A DNA stretch of 64,000 nt, taken from Minisyncoccota bacterium (GTDB taxonomy: Bacteria > Patescibacteriota > Minisyncoccia > Phycocordibacterales > BOKC01). Positions within the stretch are counted from its first letter, which is position 1. Every line of letters starts with the position of its first letter. Location: the NCBI GenBank assembly GCA_030583745.1, contig CP129473.1:442783-506782 (forward strand), given 5' to 3'. This document shows positions 1 through 64,000 of the stretch, in pieces. Both the position numbers and the translations under genes were made by a program. The notes beneath the pieces were generated by a model. That model was not told the DNA's origin. It saw only the letters and a list, made by a program, of their open reading frames with translations, and did no database searches.

Positions 1-641
1 GAGCACCATTGCTGGTGCTCGGCAGGCCTTATCCCGAAGTTACGGCCGCTTTTTTGCCGAGTTCCTTGGGGACCTCTCACTCGTTCGCCTTGGTCTACTC
101 GACCTGACTACCTGTGTCGGTTTTGCGGTACGGTCCAAACTTGTTTAATCTTAGAAGATTTTCTTGGAAGCGTGCTTTGTGAAATTTTATCCCCCGAAGG
201 TTCAAATTTCCGGCCTGCTTGAATTTATGATGCCCGGATTTTCCTAGGCATCGTTCTCACAGGACGAACGCAAATCCAATAATGCGCTCCACATACTACA
301 CTTCGTCCCTCCATAGAAACAAATTTGGGTCACGGAATATTAACCGTGTGTCCATCACCTACGGCTTTCGCCATCGGCTTAGGCCCGACTAACCCTTCCC
401 TGATTGTCATCGGGAAGGAAACCTTAGTCTTTCGGCGTGGCGCGTTCTCAGCGCCATTGCGGTTACTTGTGCCAACATTCTTACTTCTTGACGCTCCAGT
501 GTGGGTTACCCCTTCACCTTCACAGCAGACAAGAATACTCTCCTACCACCCCTCACATGCAAGCACGTGAGGGGTCCTCAGTTTCGGTACTATGCTTAGC
601 CCCGATCATCTTTGGCGCAAAATCTCTGGATGAGTGAGCTG

Positions 642-684
<43 letters not shown>

Positions 685-1195
685 CATTGTCGGAGAAATT
701 TCACAACCTTCCTTGCACTTAGCATAGATTTAGGGACCTTAACTGGAGATCCGGGCTGTTTCCCTTTCGACCAGTGGAGCTTAGCCCCCACAGTCTAACT
801 GCCAAGCTATATTCTTCTAGTATTCGGAGTTTGATAGGTTTGACGAGATTTCTCCCTATTCAAACCTTCCAGTGCTCTACCCCTAGAAGGAACACTTGAC
901 GCTAGCCCTAAAGCTATTTCGGAGAGAACCAGCTATTACCAAGTTCGATTAGCTTTTCACTGCTTACCACAAGTCATCCGAAGGAGTTGAACGACCTAAC
1001 GGTTCGGGCCTCCTCCCGCCTTTCGGCGAGATTCACCCTGCTCATGGCAAGATCACTTGGCTTCGGGTCTGATGTATAACACCATAATTCGCCCTATTCA
1101 GACTCGGTTTCCCTATGTCTCCACGCTCGCGCGCTTAGACAAGCGATATACATCAACTCGTTGGCTCATTCTTCAATAGGCACGCCGTAACGGAC

Positions 1196-1309
1196 GCATC
1201 ACGCGAAGCGCGATGCCAGGCTTTAGGAAATTAGGCTTTAGGCTCTAGGAAATTCCTAGGGCCTAGTGCCTAATGCCTAGCGCCTAACATCACATTCCAT
1301 GTGATGCAC
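1196..1309 (-). other. Insertion in 23S rRNA with terminal inverted repeats GCATCAC...GTGATGC; candidate intervening sequence (IVS) at helix 25
   Basis: About 115 nt absent from the conserved 23S core. TAGG-rich internal palindrome (ctaggaaattcctag). The ends pair as a closing stem. Confidence 0.5.
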
Positions 1310-1369
1310 CCGCTCTGACTCTTTGTAGGCATATGGTTTCAGGTCTATTTCACCGCCCTCACCGGGCTG

Positions 1370-1409
<40 letters not shown>

Positions 1410-1613
1410 TCTAACGATATTTAGCCTTACCGGTTAGTTCCGGCAGATTCACCCGAGCTATTGATGTCTCGAGTTACTCAAGAATAACAGCAAAGGAGTT
1501 TTTCTTGTTTTCGCCTACGGGGCTATCACCTCCTAGGGCTTCTCTTTCCAGAGAATTCGGCTAACAAAAAAATATTTTTTACTCCTCTGGCTAGGCCACA
1601 CTGTCATCTTACA

Positions 1614-1746
1614 ACCCCCAACCGCATCACGCCAAGCGCGATGTCTGTAGGCACTAGGTGCTAGGATGTTAGGCGCTAGCTTTTTACTAGAACCTAAATC
1701 CTAATTTCCTAAAGCCGGCAGTATCACACGCAGTGTGATGCGGTCG
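1614..1746 (-). other. Second insertion in 23S rRNA with a 10-bp terminal inverted repeat ACCGCATCAC...GTGATGCGGT; candidate IVS at helix 9 region
   Basis: Same terminal motif as the first insert (GCATCACGC-AAGCGCGATG). Lies about 240 nt from the 23S 5' end. Confidence 0.5.
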
Positions 1747-2371
1747 GATTTGGGCTCCTTCCTTTTCGCTCGCCGCTACTAAGGAAATACTTATTAGTCT
1801 ATTTTCCTCCAGGTACTGAAATGTTTTACTTCCCTGGGTACGCAATCCGCCTCATCGGCGGATCAATGTGCAAGCACATTGAGTTTCCTCATTCGGAGAT
1901 CTCCGGATCAAAGGTTGCTAGGCACCTCCCCGAAGCATATCGCCGCCAAGCCGCGTCCTTCATCGCTCGTTAGAACCAAGGCATCCACCATACGCCCTTG
2001 AATTCCCATCAGGAAATTCAAAAACCGCATAACTCTTTCCGCTAACTAGCGGAAAGAATGATTTTGCTCTCTTTTTTACAATTGTCCTACGTTCTTCACG
2101 TAGGATTACCTTTTCTGCCTACGACAAACAAAGACCCCATGTCACCATAAGTGGCATAAACGTTGTCGCGACAGGATTAAGTTGTCAAAAATCAGGATCC
2201 CAACCTTTTACAACCTTGTCTTCCGGCCGAGCTCTACTTTTACAAACAGCGCTCGGCCGAACAACAAAAAACCGCTATCTCAAGCGGGTTTTACTAGCAA
2301 ACAATGACTGAAATCACCTTCGCCGCTTGAGTGTGTTTAATAAAAAAATATTTAACATAAGATTGTGTTCT

Positions 2372-2399
2372 ATTATAAGAATCCGAAAAAAGAAGTCAA
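2372..2399 (-). promoter_or_regulatory. sigma70-like promoter for the 23S rRNA (TTGACT-16nt-TATAAT on minus strand)
   Basis: Reverse complement of 2394-2399 is TTGACT and of 2372-2377 is TATAAT. It sits about 370 nt upstream of the 23S 5' end with no 16S in between. Confidence 0.5.
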
Positions 2400-2432
2400 G
2401 CCCAGAAAGAAGCCCGGAGTAACCCGGGCTTC
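2400..2432 (-). terminator. Rho-independent terminator (stem GAAGCCCGG/CCGGGCTTC) downstream of the membrane-protein gene
   Basis: Perfect 9-bp GC-rich stem followed by a T-tract on the minus strand. Confidence 0.6.
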
Positions 2433-2447
2433 TTAGGCTTTAGTTTA

Positions 2448-3173
2448 TTATCTCTTTTCCGAAATTTCTTCTTTTAGTTTACCAAGAAATTCAGAAGCAG
2501 TGTTCTGTCCGCCGAGTCCGAAAGATAATCCAAGACCAAGAGCTAAGGCGATTATAACTCCTGTAAAGAGCATTTGGACAAAGTAAGCAGCAATGCCCAA
2601 TTGTTCCAAAGCAATAAATACCGCGAAGATCCAGATTGACCACTTAGTTACGCTACCCAAAAAGTTGGCGGCTTTTAGGTGAGCGGATCGAGCTGAAGCC
2701 GAGACAATTTTTTGCATTACGTCCGCGATAACAACAGCAACCAACAAGATCAAAACAGCAACGATAACTTGTGGCAAATAATACAAAACGACATCTTTTA
2801 AGAATTCATTGACTTGAGTCAATCTCAATGTGTCAAAAGCGGCCACCAAGAAAACGATAATGACAAACCACTTTACCAACCCACCGACAAAACGACCCGA
2901 GTCAAGACGAACCCCTCCCCTCTGAAGCCATCCTTCCATTCCAGCTTTTCTCAAGGCCTCGTCAACTTTCAAAGACTTCATGACCTGATAAACCACACGG
3001 CCAAAAACAGCGCTGACTAACCAACCGATTATAACTATGAGTAGGGCGGTTATAAGCATCGGCAAGAAACCAATTACTCCAGCCCACATATTTTGGAACG
3101 ACATAACAATAGCATCGCTCCCAAAAACACTTGTAGTTTCAAACATGTTTGATTTTTTTGAGACAAAGAACAA
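2448..3173 (-). CDS. Membrane protein with two conserved-TM-helix repeats (MscS-related small-channel family, PF05552-like)
   Basis: Two repeated hydrophobic modules: VIGFLPMLITALLIVIIGW...VYQVMKSL and VLYYLPQVIVAVLILLVAVVIADVMQKI. Confidence 0.5.
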   Translation of the reverse strand: MFFVSKKSNMFETTSVFGSDAIVMSFQNMWAGVIGFLPMLITALLIVIIGWLVSAVFGRVVYQVMKSLKVDEALRKAGMEGWLQRGGVRLDSGRFVGGLVKWFVIIVFLVAAFDTLRLTQVNEFLKDVVLYYLPQVIVAVLILLVAVVIADVMQKIVSASARSAHLKAANFLGSVTKWSIWIFAVFIALEQLGIAAYFVQMLFTGVIIALALGLGLSFGLGGQNTASEFLGKLKEEISEKR

Positions 3174-3355
3174 TGTTCTCTATCTCGGATAAGCCGTAAT
3201 TCGCCAAAAATACGGCAGTAAATAATTAATTATAACTAATAAAATTTGCTCAAAACTATTCTGTTGAGCCAAATCTGCTTCACTGAAAGTTTAACATCAA
3301 ATCGTAAAAAAGAGTCAAAAGCTGTGGATAACTAAAAAATCGAAATAACTGGCGG

Positions 3356-3973
3356 TTAGATCTCCATCTCTAGCTTATTAATAATTTTTTTGTGAGGGTA
3401 ATCAAGAACGTCTCTTACTAACTTATCGCAAACACCAAGCCGATAGACAAATTCTTGGGTCTCAAAAAAGCTGTATTTCAGCTCCTTTCCAACAACTGAT
3501 TCAATGTCCGACATAACAGACTGAATGATTCCTTTTTTTAGCTTGTCGCCAACAACCAAAATATCCAGACGACTGTCCCAATCCTGAATAAAAACTCCAG
3601 CAAAAATCACAAGTTTGATAACCCCGGCCTTTTTAATCTTTTCAAGAATTTCCTGTTGCTGGGCTGGTGGAATATGTATAAGAAAATTCTGCAGTGGTTC
3701 AAGAAAGGGAAATTTTTCGTTCAAAGTCCACCCTTCTACCCTTTTCCTCTTGAGATCCCGCCCTCCTTTTTTGCTTAATTCTTTCGTAAAATATTTTCTC
3801 TTGATAAGGCCGATTTTTTCCAAATTCATGATTTCAGACCTAGTCTTTATCGGCTGGGTTTTAGTCCGTCTTGAAACAGAAGCAGTATCAAAAGCAGACT
3901 GCGGATTAAAAAGAAAAAGACGCATCATTTTGACCTTGGAGCTGCTACCAAATATTTTCTCTAATGTATCCAT
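3356..3973 (-). CDS. Hypothetical protein
   Basis: Long ORF of 205 aa with no recognised motif. Confidence 0.4.
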   Translation of the reverse strand: MDTLEKIFGSSSKVKMMRLFLFNPQSAFDTASVSRRTKTQPIKTRSEIMNLEKIGLIKRKYFTKELSKKGGRDLKRKRVEGWTLNEKFPFLEPLQNFLIHIPPAQQQEILEKIKKAGVIKLVIFAGVFIQDWDSRLDILVVGDKLKKGIIQSVMSDIESVVGKELKYSFFETQEFVYRLGVCDKLVRDVLDYPHKKIINKLEMEI

Positions 3974-4035
3974 TTAATTTTCCTAATTTTACCACACAGT
4001 TTGCAAACTGGCATTTTGGATGTTATTTTGAATAG

Positions 4036-4347
4036 ATGAGCTATGAAGATTTCGTAAAGGAATCGGGTTGTGTAGAAACTATTTTGAAAAGCAGTGTTGA
4101 AACTGCGAGCTGGAGCGGTGGGGTGGGGGTCTTTGTCAGTGTCGTAAAAAAAGATGGGAAATATGAAGTAAGAGCCGAGGTAGAGGACAAAGATTTATTA
4201 AACAAACACTTGGCAAATATCAACCGCGGAAGCTGGGACAACGAAGCGCCGACCATTCAAACCGCCGAAGACGAGAAAAAAGCGTTGGTTTTAGCCAAAG
4301 AAATGCTAGACGACAAGGACAATTGGCTTTCAGAAAAATATAATTAA
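4036..4347 (+). CDS. Hypothetical acidic protein
   Basis: ORF of 103 aa followed directly by a terminator. Confidence 0.4.
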   Translation: MSYEDFVKESGCVETILKSSVETASWSGGVGVFVSVVKKDGKYEVRAEVEDKDLLNKHLANINRGSWDNEAPTIQTAEDEKKALVLAKEMLDDKDNWLSEKYN

Positions 4348-4348
4348 A

Positions 4349-4377
4349 AAAACCCCTTTACGGGGTTTTTTTTAATG
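4349..4377. terminator. Bidirectional rho-independent terminator (AAAAACCCCTTTACGGGGTTTTTTTT)
   Basis: Stem CCCC/GGGG flanked by an A-run and a T-run, between convergent genes. Confidence 0.7.
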
Positions 4378-4380
4378 TCA

Positions 4381-4809
4381 TTATTTAAGCTCTACCTTGC
4401 CGCCTACTTCTTCTATCCTCTTCTTTATATCTTCCGCCTCTTCTTTCTTTGCGCCCTCTTTTAGTACTTTCGGAGCGCCATCAACAAGATCCTTGGCCTC
4501 TTTCAGCCCAAGACCCAAAACCTCTTTAACTATCTTGATTACACCGATTTTCTGGGCCCCGCCGTCTGTCAACTCAACAGTGAAAGTTGATTTCTCTTCA
4601 GACGCCCCAGCTCCCCCGCCTTGTGGAGCAACGGCTACCGCCGCCGCTGAAACACCAAACTTCTTTTCAAATAATTTTACCAGCTCATTGAGGTCCAAAA
4701 CTGACATCTTTTCAATCACCTCAACTATCACCTTAAATTTTTCGGGAACTTCCACTTGAGCTCCTTCTGTCTCTGTCGTTTTTTGTTCTTCTACTTTTTG
4801 TTCTTCCAT
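4381..4809 (-). CDS. rplL: 50S ribosomal protein L7/L12 (N-terminal extension likely)
   Basis: [24 protein letters not shown] ... [29 protein letters not shown]. Confidence 0.9.
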
Positions 4810-4829
4810 AAATTATTTGTTTTAAACTT

Positions 4830-5321
4830 TTAAGATTTTTTCTCCGCTATTTGGTTTAACGAAATCGCTAATCTCTGAATCGGAGAATTTATAAGATTAA
4901 CAAACTGCGAATAAAGAATTTTCTTTGAAGGAATCCTGGCTAGAGCTAACATTTCTTCTTTGCCCAAAATTTTGCCTTCAAAAATGCCACCGATTATTGA
5001 GAACTTTCCTTCAAATTCTTTTTGGATAGAATTTGCTTGCCTTCCGGCTTCAAGGGGTTCTACACCAAGAGCGTGAACAATGCTAAGCTCACCTTGGAAT
5101 TCTGGGGTCTCCCCAAAACCACTGTCAGCAAGCGCTTTTTTGACCAAAGTCTTTTTTGCTACCTGATACGACACACCCGCTTCCTTGAATTTCTTTCTCA
5201 AAGAGGTAGTTTCAGATACATTTAGACCATGGAAGTTGGTGAAAATCACCTCGGCACCTGAAGAGAATACATTCTTCAAGCCCTCAAGAACCTGTGATTT
5301 TTTTTGTTTTGTTATAGCCAC
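4830..5321 (-). CDS. rplJ: 50S ribosomal protein L10
   Basis: L10 fold signature; located immediately upstream of rplL. Confidence 0.85.
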   Translation of the reverse strand: MAITKQKKSQVLEGLKNVFSSGAEVIFTNFHGLNVSETTSLRKKFKEAGVSYQVAKKTLVKKALADSGFGETPEFQGELSIVHALGVEPLEAGRQANSIQKEFEGKFSIIGGIFEGKILGKEEMLALARIPSKKILYSQFVNLINSPIQRLAISLNQIAEKKS

Positions 5322-5597
5322 AAATACGTAAGTATTATCCCAACGCTAATAATAAATCGACCTCTTTTAAAAGGCCTAAACAAAAAATGAATTTACCTCG
5401 AGAGGCTAGAATTTAATTAAGACTTTTCAGTCACCTCTTGTCTCTGGCCTTATAGATTAGATATTAATTGACCGTATCTTTAAAGTCAAGTTAAATCGCC
5501 AGGAAAAGGATGAGAACAATGCTTGTTGAAATTATCAACAAGAAACCAAAAATAAATTTTAAAAAAGCTCTGCTAAAATACTTTTTCATTATTCAAC

Positions 5598-6404
5598 CTA
5601 GTATACTATTTCAAACTTCCGAGAAAAAGAGCCATTTGAGCCCGCGTGTTGAGAAGGCAGACTGTGTTGAATATTGGCTTCGTCCACCGCTCTTAGAGCG
5701 CCATTATTGAGAAAAACTTTGGCATCAAAAATTTCTCCAGCGCTGGAACTCCTGTCCCTCGGCTTCATCGTTAAAGTAATGGTCCGAGTACTGTTCATAG
5801 GAATAAAATAAGAGAAACCACCAAAACGAAGGGTGTACTCACCTTTCGCGTTTTCAAAAAAATCGCTATGTTGCGGATCTATACGAGCCAGAATTTTTCC
5901 CCCAGCAGAAAGTGTTATTTCCCCTACATAGCGCCAAATCCGTTCGTCAAAAGTCACATCAATTCTTCTGACTTCAATATCCGACCGAAGTGACTTAACT
6001 GAAAAAGATAAAAGTGTATTACTAAAAGTGTTGCCGATATTCATCCTGACTACACTCGAGCCACTTATCGGCTCAAGCACAACAACCGCCTCGCGACTTG
6101 ATGTGACAGGCGCAAAATCCTGCCCAGAAGAATAAGCCCCTAAAACCTGGCCTTGAGAAAAGAGAGATGACTCCCGCATAAGAGAATTGATAATTTGAGA
6201 AATTCTCTGGATTTCGGATTTGGCAGCTTCTGGTGAAATCCTCCCAGATTGAATATCTTGGCTCAAATTTGAAACCATAATGGAAACAACGCCTATTTCT
6301 CTTTGAAGTTCAACAAAAGAAATCGCGGCTTCAGCCCTCTGAAAAGATACAGAAATTCCCAAGACGATTACGAGGGAAAGCAGTGTTTTAGCTTGATATT
6401 TCAT
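5598..6404 (-). CDS. Secreted hypothetical protein (signal peptide)
   Basis: N-terminal MKYQAKTLLSLVIVLGISVSFQRAEA. Confidence 0.5.
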   Translation of the reverse strand: MKYQAKTLLSLVIVLGISVSFQRAEAAISFVELQREIGVVSIMVSNLSQDIQSGRISPEAAKSEIQRISQIINSLMRESSLFSQGQVLGAYSSGQDFAPVTSSREAVVVLEPISGSSVVRMNIGNTFSNTLLSFSVKSLRSDIEVRRIDVTFDERIWRYVGEITLSAGGKILARIDPQHSDFFENAKGEYTLRFGGFSYFIPMNSTRTITLTMKPRDRSSSAGEIFDAKVFLNNGALRAVDEANIQHSLPSQHAGSNGSFSRKFEIVY

Positions 6405-6486
6405 ATTTTTATATTGTATATCAAAAAATACAAAAAGTCAACAGTTTCCCGTTGACTTTTTGTATCAAACAAAACTTGAGAAAGTT

Positions 6487-7740
6487 TTATTGTTTCTTCT
6501 TTTTTAGGACCAAAAAGATTATGATGGCGAGAATCAAAATCAGAATCAGCCAAAGCCAGGATCTGCTTCCCTCGTCCTCGCTTTCTTCTACGACCTCTTC
6601 CAGATTCTCATTTGCCACTACTTCGACTTGCTCTTCCTCCACAGGTTCCAATTCTTGAGCTTCGACAGACTCACCCAAAACAACCCCTTCTACAAATACC
6701 GCTCTCTCCGTACCTGATTCGGCCATAGCCAACCTCTTGTTTAATTCCGATTGTAAAAGAGCGATCATTTGTTCTATTAGATTTCTTAATTCTTCGCGAA
6801 GACCCTCTAAATCATCTTCGGAATCAGCGCCAAGAACAAGTCCACCACCGCCGCCACGGTTAAAATCACCAGAACGACCGCCACCAGAAGAACCGCCTCC
6901 GTCATTACCGCCACCGCCGCCATTACCACCATCGTCGTCGCCACCGCCAATTTTGTCTCTATCAATTTCTATGCCATCTACTGGACCTTTAATATCTCCA
7001 TCTTTTGTACCGCCACCAGGATCTGGGATAGTAAATTCAGAACCCTCTTTACAGCTCTGCCAAATAGCCAAGAAATAATTAAAGTCATCAGAATTTATAA
7101 CACCGTCATCGTTGAAATCAGCAGAGTCTTCACCGGCATTATAGGCATTTAGAAAAGCCAAAATATCCAGAGAATTGTATGTCCCGTCACCGTTAAAATC
7201 AGCCCTTAAGCAATCTTTGCAGCCCATCCAAATAGACAAGAATAGTTTGAAATCGGCCTCATCAATAACCCCATTCTCGTCAACATCAGTTGAAAGGTCT
7301 TCTTCGTTCCAAGCGTTTAGAAAATCTAAAATATCCCGAGTATCAATGATTGAGTCTTCATTGAAATCAGCAACCGAACATTTAGACGGCAACAAATCTT
7401 CACTTATTTGTTCATGTCCAACAATTTCTGGCTGAAATAGTTCTTGCTCTCCAGCTGTAAATCCAGAAGAACTAACAAGGGCTTCCGAAACCACTTCTCC
7501 CGATTCTAAAGATTCAGAATCTGGAGAAACTTCCGGCAAAACAACCACTTCTGTTTCGACAACCTCGGCTTCTACTTCCGGGTCAACGACAAATACACCG
7601 GTTGTTTCGGTTTCCAAAACCGTTACTTGCCTTACTTCCGACATAAGAGAGAGGTCGGCTCCGGAAATTCCCGGCATAAAGCCGATTGAAAAGATTAGAG
7701 CAAGATATGTAATCCTTTCAGTAATATTCTTGTTTTTCAT
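6487..7740 (-). CDS. Surface protein with signal peptide, four dockerin-like (DxDxDG/EF-hand-type) repeats, a Gly-rich linker and a C-terminal membrane anchor
   Basis: ADFNEDSIIDTRDILDFLNAW, DVDENGVIDEADFKLFLSIW, ADFNGDGTYNSLDILAFLNAY, ADFNDDGVINSDDFNYFLAIW; GGGDDDGGNGGGGGNDGGG; C-terminus WLWLILILILAIIIFLVLKKKKQ. Confidence 0.6.
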   Translation of the reverse strand: MKNKNITERITYLALIFSIGFMPGISGADLSLMSEVRQVTVLETETTGVFVVDPEVEAEVVETEVVVLPEVSPDSESLESGEVVSEALVSSSGFTAGEQELFQPEIVGHEQISEDLLPSKCSVADFNEDSIIDTRDILDFLNAWNEEDLSTDVDENGVIDEADFKLFLSIWMGCKDCLRADFNGDGTYNSLDILAFLNAYNAGEDSADFNDDGVINSDDFNYFLAIWQSCKEGSEFTIPDPGGGTKDGDIKGPVDGIEIDRDKIGGGDDDGGNGGGGGNDGGGSSGGGRSGDFNRGGGGGLVLGADSEDDLEGLREELRNLIEQMIALLQSELNKRLAMAESGTERAVFVEGVVLGESVEAQELEPVEEEQVEVVANENLEEVVEESEDEGSRSWLWLILILILAIIIFLVLKKKKQ

Positions 7741-7825
7741 ATTTTTTATTAGGTTCTAATAATCTTTATAATACTATAATAAGATACAAAAAAAAGCAAG
7801 AGTAAAAAGCAAATTAGGGCAAAAC

Positions 7826-7862
7826 AAAAACCCCCAAAGTCCATTCGGACTTGGGGGGTTTC
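7826..7862 (-). terminator. Rho-independent terminator in the 5' leader region of the dockerin-repeat gene
   Basis: On the minus strand, CCCCCCAAGTCC-GAAT-GGACTTTGGGGG followed by TTTTTGTTTT. Confidence 0.55.
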
Positions 7863-8165
7863 TGCGACTTGGCTAAGTAGAGCCCTATTTCTCTTTTTGT
7901 CTTTGCCTAAAGTCTGTAATCTATCCTGTAATCCTTTGTAAGATTACGGGAAGGATACGTCTGAAGTCCTCCATTCTAGGAGGGGTACCATATGTGTGTG
8001 CATTGCCTTTCCAACCTAGATTGTCTGGTAGTATTTAAAGAAACTGTTCAAAACACACCATAATCGATTTGCATTTCAAACGCGAGTTTTCATAATTTTA
8101 CATATACTGCATTAGCAATAAAAAGGTCAGTGGGTTTTAGACATTACAAAATTTTAATCAATACA

Positions 8166-8195
8166 AAAACCCGCCGATAAGGCGGGTTTTTGTAT
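8166..8195 (-). terminator. Terminator downstream of the 641-aa PG-binding protein gene (AAAAACCCGCCTTATCGGCGGGTTTTTG)
   Basis: GC stem with flanking A/T runs. Confidence 0.65.
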
Positions 8196-8254
8196 GCTTT
8201 AGACCATTCTCATGGAAATGACCTAAGCTTTTGAGTTTCAGAATTTGGCTAAAC

Positions 8255-10180
8255 TTACAGAGTTTGAACTACATGCAGACTACCTATACCGGAAGTCAAA
8301 GTGTTGGCGGTGTTAGCCGCATTGGTACTTCCAAACTTAATTCCGGTAATCCTCATTTCGCTTATCACTGGATTGGAACCAACTGCTGACCTCAAAATTC
8401 CTGTGTAGATAAACGTTCTGGAGACCCCTGGGGCAATGAAGTATGAGGTTGAGGTGTCACCAGCAGGAGTTTCACCTACAGTATTTACAACTGTAATAGT
8501 TGAGGAAGCATAGGTTGAGGATGTTGCTAATGCTTGTCCTGGGGTCTTGTGGATAAAGACATCTGTGTTGCCAGTGTTAGTCAGAGTAACAGTAAAGGTT
8601 GCTGTACAGAACGGATTGTAACCAGAGTCTGCATTTCTAACAACACAACCTGATGTCACGGCTGACATAGAAGAAGCTCCTAAACCTGCCTGTAGGAAGG
8701 TCCGATCTGAGCTAGTTACATCAACAGCGTTTGAAACTGTAAGAGAATTGAAGTTTGTGTCAATTCCAGCGATAGTTGAAGCGTCCAAGGTGGTAGAAGC
8801 TACTACTCCACCTGAAATATCAGCTCCGGCAACGTTAGCAGTCAAAGTAAACTCAACCCACTGGTCAACCGGTAAAGGTACCTGCAAGTTGGTAAACTCT
8901 GTGGTTGAAGCTAGAGTGGAAGCACCATAATTGAAGCTTCCAGACTGCAAGCGAACGTTACTAAAGAGAGTTCCCGCTGCCGGGCCACCTCCTCCGGTCG
9001 AAGCTTGTGTCTGAATAGTAAAGTGTATGGTTTCAAGCGTACCTGAAGTGTTCTGAGATTTGATTCTAAACCTACCTAGAACAACATTTTCTGTTTGAGT
9101 CGTTCCAGCTGCAACAGAAGTAAATCCAGCTGTAGGACTGTTAGGACTGGAGCTGGTATAGATGTCAGCAACTGAACCTGTGTCTGGAAGAGTAAAGGTA
9201 AAGGTTGCGCTAGGACCAATGGTCTCAGAGAAACCGATGCCGTTTACAGTTCTAATTCCACCGGTTGGGATGCTGGTAGTGATTGTCTGTCCGGTAATCT
9301 TGTCTGAAGAAGCAAGGACAGAAACAGCTACTACTAAGTCAACATCTGTGCCCGGAGAAACAACCAAGTTTACACCTTCAAAGCGAACTCGATAATCAGA
9401 ACCTACTGTTACTTCAGTAGCATCAGATGAACCAGAAAGTGTTTTGGTGGCCAAAACATTACCGCTTCCATCTCTAAGCTGAACTTGGCTCATTGTTAAC
9501 CAAGGTCGTTCGTTAAACTTAACTTCTACTCTATCAACTCTTACTGGACCAGAGGAAGCTTTAAGTCTTGTGGAAAGAACGTTTTTTGTTTCGCCTTTCT
9601 TTACAGCTGTACCACTGCTTACCAAAGCAGAAGTACTGATTGTGATAGAACCGTCACCAGTCAAGGTAGTTGGTGGTGTAGTGGTGCCATCACATCTCGC
9701 ACCTGTGGTTGGGCTAAAGCCAACGGTTGAAGTACATCCTTCTGGAAGTCCTGATGGAGGAGGAGGTGTAACTCCTGCTGTCAAGGCAGCATGTCTTGCT
9801 ATAGATATTGGACCAAAGAAACCAACGGCTGGAGCAACTCCATTAGCAGCTTGCCATGCGGCAACCGCGTTTTGGGTTACTGGACCAAAGTATCCAGTCG
9901 AGCCACCCGCAAAGGTGAAGTGACCGGTACTTGTCAAGTAATTTTGCAAGCAAGTTACATCAGCTCCACTTGAACCAACGGTCAAGCTTCGAGTGAAAGT
10001 ACAAGCAGCTCCGGAACCGGAACCACCGCCTTGCAAAGCAGCAAGTTGGGCCAACAATGTATTGATCATGGCCTGAAGCTCATCAACAGTTTGAGCTGAA
10101 GCTGGAGTAGCTACTCCAACGGCGCCCATAACCATTGCCAAGCCTACGAAACCTGCAACAATTTTTAATTTAAAACTCAT
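8255..10180 (-). CDS. Secreted protein with a peptidoglycan-binding-like domain and a long Thr/Ser/Gly-rich beta-rich region
   Basis: Signal peptide MSFKLKIVAGFVGLAMVMGAVGVATPASA. PG_binding_1-like VGSSGADVTCLQNYLTSTGHF...GYFGPVTQNAVAAWQAANG. Confidence 0.6.
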   Translation of the reverse strand: MSFKLKIVAGFVGLAMVMGAVGVATPASAQTVDELQAMINTLLAQLAALQGGGSGSGAACTFTRSLTVGSSGADVTCLQNYLTSTGHFTFAGGSTGYFGPVTQNAVAAWQAANGVAPAVGFFGPISIARHAALTAGVTPPPPSGLPEGCTSTVGFSPTTGARCDGTTTPPTTLTGDGSITISTSALVSSGTAVKKGETKNVLSTRLKASSGPVRVDRVEVKFNERPWLTMSQVQLRDGSGNVLATKTLSGSSDATEVTVGSDYRVRFEGVNLVVSPGTDVDLVVAVSVLASSDKITGQTITTSIPTGGIRTVNGIGFSETIGPSATFTFTLPDTGSVADIYTSSSPNSPTAGFTSVAAGTTQTENVVLGRFRIKSQNTSGTLETIHFTIQTQASTGGGGPAAGTLFSNVRLQSGSFNYGASTLASTTEFTNLQVPLPVDQWVEFTLTANVAGADISGGVVASTTLDASTIAGIDTNFNSLTVSNAVDVTSSDRTFLQAGLGASSMSAVTSGCVVRNADSGYNPFCTATFTVTLTNTGNTDVFIHKTPGQALATSSTYASSTITVVNTVGETPAGDTSTSYFIAPGVSRTFIYTGILRSAVGSNPVISEMRITGIKFGSTNAANTANTLTSGIGSLHVVQTL

Positions 10181-10294
10181 TTTTAATAATTATTTTCTCC
10201 CCGTTTACTGGTAAAAGTTTTTGGAGAGAATCTTAATAACTCGCCGGACTTCGACAAAAGCCGGCGTTGTGCTGATAATTTTCTTTTCCAGCAC

Positions 10295-10350
10295 CAACTT
10301 TGTATTCGGGCTCTCAAATACAAAGTTGGTGCTGGAAATTTGCTGATAAA
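10295..10350. repeat. Perfect 21-bp inverted repeat (TTCCAGCACCAACTTTGTATT ... AATACAAAGTTGGTGCTGGAA)
   Basis: Seen directly in the sequence; 11-nt loop. Confidence 0.7.
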
Positions 10351-10726
10351 TTTTTAACCAACTTTTCGATCTCCTCGACTAAAGTGGACCGAAAATTTAG
10401 TTGATAAATTTTAGACTGAATTTCAACAAGACAACCACATTAAGGACAATCCCGAAATCTCTGAAAAAGATATTTTAATCTCGCAAACGAATATTTAATT
10501 TTCAAAGTACCCGAATTGTCAGAATCTGGCAGAAACTCTACAGACCGGGCAGCTATTCTAAGACGATAATCTACTGCCTTGCTTACAGGATTTCTAGCCA
10601 TTACAAGCTTATCTGTATTCGGAACAGTATACCACAAAACAACCTAAAAGCAACGTGCTTGATATACCTCTCCCGACAAGTCAATTTTACATAAAAAGAC
10701 AGCCGGAACCAACGATATGGTTGTGG

Positions 10727-10870
10727 ATAACTCTAAAATTAGGGTTTGGGGTATGGGGGTTGGGGTTTAGGGTATGGGGAAATACAAAACTAAACGCTGA
10801 TCTTCTAGACCGCTCCAACCCAATTTACCTATACCCTATTGGCTGTCCCCTATTTGGCTGTCCCCTATTT
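10727..10870. repeat. Copies of a dispersed TTTAGGG/GGGTATGGGG repeat family in inverted arrangement
   Basis: ttagggtttggggtatgggggttggggtttagggtatgggg ... cctataccctattggctgtcccctatttggctgtcccctatt. Confidence 0.6.
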
Positions 10871-11706
10871 TAAAGATTTAATGAATACCGACTCCATCTT
10901 CGCTCCCCCTCTTTCTTGAGAATTCCACTTTTTACCATGAAGATTAGCTCCCTCTGAATGGTTTTTTCACTGCAGTCTTTTATATTATCAGAAATGTCTT
11001 TTATAGAAGCCGATTTTTTGTCTTTTATAATATCTAAAATCTTTATCTGCCTTTTATTTTTTCGCTCTTTGCCAAATTTTTCATCCTTGTCTTTACCTTG
11101 TCCTACGTGATTAATCTTGATTTCTTGATTTGACGCGCCATTATGTCCTTTATCGTAATTTAATTTATTTCTCTCATCAGTCTGACCCACATTGTCTTTT
11201 TCAAATTGTCCTATAAGCCCATGATTCTGGACGAAAAAGAAGTCGTTTGATAAACCGTTTTTACCCCCCAAATCACAACGCTCTAAATAGGAGTTAGCTA
11301 ATCCGGCCATCTTCTCAATCTCTTTTTTTAATATATCAAGATTCATTTGTGAAATAAGACCAGCAAAAAAAGAAGTTTCAAGGAAAGAATCAACTTTCAA
11401 AAGCTGATTCTCCCACTGATCCAACCAGCTTTTTTTGCCAACTTTGGCAATTGTAAATTTTGAAACTAAAGACAAATCAAGAAGCTCAAGAGAATTCTTT
11501 CTCAAAATGTCTTTAATCGGTTCTCTGTCATCAAAAAGACTTGTCAAAAGATAAACCGCCGAAACCAATCTTTCTGTCTTTTTATAAAAATAAGAAAAAT
11601 TATTGTCTTTTATAAACGAAACTACGTCCTTCACATATAAGCCCTTTAAATCAGCATTTTGAAGGTCGTTATTAGGGCTAAATTGTATTTGTCTTTTATC
11701 GTTCAT
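10870..11706 (-). CDS. Hypothetical protein with a C-terminal winged-helix (DeoR/ArsR-like) DNA-binding domain
   Basis: C-terminal KILDIIKDKKSASIKDISDNIKDCSEKTIQRELIFMVKSGILKKEG. Start set at the internal Met; the ORF is open to 11892. Confidence 0.45.
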   Translation of the reverse strand: MNDKRQIQFSPNNDLQNADLKGLYVKDVVSFIKDNNFSYFYKKTERLVSAVYLLTSLFDDREPIKDILRKNSLELLDLSLVSKFTIAKVGKKSWLDQWENQLLKVDSFLETSFFAGLISQMNLDILKKEIEKMAGLANSYLERCDLGGKNGLSNDFFFVQNHGLIGQFEKDNVGQTDERNKLNYDKGHNGASNQEIKINHVGQGKDKDEKFGKERKNKRQIKILDIIKDKKSASIKDISDNIKDCSEKTIQRELIFMVKSGILKKEGERRWSRYSLNL

Positions 11707-11945
11707 ATAGTGTCCTTTATTAATCCACCAGATTTTGTCTTTTATAAAAGTGTGGGAAACCTTAAAGGACAGTATATCCGTAAAAGACAGAAATATCAAT
11801 GACCCGGCGATACAATGTGTGGATTTTATTACGGGAAGAATAATGTCAGGAAATTTTGGAGAGTGATTGGAAAACCAAGATTTCAACCGCAAGGCAAATT
11901 AAAATTATGCTATCATTGTTTAATCAAGTAAGAAAAATAATTCAA

Positions 11946-14168
11946 ATGGGACGCAAGAAAAAGAAAAATAAAAAAACAACATCGGAAAGTTTTTCTTTTA
12001 CGCAATCTGAAACTTTTCAAAGCATTTTGGCAGTAGTTTTTTTTGTTCTAGCTTTCTTTCTGGCAGTGGCGTTTTTTGAGAAAGCCGGAATAGTCGGAGA
12101 AGTCGCAATCAAAATATTAAAACCTCTTTTGGGCTGGGGGTATTTCATTTTGCCAACAATTCTAATTATTCTTGGGTCGGCTTTCTTGTTTTCAGTTCAA
12201 AGGAGGATGGCGTGGCCACAAATTATTGGTGGGATTTTGTTCCTTCTCTCCGGAATGGGAGTTTTAGAGTTGATTTTTACCGATAAAGGCGGGCAGATCG
12301 GAGCGTTAATAGCGGCTCCAACTTTAAAACTTTTTGATTCGATAGTAGCGGTGGTTATCTTGCTTTCTCTGACAATAATCTCTCTGATAATAATTTTTGA
12401 CACAAGATTAAGATTGACAGCCGTCTGGCAATTTATTTTGAAAACAAGGCGCTTGTTTGGGTTTGGAGCAAAAGAAAATTCCCCAAATATAGGCGCGGTG
12501 GAAAATGAAGTTGAAAATATAAAGATAAACGATGGCTCTGATGAAGACCTTGATGAAGATATGGAAACCAAAGAAGCGAAAGAATCAGGAGAGCAAATTC
12601 AAAAAAAGGAGCAGGCAAAAAAGGATACTAAAAATAAAAACGAAAATTTACCGATAAACTTAAGCAAAATAAGTGGTGTGGCTTACAAAGCTCCCCCACT
12701 TGATTTACTTTCCAGAGATTCGGGCAAGCCGGGTGTTGGCGACATCAAAGCCAACGCCAACATCATAAAAAGAACCTTGCAAAATTTCGGCATAAACGTA
12801 GAGATGGATGAAATTACAATTGGCCCGACTGTAACTAGATACGCTCTAAAGCCGGCAGAGGGCGTAAAACTTTCAAGAATCGTTGGTTTACAAAACGATT
12901 TGGCTCTAGCTTTAGCCGCCCACCCGCTAAGAATTGAAGCGCCGATACCCGGAAAATCATTGGTCGGAATTGAAATACCCAATAGTATAAAAACAACGGT
13001 TGGCTTGGGAAGTATTTTGGCCGAAAATGAGTTTCAAAATTCACCCAAACCAATGTTTATCGCTTTGGGTAAAGCAATATCAGGCAAAGCCCATTTTGAT
13101 GATATCGCTAGAATGCCTCACCTTCTGATCGCCGGAGCAACCGGAAGTGGTAAAAGTGTTATGGTTCATTCTCTTATCACTTCCCTTCTCTACAGAAACT
13201 CTCCAGAAAACCTTAAACTCATACTAATTGACCCAAAAAGAGTAGAATTAACTCTCTATAATAAAATTCCACATCTCTTAACGCCGGTTTTGACCGACCC
13301 TAAAAAAGCCATTTTAGCGCTGAAGTGGGCAGCCAAAGAAATGGATCGCCGATATGACATATTGGAGGCAGAGAAAGTGCGAGATATCGGCTCCTACCAC
13401 AAAAACATTCTTGAACCGGTTTTGAAAAGTAAGAAAGGTGGCAGTAGAGACGAAGCTGAAATGCCGGAAGCCATGCCATATATAGTAATCTTTATTGATG
13501 AGTTAGCTGATATTATGACAAGTTTTCCGAGAGAAATGGAGGCCGCAGTGGTTCGACTAGCTCAGATGTCAAGAGCGGTTGGTATACATCTTGTACTCTC
13601 AACTCAAAGACCATCGGTCAATGTCATCACTGGGCTGATAAAAGCTAACATCCCAACAAGAATTGCTCTACAGGTCGCAAGTCAGATTGATTCACGAACC
13701 ATTCTTGACATGACTGGAGCCGAAAAACTACTCGGGGCCGGAGACATGCTTTATCTTTCAAGTGATATGTCAAAACCTCTAAGAATCCAAACGGCCTATA
13801 TTTCAGAAGCCGAAGTCAAAGATGTGGTTAAATTTATTTACGAAAACAACCCAAGCGACGACTCAACTGTAGATATTAACCTCGAAACAGCTCAAAACGC
13901 CATAGAGCTTAGTAATTCTGATTCGGACGTGGATGATGATTTATACGAAGAGGCCCGAGAGTTGGTTGTTAAAGCTGGTAAGGCCTCAACCTCTTATCTT
14001 CAAAGGCGTCTTAGAATAGGTTACGCCAGAGCCGCAAGACTCATAGACATGCTTGAGGAAAGAGGGGTGGTCGGCGCCGGCGAGGGTGCCAAACCAAGAG
14101 AAGTTATAACAAATGACGAAGTTGGGGTTGAAAATTCACCCGAAGAATACGGGGCAGAAAACCGATGA
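11946..14168 (+). CDS. ftsK: DNA translocase FtsK/SpoIIIE
   Basis: N-terminal TM helices; Walker A LLIAGATGSGKS; FIDELADIM; C-terminal gamma wHTH YEEARELVVKAGKASTSYLQRRLRIGYARAARLIDMLEERGVV. Confidence 0.9.
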   Translation: MGRKKKKNKKTTSESFSFTQSETFQSILAVVFFVLAFFLAVAFFEKAGIVGEVAIKILKPLLGWGYFILPTILIILGSAFLFSVQRRMAWPQIIGGILFLLSGMGVLELIFTDKGGQIGALIAAPTLKLFDSIVAVVILLSLTIISLIIIFDTRLRLTAVWQFILKTRRLFGFGAKENSPNIGAVENEVENIKINDGSDEDLDEDMETKEAKESGEQIQKKEQAKKDTKNKNENLPINLSKISGVAYKAPPLDLLSRDSGKPGVGDIKANANIIKRTLQNFGINVEMDEITIGPTVTRYALKPAEGVKLSRIVGLQNDLALALAAHPLRIEAPIPGKSLVGIEIPNSIKTTVGLGSILAENEFQNSPKPMFIALGKAISGKAHFDDIARMPHLLIAGATGSGKSVMVHSLITSLLYRNSPENLKLILIDPKRVELTLYNKIPHLLTPVLTDPKKAILALKWAAKEMDRRYDILEAEKVRDIGSYHKNILEPVLKSKKGGSRDEAEMPEAMPYIVIFIDELADIMTSFPREMEAAVVRLAQMSRAVGIHLVLSTQRPSVNVITGLIKANIPTRIALQVASQIDSRTILDMTGAEKLLGAGDMLYLSSDMSKPLRIQTAYISEAEVKDVVKFIYENNPSDDSTVDINLETAQNAIELSNSDSDVDDDLYEEARELVVKAGKASTSYLQRRLRIGYARAARLIDMLEERGVVGAGEGAKPREVITNDEVGVENSPEEYGAENR

Positions 14169-14524
14169 AAAACCCTGATTTCAAGTCAGTCCTAAAAATA
14201 GCTTTGGTAGCGTTTTTTGCTTTAGTCATAGTCGGTTACTCCCTGTTTGAAGCTCGGGGTATAATCAGCGGTCCAATTTTAGAAATTTACGAACCAAGTG
14301 ACGGGGGTGGCTTTGAAGAAAGCTTGGTAAAAATCCACGGGAGAGCAAGAAATATTTCTTTTTTAAGTCTTAATGATTCGCCGATTTTTATAGATGAAAA
14401 AGGTGTTTTTCTTGAAAAATTTATTCTAGCGCCAGGATATAATGCAATAAAGATTTCAGCCAAAGACCGATTGGGGAGAGAAAGGATAAAAGTTCTTAAA
14501 TTGGTGTATAATTTAGAAAAATAA
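14165..14524 (+). CDS. Hypothetical exported/membrane protein
   Basis: N-terminal hydrophobic segment; start codon overlaps the ftsK stop (ATGA). Confidence 0.4.
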   Translation: MKNPDFKSVLKIALVAFFALVIVGYSLFEARGIISGPILEIYEPSDGGGFEESLVKIHGRARNISFLSLNDSPIFIDEKGVFLEKFILAPGYNAIKISAKDRLGRERIKVLKLVYNLEK

Positions 14525-14560
14525 TAAACGAACAAAGCGAGTGAATATGTTTTTCTAGGG

Positions 14561-14597
14561 CAGTCCAAGTTTTTGCGAAGCAAAAACTTGGACTGCA
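14561..14597. other. Perfect 16-bp hairpin (CAGTCCAAGTTTTTGC-GAA-GCAAAAACTTGGACTG) between the upstream gene and recA
   Basis: Seen directly; no long T-tract follows. Could be a terminator or a recA leader structure. Confidence 0.5.
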
Positions 14598-14645
14598 GAT
14601 AAAATTCTAAAACTCACTTTGTTTTGTCTAATAAGTATTTCTATC

Positions 14646-15674
14646 ATGAAAAAAGCAAAAAAAGAAGAAAGGGTCTCTGGGAAAAATATAGACGAAACTT
14701 TGCGCGACATAAAGTCCCGTTTTGGAGAAGAGGCAATAATGAAACTCGGTGAAAAACCTAAAGTGAATGTGGACGCAATCCCGACTGGATCTATAGGATT
14801 GGACGCCGCGCTCGGAGTCGGCGGTATGCCAAGAGGCAGAATTATAGAAATATATGGTCCAGAGTCTTCTGGAAAAACCACCCTTTCCCTGCATGTAATC
14901 GCCGAGGCCCAGAAAAAAGGCGGGGTTTGTGCCTTTATTGACGCAGAACACGCTATGGACCCAGAATATTCAAAACGCTTGGGTGTAAAAATAGACGAAC
15001 TCCTTATTTCTCAACCAGACACCGGAGAACAAGCTCTTGAAATTGTAGAATCTTTGGTGCGTTCTGGAAAACTAGACGTTATAGTTGTAGATTCTGTCGC
15101 CGCTCTAACTCCAAAAGATGAGATAGAAGGCGAAATGGGCGCACATCACGTCGGCAAACAAGCCCGCCTGATGAGCCAAGCTTTAAGAAAATTGACAGCT
15201 ATCGTAGCCAAAAGCAAGACAATTGTCATCTTTATAAATCAGATTAGAATGCAAATCGGGGTGATGTTTGGCAATCCAGAAACAACTCCGGGTGGTAAAG
15301 CTCTTAAATTTTATACATCGGTCAGAATTGATATCCGACGTATAGCCCAAATTAAAAAAGGGGAAGAAATTATGGGTTCTCGCATCCGAGCAAAAGTTGT
15401 AAAAAATAAAGTGGCTGCGCCTTTCAAGCAAACCGAATTTGACTTGATGTATAACGAAGGAATTTCTAGAGAAGGAGAAATTATGGCGCTTGGCGAAAAA
15501 TTGAAGATTATTGAAAAATCAAGCGGTGGATCTTACACTTATCGTCCGGAGGGTAAGAGTGAGGAAATTAAGCTCGGACGTGGCTATGACGCCGCCCGAC
15601 AATTTCTAAAATCAGAACCAAAAATTACAAGCGATATTCTGAAAAAAATAAAAGAGCAGTTAAAAGATAAGTAA
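14646..15674 (+). CDS. recA: Recombinase RecA
   Basis: [40 protein letters not shown]...[28 protein letters not shown]. Confidence 0.95.
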
Positions 15675-15956
15675 ATGCATGTTCCTAACTGGCTTAAGGG
15701 CGGTTTTCTGGGCGTCTTGACTGTTTGGGTTGTTATTTTCATCAAAGCAATTTGTCTAGACGATTGGTGTTTCGCCGACACCTTCTTGCCAATTATTTTC
15801 TTCCCCTTAGCAGGACTCGATTATTTTCTAAACGCTGAACTAATAAAGTTTTTCGGGAAAAACATCTTTCTTACAATTTCAATTTTTTGGTTTGTTATTG
15901 GTTCGTCTGCTGGCGCGTTTTTTGGCAAGTTTAGAAAAGAAAAGGTGGAGACTTGA
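15675..15956 (+). CDS. Small hypothetical membrane protein
   Basis: 93-aa ORF with two hydrophobic segments. Confidence 0.35.
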   Translation: MHVPNWLKGGFLGVLTVWVVIFIKAICLDDWCFADTFLPIIFFPLAGLDYFLNAELIKFFGKNIFLTISIFWFVIGSSAGAFFGKFRKEKVET

Positions 15957-15991
15957 AATTAAGCGACTTTTGTAATAACTTATTGTCTATT

Positions 15992-16555
15992 ATGTTGCAA
16001 TACAACGAAATCACGGAGAAAAAATTTATAGAGCTAGACGGCGAGCCGTATGAAGTTTTAAGTTCGCACGTTTTCCGAAAACAGCAAAGAAAGCCGGTCA
16101 ACGCTACTAAATTAAAAAATTTAATAACTGGCAAAGTTACCGAACGGTCTTTTCATGTTTCCGAAAAAGCCGAGGAAGCTGATCTTCAGAAAAAAGAAAT
16201 AAAATTTCTATATTTAAACAAGGGTCAATACTGGTTTTGCGACCCAGACAGTCCGCGCGACAGATTCTTTTTTGGAGAAGAAATGATTGGGCCACAGGGC
16301 AAATTTATGAAAGAAAATTCTTTGGCCGAAGCGCTCGTGTTTAATGAAAAAATTATAGGCATCAAGGTGCCGATAAAAGTTGAATTGGCAGTGAAAGAGT
16401 CTCATCCTGCAGTCAAAGGTAATACCGCCCAAGGCGCAACTAAAGAAGCTGTTTTGGAGACCGGGGCGATAGTTCAGGTGCCGCTTTTCATCAAAGAGGG
16501 CGATATTTTAAGAATCAACACCGATACCGGAGAATATGTGGAGAGAGTAAGTTAG
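15992..16555 (+). CDS. efp: Elongation factor P
   Basis: KFIELDGEPYEVLSSHVF...KPVNATKLKNLITGK...VQVPLFIKEGDILRINTDTGEYVER. Confidence 0.85.
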   Translation: MLQYNEITEKKFIELDGEPYEVLSSHVFRKQQRKPVNATKLKNLITGKVTERSFHVSEKAEEADLQKKEIKFLYLNKGQYWFCDPDSPRDRFFFGEEMIGPQGKFMKENSLAEALVFNEKIIGIKVPIKVELAVKESHPAVKGNTAQGATKEAVLETGAIVQVPLFIKEGDILRINTDTGEYVERVS

Positions 16556-16670
16556 GGTCTAGAGTTTAGCCAATAGGGTGTAGAAATTAACCTCCAGAAA
16601 TCATAGGGAGATTAGCGCAAGTAGTAGCATCCTCTATTGGCTAGTGGCTATACCCTAAACCCTATTTCTG
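16551..16670. repeat. Inverted pair of TAGGGT-TAGCCAATAGGG repeats flanking a 47-bp spacer between convergent efp and rpsR (MITE-like)
   Basis: gttagggtctagagtttagccaatagggtgtag ... cctctattggctagtggctataccctaaaccctatt. Confidence 0.6.
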
Positions 16671-16862
16671 TACGTAGGGTAAAAGACCCATAAAACGAGC
16701 GCGTTTTACGGCCATAGCAAGTTTTCGCTGATTCTTAGCTGAAACCCCAGTCCTTTTTCTAGCTATTATACGGCCATGAGGATTGAGAAATTTCCTTAGA
16801 ATTTCTACATCCTTATAATCTATGTGTTGGATATTATTTTGGGTGAAAAAACATTGGGTCAT
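16662..16862 (-). CDS. rpsR: 30S ribosomal protein S18
   Basis: [49 protein letters not shown]. Confidence 0.9.
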
Positions 16863-16880
16863 AAATTTTATTAGTTGGTA

Positions 16881-16913
16881 GATTATAGTCAGTAGTCAGT
16901 AGTAAGTCAACTG
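16881..16913. repeat. TAGTCAGTAG repeat flanking the 4HB gene (left copy)
   Basis: gattatagtcagtagtcagtagtaagtcaactg; inverted partner at 17271-17303 and a related copy at 22786-22806. Confidence 0.5.
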
Positions 16914-17248
16914 TTCACTATTTTATTCAACATTTTCATAACTTCCTCAAGTAAGTTGTCTATTTTTACACAATCAGATTCTTTAATAAATTCAAGTCTT
17001 TTAGCTATTTTTACTTGTGTTTCCAATTCAGCGCCAGAGCCGAATGATATAAGAAAAAATCTTTTAACTTCATTTTTACCCCCACGCCTACTGCCTTCAG
17101 CAATATTAGAAGGAATAGATACAGCGGCTCTTCTCATTTGAGAAGTGAGACCATATAACTCTGATTTAGGAAATTTATTTGTTATCTGGTAGATCTCTAC
17201 TACCAATTCCATAGACTTCTGCCAAACTACAAGATTCTCGTAACCCAT
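16907..17248 (-). CDS. Four-helix-bundle protein (TIGR02436 family, historically the '23S rRNA intervening sequence protein')
   Basis: LVVWQKSMELVVEIYQITNKFPKSELYGLTSQMRRAAVSIPSNIAEGSRR...FLISFGSGAELETQV. Confidence 0.8.
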   Translation of the reverse strand: MGYENLVVWQKSMELVVEIYQITNKFPKSELYGLTSQMRRAAVSIPSNIAEGSRRGGKNEVKRFFLISFGSGAELETQVKIAKRLEFIKESDCVKIDNLLEEVMKMLNKIVNS

Positions 17249-17270
17249 TTTTGTTGTTGCCTTAAATCTA

Positions 17271-17303
17271 CAGACTACTCACTACCTTCTACTGACTAGA
17301 ATG
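17271..17303. repeat. TAGTCAGTAG repeat flanking the 4HB gene (right copy, inverted)
   Basis: agactactcactaccttctactgactagaatgg. Confidence 0.5.
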
Positions 17304-17760
17304 GTATATCATCTGGATTCACTTCCTCTTCCGGATATGCAATCTCTCCGTCATCCTTGGTGCTTTGTTTTTTGTCGCCAGAGTTAGGAGAAGAAGAATC
17401 GTCCTGTGAATTTGGAGACGTAAAGCCACCTCCAGACTTGGCACCAAATTGCACCCGGTCGGCAACAATTTCAGTCCTGTATCTTTTTTGGCCGTCTTGG
17501 CCGTCCCAGCTTCTAGTCTGAATTCTACCTTCAACCAAAACATTTTGACCTTTCTTCAAATATTGAGCCGAGGTTTCAGCTTGACGTCCAAAAACTACGA
17601 CATTATGAAATTCCGTGTTCTCCTGTTTCTGACCATCTTTGTCCTTCCAAACTCGATTGGTAGCAACGCCGAGAGTGCAGACTGCGGTACCGGAAGGCAG
17701 AGATTTAAGTTCCGGATCTCTTGTTAAGTTGCCTATGATTAAAGCTTTATTTAAATACAT
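17296..17760 (-). CDS. ssb: Single-stranded DNA-binding protein
   Basis: OB fold ALIIGNLTRDPELK...NVVVFGRQAE...; acidic tail ending DDIPF. Confidence 0.9.
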   Translation of the reverse strand: MYLNKALIIGNLTRDPELKSLPSGTAVCTLGVATNRVWKDKDGQKQENTEFHNVVVFGRQAETSAQYLKKGQNVLVEGRIQTRSWDGQDGQKRYRTEIVADRVQFGAKSGGGFTSPNSQDDSSSPNSGDKKQSTKDDGEIAYPEEEVNPDDIPF

Positions 17761-17824
17761 TTTATAAATTATCGCTGTTTTTATAATCTCAAATTATAAA
17801 AATTCTGCAACCCTATCAGCTGAA

Positions 17825-18355
17825 TTATTCACTGACCACCAACTTTTCTATACTTTTATCAATCTCTTCTTCGGAAACCGGACCCAGTGCCGCTTCTTCC
17901 GCTTGTCTTGCGCTTTTCGCCTCCCTGTCCTTTCTGACTGCTAACTTGTGAGAATACAAAGTATTTTCTTTGACAGTCTCGATCAGGAGAAATCTAATAA
18001 CGTTTAAATTATTTTGGAAAGAGTTTTTGATCGCCAACATCTTCGACGGTTCAATTTCAAATTTTACCCAACCAAAGTAGGCCTGACTGTATTTTTGGTT
18101 TTTATTGTCAATTTTTTTGACCATTTCATAAGAAAGTGGTCGCAATCTGGGAAAATCTTCGGAAATAAAAATACCACCAAATTCTTCGATGGCTGTTTTC
18201 AGCGCCGAAACCTCTTCCGGCAATTTTTCTTCGGCGATAGATGGCGACAAAAGAAAACTAGCTTCGTAAACCCTTGCGTCTTGGGTTTCGGTTTCTTCTT
18301 GGTCCTCTTTTTGATCTTTTACTTCTGTTTCTTGCATAGGCAAATAGGTTAACAT
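17825..18355 (-). CDS. rpsF: 30S ribosomal protein S6 (with N- and C-terminal extensions)
   Basis: YEASFLLSPSI...LKTAIEEFGGIF...PLSYEMVKK...AYFGWVKFEIEPS; sits in an rpsF-ssb-rpsR arrangement. Confidence 0.75.
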   Translation of the reverse strand: MLTYLPMQETEVKDQKEDQEETETQDARVYEASFLLSPSIAEEKLPEEVSALKTAIEEFGGIFISEDFPRLRPLSYEMVKKIDNKNQKYSQAYFGWVKFEIEPSKMLAIKNSFQNNLNVIRFLLIETVKENTLYSHKLAVRKDREAKSARQAEEAALGPVSEEEIDKSIEKLVVSE

Positions 18356-18371
18356 AAATGCTTTAGGTTTT

Positions 18372-18412
18372 CAACCCGGATTAGGGTTTAGGGTTTAGGG
18401 TATAGCCAATAG
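18372..18412. repeat. (TTTAGGG)n-like repeat copy: attagggtttagggtttagggtatagccaatagg
   Basis: Seen directly in the sequence. Confidence 0.7.
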
Positions 18413-18689
18413 GTTAAAAAAAGACCACAGCTCACGCTGCGATCGTCATCTCACCTTGGCTCTAGCGCCAACTAGCGAGATTAGATGTCTTTCCATCCGT
18501 CAGGATACATTTCGGTGCACCTACCTAGTCTGAACGAGGTCAGACCCCTGTGCTGAATTGTCGCGCCCGTAAAAACAGGTGCCCACGTGGTCTGTTACCA
18601 TGCTAGCATAGTATGATTTTAATGTCAAGCATTTTTTGATAGTAGATACAGAGAAATTCAAAAAAATGTAAGTGGGGATTAAAGAAAAA

Positions 18690-18722
18690 GGCCCCGAGGT
18701 GAGAACCACCAAGGGGCCAGTG
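18690..18722 (-). terminator. Terminator of the GC-rich island gene (GGCCCC...GGGGCC followed by TTTTTCTTT on the minus strand)
   Basis: Seen directly in the sequence. Confidence 0.55.
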
Positions 18723-18764
18723 TGACCAGTTTGCTGAAGAATGAGCTCAATGAATTCAATGAAC

Positions 18765-19262
18765 TCAAGGAATTTCCTGCTCCAGCCGAGCTTTGCTCTG
18801 CTTTGAGGCGAGGAGAGCGGGGTTGCTCTGGTCAAAGTTGTGGCCGAGGCGGCAGTACCAGAGGTCGCTCACACGGTTGCCAAGCCAGATGAGGCACGCG
18901 ACCTTGCGGTCGTCGCCGAACCCCTGTCGAGATCCCCACAGGCAGACTGTCTTACCCTTGAACTCTTCCGGGTATGTCTCGGGATCCTTGAGCCAACCCT
19001 GGACAACCGGATGTTCGAGGTAATAGTGGCGGCCCCTGAATTTCGGATCTTTGTAGTACTCATCGAGCATGAGTCCGCTGCCTCCTCCCCTCTCCTGTGC
19101 CGGATGAAGATGGAGTTCGAAATTCCCCCGTGATTCATCCACCATGGCTTGCAATCTGCTTGCAAGCCACTCCGGCGAACGCTTGCCATTCTGGACCATC
19201 TTGGCGATAGACGCCCAAAGATCGAAGATCCGTTTCCAGACGTCAACTTTGCCACTACTCAT
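18765..19262 (-). CDS. Hypothetical protein encoded in a GC-rich (~57%) island; no recognised domain
   Basis: 165-aa ORF. Composition differs sharply from the ~38% GC flanks. Has its own terminator. Confidence 0.5.
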   Translation of the reverse strand: MSSGKVDVWKRIFDLWASIAKMVQNGKRSPEWLASRLQAMVDESRGNFELHLHPAQERGGGSGLMLDEYYKDPKFRGRHYYLEHPVVQGWLKDPETYPEEFKGKTVCLWGSRQGFGDDRKVACLIWLGNRVSDLWYCRLGHNFDQSNPALLASKQSKARLEQEIP

Positions 19263-19371
19263 GGCTTTCTCCTGTAAAGAACCCGCCCGCTACCAACAGG
19301 CGTTTCCGGATTCTGCCGGAACAGTTGCGAGAATACCTCGCTAAATCTATTTTAATCTAATCACATAAAAG

Positions 19372-20292
19372 CTATGCTGTCACGGCAAAAAATTTTAAAG
19401 CATTTTGGAGTAGGGTTTCTCGGACTTTTTCAAAATCTTCCCCCTTTATTTCAGATATCTTTTTGACGACTTCCCTGACATGCATCGGCTCATTTCTTTT
19501 ACCCCGAAACGGTTCCGGAGAAACATACGGACAATCTGTTTCGGTCATAATTCTATCGAGTGGCGTATTTTTTATAATCTCATCGTATTGCCGGGCGAAA
19601 GTTATAACTCCGGTAAACGAAAGAAAAAAGCCGGCATCTAAAATTTCTTTGGCCTCTTCCCAAGAACCGGCAAAAAAATGGAAATTGCCGGAAACTTTCG
19701 CTTCTGATTTCAATATTTCCAGAGCGTCGCGGTAAGCGGATTTTCCGGAACCAGCTTGCCCTGAACTTGCCTGCAGTGAGTTTGTCGAACCTGTTGAAGG
19801 GTTTCGAACATGGAGCATCAAAGGTTTCTTGAATTCATTAGCTAGGGCAATTTGGGCTGAAAAAGATTCGCGCTGTTTCTTTTCTGATTCCGGGGTGCAG
19901 CGATAATAATCCAACCCGCATTCCCCTATTCCTAAAACTTTTGGATGCTTTAAAAGTTCGCGATAATAATTTTCGTCTAAAACTTCGCCACGCGAAACAA
20001 ACCCCTCGACTTCGCTCGGGGCAAGTTCCTTTCCGCTACTTCCGAGTTCTTTTTCATCATGGAAAGATTTATCTGTATGAATCGGATGAATACCGACAAT
20101 TGCATAAACACCTTTTTCATATTTTTCCACCAATTCAACCGCAGATTTGGAGGTATCTTTCTGCGTGCCAACATTTATCATCCATACGCCCGCCTCCAAA
20201 GCGCGCTCTATAACTGCTTCCCGATCTTCATCATAAGCGGCAAAATTTACGTGGGCGTGGATGTCAATGTATTGGGTAGGTTTAGGATTCAT
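19372..20292 (-). CDS. tatD: TatD-family metal-dependent hydrolase (with a Ser/Gly-rich insertion)
   Basis: YIDIHAHVNF...MINVGT...GECGLDYY; immediately downstream of metG. Confidence 0.75.
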   Translation of the reverse strand: MNPKPTQYIDIHAHVNFAAYDEDREAVIERALEAGVWMINVGTQKDTSKSAVELVEKYEKGVYAIVGIHPIHTDKSFHDEKELGSSGKELAPSEVEGFVSRGEVLDENYYRELLKHPKVLGIGECGLDYYRCTPESEKKQRESFSAQIALANEFKKPLMLHVRNPSTGSTNSLQASSGQAGSGKSAYRDALEILKSEAKVSGNFHFFAGSWEEAKEILDAGFFLSFTGVITFARQYDEIIKNTPLDRIMTETDCPYVSPEPFRGKRNEPMHVREVVKKISEIKGEDFEKVRETLLQNALKFFAVTA

Positions 20293-20295
20293 GAA

Positions 20296-21729
20296 TTAAT
20301 CTTTTCTGGGAAATAGCGAATTTTTGGGCATTTTGTTTTGCTTTATTAAATCCATAATCTTTTCAGCTGTTTTGGGTATAAATGGTTGGAGGTAGAATCC
20401 TATAATATACAGTTCTGATACAAGTTCTTGAATAATATGGTTACCAATTTCTGGATTAGATTTAACAACTTTAAATGGCTGCTCCTTTTGAATCTTTCTA
20501 TCAAGTTTTTGAATCTTGGAAAATATAAAATTCATCGCTTCACCTATTTCAAACCTGTTGAATACGTCAATCATATGTTGAGGATAATTTTGTTTATATA
20601 ATGAGGTTAAAACATCATTATCTACAGCCATTTTCATAATCCTAGAAACCAAATTTCCTAGTCCATTTGCTAGGTCAGCATTATAAGCGGTCTTGAATTT
20701 TTCAAGAGTAAATTCGCTATCTTCAAAAGAGTTTACGTGCCGCGCCAAATAAAAACGCAAGGCATCTGTGCCGTACTCTTCAATAATTTCAATCGGGTCA
20801 ACCGTATTCCCTAAACTTTTGCTCATTTTTACTCCGCCTTCGCCCAAAATAAAGCCATTGATAATAATTTGCTCGGACGTCTGAATTCCGGCTGACATAA
20901 GCATTGCTTGCCACATTGCCGACTGCTGACGGAGATTGTCTTTGCCGGCATATTGAGTTACCGGCCACCATTTCTTAAAATTTTCTTCATCTTCAGACCA
21001 GCCGATCGCTGAAATGTAGTTTACCAACGCGTCAAACCAAACATACATTACATGTTCCGAATCGTCCGGCACCTCTACACCCCACGGCATTTTTTCTTTA
21101 AGGCGCGAAATACTGAAATCTTCCAATCCCCTTTCAACGAATCTTTTAATTTCATTAAAACGGAAATTTGGCACCACAAAATCCGGATTTTTTTCATAAA
21201 ATTCCAAAAGCGGTTTTTGATATTTAGAAAAACGGAAAAAATAGTTTTCTTCTTCAAGAATCTCAATACTTAAATTCGGATGATCCGGACATTTTCCATC
21301 AACCAATTCTGATTCAGTCTTTTCCAGCTCACAACCAACACAATATTTAACGCTGTAATTTTTTTTATAAATATCGCCGTTTTTCTGGCAAACACGCCAA
21401 AATTCTTGAGCCGCGACAATATGCTCCGGATCAGTCGTCCGAATAAAATTTAAATCAGGAAGCATGCCGAGTTGCCGGACAAAATTTTTAAACTTTTCAG
21501 CATACTCATCAACATAAACTTGTGGGTCTTTTCCTTGTTCTTGTGCTTTCCGATAAATTTTTAATCCGTGCTCATCGGTGCCGGTATTAAAAAAAACTTC
21601 AAAACCCATAAGTTTTTTATATCGGGCAATAATATCGGCTCTGACAAATTCCAAAGCATGCCCGAGATGGGGCTCGGCGTTCACATAAGGCAAGGTGGTG
21701 GTAATGTAAAAAGTTTTTTTCTGGTTCAC
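20296..21729 (-). CDS. metG: Methionyl-tRNA synthetase (short form)
   Basis: PYVNAEPHLGHALE; zinc knuckles CVGCELEKTESELVDGKCPDH; KMSKSLGN. Confidence 0.9.
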   Translation of the reverse strand: MNQKKTFYITTTLPYVNAEPHLGHALEFVRADIIARYKKLMGFEVFFNTGTDEHGLKIYRKAQEQGKDPQVYVDEYAEKFKNFVRQLGMLPDLNFIRTTDPEHIVAAQEFWRVCQKNGDIYKKNYSVKYCVGCELEKTESELVDGKCPDHPNLSIEILEEENYFFRFSKYQKPLLEFYEKNPDFVVPNFRFNEIKRFVERGLEDFSISRLKEKMPWGVEVPDDSEHVMYVWFDALVNYISAIGWSEDEENFKKWWPVTQYAGKDNLRQQSAMWQAMLMSAGIQTSEQIIINGFILGEGGVKMSKSLGNTVDPIEIIEEYGTDALRFYLARHVNSFEDSEFTLEKFKTAYNADLANGLGNLVSRIMKMAVDNDVLTSLYKQNYPQHMIDVFNRFEIGEAMNFIFSKIQKLDRKIQKEQPFKVVKSNPEIGNHIIQELVSELYIIGFYLQPFIPKTAEKIMDLIKQNKMPKNSLFPRKD

Positions 21730-21732
21730 AAG

Positions 21733-22770
21733 TCAAGAAGTTTTTTCCGGCGTTTTTTTGGCATGTTTTCTTTTATCCATGTCCTCCAAAAAAACCATCG
21801 CAACCGCCGCCAAAGGAACAGAAATCAAAATCCCTAAAAATCCGGCTAACTTGAAGCCGACGACCAAAGACAAAATAACAATAATCGGCGAAAGACCGAC
21901 AACTTTTTTGACAACCAAAGGGTAAATCAGCTGACTTTCAAACTGCTGAATGATGACGTAAAGGCCGATAACAATAAAAGCCATCGTTAGTCCACCATCC
22001 AAAAAACCGAGGGCGATAGCCGGCACCGCGGCAATAATCGGCCCAAAGACCGGAATAATTTCCATAATCGCCGCCAAAAAAGCTAAGAGCAAGGCATTCG
22101 GAACCCCCAAAAGCAAGAGGCCAAGGTAAGTCAAAACTCCAACAATAACAGCAAGAACTATCTGACCCTGTACCCACAGACCGATTTTGGCTTCCGACCG
22201 GTGCCACAAGTCAAGAATATATGCTTCATATTTTAAAGGCGTTACTAAGCGCAAGAAATGTGACACTCCACCTTTCTGAACTGAAAGATAGAAAGATAGA
22301 ACAATAATCAAGACCAAAGACAACATACCGCCAAAGAAGACCGACGCAGCGCTAAGAAAATTAAAACTGCCGGACAAAGCTAAATTGGCTTGAGTAACAA
22401 ATTCTTGGAGTGAAAAATCTCTGATCACCGACTGACCCAAAAAGCCGTCCTGCAGAGGATTCCAAACCTCAAGCTCGGTTAAATGCTCCGGCAAATCTTT
22501 AAGCAAAACGGTTGTTTCGTTTAAAAGCGGAACAAGAAGAAAATAAAAAGAAATAGCAAAAATCAAAGCTGCTAAAAGATAGACAATCAAAACCGCTATA
22601 ACTCTCGGTATTTTGTGTTTGCCAAACCAGCGAGTAGCCGGCTCAACCGCCGAAGCAATGAGAACCGCAGTCAAAACTACTAAAACTAAATCGCGAAGGA
22701 CAAACAAAGCCCAAACCAAAATCAATATAAAAACAACCTTAAAAACACTTCCAGTGGAAATATTTAGCAT
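21733..22770 (-). CDS. AI-2E family (PerM-like) transporter
   Basis: About 8 TM helices of AI-2E-like length and topology; GLSPIIVILSLVVG...ISVPLAAV. Confidence 0.5.
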   Translation of the reverse strand: MLNISTGSVFKVVFILILVWALFVLRDLVLVVLTAVLIASAVEPATRWFGKHKIPRVIAVLIVYLLAALIFAISFYFLLVPLLNETTVLLKDLPEHLTELEVWNPLQDGFLGQSVIRDFSLQEFVTQANLALSGSFNFLSAASVFFGGMLSLVLIIVLSFYLSVQKGGVSHFLRLVTPLKYEAYILDLWHRSEAKIGLWVQGQIVLAVIVGVLTYLGLLLLGVPNALLLAFLAAIMEIIPVFGPIIAAVPAIALGFLDGGLTMAFIVIGLYVIIQQFESQLIYPLVVKKVVGLSPIIVILSLVVGFKLAGFLGILISVPLAAVAMVFLEDMDKRKHAKKTPEKTS

Positions 22771-22924
22771 TTTTAAATAATAGCATAAATTGGTGGCTAG
22801 TCAGTAGTGAGTGGTTTTTAGAAAAATCAGCAAAAAATGGTTGGGTAGTCTTGCAACATTAGGACACTTGCTACACTCCATACAACACAACTCTTTACCA
22901 GACCATTTACCACCAAAATCAATC

Positions 22925-22962
22925 TCCTTTCAAACAATTTAAGACGGCCGTCTTAAATTGTT
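22925..22962. repeat. Perfect palindrome TTCAAACAATTTAAGACGGCCGTCTTAAATTGTTTGAA (ACGGCCGT-core hairpin family)
   Basis: Seen directly; the same 8-nt core occurs at 38590-38624 and 39147-39179. Confidence 0.7.
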
Positions 22963-23005
22963 TGAAATTAAATTAATTGAATTATTTATATCAAATGCAT
23001 CAAAA

Positions 23006-24286
23006 TCAAATTCGCAAGATTTTTAGAAGAGTATTTTTGTTTTTAACTTCCCCAACAACAGCTAGATTGAGTTTTCGGTTTTGGAAAATGTCTTTGGCAA
23101 TTTTTTGAATGTCACCAGCAGTTACCGCTTTTATTTCTTTTGCCATTTGCTCCGGTGTTTCTAAAGAATGTTTCAAAACTTCTTGGTAGCCGAAAAATTC
23201 GGCCATAGCGTCAGAGGTTTCAAGCCCTAAAAATAAATTGCCAATCAAATAATCTTTGGCTTTTTTTAACTCTCCTTCCGGCACAATTTCATCCTTCAGC
23301 CGGCAAAATTCGGCAAGAATCGCGAGAATCACCTCCTCAATCCGCTTTTTATCCACGCCGGCTGAAACCGCCAAGTAACCGTGGTCGGTATATTCATCAG
23401 TAAACGATTTGACATAATAACCGACTCCCATTTCTTCGCGCAGTTTCTGAAAAAGCCGACTGGACATCCCCTGCCCTAAAACGGCGTTCAAAACTTTGAG
23501 CGCCGGCAGTTTTGAACTTTTAATTGAAAAAGTTCTAACACCTAAAATCAAATGTGTTTGGTCGGTCTTTTTTTGTTTTATTAAAATTTGCGGAGAATTT
23601 TGCCGCTCAACAACGGCCAGCTTTTTCTCCCTACTTTTACTTTTTAGATTGGCAAAAGCTTTATTCGCTTCTTTCAAAACCTCCCGTCGATTAAAATTAC
23701 CGGCGACAATTAAAGTCGTAGTGTTTGCTAAATAATGTTTGTCGCGATAAGAGACAAAATCCTCTCGCTTCATTTTTTTGACCGTCTCTCGGGTGCCGGC
23801 AATATTCCAACCAGCTGGCTGATCGCCGTAAAGAAGCGACATAAAAAGATCGTAGATATGGCGCTGGGGCGTATCTTCATACATATTTATTTCTTCAACA
23901 ATCACACCTTTTTCTTTTTCCATCTCTCCGACCGGAAAAGTTGGATGGAGATACAAATCAGAAATAATATCAACGAGCTTTTTGAAATGTTTCGGATGAG
24001 CTTTGGCGTAGTAGCCGGTAAACTCTTGAGAAGTAAAAGCGTTGTATTGAGAGCCGATTGAATCAAGCTCGCGACTCAAATCAATGGCTTTCGGCCGTTT
24101 TGTTGTGCCCTTAAAACACATATGCTCCAAAAAATGCGACAAGCCGCTGATGTTTTTGGTCTCATATTTTGAACCGGCTTCAACCATAATTAAAACCGTG
24201 ACCGCCGGATTGTCTTTGTGCGGAATGGTTATTAGCCGTAAACCGTTTTTGAGAATGGTTTTTTGAAATTTCATATTTAAAATCAA
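23006..24286 (-). CDS. M16-family zinc peptidase (insulinase-like)
   Basis: HFLEHMCFKGT inverted zincin motif (HxxEH). Confidence 0.85.
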   Translation of the reverse strand: MILNMKFQKTILKNGLRLITIPHKDNPAVTVLIMVEAGSKYETKNISGLSHFLEHMCFKGTTKRPKAIDLSRELDSIGSQYNAFTSQEFTGYYAKAHPKHFKKLVDIISDLYLHPTFPVGEMEKEKGVIVEEINMYEDTPQRHIYDLFMSLLYGDQPAGWNIAGTRETVKKMKREDFVSYRDKHYLANTTTLIVAGNFNRREVLKEANKAFANLKSKSREKKLAVVERQNSPQILIKQKKTDQTHLILGVRTFSIKSSKLPALKVLNAVLGQGMSSRLFQKLREEMGVGYYVKSFTDEYTDHGYLAVSAGVDKKRIEEVILAILAEFCRLKDEIVPEGELKKAKDYLIGNLFLGLETSDAMAEFFGYQEVLKHSLETPEQMAKEIKAVTAGDIQKIAKDIFQNRKLNLAVVGEVKNKNTLLKILRI

Positions 24287-25614
24287 TCGGAAAAAAGATG
24301 GATTAGCTCTTTTATTTGAGTTCTTTTTTGCTCGCCCGTATCGCGATCGCGGACAGTAACAGTCTCGTCTTCAAGAGTCTGAAAATCAATTGTTACGCAA
24401 AAAGGCGTTCCGATTTCATCCTGCCGACGGTAACGCTTGCCGATGTTGCCGTTGTCATCGAAAGTTACCATCGAAATTTCTTTGCGAATCATTTCATAAA
24501 CCTCTCTCGCCTTCTTTACAAGCTCCGGCTTATTTTTCAAAAGCGGAAATACCGCGACCTTAACCGGCGCGATTTCCGGCTTTAACTTTAAGTAAACTCT
24601 TTTTTCACCTCCCATTTCGTCTTCGGTGTAGGCTTCAAGTAGTACGAATAAGACAGCTCTATCAACACCACCGGAACATTCAATATCCCACGGAATAAAT
24701 TTACTCTTCGACTCTTCATCAAAATACGAAAGATCTTCATTGGAATATTCGCTATGCCTCTTCAAATCCCAATCAGCGCGGTGATGTATTCCCCATGCTT
24801 CTTTCCACCCAGCAAATGGCGTATTGTATTCAATATCCCAAGCATCTTTTGCATAGTGAGCTCTTTCATCTTCCGCGTGCTGGCGAAATCTTAGGTTCTC
24901 CTCTTTAAACCCGAGGCCAAGATACCACTCCCATGCAAATTGTTTCCAATATTCAAACCACTTCTTCCCTTCAGATTCTTCCGGCTTGATATAAAATTGC
25001 AATTCCATCTGTTCGAACTCTCTTTGTCGGAAGAGAAAATCTCTAGGAGTAATCTCATTTCTAAAAGCTTTGCCAATCTGGCCTATACCAAAAGGTATTT
25101 TGGGGTGCATAGAATCTAAAATATTTTTAAAGTTAACATGCACACCTTGAGTTACTTCCCCGCGTAAATACACTTTCTTAGATGTTTCTTCTGACGCACC
25201 TAATTTTGTTTCTACTAAGAGATTAAATACTTTCGGTTCGGACCATTCCACCTTTTCTTTCTTATGTTTCGCTTCGTGTTCTACAATCGCTTCGGGCTGA
25301 TCGGCCCTAACTCGTTCGTGACAAATTTTGCATTCCACAAGCGGATCAACCAGTCCAGCTTCACTAGTATGACCAGAAGCATCCCAAACGCTTGCGGGCA
25401 TTAAAATAGCCGCGCTCATTCCATATACATCCTCTCTATCAGAAATAAATTTTTTCCAGAAATATTGTTTGATATTATGCCTTAACTCCACCCCGTAAGG
25501 TCCGTAATCAAAAATTCCCGACAGTCCCCCGTAAATTTCAGAACCTTGGAAAATGAAGCCTCGGCGCTTGCAAAGGCTGACAATTTTGTTCATTAGTTCT
25601 TCTTTCTGATTCAT
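24283..25614 (-). CDS. glyQS: Glycyl-tRNA synthetase (alpha2 type)
   Basis: RGFIFQGSEIYGGLSGIFDYGPYGVELRHNI; class II motifs; C-terminal anticodon-binding domain. Confidence 0.85.
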   Translation of the reverse strand: MNQKEELMNKIVSLCKRRGFIFQGSEIYGGLSGIFDYGPYGVELRHNIKQYFWKKFISDREDVYGMSAAILMPASVWDASGHTSEAGLVDPLVECKICHERVRADQPEAIVEHEAKHKKEKVEWSEPKVFNLLVETKLGASEETSKKVYLRGEVTQGVHVNFKNILDSMHPKIPFGIGQIGKAFRNEITPRDFLFRQREFEQMELQFYIKPEESEGKKWFEYWKQFAWEWYLGLGFKEENLRFRQHAEDERAHYAKDAWDIEYNTPFAGWKEAWGIHHRADWDLKRHSEYSNEDLSYFDEESKSKFIPWDIECSGGVDRAVLFVLLEAYTEDEMGGEKRVYLKLKPEIAPVKVAVFPLLKNKPELVKKAREVYEMIRKEISMVTFDDNGNIGKRYRRQDEIGTPFCVTIDFQTLEDETVTVRDRDTGEQKRTQIKELIHLFSD

Positions 25615-25620
25615 AGATAT

Positions 25621-27576
25621 TTAGGGCGATACTACTCGGCCCATTTGGAACGAATAAATCGGATCAGTTGTAATTCTGATGGTTGCTGGTGGGTTACGAT
25701 CCGAAACCTCTCTTCCCACAAAAACATCACGTCCAGTCGCTAAAACTTCCCCGACTAAATTTGATTCATTATTAACCTGCCCCAAGCTCGGCGAAAACCT
25801 TACCTGGAAAGCCACTTCAAGTGGCGCATTTGAAATTCCCTGACCGGAAAGGATTCGGCTTATATTCCATTTTACAATTCGTGTGTTCGGGTCGAATTTC
25901 AAATCAGCAGAAGATGGACTAATTCGATTAAGCCATTCTACATAAACTGGCAGAATTGCGCTAACTTCAATATCGGCAACCTCATTTATGTTATTACTAA
26001 GAGACCAAATTATAGTATAGGTCGTTGAACTCTCGGCTTTAGGCGGAAGTGGACCGGAATTTACAAACGGTCCAACAGAATAAACCGCCCGTGAAGCGAC
26101 AGTCAAATCAGTCTCAACCTTAACATCTCTCAAAGAAGAAATGGTTATTTCCTCTGGCGAGCGCCCTTCTAACAAACGTGTCCCTTTTATAGTCGCTGTC
26201 ATTTTTACTGATGAATTTTTTAAATTTTCCAAATCACGAGCATTAAATTTGTTAATCGCAAAAGAAAAATCTAAAGTTCCACTTTGCCCACTTCTTATCT
26301 TCAAAAAATCTGCAAAAGTATTTTTATCCCAAATAATTAAATTCTCCTGGGACCGGTAAAAACCACGGCGATCTGGTGACACGGAAGCCCTATCCCAACC
26401 ATTACCGGCAAAAGACAGGTTTATGGAGACATCACTCAAATCGTCTGGCAAATTGTTTCTCCAATTTATCTGTCCACGGACGGTATTACCAAGCTTGCTA
26501 ATATATTCACCCGATTGAGTGCCTTCGATGTCCATCCTAAGGGCCAAAGCCGGCTGTCTTATAAAGACCGGCTCGCTGTGTGACAACAATTCCGTGCCAA
26601 TTATTCTTTCGTCAGTCTGACTCTGAATGCCCACAAAATATCTAAAATTCTTCTCATCTCCGTCTTGCCCACCGATTATTCCTCTTAAAACAATTTCTGA
26701 CCGACCCCTTGGCTCTAAATCTCCAATAACCCAAATTCTGTTATCGAAAGACGGTTCTGGCAAAGACTGGGTAAAAGAAAATTCCGGCGGATATTCGGCA
26801 ATAAGCATCAGGTTCTTCAAAACCGAAGTTGAATTAGAAATAATAGAAATTCTTGATTCTATTTCTTGACCAGATCTTGCTTCAGGCGACGCTAAAACAG
26901 AAACAGAAATCGGCGCAGAACGAAGCTCAACTTTGTAAATTTCCTCCTTAGCAAAAACACTTCGCCCTTCGCGAGTCTTGTATTGTACTAAAATTTTTAT
27001 TTCCTTGATGCTCTGTGCCGGACCAAACAAAACTGAATTAAACACTCTTGAAAAGCGGCCGTCTTTTGGGGACAAAACCCCAACTATTTCTTCTTGTCTC
27101 AAAATTGGCTTTTGTAAATCCATTGGATCTCTTGTCCCGTCCGGATACTCCAGAATTAAAACCACATCTTCAAGTAGAATCCGATTTTTATTAACTACCG
27201 AAACGTCAAGGGAAAGCTCCTGCCCGGATTCAATTGCTGACAAACCCTTTACATCAATAATTACTTTGTCAGAGCTGATTCTGTTAAACCCAAAAAAAAT
27301 CGCTACCATGGCAAGCGAAACTGCCAAGATAGAAAACGAGATTGAAAAAAACAGCGATCTTCTCAGAAAATTTTGAGAAAAATGAAATTTCTTTTTCGCC
27401 TTCTTCTCAATTTCCGGCCAATTTTCCCGAGCTTCAGTTTTTTGGCTATCCAAGGAGTGGCGAGATTTTCGCAAAATCGAAGGCCGATTTTGAGCATAAA
27501 GTTCTTTTTCCAGTCTATCTATGGCATTTAGCTCGTTCTGGTCTTTTGGATTTTTACCCTTCCTAATATCATTCAT
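25621..27576 (-). CDS. Large membrane-anchored hypothetical protein with repeated beta-rich extracellular domains
   Basis: Single TM (SLFFSISFSILAVSLAMVAIFFGF) after a basic N-terminus; about 550 aa extracytoplasmic. Confidence 0.5.
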   Translation of the reverse strand: MNDIRKGKNPKDQNELNAIDRLEKELYAQNRPSILRKSRHSLDSQKTEARENWPEIEKKAKKKFHFSQNFLRRSLFFSISFSILAVSLAMVAIFFGFNRISSDKVIIDVKGLSAIESGQELSLDVSVVNKNRILLEDVVLILEYPDGTRDPMDLQKPILRQEEIVGVLSPKDGRFSRVFNSVLFGPAQSIKEIKILVQYKTREGRSVFAKEEIYKVELRSAPISVSVLASPEARSGQEIESRISIISNSTSVLKNLMLIAEYPPEFSFTQSLPEPSFDNRIWVIGDLEPRGRSEIVLRGIIGGQDGDEKNFRYFVGIQSQTDERIIGTELLSHSEPVFIRQPALALRMDIEGTQSGEYISKLGNTVRGQINWRNNLPDDLSDVSINLSFAGNGWDRASVSPDRRGFYRSQENLIIWDKNTFADFLKIRSGQSGTLDFSFAINKFNARDLENLKNSSVKMTATIKGTRLLEGRSPEEITISSLRDVKVETDLTVASRAVYSVGPFVNSGPLPPKAESSTTYTIIWSLSNNINEVADIEVSAILPVYVEWLNRISPSSADLKFDPNTRIVKWNISRILSGQGISNAPLEVAFQVRFSPSLGQVNNESNLVGEVLATGRDVFVGREVSDRNPPATIRITTDPIYSFQMGRVVSP

Positions 27577-27658
27577 ACAGAAAAGATTTTAACATAAATA
27601 TAAGGATAGAGCGCTCGGTTTTTACAAAATTATTGTTTGTCTTTTTTACCAAACTAAG

Positions 27659-28252
27659 CTAACTAAAAAGCTGGCTGGCCTTAAAGGAAGCGTTTATTTC
27701 CTTCACTGCTTCACGCCTCCACGAAGAAAAAATTTTCAAATCTTCCGGTAACAAATTTTCTTTTTGCAAAAAAACTTGCCAAGGCCCACCGTCTCCAAGA
27801 TACCCCAGAAAATTTAGAGAGCGCAAAATCGCTATGCATTCAAAATTTTTCAATTGTTCGGGAGACAAGGGGTTGAGAAGTAAAAAATTAATGTCGTTTT
27901 TGATTGAGTCAAAAAAAATATGATTCTGCTCATCTTCAGGTAAAAGTTTTTGAATAAGAGTGAAAAAACGAGCAATAAAATAAAATTTGTCGTCAGCTTG
28001 GAGAGCAAAATAGAGATTTAAATTCGACAGAGCATCGGTAATTTTCCAACCATTCTTACCCTTAATAAAGGTAAAATTGCCGGCAGAATAATCGGTCAAG
28101 GCCGGCTTGAGTTTCGAGTGGGGCGCCCGAGCGCTTTGCGCTCGGGCGTAAATCAAGCCCAAATCGCGAGTAAAGATTTTGTACATTTTACTGGCTTCGC
28201 CTGAATTAAAATTTGCCAAAACAAAGCCGGGAGTATGATATTTTTGATACAT
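27659..28252 (-). CDS. recO: DNA repair protein RecO-like (short)
   Basis: N-terminal OB-fold pattern GFVLANFNSGEASKMYKIFTRDLGLIYARAQSARAPHSKLKPAL similar to the RecO N-terminus. Confidence 0.45.
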   Translation of the reverse strand: MYQKYHTPGFVLANFNSGEASKMYKIFTRDLGLIYARAQSARAPHSKLKPALTDYSAGNFTFIKGKNGWKITDALSNLNLYFALQADDKFYFIARFFTLIQKLLPEDEQNHIFFDSIKNDINFLLLNPLSPEQLKNFECIAILRSLNFLGYLGDGGPWQVFLQKENLLPEDLKIFSSWRREAVKEINASFKASQLFS

Positions 28253-31200
28253 TTATAACTCTTCCAATTTAATACCACCTTCGCCAAATTCAATTTTCAC
28301 CTTAGTCTGCTTATAAATTTCCTTTTCCAATCCCCCTAGAGAATTTTTCAAGCTAGAATCAAAAATAAATTCGGCCTGATCTTGCGGTTTGAGGTTTTTT
28401 TTCTTTCTTAGATCCTGAATCTGGCGAACCAAATCTCGGAATCGACCTTCTTTTTCAAGTTCCGGAGTAATTTTAGAATCAAGTAAAACCTCTTCTGAAA
28501 GAGTCTCAGCAAAAATTATCTCCTTCACATTTACCTCATCCTTTACAAGATTTGTTAGCTCTTCCTGATTTTGCAGTTTCAAACTTTTAACTTCCAGTTT
28601 CCCTAAGGGTTGCCGAACTTTCAGGCCCGCCTTCGCCCTCTGTTCAAGCGCCAAAGAAACAATTCTCCTAACTTCTTTCATGTCTTCTAAAATTTTTGTT
28701 TCGAGTTTTGTATGTCGGGCTGTATTTTTAGGCCAATCTTTCAGATGAACACTTTCAGGCCCACCCTCATATTTTTCCTTCAATGATTGATAAATTAATT
28801 CAGCAAAAAACGGTATAAACGGCGCAATAATAACCGACAAATTCTCCAAAACAAAATAAGTTGTCGTCAAAGCTGTGTTTTTATCCGACTCATTTTCATC
28901 ATTTTTAAATCTGTCTCGCGAGCGCCGCAAATACCAAGTTGAAAGATCATCAACAAAATCAGTTATTGAGCGAGTCGCCCGATCAAGCGCATACCTTTCC
29001 AAAGATTGGGTGACTTCTTCAAGAAGTTCATCTAAACGAGCTAAAATCCAAATGTCTAAAACATTCGGAGAATCCGGCCGGCCTTGAACTTTTAAGCCCG
29101 ATTTTTCATAAAGTTTATAAAATTGCAAAACATTTCCAAGCCGCAACAAAACTTTTTGCATTGCTTCCTGAACGCCCTTTTCCGAAAAATTCAAATCCTG
29201 ACCACGAACAACCGGCGATGTTAAAAGATACAAACGCATTGCGTCAGCCCCATACTTTTTTACGATTTCCATCGGATCTGGATAATTTTTCAACCGCTTG
29301 GACATTTTTTGTCCGTCTTCAGCCAAAATCGTGCCATTTACTACAACAGCTTTATAAGGACTCTTACCAAAAAGCAAAGTCCCCAAGACTAGCATTGAAT
29401 AAAACCAGCCGCGGGTTTGATCCAACCCTTCAGCAATAAAATCCGCCGGGTAACCGACTGGCCGATTGAAAATTCCCGGGCGCGGATTGAAAATTTTCAG
29501 GTTTTCAAAAGGAAAATGGTTTTGAGCGTAGGGCATTGAACCGGATTCAAACCAGCAATCAAAAACTTCCGGTACCCTTTTCATTTCCCCGCCACATTTA
29601 CACTGAAATTTTATTTCATCAATAAAAGGTCTGTGAAGTTCGAGTTCAAAATTTTCATTTCTCGGTAATGGTAAATATTTTATCTCCTTAAATCCGCCGG
29701 TTTTTACGTAGTCGTCGTGAAGATTCTTCTCTGCTACAGACTGACCATCGCTCCAGCCCAAAGCGCCGGCTTCCATCATCCAAATCGGATATTCGTGAGT
29801 AACAATCAAAATGTTTTTGCCTTCATACCTTCTTTCCATTTCAGAAAGAAAATCACAAACTCTTTTTTTGACATCAGAAAGATTCTCTCCACCATTCGGC
29901 CTTTTGGTTACCTTCTCTAAAGTTGAAGAAAAATATTTCCTATACTCCTCAATCGGTTTTAGATTAAATTCTCCAGAATCTATCTCTCTAATTCTTTTGT
30001 CAAAAAAGATTTTTTCAGAAGGTAGATTTAATTCTTCAGCAATAATTTCTGTAGTTTCTTTGGTTCGGAAAAAATCTGAAGAAAAAACTAGGTCAATTCT
30101 TTCTTCCTCTCAAATGACGGGCGGTTTTTTGGGCCTCCAGACGACCCTTCTCCGTCAGATAATGCGGGTTTTCCGGTCTACCACTAACTATGTTTTTAGC
30201 ATTACTCTCGGCCTCACCATGGCGGACCAAGATGTAATTGTTTTTGGATTGAAGCTTACTGCTTAATTTTTCAACCGAACCGACAATTTCTTTAAACTCG
30301 CATTTTTCACATTTCCAAACCGGAACCGGCGCTCCCCAAAAACGGCTTCGTGAAATTGACCAATCTTTTGCATCCGCAAGCCAATTGCCAAATCGGTATT
30401 TGCCAACTTCTTCCGGCACCCATTTTATTTTCTTGTTTTCAGCGACTAACTTATCACGGTGTTTCGAAACTTCAACAAACCAAGAACTAGATGCGTAATT
30501 GAGAAGTGGCGTATCACAGCGCCAACAGTGCGGATATGAATGAACCACTTTTTTCTTTGAGAAAAGAAGCCCTTTATGCGCCAAATTTTTGATAATTTCG
30601 ATGTCAGTTCGCTGACTGTCTTCCTTGGGCTTCACAAGTAGGCCGGCAAAATCTTTAACCTCCGGTTTGAATTTACCGGTAACGTCGACGTGCTGAATAA
30701 ATGGTAGATTTTCTCTTTTTGATAATTCATAGTCTTCCGAACCGAAAGCCGGCGCGATGTGAACAATGCCTGTACCCTCTTCAAGAGACACGAAATTATC
30801 TGCATAAACTTTCCAGCCGTTTTCTCTACCTTTTAAGCTTGTGTCATTTGAGTAATAATCAAAAAGCGGCTCATATTTGAAACCAACCAATTTTTTGCCT
30901 TTAAATTCCTCAATAATTTCATACTGCTTGTCAGCCAAAACTTCGCCGGCTCGGTCCTTGGCTAAAATATAAATTTCATCTTCAAGTTTTACTTTTATAT
31001 AATCAGCTTCAGAATTTACGGCTAGCGCGACATTGCCCGGGAGTGTCCATGGCGTTGTCGTCCACGCCAATAAGTAAGTTTTTTCAGCTTTTGGAATTTG
31101 GAATTTGGAATTTGTTTGTGCTTGAGTGTTTGTAACTTGGAATTTTGCAGTAACTGATATATCGGTCACGTCGCGGTAACCTTGCGCGACTTCAAAATTG

Positions 31201-39215: not shown

Positions 39216-39908
39216 TCAGATTTTCAATTTTTTCTTTACAATTTCAAAAACTTTTTGGTGCACGTCCTCTGGCGACATGCAAATATTTCCCTTGCAACAA
39301 GAAATTTTCTCCCAATTTTTATTTGTTTTATGGAGATAAAGAGCGGTATTTCGAGAATCTTTAAGATGAAGTAAATTGTCTTCGGCCACATCACGCTTAC
39401 CGTTTAAATATTTCTTGCTTCTTTTGGTAACTTTGTTCTCCAGCCATTTTTTACTGACTTCAAAAGGTACATCCAAATAAATCACCGTGTCCGGTCGCGG
39501 GATTTTAAAAATTTCAAATTCCATTTTATCCAGCCATAACAAAAACTTTCTTCTCTTAGTCGCGGAGCGAATTTTACTACCCTGATGAATTTGATTGGCG
39601 CTGACATATCTGTCCGAAATCACAACGTAACCAGCATCAAGCCATTTTCTGATTTGCTGACTTGATTCAAAGCGGTCGGCGGCATAAAGCACCGAAGCAA
39701 CCTGCGGATCTGTCTGAATAAAATCACCAAACTTACCAGACAAATAATCACCAATAAGCGCACCAAAAAAATTATCGTAATACCTCGGAAAATCAATCGT
39801 CTTCACTTTGTAACCCTCTCTTTTAAGTCGATCGGCCAAAAATTTGGTCTGGGTCGCTTTCCCTGACCCATCAATGCCGTCTATAACAATTAATTTTCCT
39901 GTTTTCAT
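39216..39908 (-). CDS. tmk: Thymidylate kinase
   Basis: LIVIDGIDGSGKATQ...ISDRYVSANQIHQG. Confidence 0.85.
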   Translation of the reverse strand: MKTGKLIVIDGIDGSGKATQTKFLADRLKREGYKVKTIDFPRYYDNFFGALIGDYLSGKFGDFIQTDPQVASVLYAADRFESSQQIRKWLDAGYVVISDRYVSANQIHQGSKIRSATKRRKFLLWLDKMEFEIFKIPRPDTVIYLDVPFEVSKKWLENKVTKRSKKYLNGKRDVAEDNLLHLKDSRNTALYLHKTNKNWEKISCCKGNICMSPEDVHQKVFEIVKKKLKI

Positions 39909-39917
39909 TTTTTTATT

Positions 39918-40451
39918 TTATTTAAACTGTCTACCCAAAATATGAGTTGGAGTTGAAAAATTAAAAAGCTTTTCACTACCATCAAGAAGGAATACATTTT
40001 TAATCCCTGCTTCAATCATTTTATCCCAGCACGGCTTACAACACCACCAATGACCCCAAAGATATAGATCGGCACCAGAAATATCTTCTTTGGTTTTTCT
40101 AGCATCTAGAATTGCTCTTGGCTCCGCATGACTGTCATATCCACTGCACCCGGGACAAAGCCAGTATCTTGTACCAGACTTTATTTTGAAAAATTTCCTA
40201 ATACAAAAACCGTCTCGATGAAATTTTTGGAGTTTAGAATTCTTAAGAAGCGATTGATTGGCTCCTGTCCCTACAATAGAATCTTCAATAACAATAACCG
40301 CACCAGTTGGCTGCATTGAATCACTTGAAAGATTCCGCGCCGCTTCCATCGCCGCCCTCATAAAAGGATTATTATCTGGAACATAAAAAATCTTTCGGCC
40401 TTCCGGGAGGTATGGGTACTCAATCATGATTAGATTATTGTATAATGGCAC
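39918..40451 (-). CDS. dCMP/cytidine deaminase family protein
   Basis: HAEPRAI ... PCKPCWDKMIEAGI zinc-binding motifs (H-A-E, PCxxC). Confidence 0.7.
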   Translation of the reverse strand: MPLYNNLIMIEYPYLPEGRKIFYVPDNNPFMRAAMEAARNLSSDSMQPTGAVIVIEDSIVGTGANQSLLKNSKLQKFHRDGFCIRKFFKIKSGTRYWLCPGCSGYDSHAEPRAILDARKTKEDISGADLYLWGHWWCCKPCWDKMIEAGIKNVFLLDGSEKLFNFSTPTHILGRQFK

Positions 40452-40458
40452 TACCTTA

Positions 40459-41295
40459 ATGACAAAGTTTGACCAAATCTACAAAGAAATGCTTAGAGCT
40501 CTCATGGAGCGCGGTATTGAAGAATATTCCGAGCGAACCAAACTCCACACCAAAGCTCTTCCTGGCATGCACTTCCAAATTAATCCAGAGTATGACGGTT
40601 TTCCGCTTTTAACTCTTCGAAAAATTCCCGTTATTGCTCCCATTGCAGAACAAGTCTGGTTTCTCTCTGGCTCCAGAAAGCCGGAGGAACTTTTACGCGA
40701 TTTCACAAAAATTTGGGACGTCTTCACCAACCCAAACGACGTTGTGACTGTCGCTTACGGTTATCGCTGGCGCAAACATTTCGGCCGAGACCAAATCGGC
40801 AAACTCATTGAACTTTTAGAGAAAGAGCCAAGCTCCCGACATGGAGTTGTCATCGCTTGGGACCCGGGCCAAGACGGCCTCTCAACTTTCAAAAAAGCCA
40901 ACGTCCCCTGCCCTTACACTTTCACGGTAAATATCATCGGGGGCAAACTTCATTTGCATAACATTGTCCGTTCAAACGATATGGTTTTAGGATTTCCTTT
41001 TGATGTCACTGGATTTTGTTTTCTGCAATACGTTTTGGCGCAAAAGCTCGGAGTCGAAGTCGGAACATATTCCCATTCAATTTCAAACGCCCATATTTAC
41101 GAGAACCATTATCCGGCGGCAGAAGAAATGATAAAAAGAACTAATGGCCATCCGCCGATTAAATTAGCTCTGCCGGAAAAGACTTTTGAACGCGCAGAAA
41201 AAAAAGACGCGGATTTAATAAATGAAATTACAGAACAGCTTAAAGAGCAGTATAATCCGATGGAAAAAATTGAGGGGTTAAAAATCGCGCTTTAA
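40459..41295 (+). CDS. thyA: Thymidylate synthase (ThyA)
   Basis: RHGVVIAWDPG...; active-site Cys region VPCPYTF; SNAHIY. Confidence 0.85.
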   Translation: MTKFDQIYKEMLRALMERGIEEYSERTKLHTKALPGMHFQINPEYDGFPLLTLRKIPVIAPIAEQVWFLSGSRKPEELLRDFTKIWDVFTNPNDVVTVAYGYRWRKHFGRDQIGKLIELLEKEPSSRHGVVIAWDPGQDGLSTFKKANVPCPYTFTVNIIGGKLHLHNIVRSNDMVLGFPFDVTGFCFLQYVLAQKLGVEVGTYSHSISNAHIYENHYPAAEEMIKRTNGHPPIKLALPEKTFERAEKKDADLINEITEQLKEQYNPMEKIEGLKIAL

Positions 41296-41317
41296 TACAT
41301 CCCGTACGAAGTATTAT

Positions 41318-41573
41318 ATGTACTATACATACGTATTACAGAGTCATCAAAACAAGAGATTATACACCGGGTACACGAGTGACTTACGGAAACGTTTTAA
41401 AGAACATAACGATGGAAAATCGTCATACACCAAAAATCGCGGTCCTTACGAGCTTATTTATTATGAAGCATGTTTAAATAAAGAAGATGCGAGGTCGAGA
41501 TAATTATATCTTAAATCAGGAAGAGGTAAGCGTTACCTTAAATCAAGGTTAAGACGTTTCCTACTTCGTACGG
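41318..41573 (+). pseudogene. GIY-YIG nuclease gene interrupted by an in-frame TAA (ORF 41318..41503 then ...LYLKSGRGKRYLKSRLRRFLLRTG in the same frame)
   Basis: YYTYVLQS..KRLYTGYTSDLRKRFKEHNDGKS..YTKNRGPYELIYYE then TAA then YLKSGRGKRYLKSRL. An intact paralog at 57776..58006 ends EKYLKSGSGRAFLKK. Confidence 0.7.
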
Positions 41574-41574
41574 G

Positions 41575-42102
41575 ATGAAAACATACATTATCGCAGCACT
41601 GTCAGCCGACGGCTTCATAGCAAAAAATAACACCGAGTCGTCCACAAAATGGACAAGCAAGGAAGACACGGCTTTTTTCCGAGAGCGGACAAAAAAAACC
41701 GGAGTGATGATTATGGGCTCTACGACTTTTGAAACTTTTGGTGGAAAACCCCTGCCCGGCCGACGCAACATCATTTATTCAAGATCTAAAAAATACGAAG
41801 GTGTAGAAACAACTTCAGAATCTCCAAAAGATCTTTTAAATCGCCTAAAGAAAGAAGGGGTGGAAGAAGTCGCCATTTGCGGGGGATCTTCCATTTACAC
41901 CCTTTTTGCCGAAGCTGGACTGGTGGACAAACTAATTTTAACGATAGAAAATATAATTTTTGGAGAAGGAGTGCGGTTGTTTAATAAAAAAATTGATTTG
42001 AAAATTTGCTTGGCTTTACACCAACAAATCGGCCCGAATACGGTTGTGCTAGAATATGATGTAAAACTGCTGAAACACGCTGAACCTAAAATACACCACT
42101 GA
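41575..42102 (+). CDS. folA: Dihydrofolate reductase
   Basis: IIAALSADGFIAKNN...GVMIMGSTTFE...RRNIIYSRS. Confidence 0.85.
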   Translation: MKTYIIAALSADGFIAKNNTESSTKWTSKEDTAFFRERTKKTGVMIMGSTTFETFGGKPLPGRRNIIYSRSKKYEGVETTSESPKDLLNRLKKEGVEEVAICGGSSIYTLFAEAGLVDKLILTIENIIFGEGVRLFNKKIDLKICLALHQQIGPNTVVLEYDVKLLKHAEPKIHH

Positions 42103-42166
42103 AGAACGCCGAAAAGAATCAGCGACCAATCAGCGTTTTGATCGGCGACCAATCAGCGGAATAATC

Positions 42167-42823
42167 ATGGCTATAATCACAAAAAAACAAATTTTAGAGA
42201 GAATTGAAAAGGGCGAGATCGGCTTCAAGCCGGAGCTTGACCAGTTCCAGCTGCAAGCCCACGCTGTTGATCTTCGGCTGGGATTTACTTTTTTAATTCC
42301 AAAAATTTGGCGGCTGACTGAAAGAGGCCGAGAGGCCGTCAACATTGACCATTTTGCCAAAGATCGGCCGCAGTATTTTGACACGGTAGAATTGGAAAAA
42401 GGCCAGTTCTTTGACCTTCTACCCGGCGAACATATTTTGGTTTCAACTTTAGAATCAATAAAAGTGCCGGCTGATTTAATGGCCGTTCTTTACCCTCGCT
42501 CTTCGGTAAATAGAAAAGGTCTTTCGGTTGATTTGACCGGTATCATTGATTCCGGCTACGAAGGCCAGCTGGCGGTGCCGGTTAGGAATAATACTCAAGC
42601 TCAAACAGTCCGGCTTTACCCGGGAGAAAGGTTTTGCCAAGTTGTTTTTGACCGGCTTGATGAAAAAGTTGAAATTACAAAAAGCCGATATCATAAAAAA
42701 GACATTATTGAAGGTTTTATAAGAAACCATGGAGAAAAATCGGAACGAGACGAAGAAGAGATTGGGATGATTAGAAAAGGTGAGATTAAAGAGCTGAAAG
42801 AAAAATATAAGATTAACAATTGA
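42167..42823 (+). CDS. dcd: dCTP deaminase
   Basis: HAVDLRLG...YPRSSVNRKGLSVDLTGIIDSGYEGQL... Confidence 0.8.
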   Translation: MAIITKKQILERIEKGEIGFKPELDQFQLQAHAVDLRLGFTFLIPKIWRLTERGREAVNIDHFAKDRPQYFDTVELEKGQFFDLLPGEHILVSTLESIKVPADLMAVLYPRSSVNRKGLSVDLTGIIDSGYEGQLAVPVRNNTQAQTVRLYPGERFCQVVFDRLDEKVEITKSRYHKKDIIEGFIRNHGEKSERDEEEIGMIRKGEIKELKEKYKINN

Positions 42824-42848
42824 CAGTTAACCTTTAACAATTAACTAA

Positions 42849-42881
42849 AGACCAAATTTCGCAAAGCGAAATTTGGTCTAG
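42849..42881. terminator. Bidirectional terminator AGACCAAATTTCGC-AAA-GCGAAATTTGGTCT between dcd and rplK
   Basis: Perfect 14-bp stem. Confidence 0.7.
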
Positions 42882-42912
42882 TTACATGTCACTTGTCACA
42901 GGTAAAATGTTT

Positions 42913-43335
42913 TTATTTTACCTCCACCCCCATGCTTCTAGCGGTGCCTTCAATTATTTTTGCGGCGGCTTCAATATCATTTGCGTTGAGGTCCGTCATT
43001 TTTTCTTCAGCAATTTTTTTAATCTGCTCGCGCGAAATCGTACCGGCCTTGGAAACCAAATTCTTTCCCGACCCTTTTTCTTTACCGATAGCTTTCAGAA
43101 TAAGCCGCGAAGCCGGCGGAGTTTTCAAAACAAAATCAAAACTTCGGTCTTCATAGACGCTAATTTCAGCTGGAATAAGCTGACCTTTTTTTTCTTGAGT
43201 CCTGTCATTAAACTGCTTAACAAATTCACCGATATTAATACCAGCTTGGCCCAAAGTTGGCCCCAGAGGAGGAGCTGGTGTTGCCGCCCCGCCCATCGCT
43301 TGAACTTTTATTTTTTTAACTAATTTTTTAGCCAT
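42913..43335 (-). CDS. rplK: 50S ribosomal protein L11
   Basis: [32 protein letters not shown]. Confidence 0.95.
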
Positions 43336-43449
43336 CCCTTTTGGAACTTATTTCGTAAATTTAGAGCTATTATCTTACTTATTTATAGACTTCTGTCCAG
43401 CCCGATTCAAAAACTCTGGAGATCCCCAAAGATCTAACAAGACGAGAAT

Positions 43450-44109
43450 TTAAATCCTCTTCACTTGCAAGAAATCCAGCTCAACCGGTGTTTCCCGGCC
43501 GAACATTGAGACCAAAACTTTAACTTTTCCTCGAACTTCGTCAATTTCAGAAACTTTGCCTTCCAAATCTTTAAATGGACCATCAACAATTACTACCGCA
43601 TCATTTTGCATCAAATTTATTGAATGTTTAGTGGTATCTTTACTCATTCTCTGGAACAGTTCGTCTATCTCTTTTTTATCTATTGGCACTGGATAAATTC
43701 CAGAACCAACAAAACCGGTAACTCGTGGGGTATTTCTAACCACGTACCAAGAATCATCAGTAACAACCATTTCAACCAAAATATAGCCGGGATAAATTTT
43801 TTCTTCTTCTTCAACCCTCTTTCCACCCTTAATTTTTATTTTCTTCTCTGTAGGCACGATGACATTAAAAATCTTGTCTTCCATACCCAAAGACTCAATT
43901 CTTTGTTTTAAATTTCGGGCAACAGCATTTTCGTAACCGGCATAAGTATGAATAACATACCAATTTCGGCCCTCGGAAATTTTTTGCTTGACCGAAGAAA
44001 GTTGGGAATCACCAACTTCCTTTTCAAAAACGTGAGTGTCAGAAGAGATCTCTATTTTGCCGTCCGAATTCTCCTCCTTCGGCTGATTTTGCTGATTATT
44101 TTCATCCAT
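43450..44109 (-). CDS. nusG: Transcription termination/antitermination factor NusG (with N-terminal extension)
   Basis: NWYVIHTYAGYENAV...KOW motif GDAVVIVDGPFKDLEGKVSEID. Confidence 0.85.
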   Translation of the reverse strand: MDENNQQNQPKEENSDGKIEISSDTHVFEKEVGDSQLSSVKQKISEGRNWYVIHTYAGYENAVARNLKQRIESLGMEDKIFNVIVPTEKKIKIKGGKRVEEEEKIYPGYILVEMVVTDDSWYVVRNTPRVTGFVGSGIYPVPIDKKEIDELFQRMSKDTTKHSINLMQNDAVVIVDGPFKDLEGKVSEIDEVRGKVKVLVSMFGRETPVELDFLQVKRI

Positions 44110-44118
44110 AACTAATAA

Positions 44119-44301
44119 CTAAAATACAAGATATTCAATGATTTGGGCAAAAATATAATCAAATAGACCCAAAAATAAGGCGACGAAAAAAGAGATAGCA
44201 ACAACAACGAGAGTAAAAACCAAAGTTTGTCGTCTGGTCGGCCAGCTGACATGCTTCAACTCGCCTTTGGTATCTTTGACATAATTTAATACTCGCTTCA
44301 T
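44119..44301 (-). CDS. secE: Preprotein translocase subunit SecE
   Basis: YVKDTKGELKHVSWPTRRQTLVFTLVVVAISFFVALFLGLFD. Confidence 0.85.
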   Translation of the reverse strand: MKRVLNYVKDTKGELKHVSWPTRRQTLVFTLVVVAISFFVALFLGLFDYIFAQIIEYLVF

Positions 44302-44375
44302 AAAATCTTTAAAAAAAGCCCTGACGGGCGTAGCCCAATACTACGCCCTTATGAAATTAAAGTCAATAAGACAAC

Positions 44376-45164
44376 TCACCTTATCTCATAGGTGATATGG
44401 ACTTGAGAGATAATCTTGTTCTCACCGGCAGGAATTCCGGGAACAGGCGTCGCTTCTGATTTTAATACGGCCTCATTCATAAAATCGCCGCCTAAACCAT
44501 ACGGATAAAAATCTCCGGATTCAGAAAAATTCACCATTCTCACTAATTTTACTCCCAGGTCACGGCTCAAATCCTTGGCTTTTTTCTGGGCTTCTTCTAT
44601 TGCCATTTTTCTGGCTTCGGCTTTATGACTTTCTTTGTTATCAACCAAGAAATCCGGACCAGAAATATTTGAAACATTTGCTCCGCCTAAAACAGAGATT
44701 ATTTCTCCAACCTTGTCCAAGTTACGAATTTTTAAAGAAATTGAATGGCTTAATTCATAGCCAACCAAAACTCTTTCATTTGAGGGAATTCGGTATCCAG
44801 AAACAAAGTTCGCGTATTCATAACGCGGAGAAAGATTATAGCCAGTGGTTTTAATATCTTTTTCTTCCAGTCCTTTCTGTTTTAATTCACCTAAAAGAGA
44901 GTTCATCTTTTTAGTAACTGCCGCTTGGGTTTCAGAAGCAGTTGCCTTCTCTTCAGTAATAGAAAAAGACACTGTGGCAACATCAGGTACGGCAAAGACT
45001 TCCCCTGTACCAGAAACAGAAATTACATTTTGCGGATAAACTCCCGAACCAATATAACGAAAATCCTTTAAATCGCTTATAACCCTAACGACCAAAAACA
45101 ATGACAATAAGATAGCGACCAAACTTGCTGCCTTGAAAAACTTGTTTAATTCTGGACTGCTCAT
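44376..45164 (-). CDS. SIMPL-domain (DUF541) protein, exported
   Basis: N-terminal TM; ISVSGTGEVFAVPDVATVSFSITEEKATASETQAAVTKKMNSLL. Confidence 0.5.
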   Translation of the reverse strand: MSSPELNKFFKAASLVAILLSLFLVVRVISDLKDFRYIGSGVYPQNVISVSGTGEVFAVPDVATVSFSITEEKATASETQAAVTKKMNSLLGELKQKGLEEKDIKTTGYNLSPRYEYANFVSGYRIPSNERVLVGYELSHSISLKIRNLDKVGEIISVLGGANVSNISGPDFLVDNKESHKAEARKMAIEEAQKKAKDLSRDLGVKLVRMVNFSESGDFYPYGLGGDFMNEAVLKSEATPVPGIPAGENKIISQVHITYEIR

Positions 45165-45200
45165 AATTTTTATAGTTTAAACTAAATAATAATCACCTAA

Positions 45201-46097
45201 TCATCTTATCAAATCTTTCTCTTGTAAGCGATAAGCAGAAATTAAATTTTCAAAAAGCGCCGAAACAGTAAGCGGTCCAACCCCGCCAGGAACCGGAGTT
45301 ATCGCCTCAACAATATCCTTAACCGCTTCAAAATCAACGTCGCCGACAATTTTTCTGCCAGAAATCTCTTCCTCAAGCTTACCGGTTGGTAAAGAATTTA
45401 TGCCGACATCAATAACAATCTGGCCCGGAGACACAAATTTCTCATCAACAAAATTCGGCTGACCGATTGCTACGACCAAGATTTCCGCCTGTCGGCTAAT
45501 TTCAGAAAGATTTTCTGTTTTTCTGTGAGACACAGTGATTGTCGCGTCACGATTCAAAAAAGCCAGCGCAATCGGTTTGCCGACAAGATCCGACCGGCCG
45601 ATAATAACCACTCTCTTTCCGCTCAAAGAAATCTCAAAAAAATCCAAAATATTCAAAACACCCTTGGCGGTGGCCGGAATAAATCCACCCGCCTCTTTAT
45701 TCCAAAGCTTTTTTAAATTCACAGACGAGAGGCCGTCCACATCTTTTTGACAATCAATTTCATCAAAAAAACTGCTGGAACCTAAATGACTTGGTAACGG
45801 CAATTGCAATATAATTCCGTGAAAATTTCTATCAATATTCACTTTTTTGAGTTCTCTTGCCAGACTTTCTTGATCTATGCTGTCCGCAAAACGGAAATGC
45901 TCAACCTGCGCGCCTATTTGTTCGGCAAACTCTTTTTTCTTTTTTATATAAAGTGTAGACTCGGGATTATCGCCAACTTGGAAAATCGCAAGTTTTGGGG
46001 ATTTGGAAAAACCAGCAATCTCTTCCGTAAGTTTGTTTTTTATTCGCAAAGCCACTTTTTTACCATCAAGGATTTTTGTCATTTTTTGAATATACAA
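45201..46097 (-). CDS. folD: Bifunctional methylenetetrahydrofolate dehydrogenase/cyclohydrolase
   Basis: ILDGKKVA...GIILQLPLP...VVIIGRSDLVGKP...PVPGGVGPLT. Confidence 0.9.
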   Translation of the reverse strand: MYIQKMTKILDGKKVALRIKNKLTEEIAGFSKSPKLAIFQVGDNPESTLYIKKKKEFAEQIGAQVEHFRFADSIDQESLARELKKVNIDRNFHGIILQLPLPSHLGSSSFFDEIDCQKDVDGLSSVNLKKLWNKEAGGFIPATAKGVLNILDFFEISLSGKRVVIIGRSDLVGKPIALAFLNRDATITVSHRKTENLSEISRQAEILVVAIGQPNFVDEKFVSPGQIVIDVGINSLPTGKLEEEISGRKIVGDVDFEAVKDIVEAITPVPGGVGPLTVSALFENLISAYRLQEKDLIR

Positions 46098-46121
46098 CGA
46101 AAATCAAAATTACTCCACAGA

Positions 46122-46147
46122 AAAAGCCCCGACGATTGGGGCTTGTT
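46122..46147 (-). terminator. Terminator of GC-rich island 3 gene (AGCCCC-AATCGTC-GGGGCT followed by TTTTT on the minus strand)
   Basis: Seen directly in the sequence. Confidence 0.55.
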
Positions 46148-46148
46148 G

Positions 46149-46763
46149 TCAGTTAGGAGTCCTGACGATGAAGTAGTTGCCGACGCCGTAGACCTGCGGC
46201 TGATGAGGTTCCGACCGCTTCTCTGTCTCGAGAAGGTGCAGATGGTAGCCGTCTTTTTTATCACAGATTGAGACGGCAAGAATTTCATCGTTATTCCCGG
46301 TAACGAAGAAGTGCCACCAAAATCCGGAAGGAAGTGCTGGCAATTTGTTTTCCCCCACGATCCAGCGAATCTGTCGGGAAGACAAAACCAGTTTCTGTCT
46401 GATGTGCCTCTCACCTCCGGCTGCCCGGACAATGGCTTGCATGTTTAGATTGACCGTCAAACGGCGCGCTTCCGCTCTTGTTGCCTCCGTAGCAACATTT
46501 GGCACACCAAACCGGTCAATTCCCGAAGCCTGCTTGAACGGAGAACTTCGGTCTTCTTCCTTGACCAAGAACGGGTGGGTGTCCACCAATTCAAGTGGCG
46601 GGATCTCGAACGATCCCTGCACCTTCTGGAGCGCCCGAAAACTTCGCCTCGACATGATCGGCAACGCCAACCTATTGTCAGAATCCATCTCGCCCCCTTC
46701 TGCCGGTTTCCGGCTGAAATTTCCACGAGCCAGCACAAAACAGTCCGGATAAAATTTTATCAA
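46149..46763 (-). CDS. Hypothetical protein in GC-rich (~53%) island 3
   Basis: 204-aa ORF; composition atypical for this window; own terminator. Confidence 0.5.
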   Translation of the reverse strand: MIKFYPDCFVLARGNFSRKPAEGGEMDSDNRLALPIMSRRSFRALQKVQGSFEIPPLELVDTHPFLVKEEDRSSPFKQASGIDRFGVPNVATEATRAEARRLTVNLNMQAIVRAAGGERHIRQKLVLSSRQIRWIVGENKLPALPSGFWWHFFVTGNNDEILAVSICDKKDGYHLHLLETEKRSEPHQPQVYGVGNYFIVRTPN

Positions 46764-46792
46764 GACTTAAATCAAACTCCAAATCCTAGGTG

Positions 46793-47938
46793 TTAAAAAT
46801 CGCCTCGGTCTTGCTTAAGAATGTTTTCAGAAAAGTTACTTCTTAAAGAAGATGTGGTAGAGATTGAGCGGAGATTCTTAAACTCGCCACGAACAGATCC
46901 GGTAACCACTGGCGAGATTAAAATACCTGTGTTTGGTCCCTCTTCGCTGACAGAAATATCTTCTGAGCCAGTATCAGAAAATTCAATTCTAATCGGCAGT
47001 TTGTGACTGGCCTCCAAAAGCATTTTAATTTCACTTGCCGATCTGAAAACCGAATCAAAAACTTCTATCGCCTCTCTGTTGGATTTTATTTCAAACAAAA
47101 CTCGGCCTTCCTCCAATTCACCTCTTATCTGACTTAATCTTTTACCAAAATTATCGTTGACTATTTTTTGTCTCTTTATCAAAATTTCAGCATCATCAAC
47201 CGCCTTTTCAGCCCTAGCCAACTTGATTTTTGCGGTTTCCGACAAATCATTGGGTGCTCCTTCTATATCAACTTCTGGTGCAATGGAGCGCTCCATGGTG
47301 ATACTAGCTAGATTTTCTTTGGCTCTGGGAGCAACAGACGCAACTTCTCCAACAACAACTTCGAGACTTGAGAGGATTCTCTCGTTAGCGCTCAAAGATA
47401 TTTCAAGTTGGTCCTGCAAAATCGCCACCTTTTCGTTTTCTCCCATATTTTTCAGAACACCAACATAGTTTTTTATATTTTCAACATGTTTTTCCAGCCG
47501 GCTCTCAACAATCTCTATAGCTTCTGGTGAAAGACGCCCTGTGGCAATAACTGCTTGAGTCTCTTGTAATCTCTTTCCAACTAATTTAACTTCCCGAGTA
47601 GCTTTGGCGGCAGTTGAGAAATCAAAAGACCCAGCCAGACGCTCGTTGAATTCGGTTTTGACAGGATATAACAAGTCTCCGGGTACTGCTCTACTAGCCG
47701 CTGCCATAACCCCGCCCCCGCTCAAAACAAAAATCAAAAGTGCGGCAAACGAAACCGCCAAGCGTGGTTGCGACAAATACCAAAACCACTTTTGAGCAAA
47801 ACGCTGTTTGTCCAAATCCCCTCTTAGACTTATCAGATTTATTTCCGAAATAATTCTATTTTTCAGGAGATTTTTTTCATCTTCTGATAGATGAATATTA
47901 TTAAACTCTGAAAAAATTTTTTGAAATTTGTCTTCCAT
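46793..47938 (-). CDS. Membrane-anchored protein co-transcribed with an ECF sigma factor (putative anti-sigma factor)
   Basis: Cytoplasmic N-terminus, single TM (LAVSFAALLIFVLSGGGVMAAA), coiled-coil-rich extracytoplasmic part. Start is 1 nt after the sigma-gene stop. Confidence 0.5.
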   Translation of the reverse strand: MEDKFQKIFSEFNNIHLSEDEKNLLKNRIISEINLISLRGDLDKQRFAQKWFWYLSQPRLAVSFAALLIFVLSGGGVMAAASRAVPGDLLYPVKTEFNERLAGSFDFSTAAKATREVKLVGKRLQETQAVIATGRLSPEAIEIVESRLEKHVENIKNYVGVLKNMGENEKVAILQDQLEISLSANERILSSLEVVVGEVASVAPRAKENLASITMERSIAPEVDIEGAPNDLSETAKIKLARAEKAVDDAEILIKRQKIVNDNFGKRLSQIRGELEEGRVLFEIKSNREAIEVFDSVFRSASEIKMLLEASHKLPIRIEFSDTGSEDISVSEEGPNTGILISPVVTGSVRGEFKNLRSISTTSSLRSNFSENILKQDRGDF

Positions 47939-47939
47939 A

Positions 47940-48446
47940 TTATTCTAAAGTATCCATTTTCTCTTTAAGTTTTTTCATCGCTCTATTTAAGCGAACCGAA
48001 GCGGCGTTTTCTTTGATATTTAAAACATCTGCAATCTCCGAGGGTGAGAGACCATCAAGAAATCGCCAGATGATAATCTCTTTGTCTTTCTCGCTAAGCT
48101 CGTCAATTAAATCTTTAACCCTTGAAAACTCGGCGTTTTCTAAAATCTCATCTCTCGCTTCGGAGAAATCAAAACCTTTTTCGGAAAGTTGGTCTAAAGA
48201 AACATTCTTACCTTGCCGGTAATAATCTATAATCAAATTACTAGCCACCCTATAAAGAAAGGTTTTTATGTTACGGACTTCCTTGCCGGAAGAAATATAC
48301 TTCCAAGTCCGAACAAAAGTCTCTTGAACCAAATCTTCGGCTTTTTCTTTATCCGACACCTTGAAAAAACAGTGCCGAAAAAGAGCATCGGCGTGTTCGT
48401 CATAGGATTTTATAAATTCCTGTTTTGCTCTTTCTAAAGGTTCCAT
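47940..48446 (-). CDS. RNA polymerase sigma-70 factor, ECF subfamily
   Basis: Region 2 LVQETFVRTWKYI...YRVASNLIIDYYR; region 4 LSPSEIADVLNIKENAASVRLNRAMKKLK. Confidence 0.85.
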   Translation of the reverse strand: MEPLERAKQEFIKSYDEHADALFRHCFFKVSDKEKAEDLVQETFVRTWKYISSGKEVRNIKTFLYRVASNLIIDYYRQGKNVSLDQLSEKGFDFSEARDEILENAEFSRVKDLIDELSEKDKEIIIWRFLDGLSPSEIADVLNIKENAASVRLNRAMKKLKEKMDTLE

Positions 48447-48768
48447 AATAAAGACGAAAAATAAAGAAAGTTCTTACCCACAAAAATCTGATTTTTAAAT
48501 TCTAACAAATCAAGAAAACAAAGCGGTGCGCTTTGTGAACACCCCTAGTGATAGTCAGACCGACTGTTTTGGAGAGCCCGAACCTGTTGCACCGCTTCTT
48601 CCCCAGTTATAACACCCTCCTTAAAATTCTCTTTGATTGAATTTATAATTGAATTCTCCCGATCAGCTGCTCCCGTTTGCATAATCTGGTTTCTAATCAC
48701 TTCAATTTCTGTCAGCGGATCAGGTCTTTTTTCATATTCATTTATCATTGATTCAAAATTCATATTTT

Positions 48769-48844
48769 TGGGGTGCCTATCGGGAATCGAACCCGAATTG
48801 CAAGTTCCACAAACTTGAGTGTTAACCGTTACACCATAGGCACC
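48769..48844 (-). tRNA. tRNA-His (GTG), with encoded G-1 and CCA
   Basis: Reverse complement is GGTGCCTATGGTGTAACGG...CAAGTTTGTGGAACTTG...GGGTTCGATTCCCGATAGGCACCCCA. Confidence 0.85.
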
Positions 48845-48856
48845 ATTATTCAATCT

Positions 48857-49408
48857 TCAATACTTCGGAGCGGTTTCTTTGACTCCAGACAAGTGATTTG
48901 CCAACCGCGCCAGTGCATAAAGTAAGCTAGACAACCTGTTGAGAAAAGATTTTGTGTCGGCGGAAATTTTTACTTCACCTACCTCCTCTCCCGCCACCAC
49001 TCTCCTCTCGGCTCTCCTTGCTAAAGTTCTAGCGACATCCAACATCGCCGCCTGTTCCGAACCTCCGGAAATAAAAAAACTTGTTATCGGTGGTAATTCT
49101 TTTTCAATTGAGTTGATAATGTCTTCCATCTGCCTGACCTTGTCTGCGGTAATATTTTTCGGAGCGCCGGCAACCTCCGCTTGGACAATGAAGAGGTTTT
49201 CTTGGGCGTCGTGAATTATCTCGGCAAAATTTCTTTGAGCTAACTTCAAGTCACTAGTTTTAACCTTGCAAAGACCGAGAAAGGAATTGATTTCATCCAA
49301 AGAGCCGAGGGCTTCAGCTACCGCTGAATTTTTTGAGATTCTAGTGCCCGGCGGACAACTGTATGTTTTTGTTGTACCGTCGTCACCTTTTCCTGTAAAA
49401 AGTGCCAT
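48857..49408 (-). CDS. PduO-type ATP:cob(I)alamin adenosyltransferase family protein
   Basis: FTGKGDDGTT...LGSLDEINSFLGL...ARTLARRAERR. Confidence 0.8.
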   Translation of the reverse strand: MALFTGKGDDGTTKTYSCPPGTRISKNSAVAEALGSLDEINSFLGLCKVKTSDLKLAQRNFAEIIHDAQENLFIVQAEVAGAPKNITADKVRQMEDIINSIEKELPPITSFFISGGSEQAAMLDVARTLARRAERRVVAGEEVGEVKISADTKSFLNRLSSLLYALARLANHLSGVKETAPKY

Positions 49409-49498
49409 ATTTTTAGCGTTTTAGCATTCGGTTTAAACCAATGCTATAAGTCACTTTAACAAAAATACGGAAAATAATCTACGAGCGGTGCTGTAATT

Positions 49499-49525
49499 AC
49501 AAGACTCGCGAGAGTCTTTTTTTAA
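49499..49525 (+). terminator. Orphan hairpin plus T-tract (AAGACTCGCGAGAGTCTTTTTTT) with no upstream plus-strand gene
   Basis: Seen directly; preceded by a TGTAATTACAAGACT motif. Confidence 0.4.
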
Positions 49526-49540
49526 GAGGCAACGGATTAA

Positions 49541-49672
49541 CTAAGATATGAGGTGAACAATAAGTACAACAAGCGCAACTACAAGTAGTGCGTGGATAAA
49601 ATTGCCTCCCACCTTAAAGCTAAACCCAAGAAGCCAGAGAACAAACAAAGCGATAATTATTGTCCAAAGCAT
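49541..49672 (-). CDS. Small membrane protein, lmo0937-like family (43 aa; absent from the ORF track)
   Basis: MLWTIIIALFVLWLLGFSFKVGGNFIHALLVVALVVLIVHLIS. Confidence 0.5.
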   Translation of the reverse strand: MLWTIIIALFVLWLLGFSFKVGGNFIHALLVVALVVLIVHLIS

Positions 49673-49677
49673 ATTAT

Positions 49678-50193
49678 TTATGTGCGGTTATATATTTTCT
49701 TAAGCTTAAGAAGACCCCGATGTGCTTGGACGGCAACAGCATTTCTCGACTGCCCTGTAATAAGAGATATTTCTTTAAGTGAGAGATCCTGCGCATATCT
49801 CATTCGCATTACTTTCTCGTATTTTTCCGGTAGATATTGGATCAAAAGAATTGCCGCCTTGCTATCAAAAGTAGTGGCCACACGTTCTGAATCATCAAAA
49901 CCCGGTTCAAATCCTTTTTCAAGAAGAACGTCAAGAGAAGATGTTTTACGCTTACGGTATTCATCAATAATCAGATGATTAAGGATGTGATAAAGAAACG
50001 GCTTCATTAAATCAATCTTTCCTCCCTTAACTAAATATATCCAAGTCTTCATGAAGGTATCTTGAACCAAATCTTGACTAGTTTTTTGATTATTTACTTT
50101 GAAAAAAGCGTATGAGTTCATTCTTTTCTCATAGTCATTGTGCGCTGAGGTCAGTATTCCCTCTCGCTCGATTCTTTGCTTCGGGGTCATCAT
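49678..50193 (-). CDS. RNA polymerase sigma-70 factor, ECF subfamily (second copy)
   Basis: LVQDTFMKTWIYLVKG...LNHLIIDEYRKRK; LSLKEISLITGQSRNAVAVQAHRGLLKLK. Confidence 0.8.
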   Translation of the reverse strand: MMTPKQRIEREGILTSAHNDYEKRMNSYAFFKVNNQKTSQDLVQDTFMKTWIYLVKGGKIDLMKPFLYHILNHLIIDEYRKRKTSSLDVLLEKGFEPGFDDSERVATTFDSKAAILLIQYLPEKYEKVMRMRYAQDLSLKEISLITGQSRNAVAVQAHRGLLKLKKIYNRT

Positions 50194-50434
50194 ATAAATT
50201 AAGCCGAGTGCAGAAGAGTTACATTACAAGACTATTACAGAGGTTCGGTGGTTTTTGGAAGTATCTATATTTTAAGGGCCCATATGGCCTTATTTTGGAG
50301 AGACCTGCCTTATTACAGAAACATTACAAAAGCGCCAGAGACAATAAGGGAGTACTTAGATTTTAAGTATAGCACTTCAGACATCTTATAGCGAGTCTTT
50401 GTAAGAATACAGATTTTCTAGCGGCATTTGCTGT

Positions 50435-51046
50435 ATGGAAAATAATGAAATTGAAAATAAAAATATGGAAGAGAGCAAAAGACTCGCAGAGCAGGCGCGT
50501 ATCACGATCGGCCCTGATTTTATAAATCATTTCTGGGAAAAAAGCTGGACATACATCAAGACGGTGGTTGATGTTGTGCGTGAGCCGGTTTTAATCCTAG
50601 ATAAAAATTTCCACGTAATGGCAGCTAATGAATCTTTCTACCGAGTGTTTCAGGTTGAAGCAAAAGATACTGAACAAAAAAACGTTTATGAATTGGGAAA
50701 CGGCCAGTGGAATATTCCCTCTTTACGAAAACTACTCGAGGACATTTTGCCTAAAAACACATTTTTTAAAGGATTTGAGGTCACTCACGAATTTCCTTCG
50801 ATCGGACAAAAAACGATGATTCTAAACGCCCGACAAATTCATGTTGAAGAAGATACCGATTTTCCTCCAATCATACTTCTTGCCATAGAAGATGTTACAG
50901 AAATGATGGGTGTTGCCGAAATGCTCGCACGCCACACAAAACGTTTTGAAATACAAACAGGAGAACGTATAGAGAAGTTGGAAGTTTATATCAAAAAATT
51001 AGAGAGAAAAGTCAACGAACTTAAAAGTAATCCTAAAAATTCATAA
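50435..51046 (+). CDS. PAS-domain protein with a C-terminal coiled coil
   Basis: VVREPVLILDKNFHVMAANESFYRVFQVEAKDTEQKNVYELG...PIILLAIEDVTE. Confidence 0.55.
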   Translation: MENNEIENKNMEESKRLAEQARITIGPDFINHFWEKSWTYIKTVVDVVREPVLILDKNFHVMAANESFYRVFQVEAKDTEQKNVYELGNGQWNIPSLRKLLEDILPKNTFFKGFEVTHEFPSIGQKTMILNARQIHVEEDTDFPPIILLAIEDVTEMMGVAEMLARHTKRFEIQTGERIEKLEVYIKKLERKVNELKSNPKNS

Positions 51047-51173
51047 AAATCTTCTGTAATCACGTCTGTAATGATGTCCAGTGCGAAGCGGCATTATCTG
51101 TAGGGATTATACATAAAAGGTCGATTGTGTAGGACACCTCAATAATCTCTAAAATTTAATCTAAAAAAACTAT

Positions 51174-51890
51174 ATGAACAAAAAAATAACTCTACAAAAA
51201 AACTCATCGCGCGTAAATATTCTCTTCAGCGTAATGTTGATGGCAACACTTATTTTCTCAATCTTCGGAATTAAAAGTGTGTATGCTGCCATTACTAGCC
51301 AATTAGATATTGGCGATAGCGGCTCACAAGTTACCGAACTTCAAACATATCTATCAACAAATGTGAGCATCTACCCTGAAGGTTTAGTTACTGGATATTT
51401 CGGCCAGCTTACCAAGGCGGCAGTAGAAAGATTCCAAACAGCGCAAGGGATTGTCTCTCAAGGAACGCCGGCAACAACCGGTTATGGTCGTGTCGGGCCA
51501 CAGACAATAGCAAGGATCAATAGTCTTATGGGTTCTGGAGGTTCTGCTGGGGGAAATCAAGCATCTTGGGACACTTCGCCAAGATTGAGCAACCCTACAG
51601 TTCAGCACACAAATACAAGTGCAACCTTCGCGTGGACAACCAACGAGCCAACTCAAGGTCAGGTCTATTGGAGCAATATGCCTCTTCAACTCAATGAGGC
51701 AACAGGGCACCGCCAACAGCCATACGTAAGTGGAGCACTTGCAGCTAATGCTAGCGGCATGCAAACCAACCATGCGGTTACGGTTTCAAACCTGCAAGCA
51801 GATACTACATATTACTACCTCGTCCGAGGTGTTGATAATGTAGGGAACATGAGTATGGTATGGCCAAGTCACTTTCGCACCAATCAATAA
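51174..51890 (+). CDS. Exported protein with a peptidoglycan-binding-like domain and an FN3-like domain
   Basis: TM/signal region; LDIGDSGSQVTELQTYLSTNVSIYPEGLVTGYFGQLTKAAVERFQTAQG; TTYYYLVRGVDNVGN. Confidence 0.55.
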   Translation: MNKKITLQKNSSRVNILFSVMLMATLIFSIFGIKSVYAAITSQLDIGDSGSQVTELQTYLSTNVSIYPEGLVTGYFGQLTKAAVERFQTAQGIVSQGTPATTGYGRVGPQTIARINSLMGSGGSAGGNQASWDTSPRLSNPTVQHTNTSATFAWTTNEPTQGQVYWSNMPLQLNEATGHRQQPYVSGALAANASGMQTNHAVTVSNLQADTTYYYLVRGVDNVGNMSMVWPSHFRTNQ

Positions 51891-51910
51891 CTGATTCGGA
51901 AAGTGAAATA

Positions 51911-51944
51911 AAAAATCACCGCCTGAGGATCGGTGATTTTTTAT
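51911..51944 (+). terminator. Rho-independent terminator AATCACCGCCTGAGGATCGGTGATTTTTT
   Basis: Seen directly in the sequence. Confidence 0.7.
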
Positions 51945-52005
51945 ACAAAATTATTTCTTAACACTTAATCAATCTTCAGATTTCCAAAACCGTTGAGTTC
52001 TGTAT

Positions 52006-52091
52006 TGGTGCCCAGAGCGGGATTTGAACCCGCACGCTCTTGCGAGCATAGGCCCTCAACCTATTGTGTATACCAATTCCACCATCTGGGC
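52006..52091 (-). tRNA. tRNA-Leu (GAG), type II with long variable arm, CCA encoded
   Basis: Reverse complement is GCCCAGATGGTGGAATTGGTA...ATAGGTTGAGGGCCTAT...GCGGGTTCAAATCCCGCTCTGGGCACCA. Confidence 0.85.
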
Positions 52092-52141
52092 ATACAAATT
52101 AGTATGAGCCAAAAAGTGTCTTGGCTCAAGGAGAAAACCGA

Positions 52142-52678
52142 CTACTTGGTTTCTTCTTTAGTTTCAGAGACTTCAGCACTTTTAATCGCTTCCGCTTTTT
52201 GCTCTGCTGACTCTGTTATTTCTTCCTCAACTTGTTCTATTTCATTTAATTGTGACTCGTCTGAAATGCTTACTTCTGGAAGATTTCTAATATTTCTCAT
52301 CTGACGTCTGATTTCTTTAGAGGCCTTGTCTCTGATGTGGTAAAGCTTGGCTCGACGGACTTTTGACCTTCTCACAATTTCAATTTTATCAATCATCGGC
52401 GAATAAATTGGAAAGATTCTTTCAACTCCAACACCGCTTGTCACTTTACGAACGGTAAAAGTCCCGCCGGATTCCTTGCCGTGCTTAACCGCTAAAACCA
52501 GCCCCTCAAAAACTTGGGTTCGGAACTTGTCTTTTTCCTTGATTTTCTGAAAGACCTTAACCGTGTCGCCGGATCTTATATCAATTTTTTTTCTCTCCTC
52601 AATTTTGACCGGAGAAATTATCAAATTTTTAGCTTGCATAGTGAAAACAAATCTATCACAAAGCCGGTAAATTGACAA
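52142..52678 (-). CDS. rplS: 50S ribosomal protein L19 (with C-terminal acidic extension; true start possibly at 52639)
   Basis: [69 protein letters not shown]. Confidence 0.85.
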
Positions 52679-52701
52679 TAAAAAGGTTGATTCTGCCCAT
52701 T

Positions 52702-53481
52702 TTATTTCATTGTAGAGTTTTTGCTCTGATTTAGGGCCTCCAATGCATTCACAAAATCTTCCGGCAGGGGCGCTTCCATTTCAATTGTTTTAGCGTTTGG
52801 CAATTGGAAACGAATTTGAAAAGCGTGAAGAGCCAGACGCTGGAAGCCGAGTAAGCACGGTTTTTTAGAAGCATAAATTTTGTCACAAACAACCGGATGA
52901 TTTATGGCTTTGAAATGAACACGGATTTGATGTGTCCGACCGGTTTTCGGCCGAGCTTCTAAAAAAGAAATTTTTTCGCTGGACTCTGGATCGAGTCCAA
53001 CATCTAAAAACCGCCATTCTGTTATGGCCGCCCGCAAGTTTCCACTCTTTCCGGAAAGTGCCGTCCAGCGCCTTGGGATTTTTTTGGTTCGACCGATCTC
53101 CAACTCAATCACTCCGCTTTTTTCTTTGGGATGGCCGTAGACAAAAGCACGATAAACTTTCTCAACTTTTCTGTCTTGGAATTGTTTTTTCAGAAAATCA
53201 TGGACATCCTGATTTTTGGCTATTATTAAAACTCCGCTTGTCTCTCTGTCTAGTCGATGAACAATCCCAGGTCTTGGAATCGTCTCCCCTTGCGGGGAAA
53301 GCCATGGTTCTCCGACATCTTTAAGCGCCGGAAATTTTTCAATTACCCAATCGGCAACCGATGGCTCAATATTTCGCCCGTCGGAATGAACAATTAAGCC
53401 GGCCGGTTTGTTGATGACCAAGACACTCTCGTCTTCGTACAAAACTTTTATCTTTTCCAAGATTAAATTGTCGTTGGTCAT
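52702..53481 (-). CDS. RluA-family pseudouridine synthase
   Basis: [11 protein letters not shown]...[16 protein letters not shown]. Confidence 0.85.
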
Positions 53482-53533
53482 TAATTAAAAGTTAATATGT
53501 ATAGTGGTTAGTTAAGGGTCACATCGGTTTTTA

Positions 53534-53806
53534 CTAAAATTTTATTTTAAATCCTTGAAGTTTTACCGCCGGTTCTCGCCAAGAAATTTCAACATTTGAA
53601 ATTTTTGAACCAAAAGGCCCCTTCCATAAATGTTCAATAAATTTTTGAAGTTTTTCTTCACTACCTTGGGCCACAACTCGGACCTTGAAATCTGGAATAT
53701 TTTCTACCTCTCCAGAAAGCCAGAGTCCGTCGGCTTTTCTTTTCACAAAATCACGATAACTGACCCCTTGGACCTTACCAGAAACAATTGCCTTTATTTC
53801 CTGCAT
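53534..53806 (-). CDS. acyP: Acylphosphatase
   Basis: IVSGKVQGVSYRDFVKRKA...GEVENIPDFKVRVVAQG. Confidence 0.85.
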   Translation of the reverse strand: MQEIKAIVSGKVQGVSYRDFVKRKADGLWLSGEVENIPDFKVRVVAQGSEEKLQKFIEHLWKGPFGSKISNVEISWREPAVKLQGFKIKF

Positions 53807-53857
53807 ACATATAAATTACAACGATTTTCTCTTGAATGAAAGTGTTTTTATATAACT

Positions 53858-54526
53858 TTACTGTTCCAGTGCAAGTTCGGAAATCTTTTCAATCCAACCC
53901 TTTATTGTCAAGAAGACTTTCATATCATTAACGTCTATATCTAGAGTTCCATATGGTAAAGTTTTTCTTTTTCGCAAACTTATCTTACTTTGTTTTAAAT
54001 ATGTTTTATAAAACTGACTACGAGGTATTCCTGAAATTTTAGACCAGTATCTTTCTGTTTCTTCTATGTCAGCACTCTCAAATGTATGAATGTGACCACG
54101 AAATTTATCTTCAGGGACACTACAGACTTCCCTGAAAAATCTCATCATTACTTTTATCACTAAAGGGTCGCTATTTGAGATACGGGCTGTCCAATGACCA
54201 GTTTTACTACCTTCACCCCAATAAATCATCGCGCCGACTATTTTTAAATCTCTATGTGATAAGTTAGAAAAATCTTTTTTTGCCGAATCTATTATTACTT
54301 TTCGTTTCGCGCTTATATTAGCTAGTCGGCTTAGTCTTCTCTTCTCTATAGACTCAACGCTTCTACCTCTTAAAGATATTCTTTTCTTTTGTGCTTTAGT
54401 GAGAACAATATCTCTAGTCCAAAAACTGACACTGGCTTTTGGAAAACCAGTCTTTTCTATGATCTGATTCATTGACATACCCTGTTTCCTTAATTCTCTG
54501 GCTTTTTCTTTTTCGACTATTTTCAT
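53858..54526 (-). CDS. HTH-domain protein with a possible LAGLIDADG-like segment; hypothetical, located next to two tRNA genes
   Basis: N-terminal ARELRKQGMSMNQIIEKTGFPKASVSFW (HTH); IVGAMIYWGEGSKTGHW. Confidence 0.35.
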   Translation of the reverse strand: MKIVEKEKARELRKQGMSMNQIIEKTGFPKASVSFWTRDIVLTKAQKKRISLRGRSVESIEKRRLSRLANISAKRKVIIDSAKKDFSNLSHRDLKIVGAMIYWGEGSKTGHWTARISNSDPLVIKVMMRFFREVCSVPEDKFRGHIHTFESADIEETERYWSKISGIPRSQFYKTYLKQSKISLRKRKTLPYGTLDIDVNDMKVFLTIKGWIEKISELALEQ

Positions 54527-54615
54527 TGAGTAGAGTATAGCATATGTAATATGATTAACATCAGTCTAATTATCCACGCATTGAAGAAAAAGGCGTTTTT
54601 AGGTATAAATATAGA

Positions 54616-54688
54616 GCGCGGTTAGCTCAGTTGGTAGAGCAATTGTTTTACACACAATAGGCCGTGGGTTCGAGTCCCTCACCGCGCA
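54616..54688 (+). tRNA. tRNA-Val (TAC)
   Basis: GCGCGGTTAGCTCAGTTGGTAGAGCAATTGTTTTACACACAATAGGCCGTGGGTTCGAGTCCCTCACCGCGCA, with one T.T mismatch in the T-stem. Confidence 0.75.
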
Positions 54689-54729
54689 TTGCGTATTGAT
54701 TCAAAATAGAAATTAAAATTAATTTAAAC

Positions 54730-54801
54730 GCTCCCATAGTTTAATGGATAGAATGCAAGATTGCGGATCTTGCGATCCAGGTTCGATTCCTGGTGGGAGC
54801 A
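54730..54801 (+). tRNA. tRNA-Arg (GCG anticodon as read from the loop TTGCGGA)
   Basis: GCTCCCATAGTTTAATGGATAGAATGCAAGATTGCGGATCTTGCGATCCAGGTTCGATTCCTGGTGGGAGCA. Confidence 0.7.
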
Positions 54802-54815
54802 ACAGAAAGAAAAGT

Positions 54816-55277
54816 CTAAAATCCAACAAACTCAAGAATTTTCTGAAAAAATGGTTCATTTAATTCTTCTTCTTCCAAATACTGAAGCAAAAAATCTCTG
54901 ACTTCTTCAATACTAATTTCTTCCGTAATCGGCAAATGAATATACGGCATCCAAAACTTGTTTGATTTGAAAAGTATTTTTGGATGAAGCGAGTCTCCTT
55001 CTATCCAAAAAGATTCAAGCGACCCGAAGGGGTAAAAATATTTGTCTAAAACAATTCCTCGATTGTTTACCTCAACATCAACAAGTCTTGGCCCACGTAA
55101 AGAGAAAATCACAAGCGCCAAAACCGCGACAATTATCAAAATAGCGAAAATATAGTTTCCCAAAATAATAGAGGCCAGAACAATTCCAAAAGCGATAATG
55201 CCAATCGCCCAATACCATTCAACGCCTTTGTGCCAGTGGGCAAATTCTGGACCCTGCCAATTTATTCTGCTTTCCAT
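54816..55277 (-). CDS. Hypothetical membrane protein
   Basis: Two TM helices near the N-terminus. Confidence 0.4.
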   Translation of the reverse strand: MESRINWQGPEFAHWHKGVEWYWAIGIIAFGIVLASIILGNYIFAILIIVAVLALVIFSLRGPRLVDVEVNNRGIVLDKYFYPFGSLESFWIEGDSLHPKILFKSNKFWMPYIHLPITEEISIEEVRDFLLQYLEEEELNEPFFQKILEFVGF

Positions 55278-55321
55278 ACTTTTTATAATATATCACAAAG
55301 AAAACCCGACATTAGAAAGTT

Positions 55322-55789
55322 TTAAAGAGGTAAAATCTGAATCACTGAATTCAAAAAACCGATAATATCCAAATTTGTAGAGGTCCAAGCAAAAATGAAA
55401 ATCAGTGTGCAAAGAGCTGCTGACGCCAAACATAAAGAACACAACCTCCCTAGAACAACTAGCTGAATAAAAGTCAGATAGATTGAAAATAAAAAAGCCA
55501 GAATAGTAACGGACAAAATCGCGAAGGAAAAAAATTCGTGGTGTAGTTTAGGAAAGAAAAGAAAAACCGCATAACTTATGGAAACCAGCAAATAATATAA
55601 AATTCCCAAGTTCTCAACCGGAATTCCAAAAAACTTGGAATACTTACTCGTCACAACCGTCTGGCAGTCAAAACCAATCGGACAGACAAGATCTTCTTTA
55701 GAGACTCTTTTTCTCCTTATATGATCAGAAAGCCAGACCCCGACGAGTCCGAAGAGGCCTATTAGAGTAATCACAGAGAAATTGACCAT
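55322..55789 (-). CDS. VKOR-family (vitamin K epoxide reductase-like) membrane protein; start set at the internal Met
   Basis: KEDLVCPIGFDCQTVVTSKYSKFFGIPVENLGILYY; CxxC RLCSLCLAS. Confidence 0.55.
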   Translation of the reverse strand: MVNFSVITLIGLFGLVGVWLSDHIRRKRVSKEDLVCPIGFDCQTVVTSKYSKFFGIPVENLGILYYLLVSISYAVFLFFPKLHHEFFSFAILSVTILAFLFSIYLTFIQLVVLGRLCSLCLASAALCTLIFIFAWTSTNLDIIGFLNSVIQILPL

Positions 55790-55876
55790 ATTATGCAAAC
55801 ATCTTATCACAAAATTGCCCGACTTTCTTGTTGAAAAGTTTTTGTAGAGTAAAAATTCCGTGATAACATTGTCCTT

Positions 55877-56974
55877 ATGAAAATCAAAATTTCTAGTTTG
55901 TACTATCTTTATTTCGGTTTGATTCTGCTCGGTATGAGCGGTTTTATTTTTACCGTCTTCTTGCCAAAACCGGTTGGTTTTTATGCATTTATTGCCACGG
56001 CTGCTTTGGGCGGTTTTGGAGTTGCCACCAACATATTTATTACCAAAAAGAGCAAAAGACAATTAATCTGCCCGACCGGCTCTGACTGTAACGTTGTCGT
56101 CAACAGCCGATTTTCAAAATTCTTCGGAATCCCTCTTGAGAGAATGGGGATGACTTATTTTGCTTCTATTGTTATTTCTTATCTGTTCCTTATCTTCATA
56201 CCAGAAATTTTCAGTCCTAATGCTTTAACAATTCTCGTAGCGCTAACTCTTTCGGCCGGCCTATTTTCTTCTTATCTTCTGTTTGTGCAAGCATTCTTAC
56301 TCCGCGCTTGGTGTATTTGGTGTATTTTAGCTTCTTTTCTGTCCATAACGGTTTTTGTTTCTTCTTTTGCTAGCTTGCCTGTGGCTGTTGCTTTCTTGGC
56401 AGAATTCCAATACATCATCGCGGCAATAAGATTTTTTGGCTTTGCTTTTGCTGTTGGTGGTTCAACCGCCGCTGTATTTATTTTCTTTCGAATGTTAAAA
56501 GATTTGGACATAGACGACAAAGAGCTTCATCTTTTAAACGGAATTCTGGAGCTTGTTTGGGTCGGTTTTGGTTTAATACTTATTGGCCAACTGGCTTTTT
56601 ATGTGATGTACGCGGAAATGCTTGCTTCTTCCGGACTTTTCATAATGCAAACCGCTGCTCTATTCGTCGCCGCTTTCGGCAATGCCGTTTCAATGATTAT
56701 ATACGGACCATTTTTGGTTTTTGTTCCATTTAGAAAAGAAGGTGGGCCAGATTCACCAATGTTTGCATCTCTTAGATTGCCGACCGTGATTGTTTGGGCT
56801 ATCACCTTGTCGTCTTGGTATTTTGCTTTGGCGGTTGATTTTATTCCCAAACAATTTAATCTCGCAACCGCAGTTTTAAGCTATGTGGTAGTTTTAGTTG
56901 TCGCCGCCGCTTGTGGAATAATCTGGGAAAAGCGCTTTATAGAAAGGACAAAAACACAAGAAAATTCTATCTAG
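55877..56974 (+). CDS. VKOR-family membrane protein with an additional C-terminal multi-TM domain (divergent paralog)
   Basis: KRQLICPTGSDCNVVVNSRFSKFFGIPLERMGMTYF; CxxC AWCIWCIL. Confidence 0.55.
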   Translation: MKIKISSLYYLYFGLILLGMSGFIFTVFLPKPVGFYAFIATAALGGFGVATNIFITKKSKRQLICPTGSDCNVVVNSRFSKFFGIPLERMGMTYFASIVISYLFLIFIPEIFSPNALTILVALTLSAGLFSSYLLFVQAFLLRAWCIWCILASFLSITVFVSSFASLPVAVAFLAEFQYIIAAIRFFGFAFAVGGSTAAVFIFFRMLKDLDIDDKELHLLNGILELVWVGFGLILIGQLAFYVMYAEMLASSGLFIMQTAALFVAAFGNAVSMIIYGPFLVFVPFRKEGGPDSPMFASLRLPTVIVWAITLSSWYFALAVDFIPKQFNLATAVLSYVVVLVVAAACGIIWEKRFIERTKTQENSI

Positions 56975-57144
56975 ATTTCAACTTAATCTCTAAAAGCTGG
57001 AGCACCTTTTAGACGGAAATGAGACTATATGCTGCAAGTCTGTTCAGACGTTAATTTTTCCGCCACAATGCGGACCGCTCAGGTTCAGTACCAAGGTGGT
57101 GAGGTACCCTAAGGGTATTTTAGAGGATTTTCGATGACTCTATA

Positions 57145-57768
57145 CTAGGCACTCGGGTCGCTAGTCAAAATTTGGACTGCTGTAGCCCAAGCCTCGTCCG
57201 GAGTCTCAAAGACTGGATATCCGAGCTTCTCTGCTTCATCCTTGTAATGAGGCCGCTCCCCGTTGAAGAATGCGTCAGCTTCGAGCTTTTGCAGTTCTTC
57301 CGTCGCACCCCAACGTGGCTCTTTCTTGTTTCTTTCAAAAGTTTCTTCAAAAGATCGTCCAATTATCGCGATTCCAGGAATATGTAAATCTCTATGTGCT
57401 AAGTGCGGAAGAATATTCACTCCTTCGAAAATCACAGGTCTATCCTCGTCAGCGTATTTGGCAAGCCTCACAAGAACCCCTGGCCAGAAACCTTCCGACT
57501 GCTTTACAAGGTTTGCCCACTGTTCCTCGTGAGTAGTGGTCGTGTAATAAGTATGTTCGTCTTGATCTAAATAAAAATTTACCCATTTCTTATATCTTTC
57601 ATCTTTGGTCAACTCTTCTCTAAAGTCATCAATTGAAACACAAATGCCACCTACTTTTTCAGCAAGTTTTTTAGCTAGGTAAGATTTCCCCGCTGTTGGT
57701 ATTCCAGTTATAAAAATTTTTTTCTTATCCATAATTCGAATCCCTTCGGGGTTTTTATGTTTTATCAC
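57145..57768 (-). CDS. P-loop NTPase / kinase-family protein
   Basis: Walker A IFITGIPTAGKSYLAKKL; co-oriented with the GIY-YIG gene, 7 nt downstream of it. Confidence 0.5.
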   Translation of the reverse strand: MIKHKNPEGIRIMDKKKIFITGIPTAGKSYLAKKLAEKVGGICVSIDDFREELTKDERYKKWVNFYLDQDEHTYYTTTTHEEQWANLVKQSEGFWPGVLVRLAKYADEDRPVIFEGVNILPHLAHRDLHIPGIAIIGRSFEETFERNKKEPRWGATEELQKLEADAFFNGERPHYKDEAEKLGYPVFETPDEAWATAVQILTSDPSA

Positions 57769-57775
57769 TTTTGGG

Positions 57776-58006
57776 TTAAAAGTGTTTTTTCAGAAAAGCT
57801 CGACCTGAGCCAGATTTTAAATACTTCTCAAATTCAAATGCTTTGTATTTATCTGATGTGGCGAAATAAAATTCTAAACTTACCGGCAAGCGATTCTCTG
57901 TTGCTGGAACGTGACCCTTTGTGTGTCTCTCTAATCTTTCCTCAATATTGTCTGTGCAACCGACGTAAAAACCATCTTTGCATTTTAGACTATATACGTA
58001 GTACAT
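57776..58006 (-). CDS. GIY-YIG nuclease family protein (small, standalone)
   Basis: MYYVYSLKCKDGFYVGCTDNIEERLERHTKG....EKYLKSGSGRAFLKKHF. Confidence 0.8.
   Translation of the reverse strand: MYYVYSLKCKDGFYVGCTDNIEERLERHTKGHVPATENRLPVSLEFYFATSDKYKAFEFEKYLKSGSGRAFLKKHF

Positions 58007-64000: not shown

Follow-up and report, generated by a model that had tools for sequence, protein, structure and literature searches.

The DNA stretch analysed here, referred to as the window, has a length of 64 kb and a G+C content of 40.6% and belongs to a Paceibacteria (CPR/Patescibacteria) genome. On its minus strand, ORF and profile searches placed rpsF (S6; 17825-18355) as the first gene of an operon, followed by ssb (17296-17760, with an intact C-terminal DDIPF tail), a gene encoding a 113-aa four-helix-bundle (4HB) protein (16907-17248) and rpsR (S18; 16662-16862), while efp is located on the opposite strand and converges on this group. 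A sequence-only reading of the window had proposed that a TIGR02436 gene interrupts the rpsF-ssb-rpsR operon between ssb and rpsR, and this was confirmed by the gene order and by the profile scores. The 4HB protein matched PF05635 with 135.3 bits (cut-off 33.8; E 1.2e-39) over profile positions 1-106 of 106 and TIGR02436 with 129.9 bits (cut-off 24; E 4.3e-38), and it belongs to this family above the curated cut-offs over the full domain. PF05635/TIGR02436 is the '23S rRNA intervening-sequence protein' family, also known as S23p, whose usual home is the intervening sequences (IVSs) of 23S rRNA. A sequence match further indicated homology of residues 3-112 to PDB 2GSC chain A (E 7.9e-25), the solved structure of the pentameric four-helix-bundle protein XCC0516. 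No further copy of the 4HB gene was found in the window by tblastn, and a search for membership in a defence system gave zero PADLOC matches.

The 4HB gene lies in the loop of a long-range stem. The two arms of this stem, an inverted repeat of 33 nt at 16882-16914 and 17270-17302, are 76% complementary and essentially coincide with the inverted copies that had been reported to flank the gene at 16881-16913 and 17271-17303. The earlier description could be refined, as the arms consist of tandem heptamers and not of a single 10-mer. Exact matches to TAGTCAGTAG were located at 16886, 16893 and 22798 on the plus strand and at 17289-17298 on the minus strand; when up to one mismatch was allowed, there were 6 matches where 1.3 were expected, a number reached by 1 of 100 shuffles. 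In the mRNA sense, the 5' arm (17268-17302, minus strand) is composed of TAGTCAG, TAGAAGG, TAGTGAG, TAGTCTG and TAG. This heptamer array spans 17298-17268 with all five TAGs in phase; ssb terminates at the first of them (17296-17298), and the array contains stops in all three reading frames. The 3' arm (16882-16906, minus strand) reads CTTACTA, CTGACTA and CTGACTA followed by TAAT; these three CTNACTA units, reverse-complementary to those of the 5' arm, begin 1 nt past the stop codon of the 4HB gene. The duplex of both arms had a free energy of -32.5 kcal/mol, compared to -13.8 ± 3.1 kcal/mol for shuffled arms (0 of 500 as good; z -6). The minimum free energy and centroid folds predicted for a 461-nt RNA both enclosed the ORF with the arm stem, and the two arms are thus predicted to pair into an imperfect stem of ∼30 bp around the ORF.

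Because a T-run is absent after it, the 3' arm is not an intrinsic terminator. It does contain a near-consensus sigma-70-type promoter sequence, TTGACT-N17-TATAAT (16882-16910, minus strand; 11 of 12 matches), which faces rpsR and ends 20 nt ahead of its ATG. Judged from its sequence, this site may function as a promoter; one other equally good site was present in the 64-kb window, at 2399-2372, and simulations gave 1.45 such sites per window. This second site (TTGACT-N16-TATAAT, 11 of 12 matches, minus strand) is located ∼360 nt upstream of the 5' end of the 23S gene and no 16S gene lies between the two. It is likely an rRNA promoter.

The ssb-rpsR spacer was compared with that of 80 other Paceibacteria species encoding SSB proteins with 62-81% identity, the best genome match of the window SSB being a Candidatus Paceibacter MAG (81% identity). 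In these species rpsR directly follows ssb, mostly with a gap of 0-130 nt, and in none of the 80 was a 4HB gene found between the two genes. The insertion is therefore lineage-specific. This comparison, which the sequence-only reading had put forward as a check, showed that the insert is absent from the spacers of related species and that a recent ancestor of the host species acquired the cassette in the ssb-rpsR spacer, exactly at the ssb stop codon. No direct duplication was seen at the junctions of the insert in the window. In one of the 80 species (L071), a divergent 4HB gene immediately follows rpsR and has a 27-nt inverted repeat of its own on its flanks. The empty spacers of six species (L008, L019, L024, L054, L077 and L085) hold tandem arrays of 7-9-nt units or short hairpins of their own, such as TTAGGCG, CTAAGCG and TTAGGGA inside a TTGGAAATT/AAATTCCAA stem at L008:3444-3531. 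Such arrays may have been left behind by cassettes that were lost, or may have arisen independently as separate elements.

Within the host species, all eight contigs analysed carry the insert at the same site and with identical arms, and seven of them were retrieved as encoding an SSB identical to that of the window. The 4HB ORF is broken in three of the eight, by a stop codon in place of W9 in L003 and by a -1 frameshift in L006 and L007, the L006 allele additionally carrying a 158-bp insertion. This insertion (L006:4772-4932) interrupts the 4HB gene, is G+C-rich with two hairpin modules and an apparent TA duplication, and has no counterpart in the window or in the other strains; it looks like a small MITE-like element. 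Intact 4HB alleles had a pN/pS of 0.15, with values of 0.02-0.25 for the neighbouring genes. This purifying selection, together with the good conservation of the family, argues that the 4HB protein is not simply junk. At the same time the ORF is dispensable, as broken alleles segregate in the population. The insert is now fixed in the species. Presence/absence or orientation polymorphism was not observed among the eight contigs, which therefore provide no direct evidence of mobility, and there was no sign of recent mobility.

The surroundings of other 4HB genes were surveyed at 80 metagenome loci with homologues of 47-68% identity to the window protein, which were chosen by similarity and do not constitute a census of the family. 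For each gene, the 90 nt upstream were compared with the reverse complement of the 90 nt downstream, using a threshold of z > 4. Complementary flanks were detected for 59% of 79 4HB genes and for 7% of 157 control ORFs at the same loci (median scores of 25 and 14; Mann-Whitney p = 3e-19), and are about eightfold more common around 4HB genes than around control ORFs on the same contigs. The arms of the homologues are arrays of 7-nt, less often 8-nt, units, the 5' arm being G/T-rich and the 3' arm complementary to it. Flanks of the type that had been proposed for inspection at other 4HB copies were thus present, but unit sequences vary among cassettes, even within one contig (L159, L122 and L151). 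Cognate arms had a median score of 26 compared to 12 for non-cognate arms, and 54 of 83 cassettes had a cognate arm that outscored 95% of the non-cognate arms. The arms do not represent conserved terminal repeats or recognition sequences.

The commonest in-phase trinucleotide in these arrays was TAG and the commonest array length was five. Four or more in-phase TAGs were present in 34 arrays; of these, 22 supply the stop codon of the upstream gene through one of their TAGs, 19 of them through the first, where a random frame would give roughly equal thirds. The orientation of the cassette matched that of both neighbours in 43 of 59 cases and was antisense to both in one, and the median spacers to the neighbours were 53 and 38 nt. 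The neighbouring proteins (116) fell into 165 Pfam families, with a slight excess of sugar epimerase/dehydratase operons, and among the 25 commonest of these families there was no recurrent partner and no mobility enzyme (transposase, integrase or reverse transcriptase). A 4HB gene was also found on 17 viral contigs, with complementary flanks in 10 of the 14 that were examined. On L151, a gene of the PF13366 family (PDDEXK_3, PD-(D/E)XK nuclease family; 4955-5329, 124 aa) also has complementary flanks (score 34) and may be a second type of cargo of such hairpin cassettes.

Members of the 4HB family are 60-70% identical across CPR lineages. The closest homologues of the window protein (68-74% identity) are located at unrelated loci, namely between secE and nusG, between holB and glmS, after pilMNO and after lexA, and their arms have a GTAG core every 7 nt, like those of the window cassette. 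In non-orthologous contexts, the sharing of arm 6-mers rose from 0.035 at a protein identity below 40% to 0.20 at an identity above 70%, and arm similarity and protein identity were correlated (Spearman 0.23; Mantel 0/500). As the arm sequence tracks the 4HB phylogeny and the complementarity of cognate arms is kept, gene and arms are inherited together and have also relocated together. The earlier proposal that the 4HB gene travels as a small cassette is supported by these unrelated contexts and by the co-variation of arms and protein.

A third copy related to the arms had been reported at 22786-22806. The match to TAGTCAGTAG is indeed present at 22798, but it lacks an inverted partner and is part of a solo array of two units (TAGTCAG and TAGTGAG; 22798-22811), whose local fold was not significant (z -0.5). 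For these two reasons it was rejected as a second hairpin. The solo array precedes an AI-2E transporter gene by 28 nt, is conserved in eight strains and also resembles a -35 box. In L177 (1-90) it has three units and an unrelated upstream sequence, and homology to the window breaks exactly at the array. Several contigs terminate at a nearby perfect palindrome (22917-22978).

A dispersed family of arrays with TTAGGGT, ATAGGGT and TAGCCAA units was observed at gene and operon boundaries of the window (10737-10788, 10823-10868, 16553-16583, 16634-16664, 18382-18412, 31789-31829 and 34987-35038). Some of these form inverted pairs. One pair, 16634-16664 and 18382-18412, brackets the entire rpsF-ssb-4HB-rpsR group with 31-nt arms that are 1717 nt apart and 84% complementary (96% in a 24-nt core); its units are TAGGGTT, TAGGGTA, TAGCCAA and TAG, and relative to the operon this pair and the 4HB arms are of opposite polarity. 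Another pair (31789-31829 and 34988-35028; 88% complementary, 3.2 kb apart) flanks two genes. The convergent spacer between efp and rpsR (16552-16660) contains an ORF-less hairpin with five in-phase TAG heptamers in its 5' arm (TTAGGGT, CTAGAGT, TTAGCCA, ATAGGGT and GTAGAAA), of which the first TAG is the stop codon of efp, as is the case at ssb; its fold was weakly better than that of shuffled sequences (z -1.95). Elsewhere in the window, a G+C-rich 63-nt unit is present in 2.1 tandem copies with 95% identity (58019-58150), adjoining a tRNA gene (58151-58235).

IVSs with an S23p ORF occur in the 23S rRNA of Coxiella burnetii and also of Leptospira, Brucella and Xanthomonas (PMC4990558). The 23S gene of the window (1-2011, minus strand) contains two inserts, both without an ORF. 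The first (1201-1308, minus strand; 108 nt) is located in a hairpin loop at position ∼574-600 of the LSU model, which we read as helix 25 from the model position. It consists of the units UUAGGCG, CUAGGCA, UUAGGCA, CUAGGCC and CUAGGAA, a 2-nt loop and the complementary units, and folds with -68.5 kcal/mol (z -8.3). The second (1624-1738, minus strand; 115 nt) is located in a hairpin of the 5' domain at model position ∼283, has arms of xUUAGGx heptamers and folds with -70.5 kcal/mol (z -8.9). Both are near-perfect hairpins of xTAGGxx heptamers with the G/T-rich arm on the 5' side, which is also the polarity of the 4HB cassette. The two inserts are linked by a 47-nt inverted repeat (85%) and share GCAUCAC...GUGAUGC outer sub-stems, so that they look like one element family in two different 23S helices. 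The sequence-only reading had considered the cassette of interest alongside these IVS-like inserts, and the heptamer-hairpin build that both inserts share with the cassette bears this out.

Taken together, the insert is best explained, with moderate confidence, as a hairpin cassette of the IVS type that resides in an mRNA operon rather than in 23S rRNA and whose stem is probably processed by RNase III. The unit comprises a 5' arm of about five G/T-rich TAG heptamers, a four-helix-bundle (S23p/Avd-like) ORF and a complementary 3' arm, and its transcription would result from read-through of the host operon. In analogy to the IVSs of Coxiella, Leptospira and Salmonella, the stem could serve as an RNase III substrate, and the ORF RNA would be cut out of the rpsF-ssb-rpsR transcript. 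The tandem repeats might, again by analogy, allow pairing of the stem to be restored in another register after a gain or loss of units. Expression of rpsR would be kept up by read-through and by the near-consensus promoter in the 3' arm. A signature-motif scan of the 64-kb window, which is a mere piece of the genome, detected no RNase III gene (rnc). Mismatches compatible with G.U pairing numbered 43 in the sense and 60 in the antisense RNA (p = 0.11); as this shows no preference for the sense RNA, the pairing could equally be selected at the DNA level.

It is conceivable, at a rather low probability, that the 4HB protein, whose solved homologue is a ring-shaped homopentamer, recognizes the (U)AG units, five of them in phase, in the 5' arm of its cassette. 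This would turn the cassette into a self-recognizing protein-nucleic-acid module. The resemblance in this case is to the TRAP ring, which reads spaced GAG/UAG triplets. If this were true, the cassette could control its own processing, or spread without a transposase into stop-codon-proximal spacers and rRNA loops, and bacterial rRNA IVSs would be decayed members of this cassette class.

Three other explanations were weighed. The arms could be host sequence, i.e. generic intergenic hairpins (terminator- or REP-like, or processing sites), with the 4HB gene sitting between two of them or inserted in the loop of one. Many arrays of the window lack a 4HB gene (16552-16660, 18376-18407, 31789/34988 and 10738-10870), the empty ssb-rpsR spacers of six species hold tandem 7-9-nt repeats of their own, and intergenic arrays, including convergent pairs, are known from Xanthomonas, Nostoc and Beggiatoaceae (PMC4692102, PMC4679880). 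Such hairpins are plausible as a background, but as an explanation of the cassette arms we regard them as unlikely, given that the flanks of 4HB genes are enriched eightfold relative to control ORFs, that the arms co-vary with the 4HB phylogeny across unrelated contexts, and that the TAGTCAG units of the cassette differ from the common TTAGGGT/TAGCCAA family of the genome. The 4HB protein could instead be a domesticated product with a function for the cell, such as a factor that associates with nucleic acids or ribosomes and is expressed together with S6, SSB and S18, with the arms controlling translation or transcript stability. The pN/pS of 0.15 within the range of the neighbouring genes, the sense orientation, the 60-70% identity across CPR lineages and the relatives in translation-related operons (secE/nusG in L170; directly after rpsR in L071) would all fit. 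This reading is nevertheless very improbable, since 80 related species lack the gene in this operon, three of the eight contigs from the host species carry an inactivated ORF between arms that are still identical, and the homologues are surrounded by functionally unrelated neighbours (165 families).

The inverted arrays could also act at the level of DNA, as recombinase-binding or cruciform sites (similar to attC sites or invertible segments) at which an enzyme encoded elsewhere excises, integrates or inverts the gene. The absence of integrases and transposases among the 25 commonest of the 165 neighbour families, the 43:1 excess of operon-sense orientation, which argues against inversion, the variation of the arms among cassettes, which is unlike recombinase sites, and the lack of presence/absence or orientation polymorphism in eight strains make such a recombination cassette quite unlikely, even though the inverted repeats enclose a single gene, the wobble test gave no RNA preference, 19 of 34 arrays begin exactly at a TAG stop in the manner of a target site, homology of L177 breaks exactly at a solo array of TAGTCAG-type units, and 4HB cassettes are present on viral contigs as well. 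Three established element classes were rejected. A MITE or IS-type element was dismissed because the arms differ among cassettes, non-cognate arms are unpaired, a target duplication was not seen and no transposase is among the 25 commonest of the 165 neighbour families. For an integron gene cassette, the repeats are on both sides and mutually complementary, the cassettes are solitary in ordinary operons, and no integrase was found among the same 25 families. The accessory protein Avd of diversity-generating retroelements (DGRs) was rejected on its profile scores (NF033474, 31.2 bits with a cut-off of 80; PF22296, 32.5 bits with a cut-off of 40); the window contains no DGR template/variable repeat pair or long direct repeats, and a reverse transcriptase is not among the 25 commonest of the 165 families neighbouring the homologues.

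The preferred reading, an IVS-type cassette in an mRNA operon, bears on a question that has been open since about 1990, namely the origin of bacterial rRNA IVSs and the role of their conserved ORF. The genome combines three forms: an ORF-carrying hairpin in an mRNA operon, ORF-less hairpins built alike in the 23S gene, and solo arrays. The survey, a sample biased to the relatives of the window protein, suggests general rules for PF05635 genes: they reside in heptamer-armed hairpins, lie in sense orientation inside operons, have an array that usually starts from the preceding stop codon, and have arms that co-evolve with the gene. If these rules hold for the whole family, IVSs would occupy a single niche within a far broader class of small hairpin cassettes, and the roles of the stem and of the protein could be tested in mRNA contexts. 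The annotation of CPR genomes is affected as well, since the inserts split conserved operons and rRNA genes. A link between PF05635 genes outside rRNA and flanking paired heptamer arms was not found in the literature, of which coverage was incomplete, so that a prior description is possible. Intergenic heptamer arrays (PMC4679880, PMC4692102) and the IVS-S23p element (PMC4990558) have each been described separately.

Among known systems, the intergenic arrays share the 7-nt tandem units of the cassette arms. TAACTGA arrays were described in Beggiatoaceae, Cyanobacteria and Bacteroidetes (PMC4679880), and GGGAATC and GGGGAYT heptamers in Xanthomonas and Nostoc, with 70-75 convergent inverted heptamer pairs in Xanthomonas (PMC4692102). 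Like the arms, these arrays occupy intergenic spacers, often abut start or stop codons and contain stops in all frames, and some lie in ribosomal-protein operons (PMC4679880, PMC4692102). In the published arrays, however, a single unit dominates the genome and no link to a 4HB gene was drawn, whereas the units of 4HB cassettes are specific to each cassette and pair with their complement on the other side of the 4HB gene. The likeness to Avd of the Bordetella phage BPP-1 DGR is limited to a homologous four-helix-bundle fold with weak profile matches. ORF-less IVSs of the Salmonella type, together with the 23S pair of the window, are long near-perfect hairpins in helix loops, those of the window consisting of xTAGGxx heptamers with the G/T-rich arm on the 5' side; they differ from the 4HB cassette in having no ORF, in their unit sequences and in their location in rRNA.

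The closest counterpart is the helix-45 IVS of Coxiella burnetii, in which a 28-bp terminal stem encloses an S23p ORF in its loop, the ATG is preceded by GACAGAT heptamers whose copy number (two or three) varies among strains, and RNase III cleaves at the first repeat (PMC4990558). The Coxiella ORF is decaying, with a 176-bp deletion in one strain, and the same study presents 'remnant of transposition' and 'mobile element' as ideas for IVSs that are still to be tested (PMC4990558). The S23p protein of Coxiella is reportedly missing from proteomes. The host of the window cassette is an mRNA operon spacer, ssb-rpsR, and not helix 25 or 45, i.e. the cassette is not inserted in the loop of a 23S helix. 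Also unlike the Coxiella IVS, both of its arms are visibly heptamer arrays, its first unit doubles as the upstream stop codon and its 3' arm is promoter-like. Cleavage by RNase III is proven for the Coxiella IVS and inferred for the window cassette. Both elements encode the same protein family, terminal inverted repeats enclose an ORF in the sense of the host transcript in both, and tandem heptamers precede the ATG, the five in-phase TAG heptamers of the cassette counting as agreement on this point. In both, some strains have a decayed ORF but retain the RNA element. With the exception of location, all features of the Coxiella IVS that can be checked in sequence are matched by the window cassette.

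Follow-up and report, generated by a model that had tools for sequence, protein, structure and literature searches.

The window analysed here (the whole 64-kb stretch of DNA, with 40.6% GC) carries between tatD and rpsF a single inserted gene, ORF165, whose exact protein record is QY304_02390 (WKZ26226.1) and whose neighbours were identified by Pfam as ribosomal protein S6 (rpsF) and TatD. The initial annotation had described at this position a GC-rich island (18420-19370) with one 165-aa ORF on the minus strand (18765..19262), no recognisable domain and its own rho-independent terminator. The ORF, its location and the terminator were all found as described, the last as a GGCCCC (18718-18713)/GGGGCC (18695-18690) stem followed by TTTTTCTTT. 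The sharp GC jump was also confirmed, but the high-GC part extends from about 18700 to 19300: ORF165 has 56.4% GC, with a maximum of 61.5% at 18800-18999 (200-nt windows), and the whole span 18420-19370 has only 51.4% because 18420-18690 has 44.6%. In the codon-usage comparison recommended at that stage, ORF165 had a GC3 of 67.5% versus 33-42% in the five neighbour genes rpsR, ssb, rpsF, tatD and metG. The GC excess is greatest at synonymous sites, and adenine occupies 14% of third positions in ORF165 compared with 28-36% in the neighbour genes. The features of the locus, all on the minus strand, are as follows.

18512..19387, minus: inserted segment, delimited by BLAST against the closest relative without the island
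19354..19383, minus: promoter-like site GTGACA-18-TAGATT, with the -35 element overlapping the tatD stop codon
19263..19345, minus: conserved structured 5' leader of ~85 nt, with nucleotide-level conservation and three hairpins
18765..19262, minus: ORF165 protein-coding gene, supported by dN/dS, profile relatives and an AF2 model
19128..19262, minus: N-terminal two-helix domain (codons 1-45), from the AF2 model and alignments
18804..19127, minus: conserved core (codons 46-153), with a weak, tentative likeness to C-type lectin folds
18813..18947, minus: variable-repeat equivalent (codons ~106-150), from a template-repeat profile match
18807..18824, minus: GC-rich, IMH-like terminal stretch of the variable repeat (AACCCCGCTCTCCTCGCC), conserved with the repeats of relatives
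18742..18767, minus: overlapping palindrome GAGTTCATTGAATTCATTGAGCTC at the ORF165 stop codon
18680..18718, minus: intrinsic terminator of ORF165, GGCCCC...GGGGCC plus a T-run
18600..18628, minus: further promoter-like site within the 3' end of the insert, TTGACA-17-(TG)cTAGCAT
18423..18592, minus: candidate transcript of ~170 nt (promoter 18628..18600, terminator 18444..18423, fold z = -2.5)

A strain-variable insertion between tatD and rpsF

Relatives with an empty site were found through their S6 protein. The closest of these (L018; S6 99% identical, DNA 96%) has a tatD-rpsF spacer of 184 bp from which the island is absent, and the spacers of L013 (S6 86% identical, 224 bp) and L014 (S6 69% identical, 156 bp) are likewise island-free. 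BLAST alignment placed the junctions at window positions 18511 and 19388, corresponding to L018 positions 1863 and 1835, respectively. Metagenomes queried with a 24-nt pattern from the 5' leader yielded two independent contigs with flanks 98-100% identical to the window, L008 covering both junctions and L010 the one on the rpsF side, and a 95%-identical variant of ORF165 was present in a Logan contig. The island is a genuine insertion that varies between strains.

The decayed gene initially suspected at 18420-18690 did not hold. Positions 18423-18511 comprise two hairpins and a terminator (18444..18423) and represent the native 3' end of tatD and not a gene remnant, because L018 has the same stretch directly after tatD. 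The second promoter-like site (18600-18628) resembles the promoter TTGACAT..TATGCTACCAT that follows tatD in L013, and the candidate transcript that it would initiate (18423-18592) matched no Rfam family (Rfam 15). In L013 (3447-3590), a similar promoter drives another, unlike GC-rich unit, about 120 nt long and also without an Rfam match. Intergenic spacers of the window, often just after terminators, contain recurrent TTTAGGG-type heptamer runs (CCCTAAACCCTATA..GGCTAT) at 10740-10776, 16553-16568, 16649-16664, 18382-18404, 31789-31804 and 34992-35035. Such runs were also seen at L001:10565-10580 and upstream of rpsF in L013 and L018, and the pattern gave 12 matches at up to 3 mismatches versus 0.4 expected. 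At 58019-58144 of the window, a 63-nt unit is tandemly duplicated with 97% identity beside tRNA-Ser (58149-58235).

The -35 element of the ORF165 promoter-like site lies inside the 3' end of tatD, which reads TTGACA at this point in L013 and L016, and homologous cassettes have TTGACA or TTGACT together with TATAAT as promoter elements. The leader that follows contains three hairpins, GCGAG/CTCGC, UCCGG-CAGAAU-CCGGA and CGCCUG-UUGGUAG-CGGGCG, and 3' of these a UUCUUU predicted to pair with the AGGAGA Shine-Dalgarno sequence. It is kept at the nucleotide level in L001, L002, L007, L019 and L008. Across the aligned leaders, standard pairs were found in 94.7% of cells and six pairs were changed on both sides, a count matched by 0 of 500 shuffles and by no slid control. 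The minimum-free-energy fold sequesters the AGGAGA sequence (z = -2.3), and the leader probably acts as a gate on translation, keeping the ribosome-binding site concealed. The leader motif occurs once in the window. It belongs to no Rfam family (Rfam 15; no credible match at E <= 10 over 18300-19450), and related loci and spacers gave no Rfam match at E <= 1. The idea that the leader might also precede other cargo genes was discarded after a metagenome scan returned the ORF165 family alone.

Phage morons are units of promoter, gene and terminator with deviant base composition, inserted between genes. ORF165 has the same layout of an autonomous cassette, with its own sigma-70-like promoter, an intrinsic terminator, deviant GC and a position between conserved genes that is empty in some close relatives and occupied in others. 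Unlike morons, it belongs to a bacterial chromosome and is not flanked by phage genes, and a scan of viral contigs revealed no relative; the likeness is one of form, by analogy, and not of membership.

The ORF165 family and its link to diversity-generating retroelements

The first search returned four relatives, all on contigs of roughly 40-49% GC; three of the four were long enough for gene context, and these were of candidate-phyla-radiation (CPR; Patescibacteria) type and had the gene at different loci. Homologues are 161-165 aa long, and neither the first relatives nor ORF165 matched Pfam, PHROGs, PADLOC or a PDB sequence profile. Pairwise dN/dS among homologues was 0.3-0.45 overall, with dS saturated, and 0.1-0.25 in the N-terminal 45 codons. 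A profile of the first relatives, searched against 1.84 billion representative proteins, identified 539 relatives sharing the C-terminal ~110 residues. This domain stands alone, behind varied N-termini, or as tandem copies in larger proteins. Three to eight copies were seen within the large proteins P0193 (1932 aa), P0139, P0202, P0218 and P0132, one tandem-copy protein also having WD40 repeats and a protein kinase domain. No Pfam domain was found in the shared region of the 539 relatives, whose existing names are "hypothetical protein" from Patescibacteria. All relatives that were named or inspected for context came from Patescibacteria-type genomes, except for one short contig binned as Micrarchaeota, and the viral contigs scanned contained no member. 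The absence of a recognisable domain, noted at first, holds for the libraries, but the profile search and genomic context identify a variable protein of diversity-generating retroelements (DGRs).

The AF2 model of ORF165 reached a pLDDT of 91.9; a first model, built from 5 sequences, had a pLDDT of 62 and was left out of the fold search. The two-helix N-terminal domain is specific to the "MSSG..." subfamily, in which it co-occurs with the leader. Foldseek returned no significant match for the model in PDB or BFVD, and any likeness of ORF165 to Mtd (1YU0) and TvpA (2Y3C), two DGR variable proteins of known structure with a C-type lectin fold, is weak.

In L024, the last 132 nt of the family gene (4452-4583) recur as a direct repeat further downstream (4913-5044). 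Every difference in the alignment of this variable repeat with its template repeat falls at a template-repeat adenine, and the template repeat is followed by a bAvd-like gene and then by an RVT_1 reverse transcriptase; the L024 locus is a complete DGR. L007, the most telling locus because of its ORF165-type leader and 49%-identical protein, has a template repeat about 330 nt downstream; per 50 nt, this repeat pair has 6-9 mismatches at adenines and none elsewhere. An adenine-tolerant scan revealed a template repeat downstream of the L022 family member as well, with a few non-adenine mismatches. These were the only 3 of the 10 family loci examined to have a template repeat, which in all three covers the last ~45 codons of the family gene. 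A profile of the three template repeats matched the window solely at 18808-18972 (E = 2.8e-7), and codons ~106-150 of ORF165 were therefore assigned as the variable-repeat equivalent. The GC-rich end of this segment is IMH-like; in L007, L022 and L024, both repeats carry it as ..AAYAACCC(G/C)G..CTCCTCGCA. The palindrome at the stop codon (18742-18767) may be the counterpart of the inverted repeat found downstream of IMH; this region has a 9-nt indel between the window copy and L008.

Directly 5' of the template repeat, the three loci share a conserved non-coding segment of ~230 nt (L007:960-1200, L022:4560-4830, L024:4672-4912) with the blocks GGYAGTAGGKGAATA...CCGAAACCARTATCC...AAAAATGAAG...GCAGTGGCAC, which is probably part of the DGR RNA. 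The stretch 18420-18640 of the window was considered as a decayed form of this segment and rejected, as MAFFT gave scattered matches only and nhmmer none.

The DGRs of CPR bacteria constitute a clade of their own (PMC8144416; PMC5758913), and their targets, which lack transmembrane or recognisable domains, probably hold new C-type lectin variants (PMC8144416). They usually have one adjacent target, remote targets having been seen only in other lineages (Wu et al., PMC5758913). Their variable proteins (clade 2, Roux et al. 2021; "CPR set", Wu et al. 2018) are the closest system to ORF165, which is similarly small, without a transmembrane segment or known domain, and has a C-terminal variable repeat ending in a conserved GC-rich IMH-like stretch; its relatives have an adenine-specific template repeat, Avd and a reverse transcriptase. 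Unlike these targets, ORF165 has neither a template repeat nor a reverse transcriptase in the 64 kb searched, varies between strains by replacement of the whole allele, and is preceded by a conserved structured 5' leader of a kind not described in the DGR surveys (PMC8144416, PMC5758913). The family profile, the repeat pairs of relatives with adenine-templated C-terminal variable repeats, and the template-repeat profile match together identify ORF165, at the level of sequence, as a DGR variable-protein gene of a CPR-type family.

Allele replacement and the state of this copy

On comparison of the window with L008, identity was seen to drop within the gene, from about 99% to 43-77%, with sharp borders, one after codon 4-5 and the other at CCCGCTCTCCTCGC near codon 150. 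The IMH-like end (18807-18824) is the 3' border of the allele swap. The two alleles, both GC-rich, are 54% identical as proteins and differ over the whole gene body, with indels, and in P0304 a window-type body is joined to an L008-type tail. Judging from these sharp borders and from the P0304 mosaic, the locus appears to be swapped by recombination within the conserved leader and at the IMH-like end. Blocks at 19701-19800, 19901-20000 and 20301-21000 also drop to 40-76% identity with L008. They lie in tatD and in the 3' half of metG, with 98-100% identity on either side, and mosaic recombination with diverged relatives is therefore frequent and general in the population.

In the more distant relatives L016 and L017, the orthologous tatD-rpsF spacer contains a DGR-type reverse transcriptase gene (4038-4976); its product shares 59-62% identity with that of L024, and no accompanying template repeat could be found. 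The spacer is an insertion hot spot. In the window, a 113-aa four-helix-bundle protein of the 23S-rRNA-IVP/bAvd-like type is encoded between ssb and rpsR (16907-17248, minus strand), 1.5 kb from ORF165 (Pfam; 33.6% GC). It shares a superfamily with the DGR accessory protein Avd, and its gene is present in L018 and absent in L014, L016 and L017. Some CPR DGRs are known to have ribosomal protein genes between their parts (Wu et al., PMC5758913). The reverse transcriptase in the L016/L017 spacer and the bAvd-like gene in the window and L018 fit a DGR that would once have resided around the rpsF operon and decayed differentially.

An adenine-tolerant scan of the 64-kb window (adenine mismatches free, at most 6 others per 60 nt), self-BLAST and a repeat search all failed to show a template repeat for ORF165, and tblastn with two DGR reverse transcriptases as queries detected no such enzyme there. 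The variable-repeat segment has one extra codon and a W-to-F change, both in the scaffold and the latter at a conserved residue, and that of P0304, 95% identical overall, is identical to it. Hypervariation confined to the variable repeat, the pattern expected of a DGR target among otherwise identical copies, was seen in neither P0304 nor L008. Because template repeat and reverse transcriptase are missing from the 64 kb searched (of a genome of about 692 kb), and because of the scaffold changes and the identical P0304 repeat, ORF165 is most likely an orphaned DGR target; the scaffold changes and the P0304 repeat fit an orphan and also mean that no diversification was observed. Active diversification in trans, by a DGR located outside the window, is a real if clearly lesser possibility. 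The IMH-like end and the palindrome just downstream are intact, the bAvd-like gene is close by, and non-adjacent and remote targets are documented for some DGRs (PMC5758913), but the unchanged repeat of P0304, the departures of the segment from the family (an indel and scaffold changes not at adenines), and the negative searches of the window all weigh against it.

Replacement of a whole allele between near-identical strains, and the presence of the gene at different insertion sites in different genomes, would also suit a polymorphic conflict or immunity-type gene (anti-phage or inter-strain) that is swapped under frequency-dependent selection alone and linked to DGRs only incidentally. We consider this unlikely, given that nothing matched in PADLOC or PHROGs and that the three DGR-linked members and the template-repeat profile match explain the C-terminal variability better. 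The conflict-gene and DGR-target readings are not mutually exclusive.

Base composition, origin and significance

In 9 of the 10 loci, the family gene is 6-19 points richer in GC than its surroundings, with a GC3 of 62-82% in hosts of 39-51% GC, and it has 52-61% GC whether the host has 39% or 51%. GC-richness is therefore a trait of the family and not of a donor. The reverse transcriptase gene or template-repeat region of L024, L022 and L016 is near host composition. The GC peak of the island is the variable-repeat segment of ORF165 (64% GC, GC3 84%), the rest of the gene having about 53% GC and a GC3 of about 62%. DGR repeats have GC-rich constant flanks around the mutagenised stretch (PMC5758913), a design that the peak fits, and the peak would also be expected if scaffold codons of such repeats avoid adenine. 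Adenine avoidance does not account for the GC excess elsewhere in the gene, of which recombination-associated GC bias and continual exchange among GC-richer Patescibacteria are both possible causes.

The horizontal acquisition proposed initially stands insofar as the segment is foreign to its site, the spacer being empty in L018, L013 and L014; no high-GC or host donor was found. Recent acquisition from a high-GC non-CPR organism (e.g. a host bacterium), with the gene GC-rich because its donor is, would accord with the sharp GC3 jump and the presence/absence polymorphism. This origin is nonetheless very improbable: no relative was traced to a high-GC or clearly non-CPR genome (the 539 matches carry no taxonomy), the GC content of the gene is kept across hosts from 39% to 51%, and among CPR genomes it moves together with its promoter, leader and terminator. 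An assembly chimera, raised in the initial annotation, or a non-coding structured RNA in place of a gene has nothing in its favour beyond the compositional break and the missing library matches, and can be dismissed as negligible because the junctions are carried by independent assemblies (both in L008, the rpsF-side one in L010, at 98-100% identity) and the surplus of synonymous relative to non-synonymous substitutions, together with the conserved length of the ORF, reflects coding constraint.

The window does contain three such islands, the other two lying at 35475-37200 and 46149-46763 (minus), with a GC3 of 60-70%. They have the anatomy of the first, namely an AT-rich promoter, at least one GC-rich ORFan gene and a terminator, and their 293-aa and 196-aa proteins start with hydrophobic, signal-like segments. 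Neither island has a Pfam match, a template/variable repeat pair or a copy of the ORF165 leader, and as candidates for DGR targets or leader carriers they found no support in either respect. Compositional islands in small CPR genomes need not imply a foreign high-GC donor or misassembly.

The explanation that we favour, with moderate confidence, is that ORF165 is a CPR DGR target gene, inserted as a standalone promoter-leader-gene-terminator cassette, orphaned, and swapped between alleles. The last ~45 codons of its domain of ~110 aa would correspond to the segment that a DGR rewrites at template adenines, and the cassette would have entered the tatD-rpsF spacer, which in a more distantly related genome holds a DGR reverse transcriptase. 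The orphaned target would still encode a putative cytoplasmic ligand-binding protein that now varies by whole-allele replacement between strains and not by retro-mutagenesis, its translation being gated by a leader that hides the ribosome-binding site. A broader proposal, which we advance only tentatively, is that orphaned CPR DGR targets persist and spread as autonomous cassettes that are swapped at the leader and the IMH-like end, gated by the leader and marked by high GC3.

The class of DGR targets is already known, and what is modestly new here is the conserved leader RNA, the family-wide GC3 signature and the cassette-style replacement of alleles. A GC-rich ORFan island is identified as the variable-protein gene of a retroelement system, and a family of ~540 members without a Pfam entry is now open to annotation. 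The rise in GC3 with depletion of third-position adenine, peaking in the variable repeat, could serve to flag DGR targets without their retroelement, and the conserved leader RNA is a lead for testing. If the broader proposal is correct, the three-hairpin leader would be a previously undescribed RNA gating cassette expression, and the strong family-wide GC3 enrichment would be the trace left by adenine avoidance, by recombination or by the two together. Recombination would then provide a second route, independent of reverse transcriptase, to diversify the same binding scaffold of a system believed to aid ultra-small symbiotic bacteria in adjusting to their partners.
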